From positions 1-12,108 of the forward strand of contig CBDHHL010000017.1 of assembly GCA_965263355.1 (NCBI GenBank): a DNA stretch of 12,108 bases. Direction: 5' to 3'. This DNA is from Leptolyngbyaceae cyanobacterium (GTDB lineage Bacteria; Cyanobacteriota; Cyanobacteriia; Phormidesmidales; Phormidesmidaceae). Under the pieces are notes generated by a model. It saw only the letters and a program-made list of their open reading frames with translations, did not search any database and was not told the DNA's origin. The translations under genes were made by a program, and so were the position numbers. How positions within the stretch are numbered: position 1 is the first letter of the stretch; each line of letters begins with the position of its first letter. Shown piece after piece: positions 1-12,108 of this stretch.

Positions 1-2573
1 ACCAAAATTACCCTCTGATCGCAATGCAAACCTCCGTTTTGACCTAGCTCTCACCGTTTTGCCACCAAACCACTATTTGGGCCCAAAACACCTATTTTCA
101 GCGCTGCTAGTAGTAACTTTCGGCTCCAACCTAAATTTCGACCGCACCATTAGGTGGGGCTCGGGCGAGAGCTTTCAAACGGTATTAATGACTATGGGCG
201 AAAATTACCCCAAGTGGCTCAAAAATGCGAGGATTCGTTTGCTGCCAAGTGGGGATTCCCCAAAAGTTTTAATTTTTCATCGAAACAAATCATTGCAATG
301 ATAGGGGTTTCTAGACCGGAATTTTGCGCTGATCGCAACCGTCAACTCCGTTTTGACCAAACTCGCACCGTTTAGCCCCTAGAGTGCAATTTACGTCCCA
401 AATTTAATGGTCGCCCGAGTACTTTTCTCCCGAAATGAAATTTGGATAGCACCATTGGTTAGGGCTTGGCGAGAGCTTTCAAACGGTATTAATGACCATG
501 GGGCGCAAATTACCCCAAGGGGCTCAAAAAACGCGAAAACAAGTTTGCTGCAAAACCTGGAAAATCTGGGGATTCCCCAAAACATGAAATCTGCCACGAG
601 TGGAGAAAGTGACACTTTGAAAGTGTTTCCTAGACCAAAATTACCCGCTGATCGCAATGCAAACCTCCGTTTGACCTAGCTCTCACCGTTTTGCCACCAA
701 ACCACGATTTTGTGCCCAAAAACACCTATTTTCAGCGCTGCTAGTAGTAACTTTTGGCTCCAACCTAAATTTCGACCGCACCATTAGGTGGGGCTCGGCG
801 AGAGCTTTCAAACGGTATTAATGACTATGGGGCGCAAATTACCCCTAGTGGCTCAAAAATGCGAGGATTCGTTTGCTGCCAATTGGGGATTCCCCAAAAG
901 TTTTAATTTTTCTCGAAACAATCATTGCAATGATAGGGGTTTCTAGACCGGAATTTTGCGCTGATCGCAACCGTCAACTCCGTTTTGACCAAACTCGCAC
1001 CGTTAAGCCCCTAGAGTGCAATTTACGTCCCAAATTTAATGGTCGCCCGAGTACTTTTCTCACCCGAAATGAAATTTGGATAGCACCATTGGATAGGCTT
1101 GGCGAGAGCTTTCAAACGGTATTAATGACCATGGGGCGCAAATTACCCCAAGGGGCTCAAAACGAAAACAAGTTTGCTGCAAAACCTGGAAAATCTGGGG
1201 ATTCCCCAAAACATGAAATCTTGCCACGATGGAGAAAGTGACACTTTGAAAGTGTTTCCTAGACCAAAATTACCCGCTGATCGCAATGCAAACCTCCGTT
1301 TTGACCTAGCTCTCACCGTTTTGCCACCAAACCACGATTTGTGCCCAAAAACACCTATTTTCAGCGCTGCTAGTAGTAACTTTTGGCTCCAACCTAAATT
1401 TCGACCGCACCATTAGGTGGGGCTCGGCGAGAGCTTTCAAACGGTATTAATGACTATGGGGCGCAAATTACCCCAAGTGGCTCAAAAATGCGAGGATTCG
1501 TTTGCTGCCAAGTGGGGATTCCCCAAAAGTTTTAATTTTTCATCGAAACAAATCATTGAAATGATAGGGGTTTCTAGACCGGAATTTTGCGCTGATCGCA
1601 ACCGTCAACTCCGTTTTGACCAAACTCGCACCGTTTAGCCCCTAGAGTGCAATTTACGTCCCAAATTTAATGGTCGCCCGAGTACTTTTCTCCCGAAATG
1701 AAATTTGGATAGCACCATTGGATAGGGCTTGGCGAGAGCTTTCAAACGGTATTAATGACCATGGGGCGCAAATTACCCCAAGGGGCTCAAAAACGCGAAA
1801 ACAAGTTGCTGCAAAACTGGAAAATCTGGGGATTCCCCAAAACATGAAATCTTGCCACGATGGAGAAAGTGACACTTTGAAAGTGTTTCCTAGACCAAAA
1901 TTACCCGCTGATCGCAATGCAAACCTCCGTTTTGACCTAGCTCTCACCGTTTTGCCACCAAACCACGATTTGGGCCCAAAAACACCTATTTTCAGCGCTG
2001 CTAGTAGTAACTTTCGGCTCCAACCTAAATTTCGACCGCACCATTAGGTGGGGCTCGGCGAGAGCTTTCAAACGGTATTAATGACTATGGGGCGCAAATT
2101 ACCCCAAGTGGCTCAAAAATGCGAGGATTCGTTTGCTGCCAAGTGGGGATTCCCCAAAAGTTTAATTTTTCATCGAAACAAATCATTGCAATGATAGGGT
2201 TTCTAGACCGGAATTTTGCGCTGATCGCAACCGTCAACTCCGTCTTGACCAAACTCGCACCGTTTAGCCCTAGAGTGCAATTTACGTCCAAATTTAATGG
2301 TCGCCCGAGTACTTTTCTCCCGAAATGAAATTTGGATAGCACCATTGGATAGGGCTTTGGCGAGAGCTTTCAAACGGTATTAATGACCATGGGGCGCAAA
2401 TTACCCCAAGGGGCTCAAAAACGCGAAAAGAAGTTGCTGCAAAACTGGAAAATCTGGGGATTCCCCAAAACATGAAATCTTGCCACGATGGAGAAAGTGA
2501 CACTTTGAAAGTGTTTCCTAGACCAAAATTACCCGCTGATCGCAATGCAAACCTCCGTTTTGACCTAGCTCTC
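1..2573. repeat. Tandem satellite, ~630-bp unit (heterodimer of ~304 + ~329 bp subunits), left block of ~4 units, runs off the window start
   Basis: The motif ACCAAAATTACCC recurs at 1, 634, 1263, 1894 and 2522 (spacing 628-633). GAGAGCTTTCAAACGG recurs twice per unit (167, 471, 800...). Copies differ mostly by 1-bp homopolymer indels. Confidence 0.97.
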
Positions 2574-3448
2574 CACAGTGGCTTCACAGAGGGTACCATG
2601 AAACCTAAGAAATTTTTTTCAAATCGTTTTTTATATTATTTTTGGAAAATTAACATAAATTAAGTCAATTTAGGCCATTTAAAGAGAAAAAAGTACAATG
2701 GAACTCTTATTTATACCCTGTCAAACTTGACTATGAGAGAGAAAAATGAGAAAATCGAAAAATTTAAAAAAGCTATTTTCTGAGCTTGGGAGTGAAAATT
2801 TGGGTGTATAGCATAAAAGAAAAATGTTTCAAAAAGAAAATTACATAAAAAAAATGCTATAATAATGGCCTCTTATTAAATAATTTTTACTGAAAAACTG
2901 GAAAGTTTGATTTTCAATTTCTAGAAATTTAGTCTTTTTACCGCTTTATGGCGAGAGGGACAACTTGCCGCAATGGCGACCTATATGTCAAAAAACTATG
3001 ATATCTCGTGTATTTTGCCATATGGGTCACATTTGCGGCAAGTTGTCCCCGGCTTGACATTATAATTTTGAAAAAAGGCTCTATTTGGGGCATTTTTTCA
3101 CAAGTAAAATAGCATAACTTTTACTATAAAAAATCATCAAATTCAATTAGTTTTACATATTTTTAGATAGCCATTGGTCTAATCATTAAGTTAAAATCAA
3201 CATGTAATAACAACATTTTCATATAAATATGGCAATTTCATGTCTTAAAGATGACCTATTATTTTTGCATTTTTTTCTAATCAGTCTAATTTCACTCTAG
3301 TACTGAAACAAATTTGCATTTATCTCAAAATTTTATGTAATATATGGGTGCTCAAACTTTCAGGGATTACTTATGCGGGCTATATGAGCAGTTTGAAACA
3401 AAAAACTGATTTTGAAAAAAAATATTTGTTTCATGGGAAACCACTGTG
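2574..3448. mobile_element. Non-autonomous DNA transposon (875 bp), probably Transib/RAG-like superfamily
   Basis: AT-rich insert with termini CACAGTGG (2574) and CCACTGTG (3441-3448). Subterminal inverted motifs CCATGAAAC and T7-8CAAA(A)TC occur at both ends. Flanked by a 5-bp direct repeat CTCTC (2569-2573, 3449-3453) that is single in uninterrupted satellite units. No transposase ORF. CAC termini plus a 5-bp TSD are the known Transib signature. Confidence 0.85.
2957..3049. repeat. Imperfect ~93-bp inverted repeat (hairpin) near the centre of the transposon
   Basis: GGGACAACTTGCCGCAATGGCGACCTATATGTCAAAAAAC pairs with GTATTTTGCCATATGGGTCACATTTGCGGCAAGTTGTCCC. The outer 17 bp are perfect and the centre is at about GATATC (3000-3005). 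Confidence 0.9.
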
Positions 3449-5008
3449 CTCTCACCGTTTTGCCACCAAACCACGATTTGTGCCCAAAAACACCTATTTT
3501 CAGCGCTGCTAGTAGTAACTTTTGGCTCCAACCTAAATTTCGACCACACCATTAGGTGGGGCTCGGCGAGAGCTTTTCAACGGTATTAATGACTATGGGG
3601 CGCAAATTACCCCATGTGCTCAAAATGTGAGGATTCGTTTGCTGCCAAGTGGGGATTCCCCAAAAGTTTTAATTTTTCATCGAAACAAATCATTGCAATG
3701 ATAGGGGTTTCTAGACCGGAATTTTGCGCTGATCGCAACCGTCAACTCCGTTTTGACCAAACTCGCACCGTTAAGCCCCTAGAGTGCAATTTACGTCCCA
3801 AATTTAATGGTCGCCCGAGTACTTTTCTCCCGAAATGAAATTTGGATAGCACCATTGGATAGGGCTTGGCGAGAGCTTTCAACGGTATTAATGACCATGG
3901 GGCGCAAATTACCCCAGAGGGGCTCAAAAACGCGAAAACAAGTTTGCTGCAAAACTGGAAAATCTGGGGATTCCCCAAAACATGAATCTTGCCACGATGG
4001 AGAAAGTGACACTTTGAAAGTGTGTCCTAGACCAAAATTACCCGCTGATCGCAATGCAAACCTCCGTTTTGACCTAGCTTTCACCGTTTTGCCACCAAAC
4101 CACGATTTGTGCCCAAAAAACACCTATTTTCAGCGCTGCTAGTAGTAACTTTCGGCTCCAACCTAAATTTCGACTGCACCATTAGGTGGGGCTCGGCGAG
4201 AGCTTTCAAACGGTATTAATGACTATGGGGCGCAAATTACCCCAAGTGGCTCAAAAATGCGAGGATTCGTTTGCTGCCAAGTGGGGATTCCCCAAAAAGT
4301 TTTAATTTTTCATCGAAAACGAATCATTGCAATGATAGGGGTTTCTAGACCGGAATTTTGCGCTGATCGCAACCGTCAACTCCGTTTTGACCAAACTCGC
4401 ATCGTTTAGCCTCTTAGAGTGCAATTTACGTCCCAAATTTAATGGTCGCCCGAGTACTTTTCTCCCGAAATGAAATTTGGATTGCACCATTGAATAGGGC
4501 TCGGCGAGAGCTTTCAAACGGTATTAATGACCATGGGGCGCAAATTACCCCAAGGGGCTCAAAAAACGCGAAAACAGTTTGCTCCAAAAGCTGGAAAATC
4601 TGGGGATTCCCCAAAACATGAAATCTTGCCACGATGGCAGAAACTGACACTTTGAAAGTGTTTCCTAGACCAAAATTACTCGCTGATCGCAATGCAAACC
4701 TCCGTTTTGACCTAGCTTTCACCGTTTTGCCACCAAACCACGATTTGTGCCCAAAAACACCTATTTTCAGCGCTGCTAGTAGTAACTTTCGGCTCCAACC
4801 TAAATTTCGACTGCACCATTAGGTGGGGCTCGGCGAGAGCTTTCAAACGGTATTAATGACTATGGGGCGCAAATTACCCCAAGTGGCTCAAAAATGCGAG
4901 GATTCGTTTGCTGCCAAGTGGGGATTCCCCAAAAGTTTTAATTTTTCATCGAAACGAATCATTGCAATGATAGGGGTTTCTAGACCGGAATTTTGCGCTG
5001 ATCGCAAC
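3449..5008. repeat. Same satellite, right block of ~2.5 units
   Basis: Resumes in register (CTCTCACCGTTTTGCC) where the left block was interrupted. Ends mid-unit at ...GCTGATCGCAAC (5008). Confidence 0.97.
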
Positions 5009-5129
5009 TATATGCGCTTCCCAATATGTTCATATGTAGTTGTACGATTGAGAGAAATAGAGAGAGCTCAGGCTCAGTCTTGAAACGGATCTCATGCTGT
5101 TCACACCTTGTATTCTTACGCTTCTTACA
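5009..5129 (+). repeat. 5' LTR (lacks the first 8 nt TGTAGAGT, ends ...CTTACA)
   Basis: 5009-5126 matches 11013-11130 at 116/118 positions. Ends in CA immediately before TGG. Confidence 0.95.
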
Positions 5130-5141
5130 TGGCGCACGTCG
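5130..5141 (+). promoter_or_regulatory. Putative primer-binding site TGGCGCACGTCG (priming tRNA not identified)
   Basis: TGG (complement of tRNA CCA) directly follows the LTR-terminal CA. It resembles but does not match the tRNA-Ser-type TGGCGCAGTCG. Confidence 0.7.
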
Positions 5142-5268
5142 TTATAAGAATCTAAGATCGCTCCAACTTTGATAAGTGAAGTGAAATATAAAGTGAGAAG
5201 TGAGAAGAAGAGATAGCACCATAGCCCACTAGTCCAAGAACAGTGAGGGGCCATGGGCCCCGCCAGGG

Positions 5269-8200
5269 ATGTCAACCCCATGGCAGTCACTGCGGGACTC
5301 ACTCTTGGGCACCACACAAGCTGGTGAAAGAGAGGAGGGCGATTCTGAGCTCCTGGCCACGGACTCAGAGGAAGAAGACGTCGTAGTTGTCACTCAGGAC
5401 GAGGAGGAGGCATACGACATCGAGATGGCGGAAACCATAGACGGAATCCGCGCTGGAGGCGACGAGAGGGGAGCTCTGTTTGAGACCCTGAGAGCCAAAA
5501 TGAGGGCCAATAAAACCTGGGTGGGCCGCTGGATTGACCGCGACCTAAAGAGCTGCCTCTCAATGTTGGACAGGCAGGGGCCGTCAGCGGCCAAGCAGGT
5601 TGGCAAAGCCCATCAAGTTCTGGAAAAATTAGAGGACAAGATGGAGACAATCGAGGACCAGCTGGATGAAATGGCACAAATGGTCCCGCAGGTCAGGGAT
5701 GACGCCGACAGAATTAAGAATGAGGTTCACCTGCAAATTACCAGGGCCAGGAATGACGCCCTCAATAAGATTGCCACCTACGAGGCAGGGCAAATGGCAC
5801 AAGCGGCCAGGCCGGCAGCCCCAGCAGCAGGGGACGGCGCGGCAAGACGACAAAAGGTGGACGACTCCTTGAGACCGGCGCAGCTCACCCCTGAGTTCAC
5901 TCCAGCAGAGTTTGATAGCTGGAAAAGGGACTTTACCACGTACTTTAACGCCAACAGGTTGGGAGACGTGGGAGTTCAGATTGAGGAGCAGAGACTCCGC
6001 CTTGACCAGTGCCTCAACCCCCATTTCAAAAGATGGCTGGGACGGGAAAGAGACACAACCACAGCCATTTTGGGAGCTGGAGGCTGTCTCGCTGCTTTAG
6101 AGGATGAGTTCAAGAGACTTTACCCTATGTTCGCCAGGCGTAAACAGTTCTGGTCAATGACGCCCGATAAGGGGGAGGACTTTAAGTCCTTCCGGATGAG
6201 GCTGCGGGAAGTGGGGGACATGTGCGACTTGTCAAACCTCACAGAGGAGCAGTGTTATATTATTAAATATCAAACCACTGTCAACGATGAGGGCCTCAAG
6301 CAGCAACTCATCGCCAATGTCAACAGAAATTTGAGAACCCTGGACGCCACTATAGATGCTTACTTCGCAGCGAAGGCAGGGGAGAGACAAGCCAGCGAAG
6401 GAGCTAGGGTTTGGAAAGCCCAAGAGGGGCAACGAGGCCGAGGAGGCAGAGAACACAGGCAGAGAAGCAAGTCCCCAGGGGGCAAACCAAGGGGAGCATG
6501 CTTCGGGTGTGGTGTGGAGAACCACATCAGGAGAGAGTGTAATTTCAAGAATAACAAATGCTCCTCCTGCGGGAATGTGGGACACCTGCCCAGACACTCA
6601 ACGTGTCCCAACAACAAGGGGTACAGGAAACCCAACAGGAGCCAGACTCCAGGTCCAAGAGCCGCCAAGGTTGAAGAGGGAGCCGAATCCACCGGCATGT
6701 ACCAAGCCTGGCCACCGATGATGCCGCCCACTCCTCAAGGAGGTGAGAGCGCCAATATGATAAGGATGGCGTCCCAGGAGCCCAAGTCCTATGCACAGGC
6801 ATTAGAGGGCGGTAAGAACAGAATATATATTTACCGCAAACCGGTCGATTTGCCTATCATCGACAGCGAAATAATCACAGATCACGAGGCGTTAATTCAC
6901 CCCACTTTTCAAGATACGGGGGCGTCGGCGAACGTTATATCGCACAATTTATTCCTGAAATGGAATCTCAAGTTGCTAGAGGGCTACACAAAGCCCATGT
7001 ACAGCGTGACGGGAGAAAAGATGTCCGTAGAGGGCAGAACGTCACTCAGTATTAGGTCTCGAGAGGGGTTCGAGTTCAAAAGCATAGAATTGGTAGTCAC
7101 CAAAGACACGGCCGACGAAGTAATTATAGGGCTGAAGGACATTAGGAGAACGGGTTTGCTACCCCCCAATTGGCCTCACCAGATTGGATATTGGTCCAAT
7201 GACAGGTGCAATAAGGTCGACAGCGTACAGGCAGAATGCGACGAAGTTAAGAACCGTCTCTGCGACGAATTCAGCGACGTCATCAGTGACGAGATTTCAA
7301 TGGAGAAGATTGTAGGGGAACCGCTTAATATTAAGTTCAAGAAAGGGGTAGCGGTTAGGCCTTATAAACATACTACGGCCAGGCGAATTCCCATTCATCA
7401 GGAGAAAGCAGCTCATGAGTATTTGGGCGACCTGATTCAGAAGGGAATTATCGAGAAAATCGACGATGACGAACCGTGTGATTTCGTAGCACCGGCATTT
7501 TTTGTCCCAAAGGCTAATGGCAAAGTTAGGCTTGTAACGGATTACAAGTACATTAATCAGTTTCTGGACCGCCCAGTCCAGCCGTTTATGTCATCCAGGC
7601 AGATCGTGGATGCTATCAGACCGGAATCGAAGTATTTCGGCGCATTAGACATGGTTCAAGGCTATTATCAAATAGCATTAGATCACGAGAGCTCCAAGCT
7701 CACAACATTCATTTTGCCGGACGGGAAGTACAGATACAAAAGATTGCCCATGGGAATGAATATCGCAGGGGACGTCTGGAACATCAGAACAGATGGCGTG
7801 ATATGCGGGGTCAAGGACGCCCTTAAAATGATCGACGACGTATTAACTCAGGGCATTAACTTAACAGACACGGAAGAGAAACTCCGAAAGGTATTGCTAA
7901 AATGCAGAGAACTGGGCATTACAGTGTCCAGAAGCAAATTTCGAATAGGCCAGGAAGTCGAATTTGTCGGGTATAAAATAGGGGCGGACGGTGTAAGGCC
8001 AAGTAGCAAGAATCTGGACTCCGTTCGCAACTTCCCGGTCCCAAAATGCGTGAAGGACATCCGAGCATTTATGGGGCTAGCAAATCAAATCTCGCATTTT
8101 TCTCCCGACCTTATGCAGAATACCGTGCATTTGAGAGCTCTCCTGAAGAGAGAGAACGCCTTTGTATGGGGAGAAGCACAGGAAAACGATTTTAAACGGG

Positions 8201-10824
8201 CAAAAGAGATTCTTTTGTCCGACGCAGTAGTCAAGCCCTACATGATGGGGTTACGCACAGTATTATATACAGATGCATCCAAATTGCACGGACTGGGGTT
8301 TGCTCTGGTGCAATATGAAAACGAAAGCGAGAAACCCCGGCTTGTCACATGTGGCAGCTGCGCACTTACACCTACACAATCACGTTATGCCGTCTGTGAG
8401 CTAGAAGCGCTCGGTATACAATACGCATTAGAAAAATGTAATCACTATCTCAGGGGCGCACCAAAATTCACGATAGTCACAGATCATCGCCCTTTAGTAG
8501 GTATATGGACAATGGAGCTAGCCGCAATTTCGAACCCGAGACTGCTGCGTCTGCGCTTAAAAACGGTCCCGTACGACTTCGAGCTGATATGGCAACCGGG
8601 GAAGAAGCAGTTGGTCGCCGATGCGTTGAGCCGTTATCCCACGTTCGCCCCGGAGGCGGGTTGCAAAGAATTGGATGAAGCTCACATATATATTTGCAGG
8701 GCAATCACCACCCAGACACCGTGCCGAACTCTTTTAGAGGCCGCCCAGGACAATGAATATATGAAAATTGTGGAATGCGTGGAGAAGGAAGAATGGTCAG
8801 AAATTCAGGAAGGTCACCCAGCCTGGGAGTTGAAGAAGTGGGGACCGTCAATGTCGATTCTAAAAGGTGAGACAGGGGGTGCCCTTGTTTTGGTGGGGGG
8901 AGAGAGAATTCTTGTCCCGCAATCTGCAAGAAAAGCAATTTTGGACATTTTGCATGAAGGCCACCCGGGGGTCACTAAAATGGTGAAAAAAGCAAACTGT
9001 TATTATTTCTGGCCTGGAATGAATAACGAATGCGAGCTCAAGGTCAAGGGCTGTATGGAATGTGTGAAGTTAGCACCATCTCAGCAGAAGCACAAGTTAA
9101 CTGCTGAGAAAGCAATGGCCCCGATGTCCCACATGGGAATTGACCTCTTTTCATGGCAAGGGAAAAATTATTTAGTTGCAGTATGCCGATTTTCGGGTTG
9201 GCCCTTTGTTAAATTAATGCGATCAACAACCACGGATAGCGTATGTAAAACGCTAACAAGCTGGTTCAATAATTTTGGGTGGCCCATTGCAATTCGCACA
9301 GATGGGGGGCCACAATTTCGCGCAATTTTTTCAGAATTCTGCGCATCTCGCAACATTGCTCATGAAACAGCTTCCGCGTACAACGCAGAAGCTAACGGCT
9401 TAGCTGAGGCAGCTGTTAAACAGACCAAGTATTTACTGCAGAAAATAGGAAGCATGGGAGAGAGGTATGACAGAGAGCTTTGCGCGTGGCGCAACACACC
9501 TCGCGCCGACGGGTTTAGCCCTGCCATGCTGATGTTCAATAGGAACATGAAAGAGGAGCGCCTGCCCGTAGCCGCGCCTGCGTTGCGTCTCCAGAGTCAG
9601 GGACACCAGGAATTGGGTGCGCAAGCAAGGCAGGAAGTAAGGGAGCAACAAGTGGGGCACAAGAATCAGGTCAGATTAGAAAGGAAACAGTTAAAAGTAG
9701 GTCAGTTAGTTTTGGTTCAGAACACTGACAACAACCTTTGGGATCAATTCGGCAACATCATTGAAGTTCGACCTGATAACTTGTCCTACTTGGTAAGGTT
9801 GCACAACACTGATCGTATTGTACTACGTGGTAGAGATTTGCTAAAAGATGTCCACCCTGAACTGGAACAGCAAATCAAAACAATAACATTGCAATCTATT
9901 CTTTTACCACCTCGCTTTTCCAGAGCAGTTAAAAAGACAGTAAGATGGGGTTCTTTGATACCGACAACCATCAGGAGGCTCACCAGGAACACGATAATGC
10001 ATACGACACCAACTCCAACAACGGGCTGGTCAACCTGGAAGGGGGCTCAGCAACATTGGCCATCCTGTTGGTCGCAGCCCTCGCCGGGATACCAATTGGG
10101 GTCTGTTTGTGGCGCTGGGTTAAGAAAGACCGAATCCGTCTCAGGGCCCAGTACCCCAACGCCTACGCAGCCTACAAGGCCGAGCGGAAGGAGGACGTCC
10201 GCGAGCTGGCTTGGGGAGGCTCTTGGGGATCAGGGAGCTCCAAGAAACACGACACTTCCAGCATCGAGTGGGGCTGCTCAGGGGCATTGGAGTACCAGCC
10301 CTCTGCCCCAGCACACCAGTATCAGCCCTCTGCCCCAGCACACCCCAGGCACTGGGAGGGACCCAACAAAGAGCGAGACCCCGTCAGGAAGACCAAGGAG
10401 TCTCGTGCCAACAGAGAGGTCAGAGTCAACCGGGAGGCCAGCCCTGGTCCGGAGGTCCACAGGAAGAGGGGGCAGCCTAAGGCTCCTGCACCAGGCCCAA
10501 GCAGGGACCTGTTCCAGCCGCGCCTCGTCACGGCCACAGCTCCAGGAGTGTCTGCCGCCGCCGTCATCGATCTTCAGGGGGCGGTCGCTGAACTCAAGTC
10601 CCTCATGGAGGGGCTCAAGAGCAAGCCGGTCAACACCGCTCGTAGGGAGATACGCGTCGATGCCTCCCCGCTTCGCATCGACGACATCAACATTGAAGAG
10701 TTCGAAGAATGAGCAAGAAGAAAAAGAAGGTGACTGGTTTCAGATCATAAAATTGAAAAGCGGCTACAAGGCTGTACATATTGGACCGCTAAAAACCTCT
10801 GAGTGTGCTAATGAAAGTGAGTAA
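5269..10824 (+). CDS. gag-pol: Gag-Pol polyprotein, 1851 aa, single uninterrupted frame (Gag, aspartic protease, reverse transcriptase, RNase H, integrase, low-complexity tail)
   Basis: Zinc knuckles CFGCGVENHIRREC and CSSCGNVGHLPRHSTC (6499-6606). Protease QDTGAS (D at 6913). RT LDMVQGYYQI, YKRLPMG and MIDD (7828-7839). RNase H TDAS, ELEALGI, TDHRPL, ADALSR. Integrase HEGH..CMEC (8953-9063) and catalytic D (9142), D (9301), E (9406). The start may instead be the ATG at 5425. Confidence 0.96.
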   Translation: MSTPWQSLRDSLLGTTQAGEREEGDSELLATDSEEEDVVVVTQDEEEAYDIEMAETIDGIRAGGDERGALFETLRAKMRANKTWVGRWIDRDLKSCLSMLDRQGPSAAKQVGKAHQVLEKLEDKMETIEDQLDEMAQMVPQVRDDADRIKNEVHLQITRARNDALNKIATYEAGQMAQAARPAAPAAGDGAARRQKVDDSLRPAQLTPEFTPAEFDSWKRDFTTYFNANRLGDVGVQIEEQRLRLDQCLNPHFKRWLGRERDTTTAILGAGGCLAALEDEFKRLYPMFARRKQFWSMTPDKGEDFKSFRMRLREVGDMCDLSNLTEEQCYIIKYQTTVNDEGLKQQLIANVNRNLRTLDATIDAYFAAKAGERQASEGARVWKAQEGQRGRGGREHRQRSKSPGGKPRGACFGCGVENHIRRECNFKNNKCSSCGNVGHLPRHSTCPNNKGYRKPNRSQTPGPRAAKVEEGAESTGMYQAWPPMMPPTPQGGESANMIRMASQEPKSYAQALEGGKNRIYIYRKPVDLPIIDSEIITDHEALIHPTFQDTGASANVISHNLFLKWNLKLLEGYTKPMYSVTGEKMSVEGRTSLSIRSREGFEFKSIELVVTKDTADEVIIGLKDIRRTGLLPPNWPHQIGYWSNDRCNKVDSVQAECDEVKNRLCDEFSDVISDEISMEKIVGEPLNIKFKKGVAVRPYKHTTARRIPIHQEKAAHEYLGDLIQKGIIEKIDDDEPCDFVAPAFFVPKANGKVRLVTDYKYINQFLDRPVQPFMSSRQIVDAIRPESKYFGALDMVQGYYQIALDHESSKLTTFILPDGKYRYKRLPMGMNIAGDVWNIRTDGVICGVKDALKMIDDVLTQGINLTDTEEKLRKVLLKCRELGITVSRSKFRIGQEVEFVGYKIGADGVRPSSKNLDSVRNFPVPKCVKDIRAFMGLANQISHFSPDLMQNTVHLRALLKRENAFVWGEAQENDFKRAKEILLSDAVVKPYMMGLRTVLYTDASKLHGLGFALVQYENESEKPRLVTCGSCALTPTQSRYAVCELEALGIQYALEKCNHYLRGAPKFTIVTDHRPLVGIWTMELAAISNPRLLRLRLKTVPYDFELIWQPGKKQLVADALSRYPTFAPEAGCKELDEAHIYICRAITTQTPCRTLLEAAQDNEYMKIVECVEKEEWSEIQEGHPAWELKKWGPSMSILKGETGGALVLVGGERILVPQSARKAILDILHEGHPGVTKMVKKANCYYFWPGMNNECELKVKGCMECVKLAPSQQKHKLTAEKAMAPMSHMGIDLFSWQGKNYLVAVCRFSGWPFVKLMRSTTTDSVCKTLTSWFNNFGWPIAIRTDGGPQFRAIFSEFCASRNIAHETASAYNAEANGLAEAAVKQTKYLLQKIGSMGERYDRELCAWRNTPRADGFSPAMLMFNRNMKEERLPVAAPALRLQSQGHQELGAQARQEVREQQVGHKNQVRLERKQLKVGQLVLVQNTDNNLWDQFGNIIEVRPDNLSYLVRLHNTDRIVLRGRDLLKDVHPELEQQIKTITLQSILLPPRFSRAVKKTVRWGSLIPTTIRRLTRNTIMHTTPTPTTGWSTWKGAQQHWPSCWSQPSPGYQLGSVCGAGLRKTESVSGPSTPTPTQPTRPSGRRTSASWLGEALGDQGAPRNTTLPASSGAAQGHWSTSPLPQHTSISPLPQHTPGTGRDPTKSETPSGRPRSLVPTERSESTGRPALVRRSTGRGGSLRLLHQAQAGTCSSRASSRPQLQECLPPPSSIFRGRSLNSSPSWRGSRASRSTPLVGRYASMPPRFASTTSTLKSSKNEQEEKEGDWFQIIKLKSGYKAVHIGPLKTSECANESE
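9898..9923 (+). promoter_or_regulatory. Candidate 3' splice acceptor for a subgenomic ORF2 mRNA
   Basis: ATTCTTTTACCACCTCGCTTTTCCAG is a pyrimidine tract ending in CAG on an otherwise purine-rich strand, 21 nt before the ORF2 ATG. Possible branch point ATAAC at ~9883. Confidence 0.55.
9945..10712 (+). CDS. ORF2: 255-aa putative small single-pass membrane protein overlapping the pol tail in another frame
   Basis: ATG in good context (AAGATGG). Codons are strongly C/G-ending in this frame, as in gag. Hydrophobic segment ATLAILLVAALAGIPIGVCLW (10050-10112) followed by basic RWVKKDRIRLR, two YQPSAPAH repeats and an amphipathic C-terminal helix. Confidence 0.78.
   Translation: MGFFDTDNHQEAHQEHDNAYDTNSNNGLVNLEGGSATLAILLVAALAGIPIGVCLWRWVKKDRIRLRAQYPNAYAAYKAERKEDVRELAWGGSWGSGSSKKHDTSSIEWGCSGALEYQPSAPAHQYQPSAPAHPRHWEGPNKERDPVRKTKESRANREVRVNREASPGPEVHRKRGQPKAPAPGPSRDLFQPRLVTATAPGVSAAAVIDLQGAVAELKSLMEGLKSKPVNTARREIRVDASPLRIDDINIEEFEE
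10291..10344 (+). repeat. 27-bp tandem duplication (2 copies) encoding the two PSAP motifs
   Basis: AGTACCAGCCCTCTGCCCCAGCACACC / AGTATCAGCCCTCTGCCCCAGCACACC. The one internal mismatch is synonymous in the ORF2 frame (TAC/TAT). Confidence 0.95.
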
Positions 10825-10996
10825 AAAAGTCAGTCAAGCCCTACAGAGGGGGGCTTTTGTGAAACAGAGTGCCAAAGAAGACTGTGATTGGAATCAAGTG
10901 ATAGTAAATGCAATTTTGTCAGAATGTCAGTGCAGTACTACATTGTCAGTAACATGTAAATTTTTGTCTTTGGAACTTTCCTTGGACTTTTTGACT

Positions 10997-11004
10997 GGGG
11001 GAGG
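10997..11004 (+). promoter_or_regulatory. Polypurine tract GGGGGAGG
   Basis: Purine run immediately before the TG that starts the 3' LTR. Confidence 0.85.
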
Positions 11005-11130
11005 TGTAGAGTTATATGCGCTTCCCAATATGTTCATATGTAGTTGTACGATTGAGAGAAATAGAGAGAGCTCAGGCTCAGTTGTGAAACGGATCTCATG
11101 CTGTTCACACCTTGTATTCTTACGCTTCTT
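11005..11130 (+). repeat. 3' LTR (starts TGTAGAG, lacks the last 3 nt ACA)
   Basis: Direct repeat of the 5' LTR. The reconstructed full LTR is 129 bp, TGTA...TACA. Confidence 0.95.
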
Positions 11131-11621
11131 GGGTTTATGTATGTGTGTATGTATATTTCAGCTAGGTTATCACAATGAGTGCATTAAAAGCTTGATTAAA
11201 TTAGAACTAAATATAATGTACTTCATAAACTACATCTGCATTTTGAAAACACATTTGGAGAAAATTATTTTGCCTTGATTTGGGTGGAAGAAAAATAGAA
11301 AAATGCATCATCCTAAACCAAAACATTTTCTGCCCTCAATTCCTTACAAAAAACAATTTGCCAACATTTTTCTATGTTTTAAAGTTTTCATTGCAGAGAA
11401 AGCTAAAATGTGCTCCAAAAACTTTTTGCTACTTTTTTGATAATGTTTTGACAGCCTGAGATTGTTTAGGAGCTGTTTTCTGGCACCTTAATGACTGACT
11501 ATTATGGGGATAGAAATAAGAGCCCTCCTAGAGTTAAAAAGCAAAATTTGAAAATAGATGCCTCTCAAAATTGTTAATATTAATATCAAAAACCCAGGTT
11601 TGATGCAATTTTGCCTGCTTA

Positions 11622-11818
11622 GGGGCGAAGCACACTAGCTATATGCCGTCAATAGTTCATCTTATTTCATCAATATTGATGATATATTGACAGCAAATTA
11701 CAAAAAAAAATATTTTTCCTATACATACAACAATTTTTTTTATTAATTTTATGGCAATATCTATATTGATGAAATATAGTTAAAATATTGACGGCATATA
11801 GTAGGTGTGCTAGCGCCC
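11622..11818. mobile_element. ~200-bp palindromic MITE, possibly PIF/Harbinger-derived
   Basis: Imperfect inverted arms of ~70 bp: GGGGCGAAGCACACTAGCTATATGCCGTCAATA...TATTGACGGCATATAGTAGGTGTGCTAGCGCCC. TTA on both flanks (11619-11621, 11819-11821), with the boundary uncertain by 1 bp. Confidence 0.75.
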
Positions 11819-12108
11819 TTAATATAGCTTTAATTTATACTTCCATGTTCCTGTAGCTGGAAGGAAAAAGCAAAAAAAAGGAAATTGAAGTTGTTGTTAG
11901 TTCATATTGTGCATTGAGTCTGAGCAAAAAAGGCCCTGAAATTGATTGCCAACATATTTATCAAAACTCAATCTTAATTGTTAGTTAACCATTATTTTAT
12001 ATTGACCACTTTGAATTGGTTCTTGCACCTAACTTCCTTTTTTTCTTTTCATGAATTCATTCAAATGCTAAGACAGACACTCAAAATTCAGAGGAATAAA
12101 TTTGATTC

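Follow-up and report, generated by a model that had tools for sequence, protein, structure and literature searches.

A second-frame gene with a FAST/sORF2-like layout inside the polymerase tail of a Ty3/Gypsy retrotransposon

The window, by which we mean the whole 12,108-nt stretch of DNA that was analysed, carries an intact, young Ty3/Gypsy LTR retrotransposon without env. The hallmarks of Ty3/Gypsy elements (Metaviridae) are all present, namely LTRs, PBS, PPT and the order gag(CCHC)-PR-RT-RNase H-IN. The landmarks of the element, of which the primer-binding and polypurine sites were read from the sequence, are as follows:

5009..5126, plus strand: 5′ LTR, 118 nt, a direct repeat with 98% identity to 11013-11130
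5130..5141, plus strand: primer-binding-site-like TGGCGCACGTCG, 3 nt past the 5′ LTR
5253..5327, plus strand: upstream ORF of 24 codons (MGPARD...), overlapping the gag start and without a TM segment
5269..10824, plus strand: gag-pol single ORF, 1851 aa, with CCHC knuckles, protease, RT, RNase H, integrase and a ~290-aa tail
10997..11004, plus strand: polypurine tract GGGGGAGG, 8 nt ahead of the 3′ LTR
11013..11130, plus strand: 3′ LTR, direct-repeat partner of 5009..5126

Pfam matches of gag-pol were found for RT_RNaseH (2.5e-20), RVT_1 (1.6e-15) and Integrase_H2C2 (2.1e-12); those for protease and CCHC were under the curated cut-offs. Short LTRs and a single gag-pol ORF are compatible with the Mag lineage of Ty3/Gypsy, of which we take them to be traits.

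A second open frame, ORF2, lies entirely within the open gag-pol frame and occupies the env position, 3′ of integrase and 5′ of the polypurine tract and 3′ LTR. The preliminary description had placed a 255-codon ORF here, wholly overlapped by pol, and the coordinates it gave are correct. The features of ORF2 and its immediate surroundings are:

9900..9923, plus strand: candidate 3′ splice site, a pyrimidine tract leading to CAG, 21 nt 5′ of the ORF2 ATG, found by eye
9945..10712, plus strand: ORF2, 255 codons, frame −1 to that of pol, with ATG at 9945 and TGA at 10710-10712
9945..10052, plus strand: residues 1-36, predicted ectodomain, beginning with MG and rich in acidic residues and His (net charge −7, 3 His)
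10053..10109, plus strand: residues 37-55, predicted transmembrane (TM) helix, mean Kyte-Doolittle 2.50, within AlphaFold2 helix 34-69
10110..10175, plus strand: residues 56-77, juxtamembrane basic stretch WRWVKKDRIRLR and an invariant cluster of three Tyr, from alignment A3 and charge count
10296..10349, plus strand: tandem duplication of a 27-nt unit, giving two PSAP motifs; P0003 and one run-X3 contig have the single-copy form
10554..10619, plus strand: residues 204-225, predicted cytoplasmic helix (AlphaFold2, mean pLDDT 46), with L210, V214, E216, L217 and L220 invariant
10677..10709, plus strand: C-terminus, acidic and containing an aromatic residue, IDDINIEEFEE; relatives terminate in ...SDWD

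Much of the protein layout proposed in the preliminary description was confirmed: the N-terminus reads MGFFDT, there is a single hydrophobic helix (best 19-mer 2.50 vs 1.19 for the runner-up, mean Kyte-Doolittle), Cys54 stands at its cytoplasmic end, and the 20 residues past it carry a net charge of +5. Under the positive-inside rule, the flank charges of −7 and +5 favour an N-out/C-in topology. Residues 1-36 hold 22 positions that are invariant among five family members, and past the TM segment alignment A3 shows no variation at W56-D62, R63-P71, Y74 and Y77. The part after the TM segment is about 200 aa long. A Pro-rich disordered region had been described, and residues 90-205 (116 residues) indeed contain 15 Pro, 11 Gly and 13 Ser, with pLDDT <50 at residues 87-200 in the AlphaFold2 model. 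This low-confidence model has helices at 34-69, 71-89 and 204-225. The last of these matches the helix described before; its amphipathic character, however, proved weak, with a hydrophobic moment of 0.19-0.22 (0.22 at most; rank 67/236 among 20-mers). A YPN (YxN) motif and the Pro-rich tail occur in the window ORF2, and neither is conserved in distant relatives. A Pfam search with ORF2 gave no family at E < 0.08 and, up to E 10, chance-level TM matches at most; there were no Atlas look-alikes scoring at least 0.9. The Phe after Gly2 had been flagged as disfavoured for myristoylation, and a PROSITE-type myristoylation pattern is indeed failed by 6/6 ORF2 family members because of this Phe.

The ORF2 family is tiny, with six relatives among 5.8 billion protein clusters and five matches among 1.84 billion representatives. 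Those of full length (P0003, P0004 and P0006) have 246-292 aa, and four of the eight family proteins (P0005, P0007, P0008 and P0040) are frameshifted or truncated. Conservation in relatives and frame-specific constraint had been named in the preliminary description as checks on ORF2, and both came out in favour of the ORF2 frame. P0004-P0006 are 43-49% identical to ORF2 overall (alignment A2) and 45-58% in local BLASTP alignments, and at this distance the N-terminus, membrane helix and basic flank are kept. The MG start, the ectodomain, the TM segment and a WRWVK.DRIRLRAQYP segment are near-invariant, and all six N-terminally complete members begin with Met-Gly. Identity to relatives, for ORF2 and pol proteins drawn from different contigs, was 60-65% over ORF2 residues 1-120, 42-46% when that stretch was read in the pol frame and 72-74% for the integrase core.

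Next to these protein comparisons stand the substitutions in close copies. P0009, a 93% copy, differs from the window at 14 pol-frame amino acids within overlap codons 1-118; all 14 differences are synonymous in ORF2, each being a single change at the third position of an ORF2 codon. With a null of 212/753 (28% each), this gives P about 2e-8. The copy-variant counts rest on 40 listed of 323 variant places; among those listed, 8/8 variants in the overlap are pol-nonsynonymous and 7/8 ORF2-synonymous, and in pol-only DNA 25/26 are pol-synonymous. Indels listed in the overlap all keep the frame (27, +3, 9, 6, and 1 plus 2, this last pair at equal depth in run X3).

If ORF2 were a chance open frame, pol would be the true coding frame throughout and the protein features by-products. 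Alternative frames are often open in GC-rich DNA, and at related GC-rich loci those that cover the small ORF are open about as often as chance predicts (e.g. L005, P 0.45). A chance frame is nevertheless contradicted by the frame-specific substitution patterns (14/14 in P0009 and, among listed variants, 7/8 synonymous for ORF2 vs 0/8 for pol). It also fits poorly with the higher protein conservation in the ORF2 frame and with GC at ORF2 codon positions of 0.63/0.49/0.72, which is coding-like, and we regard it as extremely improbable. Judged by these comparisons, ORF2 is a real gene under purifying selection, with a single-pass membrane protein as its predicted product.

The dual open frame exceeds chance. 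When ORF2 codons were shuffled synonymously, the pol frame was stop-free in 0.16% of 5000 shuffles (P 0.0016); the converse shuffle of pol codons left 0.22% open, and the third frame has 7 stops. The ~290-codon extension of pol is free to vary in amino-acid sequence, yet its frame stays open, and at its end stands a short conserved peptide:

10729..10785, plus strand: pol-frame terminal peptide GDWFQIIKLKSGYKAVHIG, ~19 residues, marked by pol-frame constraint

This peptide has 17/20 residues the same in P0010 and also ends P0005 and P0008. Among the variants listed, 3/3 within it are pol-synonymous, and so is a fourth in a loose end.

ORF2 would be translated from its own ATG, which has A at −3 and G at +4. 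The template would most likely be an env-style spliced subgenomic RNA, because a pyrimidine tract and CAG sit 21 nt upstream of this ATG; candidate splice donors of the GTGAG type can be read in the leader of the element at about 5195-5247. The runs listed as carrying the element included no RNA run. Alternatively, −1 ribosomal frameshifting at about 9930-9936 (T AAA AAG) might yield a Gag-Pol-ORF2 fusion, and part of the polyprotein would then be tethered to membranes. ORF2 is in the −1 frame, which is shut just upstream by TAA 9930-9932 and opens right past it in an A-rich stretch that this stop codon overlaps, and a TM segment with a basic flank is found in the pol frame of a distant Gypsy relative (P0027) and of locus L007. 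Against this, the heptamer departs from the canonical X XXY YYZ pattern, the following 100 nt showed no stronger folding than shuffled versions (z 0.54; 137/200 as good), and Rfam yielded no frameshift element. The Met-Gly start of the complete family members (6/6) also counts against it, as does the recurrence of MG starts in the related clade, mostly in ORFs that come after the pol stop. We consider frameshifting very improbable.

The position of ORF2, with its one TM segment and cytoplasmic tail, could suggest a classical envelope gene that has shrunk until the TM subunit and cytoplasmic tail remained. Retroviral and errantiviral Env proteins, however, have a signal peptide, a large glycosylated ectodomain, an SU/TM cleavage site and heptad repeats, whereas ORF2 has just 36 residues before the TM segment, with neither a signal peptide nor a Cys-rich or glycosylated ectodomain, and in Pfam it matched no env, signal-peptide or glycoprotein family. 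This agrees with the earlier judgement that ORF2 is not a classical Env. The best-conserved part of ORF2 is moreover its MG-starting N-terminus, which is unexpected for a truncation product. We regard an env remnant as very improbable.

ORF2 may be compared with the FAST-like sORF2 proteins of insect LTR retrotransposons. In the preprint that describes them (Voichek et al., bioRxiv 10.1101/2025.03.14.642691), these are reported from the Drosophila MDG1 group (412, mdg1, Stalker and others), where sORF2 lies upstream of gag, and from Lepidoptera, where it lies downstream of pol in 7/22 consensus sequences. They are 63-107 aa long, and function was demonstrated for 412 sORF2. The preliminary description had placed FAST-like small ORFs downstream of pol in MDG1-group elements, a position that holds for these Lepidoptera but not for Drosophila. 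Table S1 of the preprint includes the N-termini MGFVDTK and MGFFSSD, which softens the objection to Phe after Gly2, and shows His/Glu-rich motifs before the TM segment.

The screen used in that preprint selected proteins of 60-210 aa with one TM domain, N-out/C-in, MGxxxS/T, an ectodomain of 10-50 aa and a cytoplasmic part of <150 aa. ORF2 has one TM domain by Kyte-Doolittle, an ectodomain of 36-37 aa and, in MGFFDT, the MGxxxS/T pattern, which is present in 5/6 N-terminally complete family members; it exceeds the limits for total length (255 aa) and for the cytoplasmic part (~200 aa). A polybasic stretch beside the membrane and Tyr close to the TM segment, both described for sORF2, are present as well (+5 in ORF2), with the invariant Y70, Y74 and Y77 lying 15-22 residues past the TM segment and not directly at its end. 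Like the insect genes, ORF2 is a sense-strand gene of a Gypsy element that lacks env and encodes an ectodomain of the ~30-37-aa class, a likeness that consists in layout and in visual comparison with table S1. Unlike them, it has a ~200-aa tail and lies wholly within an extended pol frame.

According to the literature, FAST proteins (p10, p13, p14, p15, p22 and NSP1-1) are signal-less, N-out/C-in, single-pass and acylated, with a very short ectodomain and a polybasic motif. Their tails are modular and disordered and recruit actin machinery, p14 through a YVNI that binds Grb2 (PMC7244324), and p22 binds intersectin. ORF2 shares the small ectodomain, single TM segment and polybasic motif, and its YxN motif and Pro-rich tail are further points of likeness. 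It differs in being encoded by a retrotransposon and 255 aa long, whereas FAST proteins are non-structural proteins of ~80-200 aa from fusogenic non-enveloped dsRNA viruses (reovirus, rotavirus), and Pfam gave no sequence match of ORF2 to the FAST family. The FAST-like layout of the preliminary description thus stands for MGxxxS/T, the ~36-aa ectodomain, the one TM segment and the polybasic flank, and does not extend to overall size or the cytoplasmic part. In most hallmarks ORF2 is, as far as its predicted features go, of the FAST/sORF2 layout, but it is longer than the published screen permits.

Small TM genes also occur in metagenomic Gypsy elements akin to that of the window. Across 79 metagenome loci whose pol is related (407,140 nt), a 7-residue ectodomain pattern had 12 matches on the pol strand vs 0 on the reverse, and 9 of the 12 matched ORFs have an MG start. 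A strict screen for small TM ORFs 3′ of integrase was positive in 8/24 loci (seven metagenome loci and the window's own element), vs 0/24 on the reverse strand and 0/24 upstream. In an integrase tree, the window family falls into one clade (support 95/85) with all nine motif loci that were placed, and the motif occurs in 0/8 loci outside it. This family (loci L001, L002, L005, L006, L009, L013, L014, L016, L026 and L041; proteins P0041-P0048) resembles ORF2 in position, orientation, MG start, ~33-45-aa ectodomain, TM segment and basic or Cys-rich flank, and its pol belongs to the same integrase clade as that of the window element. Its proteins are shorter than ORF2 (106-219 aa vs 255 aa), most of its ORFs come after the pol stop rather than being overlapped by pol, and it has a conserved S-S-G-x-H-x-x-E-x-H-x-P-T ahead of the TM segment, of which the window family has a loose counterpart, HSGLFNFEGGSGT. 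By hhalign, ORF2 matched the metagenomic family with probabilities of 62% (E 7.6e-5) and 40% (E 3e-4), with MG, motif, TM segment and basic flank collinear; with an HMM of the family N-terminus (hmmsearch), the window ORF2 scored 1.4 bits, below a reverse-strand ORF and no better than random ORFs. The independent acquisition once suggested for ORF2 is doubtful, because small MG-starting TM genes past integrase are common in the Gypsy clade of the element.

Our main reading, to which we give a probability of roughly one half, is that ORF2 is an accessory gene whose FAST/sORF2-like membrane protein would aid the passage of env-less capsids between cells. The protein would be inserted N-out/C-in. 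A small membrane-active ectodomain, together with a cytoplasmic tail engaging host machinery as in reovirus FAST and insect sORF2 proteins, would bring together or open the membranes of adjacent cells, so that env-less capsids could pass. A soma-to-germline route of transfer cannot be assumed for the window element.

ORF2 could also be a real membrane protein with another job, such as budding or ESCRT recruitment, an assembly anchor, a viroporin-like small type III protein or host modulation (e.g. superinfection exclusion). The evidence that ORF2 is a gene fits such a role equally well. Influenza M2-type viroporins share the short-ectodomain type III layout. The long, disordered tail of ORF2, with its many Pro and Tyr residues, is typical of adaptor-binding tails, there are two PSAP motifs in the window lineage and one in P0003, and the size and tail length lie beyond the sORF2 screen. 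The PSAP motif is missing, however, from the relatives with 43-49% identity (A2) and is therefore no family feature. The ectodomain and juxtamembrane segment are the best conserved parts of ORF2, which suits a membrane-active ectodomain, and the MG start, ~36-aa ectodomain and polybasic flank together are the FAST/sORF2 signature. We give another job a smaller but appreciable probability. ORF2 is a protected second-frame gene within the polymerase tail of a Gypsy element and, in its predicted features, a variant on the FAST/sORF2 layout.

The arrangement of the two frames has a parallel in hepadnaviruses, where the PreS/S envelope gene lies inside the polymerase ORF, the overlap being mid-P and also over RT. 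This is said to have been set out by Lauber et al. in 2017. Both cases involve a reverse-transcribing element in which the gene for a membrane protein lies wholly within pol in a different frame, and in both the overlapped part of pol tolerates amino-acid change (the spacer in hepadnaviruses, the post-integrase tail in the window element). The window overlap differs in lying past integrase and being followed by the short conserved terminal peptide, and the proteins are unrelated. Nackednavirus smORF2 may be placed beside PreS/S in this comparison.

The 255-codon open reading frame at 9945-10712 (ORF2) was present as the preliminary description had given it, and it lies in the −1 frame of pol. 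A TAA at 9930-9932 shuts the ORF2 frame upstream, so the ATG at 9945, which has A at −3 and G at +4, is the first ATG of ORF2. The surrounding element is an intact, young Ty3/Gypsy LTR retrotransposon.

Features of the retrotransposon; the two sites without coordinates were read from the sequence
5009-5126, + strand: 5' LTR, 118 nt, direct repeat with 11013-11130, 98% identical
After the 5' LTR, + strand: primer-binding-like site, starting TGG
5269-10824, + strand: gag-pol ORF, 1851 codons, with CCHC knuckles, aspartic protease, RT, RNase H and integrase zinc domain in that order
8 nt before the 3' LTR, + strand: GGGGGAGG tract
11013-11130, + strand: 3' LTR, 118 nt, direct repeat with 5009-5126, 98% identical

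In a Pfam search of gag-pol, RT, RNase H and integrase scored above the curated cut-offs and the protease and knuckles below them.

ORF2 belongs to a tiny protein family. Six relatives were found among the 5.8 billion protein clusters searched and five matches among 1.84 billion representatives, while an ORF2 profile search of metagenome contigs and viral contigs found nothing. Three of the six (P0004-P0006) are 43-49% identical to the window ORF2 overall (alignment A2) and nearly unchanged in the MG start, the His/Glu/Asp-rich ectodomain, the transmembrane (TM) segment and the segment WRWVK.DRIRLRAQYP. Over ORF2 residues 1-120 the identity to P0004-P0006 is 60-65%. Read in the pol frame, this stretch shares 42-46% identity with pol of the divergent lineage (P0010, P0011), and the integrase core shares 72-74%. 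The comparison of frames is indirect, because the ORF2 proteins and the pol proteins are encoded on different contigs.

The frame-specific constraint on ORF2 for which the preliminary description had called was evident in P0009, the pol protein encoded by a copy with 93% identity. Over the first 118 codons of the overlap, P0009 and the window differ at 14 residues. Exactly one single-base change accounts for each of the 14, always at pol position 2 and hence ORF2 position 3, and none of them alters the ORF2 protein (212 of 753 such changes silent by chance, ~2e-8). Copy variants were taken from contigs with at least 80% likeness to the window in three DNA runs of 'organism A', which represent at most two samples of one study and possibly the window's own source; there are 323 variant places in total and the classification covers the 40 listed. 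Among those 40, 25 of the 26 variants in pol-only DNA (8600-9944) were pol-synonymous; all eight in the overlap changed the pol frame, and seven of these eight were ORF2-synonymous. Overlap indels among the variants listed were of 27, +3, 9 and 6 nt, and one run (X3) also carried 1-nt and 2-nt deletions three bases apart at equal depth. That ORF2 is an open frame by chance was rejected because of its relatives, the conservation by frame, the 14 of 14 silent differences of P0009 and the copy variants. Such comparisons between sequences show ORF2 to be a real, selected gene for a putative FAST/sORF2-like single-pass membrane protein, overprinted on an extension of pol.

Inside the overlap, the amino-acid sequence of pol is unconstrained, yet its frame is stop-free. 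When the ORF2 codons were shuffled synonymously, the pol frame stayed stop-free in 0.16% of 5000 trials, and in 0 of 5000 when the element's gag-pol codon usage was applied; the third frame has seven stops across the overlap. The pol frame continues past the ORF2 stop into a conserved segment under pol-frame purifying selection:

10729-10785, + strand: pol-frame terminal peptide GDWFQIIKLKSGYKAVHIG, past the ORF2 stop

This peptide is identical at 17 of 20 residues in P0010 and also ends the ORF2-family proteins P0005 and P0008, which change from the ORF2 frame to the pol frame. Among the 40 variants listed of 323, the three in the peptide were all pol-synonymous, as was a further one in a loose end, and the final three, past 10790, were not. 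Scanning the other 35 pol relatives revealed no peptide like it. The simplest reading is a Pol with a ~290-residue unconstrained linker, dual-coded with ORF2, followed by a short functional peptide. Full pol tails occur in two of the four family pol proteins (P0001, P0010); P0009 shifts to the ORF2 frame and P0011 stops ~100 residues early. This speaks to some degree against a strict need for the pol tail. In hepadnaviruses the envelope gene lies inside P, an arrangement that the dual-coding layout of ORF2 and pol resembles.

Candidate signals for expression of ORF2
Leader, about 5195-5247, + strand: GTGAG-type donor candidates, read from the sequence
9900-9923, + strand: candidate 3' splice site, a pyrimidine tract ending CAG, with no ATG before 9945

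The splice-site candidates suggest a putative env-like spliced mRNA for ORF2, and translation would start at its own ATG on the spliced RNA. An A-rich candidate frameshift site could instead allow ORF2 to be made as a −1 fusion with pol. This is unlikely because the site is non-canonical, the 100 nt downstream fold no better than shuffles (z 0.54) and form no stable structure, and the Met-Gly start of ORF2 is conserved; an Rfam scan also gave no matches.

The ORF2 product has one strongly hydrophobic 19-mer at residues 37-55 (mean Kyte-Doolittle 2.50; runner-up 1.19). The 36 residues on its N side carry a net charge of −7 and the 20 residues past the helix carry +5, and the protein is predicted to be N-out, with acylation. 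Pro, Gly and Ser are abundant at residues 90-205. The AlphaFold2 model from a five-sequence alignment was poor (mean pLDDT 46), with helices at 34-69, 71-89, 204-225 and 250-254, and 90-203 without structure. The predicted helix that the preliminary description called amphipathic (204-225) is only weakly so: its hydrophobic moment is 0.22, which ranks 67th among 236 windows. When five ORF2-family members were scanned against Pfam with E allowed up to 10, the only matches were to TM segments at chance level, and in a Protein Atlas search for look-alikes the best score was 0.83, under the 0.9 lead level.

Within the tail, a 27-nt tandem duplication (10296-10349) doubles a PSAP motif of the ESCRT/TSG101 late-domain type. 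The single-copy form is found in P0003, another ORF2-family protein, and in one contig of run X3, and PSAP has no counterpart in the 43-49% identical relatives. Reading YPN as a Grb2 site was set aside as speculation, YPN and PSAP not being kept in distant relatives. The same was done for a reading of the acidic aromatic C-terminus, with the helix before it, as a WASP-type connector-acidic (Arp2/3) motif, for which there was no WH2 or other family match. FAST tails serve as modular adaptors for the actin machinery (PMC7244324, p14; p22), and by speculative analogy the long Tyr- and Pro-rich tail of ORF2 might do likewise.

Small FAST-like proteins were recently shown to allow env-less Drosophila retrotransposons to pass from somatic cells to the oocyte. 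Of these, sORF2 of the MDG1 elements is a TM protein of 63-107 aa, located in invasive protrusions, that enables capsid entry into the oocyte; 105 similar ORFs were reported in arthropod Gypsy consensus sequences, together with nackednavirus and megrivirus ORFs (bioRxiv 10.1101/2025.03.14.642691). To date, the catalogued FAST-like proteins come only from insects and a few viruses. The screen by Voichek et al. selects ORFs of 60-210 aa with one TM, N-out topology and the MGxxxS/T motif, in which the ectodomain spans 10-50 aa and fewer than 150 aa are cytoplasmic. Window ORF2 agrees with four of these six features (one TM, a predicted N-out orientation from its flank charges, MGxxxS/T and ectodomain length) and lies outside both length limits. 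Phe after Gly2, the earlier worry, is not disqualifying within the insect set, where members start MGFVDTK or MGFFSSD (table S1, bioRxiv 10.1101/2025.03.14.642691). Five motif strings of the metagenome family described below had no match in the available part of that table. A literature search of limited coverage turned up no description of a FAST-like gene in any retrotransposon outside insects.

Small TM ORFs of related elements were found in a metagenome set of 79 loci (407,140 nt) fetched with a pol profile. The pattern [FLMIV][HRN][FLMIV][FLMIV]E[FLMIV]H matched 12 times on the pol strand compared with 0 on the reverse. Every match lies inside an ORF past the integrase, directly ahead of a hydrophobic run. 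The mean Kyte-Doolittle value of this run is 2.0-3.1 for ten matches and drops to 1.49 and 1.99 for the broken copies L029 and L040. Nine of the 12 ORFs start with MG, and the ten intact ones are 106-219 aa long. A loose screen (any 19-mer of Kyte-Doolittle at least 2.0, open stretch of at least 50 aa past the integrase) gave 16/23 downstream versus 11/23 on the reverse strand, and was replaced by a strict screen and the motif count because it was unspecific. The strict screen (M-to-stop at least 60 aa, TM score at least 2.0, ectodomain 10-80 aa, C flank at least +3) was positive past the integrase in 8/24 loci, seven from metagenomes plus the window's own element as the 24th locus, with 0/24 on the reverse strand and 0/24 upstream. 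The integrase tree places the window family as sister to the pol relatives P0012/P0013, inside a 39-row clade (support 95/85) that has all nine placed motif loci; the motif occurs in 0 of 8 loci outside it.

Most of these ORFs come past a pol stop. Pol overlaps the small ORF in L001, L002 and L005; its openness there has P 0.45 in L005 and P 0.025 in L002, and L001 has a stop inside, which is not convincing as selection. Searching the protein database with a profile of the metagenome family yielded eight further members (P0041-P0048). By hhalign, window ORF2 aligned to this family with probabilities of 62% and 40% and collinear features; a plain HMM search with the family does not single out window ORF2.

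We put the probability that ORF2 has its predicted function, in cell-to-cell passage, at about 0.5. If it has, the protein would be a compact, testable fusogen-like module and a handle on how retrotransposons of non-model hosts move from cell to cell or from one individual to another. A wider reading is tentative and somewhat doubtful: a whole Gypsy clade, seen to date mainly on metagenome contigs and very likely outside insects, would have N-myristoylated FAST-like proteins at the env position; env-independent passage would be old and widespread; and the window lineage would hold a true dual-coding region of ~770 nt, with pol reading through only to reach its C-terminal peptide, so that a hepadnavirus-like overlap of pol and envelope gene would have arisen independently. 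What is new here is a separate protein family with the layout of FAST-like proteins in another Gypsy clade, evidence for the routine presence of such genes past the integrase in related elements of environmental eukaryotes, and a clean natural case of long dual coding, in which ORF2 bears the amino-acid constraint and pol is merely open as a tether to the terminal peptide. Overlapped genes such as ORF2 are invisible to standard annotation, which calls the longer frame only, and annotation of transposable elements may therefore miss a common class of transmission genes.

Other membrane segments were seen among the relatives. In two more distant Gypsy sequences, P0027 (residues ~1530-1700) and L007:6632, a TM segment is in frame with pol past the integrase. 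In P0027 this segment has a Cys-rich end, after which come a basic flank and a helical stretch. Both resemble fused variants of the same arrangement. In the sister loci L012:4988-5743 and L015:3116-3868, which belong to the same integrase clade, a ~250-aa ORF past pol encodes a highly hydrophobic TM (Kyte-Doolittle 3.05-3.13) with a Cys/Trp-rich, not basic, flank and no ectodomain motif; this ORF may represent a third kind of small membrane gene. The C-terminal 200-250 residues of the pol relatives P0012, P0013, P0015, P0016, P0018, P0020 and P0022 are rich in Ser, Thr, Pro, Arg and Trp and look like off-frame readings. Runs in these tails such as SSWCWPWPSPCG would give a hydrophobic run and then basic residues in the −1 frame, so hidden overlapped TM genes may be common in these sister lineages. 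L006:1616-2812 has an MG-starting small TM ORF in frame with ~290 open upstream codons past pol. It may represent a longer form with an ectodomain, or the upstream frame may simply be open.

At the window locus itself, no target-site duplication of the retrotransposon was evident. The 5' LTR adjoins a tandem satellite, from position 1 to ~5008, which does not restart past the 3' LTR; its ~630-bp units each consist of two diverged ~315-bp halves, and it is broken by an AT-rich stretch of ~800 bp (roughly 2575-3370, GC ~0.31). A short upstream ORF (5253-5327, 24 codons, MGPARD...) has no TM segment. Its start context is good, it runs across the gag ATG at 5269 in a different frame, and it might regulate gag translation.

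Follow-up and report, generated by a model that had tools for sequence, protein, structure and literature searches.

A second gene overprinted on the Gag-Pol tail of a Ty3/gypsy element, its likely role in transfer between cells, and a polymorphic duplication of its PSAP motif

The window, by which we mean the whole stretch of 12,108 nt analysed here (contig CBDHHL010000017.1), contains an element in which protease, RT, RNase H and integrase follow one another between LTRs, the order of Ty3/gypsy (Metaviridae) elements, and which may belong to the Mag clade of Ty3/gypsy (Table 1). The LTRs are identical at 116 of their 118 shared bases. Their outer ends are clipped by 8 and 3 nt, leaving no intact TG...CA termini, no target-site duplication was found at the ends of the element, and the flanks are unrelated; the clipped ends and unrelated flanks indicate that this copy has been rearranged or misjoined.

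Table 1. Features of the element and its left flank (positions in the window).
Feature	Position	Strand	Remarks
Satellite array	1-5008	.	Left flank; ~630-bp units of two related ~315-bp halves; interrupted 2574-3448
5' LTR	5009-5129	+	Lacks first 8 nt of 3' copy; primer-binding-like TGG next, at 5130
Gag-Pol	5269-10824	+	Single frame, 1851 aa; 3' extension overlaps all of ORF2
Zinc knuckles	about 6496-6633		Gag-Pol domain
Protease	6910-7137		Gag-Pol domain
RT	7504-7980		Gag-Pol domain
RNase H	8167-8559		Gag-Pol domain
Integrase	8914-9384		Gag-Pol domain
Splice-acceptor-like site	9904-9923	+	Predicted; 21 nt upstream of ORF2 start
ORF2	9945-10712	+	255 aa; homologues found, synonymous excess in frame; MGxxxT myristoylation motif (predicted), 36-aa ectodomain, membrane helix 37-55, basic patch, conserved juxtamembrane helix, variable PSAP linker, amphipathic helix about 204-226, acidic end
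Tandem repeat	10291-10344	+	TRF score 101
PSAP words	10299-10310 and 10326-10337	+	ORF2 residues 119-122 and 128-131
EGDWFQ...GYKAVHIG	10726-10785	+	Conserved 20-residue motif near end of Pol frame, behind ORF2 stop
3' LTR	11005-11130	+	Begins TG after purine tract 10997-11004; lacks last 3 nt of 5' copy

The Pol frame crosses ORF2 with no stop, where 3.9 would be expected (P = 0.0016). Its identity to a sister subfamily is 27–32% in the overlapped tail before the ORF2 stop and 46–51% behind it, and the EGDWFQ...GYKAVHIG motif recurs in 12 of the 13 sister Pol-frame proteins; this tip matched nothing in Pfam and no sequence in the PDB. For a model of Gag (pLDDT 67.5), no fold match reached E 0.001; the weak rows include retroviral capsids.

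ORF2 is a real gene and its frame is under selection. Of 31 listed differences, 22 are synonymous in ORF2 and 5 in Pol, and the ectodomain, membrane helix and juxtamembrane stretch of ORF2 are respectively 58–67%, 60–75% and 76% identical to the sister subfamily, against 33–42, 45–60 and 35–47% for the Pol frame over the same three stretches. The protein begins MGFFDT and its ectodomain fits a pattern of MGxxxS/T with 10–50 residues before the membrane (P0008, with one extra residue, falls outside the strict MGxxxS/T form), while a single hydropathy peak, mean 2.5, coincides with a single membrane helix. Six K/R residues follow within 15 residues of the helix in each of P0004, P0006 and P0008, where the threshold was at least three; judged from the basic patch, the topology would be N-out/C-in, and the N terminus is predicted to be myristoylated. 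The amphipathic helix of the endodomain (moment 0.59–0.76) lies far from the membrane, and the ectodomain has a helix moment of 0.30–0.41 (0.31 in ORF2) and a strand moment of 0.55–0.71.

Neither ORF2 nor the Pol extension was assigned to a Pfam family at a useful E-value, nor were four relatives; a profile search of 1.84 billion representatives returned 5 matches, all from the two subfamilies; an ORF2 profile run on metagenome and viral contigs, which gave 596 and 190 pattern matches, found no relative in either set; ESM Atlas gave nothing at 0.9 or higher; and no search tied the sequence to a FAST or sORF2 protein. AlphaFold modelled ORF2 poorly (mean pLDDT 46), and a complex prediction of Gag 1–404 with the ORF2 tail scored 0.00, which is no answer and weighs neither for nor against. 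A likeness of the R-F-E-E-L motif to an ESCRT MIT-binding motif was set aside, no paper on it having been found.

ORF2 may be expressed from a spliced RNA. The acceptor-like site ahead of it has a pyrimidine fraction of 0.8, and its score is reached by 2 of the 59 Gag-Pol sites; such a site was neither conserved nor enriched in related loci (2/19 versus 34/353 background windows), and no splicing junction was indicated at the joints of the public contigs compared.

The initial annotation had described an in-frame 27-bp duplication giving EYQPSAPAH-QYQPSAPAH in what is predicted to be the cytoplasmic tail of ORF2, and we found it as described, after the membrane helix: two units, 10291–10317 and 10318–10344, agree at 26 of 27 positions, and the sole mismatch, in the register of that annotation, is synonymous in ORF2. 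The two words, 63 and 72 residues past the membrane helix, are exact copies of the P-T/S-A-P late-domain motif; they are the product of one event, not independent gains. No other P[ST]AP word occurs on the + strand of 5000–11200, and the - strand of that interval has one, within RT. At least one P[ST]AP arises by chance in 1.3% of shuffles of a one-unit ORF2, and in 1.6% for the tail alone. PSAP is predicted to lie on the cytosolic side, since it follows both the membrane helix and the basic patch, in low-confidence coil (residues 87–200 have pLDDT <50 in an AlphaFold model that is weak overall), and the linker that holds it, 36–40% identical to the sister subfamily, is a variable part of ORF2. 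The Pol frame reads through the duplicated DNA as well, a point missing from the initial annotation. Because the two frames overlap, surviving indels must be multiples of three to keep both, and the in-frame length of the duplication thus does not point to selection for PSAP. The reported lack of P(T/S)AP in Gag likewise holds, Gag-Pol being without P[ST]AP, PPxY, LPxY or YPxnL, but shuffled Gag contains at least one P[ST]AP in 1.0% of cases; because chance predicts absence too, the lack is uninformative, and we rejected it as evidence.

Among the copies that protein clusters and public contigs supplied for counting, the repeat is polymorphic: two units are present in 3 of 8 other records of the same subfamily and one unit in 5. 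In run X3 the 27 bases are missing from one contig, and at the duplication site P0006 carries a 4-residue and run X2 a 3-base insertion. PSAP itself is kept in all 9 own-subfamily records covering the site; none of the differences listed in the public-contig comparison falls at 10299–10337, and the Pol-frame changes that P0025 and P0030 show would leave the ORF2 protein unaltered. The sister subfamily, with an ORF2 about 45% identical and frames mostly intact, has P[ST]AP in 0 of 19 records: 6 ORF2-frame proteins, with PEPK, PDKP and PDLP at the site, and 13 Pol-frame proteins, none of them compatible with PSAP and 12 open to the end (P0009, which is frame-switched, and P0082, which has no aligned site, are excluded). 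Two sister ORF2 tails that were scanned had no PPxY or YPxnL.

A comparable ORF2 stands behind the integrase in 28 of 80 loci, and in 25 of the 43 with at least 1100 nt downstream, as detected by a pattern set after ORFs of related loci had been inspected; five viral contig loci with short integrase-like matches are excluded from all counts. ORF2 is overprinted on Pol in 10 of the 28, at least three basic residues follow the helix in 19 of the 28, and among 25 ORFs with a start, 12 begin MGxxxS/T and 17 MG. With P0099 (a fragment) and P0084 (identical to L056) dropped, PSAP occurs in 3 of 21 ORF2 families versus 0.40–0.84 expected from shuffles (P = 0.009–0.043), in 2 of 20 when the present family is excluded (P = 0.055–0.19), and in 0 of 21 when the longest member represents each family. 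It is the commonest PxxP word across families; P[ST]AP per 1000 residues amounts to 0.31 in ORF2 tails, whereas the same DNA gives 0.95 when read in its two other + frames and 0 in its three - frames. PPxY was found in 2 of 21 families (1.0–1.8 expected), YPxnL in 0 of 22 (1.4 expected), and neither P[ST]AP nor PPxY in 16 of 21; the Gag-Pol of 12 relatives has P[ST]AP or PPxY in no case. In the two other PSAP families the site is labile, reading PSAP, SSAP, PAAT, SAAT or none of these. One of them, a distant family, has IELGPLRYE-PSAP in 3 of 10 members, a similar Y-E-PSAP context, which hhalign aligns with the present site at E 0.004 but with a probability of 8.7%. Most deep forks are unresolved in what is a quick tree only, and we therefore claim no order of PSAP gain or loss. 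Conservation, proposed in the initial annotation as the check on a role for the motif, with absence from homologues as its refutation, is accordingly divided: PSAP is constant in its own subfamily, missing from the sister subfamily and not clearly enriched in the wider families.

On balance, we think that ORF2 is probably a cell-to-cell transfer protein overprinted on Gag-Pol, with a PSAP that is likely dispensable and a doubling that is polymorphic. The anatomy of ORF2, the selection on its frame, the open Pol frame and the spread of one-unit, two-unit and motif-less copies are observed. Under this reading, a conserved second gene on the open Gag-Pol tail would encode a myristoylated single-pass membrane protein (as predicted) that likely helps capsids to cross between touching cells, as proposed for insect sORF2; PSAP, in a variable linker and limited to one subfamily, would have been doubled by what was likely a copying slip; weak binding to TSG101, of which such peptides are capable, may occur and yet not be what drives release of the element. 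Several observations sit uneasily with this: a single PSAP would turn up by chance in about 1.5% of proteins of such composition, and the motif is constant in its subfamily, marginally exceeds the shuffle expectation across families and recurs in a similar context in a distant one. Moreover, the fusion role is read from layout, ORF2 exceeds the size limits of sORF2, and for sORF2 itself the published cell assays are reported not to have shown fusion (10.1101/2025.03.14.642691). On another reading, PSAP would be a working TSG101 sorting signal for ORF2 itself, gained in this subfamily and strengthened by duplication, that directs ORF2 to endosomal or released vesicles (for turnover, or able to fuse) without wrapping capsids. 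The motif is exact and predicted to be cytosolic and disordered, it is constant in its subfamily and recurs in two other families, once in a similar context, the FAST protein p10 of avian reovirus is reported to be released in TSG101-positive vesicles (PMC10384003), and in HIV-1 the duplication of PTAP reportedly makes TSG101 binding stronger (PMC8402826); against this, the motif is labile in both other families, is not enriched over other frames of the same DNA, and vanishes when the longest members represent the families, and we consider such a signal possible but doubtful.

The initial annotation suggested that ORF2 could recruit ESCRT to release capsids in vesicles, as an alternative to a fusogen. 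In such a model ORF2 would be an adaptor of the kind of HEV ORF3 or bluetongue NS3, binding capsids and recruiting ESCRT-I, and env-less capsids would exit inside vesicles and not by way of a fusion synapse. The layout of a membrane protein with a cytosolic PSAP matches, HEV ORF3 is described as binding capsid and, through PSAP, TSG101 (PMC6631228), and related Gag-Pol proteins have no P[ST]AP or PPxY of their own. However, absence from Gag is expected by chance, the sister subfamily has no P[ST]AP despite its open frames and no PPxY or YPxnL in the two scanned tails, most families have neither P[ST]AP nor PPxY, and conservation within ORF2 is highest in the ectodomain and the membrane and juxtamembrane helices rather than in the motif. 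Release through ESCRT, for all its exact motif and precedents, is thus weakly supported; given the sister subfamily and the lack of clear family-wide enrichment, PSAP-ESCRT cannot be the general release route, and we judge the adaptor model improbable. We give similarly little credence to a quasi-enveloped particle in which ORF2 recruits ESCRT-I through its duplicating PSAP, wraps capsids in vesicles and fuses these with target cells by its FAST-like front end, the conserved Pol tip tethering capsid to membrane; other families would then use PPxY or other short motifs likewise. Alternatively, ORF2 could be some other accessory membrane protein (a channel, a signalling decoy or a membrane anchor for capsid assembly) with no part in fusion or transfer and a PSAP that is irrelevant or secondary. 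Its 200-residue tail exceeds the sORF2 limit of 150, its ectodomain shows no clear amphipathic helix (moment 0.31), and it has no obtained link to FAST or sORF2 sequences; yet its N-terminal layout (MGxxxS/T, an ectodomain of 30–50 residues, helix, basic patch) recurs across the clade, and we regard this too as unlikely.

If ORF2 works like sORF2, env-independent transfer would reach beyond the insect elements so far described and span a wide clade found in metagenome assemblies, whose proteins are longer and would escape the published size filter, and at 10 of 28 loci such a gene would lie overprinted on Pol. The question of PSAP carries less weight, although the natural series of two units, one unit and none on one scaffold makes an ESCRT role directly testable.

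The p6 of HIV-1 is also overlapped by the pol frame. It likewise shows a polymorphic in-frame duplication of a P(T/S)AP stretch, but that motif is in Gag and is reported to be conserved in all subtypes, whereas here it belongs to a separate membrane protein of one subfamily (PMC8402826). HEV ORF3 and bluetongue virus NS3 are similarly small membrane-bound accessory proteins that serve non-enveloped particles and reach TSG101 (PMC6631228, PMC10384003); they have no sequence relation to ORF2, their binding to capsid and TSG101 is shown where that of ORF2 would be putative, and the ORF2 motif is missing from the sister subfamily. Our literature search, in which subscription journals were thinly covered, turned up no paper on a late-domain motif of this kind in a retrotransposon membrane protein. 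Reovirus FAST proteins share with ORF2 an ectodomain, a membrane helix, a basic patch and a proline-rich endodomain, and some are myristoylated; they are described as having about 100–200 residues and shown fusion, whereas ORF2 is longer and its fusion putative (PMC12945298, PMC10384003). Also close in layout are the insect sORF2 proteins of Voichek et al., whose main text makes no mention of ESCRT, PSAP, PTAP, late domains or budding, and whose work is reported not to have demonstrated fusion in cell assays (10.1101/2025.03.14.642691). As reported there, sORF2 is limited to 60–210 aa with a cytoplasmic part of <150 aa (the hits have 63–107 aa) and stands behind pol in 7 of 22 lepidopteran cases. 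ORF2, at 255 aa with a 200-aa tail, lies outside both size limits and, unlike sORF2 as reported, is wholly overlapped by an open Pol frame and carries PSAP; in common with it, ORF2 is a forward ORF of an env-less Ty3/gypsy element, with MGxxxS/T, an ectodomain of near 30 residues, one membrane helix and a basic patch.

ORF2, the putative membrane-protein gene overprinted on the open tail of the Gag-Pol frame, is a real gene. It begins with MGFFDT and has a 36-residue ectodomain, followed by a single hydrophobic stretch (residues 37–55, mean 2.5) with six basic residues in the next 15. A homologue search found six proteins among 1614 candidates, one from the window element's own subfamily (its near copies) and five from the sister subfamily, whose ORF2 is about 45% identical overall; identity to the sister subfamily is 58–76% over the first 90 residues, 36–40% over the PSAP-bearing linker and 19–30% over the remainder. 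Differences listed at 10140–10500 in three public runs of one study were synonymous in 22 of 31 cases in the ORF2 frame and in 5 of 31 in the Pol frame. Over ORF2 the Pol frame, open across 9946–10824, contains no stops, where shuffling of synonymous codons predicts 3.9 (P = 0.0016) and Gag-Pol codon use 11.5; ORF2 avoids the codons that would create such stops (12/48 vs 200/397). Downstream of the ORF2 stop, the Pol frame closes with the motif EGDWFQ...GYKAVHIG, which had no match in Pfam or PDB; it is present in 12 of 13 sister Pol-frame proteins and in 4 of the 6 own-subfamily proteins read there, the remainder switching frame earlier. We see more lasting interest in the overprinted gene and in the conserved end of the Pol frame than in the doubling of PSAP.

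The window copy of the Ty3/gypsy element is rearranged or misjoined, because its LTRs lack 8 and 3 nt at their outer ends (window 5009–5016, 11128–11133) and the flanks do not match, with satellite on the left and unique DNA on the right; the satellite continues at 5008 in contigs of all three public runs. Judging from the satellite and the AT richness of the flanks, the host is likely to be a eukaryote, probably an animal. The AT-rich insertion inside the satellite also carries a second shared block, CCATGAAAC, at a different distance from each end, and resembles a non-autonomous DNA transposon of the Transib or RAG-like kind; the long inverted repeats are probably small non-autonomous DNA elements.

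Features of the window and their positions
Feature	Position	Details
Satellite array	1–5008	units of about 630 bp; left of element
AT-rich insertion in satellite	2574–3448	875 bp; CACAGTG ends; 5-bp target duplication CTCTC
Imperfect long inverted repeats	2957–3049 and 11629–11811	arms 40 and 34 nt, plus inner pairs
Short LTRs bounding Ty3/gypsy element	5009–5129 and 11005–11130	116/118 shared bases identical
Single stop-free frame	5269–10824	Gag, zinc knuckles, protease, RT, RNase H, integrase
Gag start (predicted fold)	5269–5800	short conserved helix, acidic linker, long predicted helical bundle, then capsid-like part
Acceptor-like site (predicted)	9923	
ORF2	9945–10712	255 aa
27-bp duplication	10291–10344	
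Pol-end motif	10726–10785	

The initial annotation described a 27-bp duplication that doubles PSAP, a P(T/S)AP late-domain word, in ORF2. We confirmed it: the units are identical at 26 of 27 positions and place PSAP at residues 119–122 and 128–131. Gag was likewise said to lack P[ST]AP, as it does, and the whole of Gag-Pol is also without PPxY, LPxY and YPxnL; however, one PSAP arises in only 1.0% of shuffled Gag sequences (1.3% for shuffled ORF2), so its absence from Gag carries no weight. Conservation in ORF2 homologues, proposed as a check, holds in the own subfamily and fails in the sister subfamily; overall, we find the interpretation partly supported. Besides the window, two units are present in three of eight own-subfamily protein records (P0022, P0025 and P0028, the last with a frame switch between its units) and one unit in five (P0005, P0011, P0014, P0029 and P0030), the 27 bases are absent from one contig of public run X3, and every record retains PSAP or a Pol-frame reading compatible with it. 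By contrast, all six sister ORF2-frame proteins have PEPK, PDKP or PDLP at the site, and all 13 sister Pol-frame proteins are incompatible with a P[ST]AP word in the overlapping ORF2 frame. The blocks beside the site (IEWG..GALE and WEGPNKE) are conserved around a variable middle that accepts further insertions of other kinds; because two frames share one DNA, surviving indels must be multiples of three, whatever they encode.

An integrase profile scan confirmed at least 173 metagenome loci of the wider clade. Of the best 80, 28 have a comparable ORF behind the integrase; among the 43 whose downstream stretch measures 1100 nt or more, 25 do. This ORF often starts with MG and shows a conserved strand-like SGFH.LE.H-type motif, a single helix, basic residues and a tail rich in proline; over the motif and helix, the window-family profile aligns with that of the clade ORF (E 0.0001, probability 57.5%). 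A further profile search yielded 17 more proteins, each of a family already represented. The Pol frame overlaps the ORF in 10 of the 28 (L005, L031, L034, L035, L045; L043, L053, L055, L056, L072), with frames broken in some, and both possible frame relations are used, suggesting repeated origins of overprinting.

Among the matches listed, P[ST]AP occurs in 3 of 21 families (46 tails; 0.40–0.84 expected, P = 0.009–0.043), in 2 of 20 without the window's family (P = 0.055–0.19), and in 0 of 21 when the longest member represents each family; the two other families have it in 3/10 and 5/9 members. The signal vanishes when other frames of the same DNA serve as a second control, since there is no in-frame excess (per 1000 residues in the 28 loci from the best 80, 0.31 in frame, 0.95 in other plus frames and 0 in minus frames). 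Within the same matches, PPxY is found in 2 of 21 families (tails of L031, L034, L035, L045 and L056), not beyond the 1.0–1.8 expected by chance, and YPxnL in none. A motif R-hydrophobic-x-D/E-hydrophobic (RFEEL, RFTDV, RIDDI), defined after the sequences had been seen, is more widespread there than any late-domain motif, in 8 of 21 families vs 0.5–0.9 expected (tails of L001, L003, L022, L031, L034, L035, L036, L043 and L056; window residues about 244–248).

One could envision that PSAP binds TSG101 in the own subfamily and tunes ORF2 traffic, a tentative reading that we consider rather unlikely. In its favor, a distant family has a similar context, IELGPLRYE-PSAP, resembling the window's IEWGCSGALEYQ-PSAP, and hhalign, unaided, pairs the two, though weakly (E 0.004, probability 8.7%). 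Release of capsids in vesicles through PSAP, as the initial annotation suggested from a motif that is indeed present, is possible but decidedly unlikely, because close relatives with open frames manage without PSAP and nothing ties ORF2 to capsids. On the most likely reading, ORF2 would be made from a spliced RNA, for which an acceptor-like site is predicted at 9923, and would be myristoylated and held N-out in the plasma membrane, where it would aid the passage of capsids to an adjoining cell. This is the role proposed for sORF2 of Drosophila, one of the FAST-like proteins of insect LTR retrotransposons (Voichek et al., 10.1101/2025.03.14.642691). PSAP would then be an optional word within a loose linker, its second copy probably the product of slippage during copying and tolerated in both frames.

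The layout of ORF2 is like that of sORF2/FAST proteins, but its length and tail fall outside two limits of the published screen, so we regard it as a variant, likely sORF2/FAST-like in action, rather than a member. The main text of that paper, in which fusion was not demonstrable in cell assays, mentions neither ESCRT nor PSAP. In combining a membrane anchor with a putative TSG101 route, ORF2 resembles HEV ORF3 and bluetongue NS3, as described in PMC6631228 and PMC10384003, and its polymorphic duplication has a counterpart in HIV-1 p6, as described in PMC8402826.
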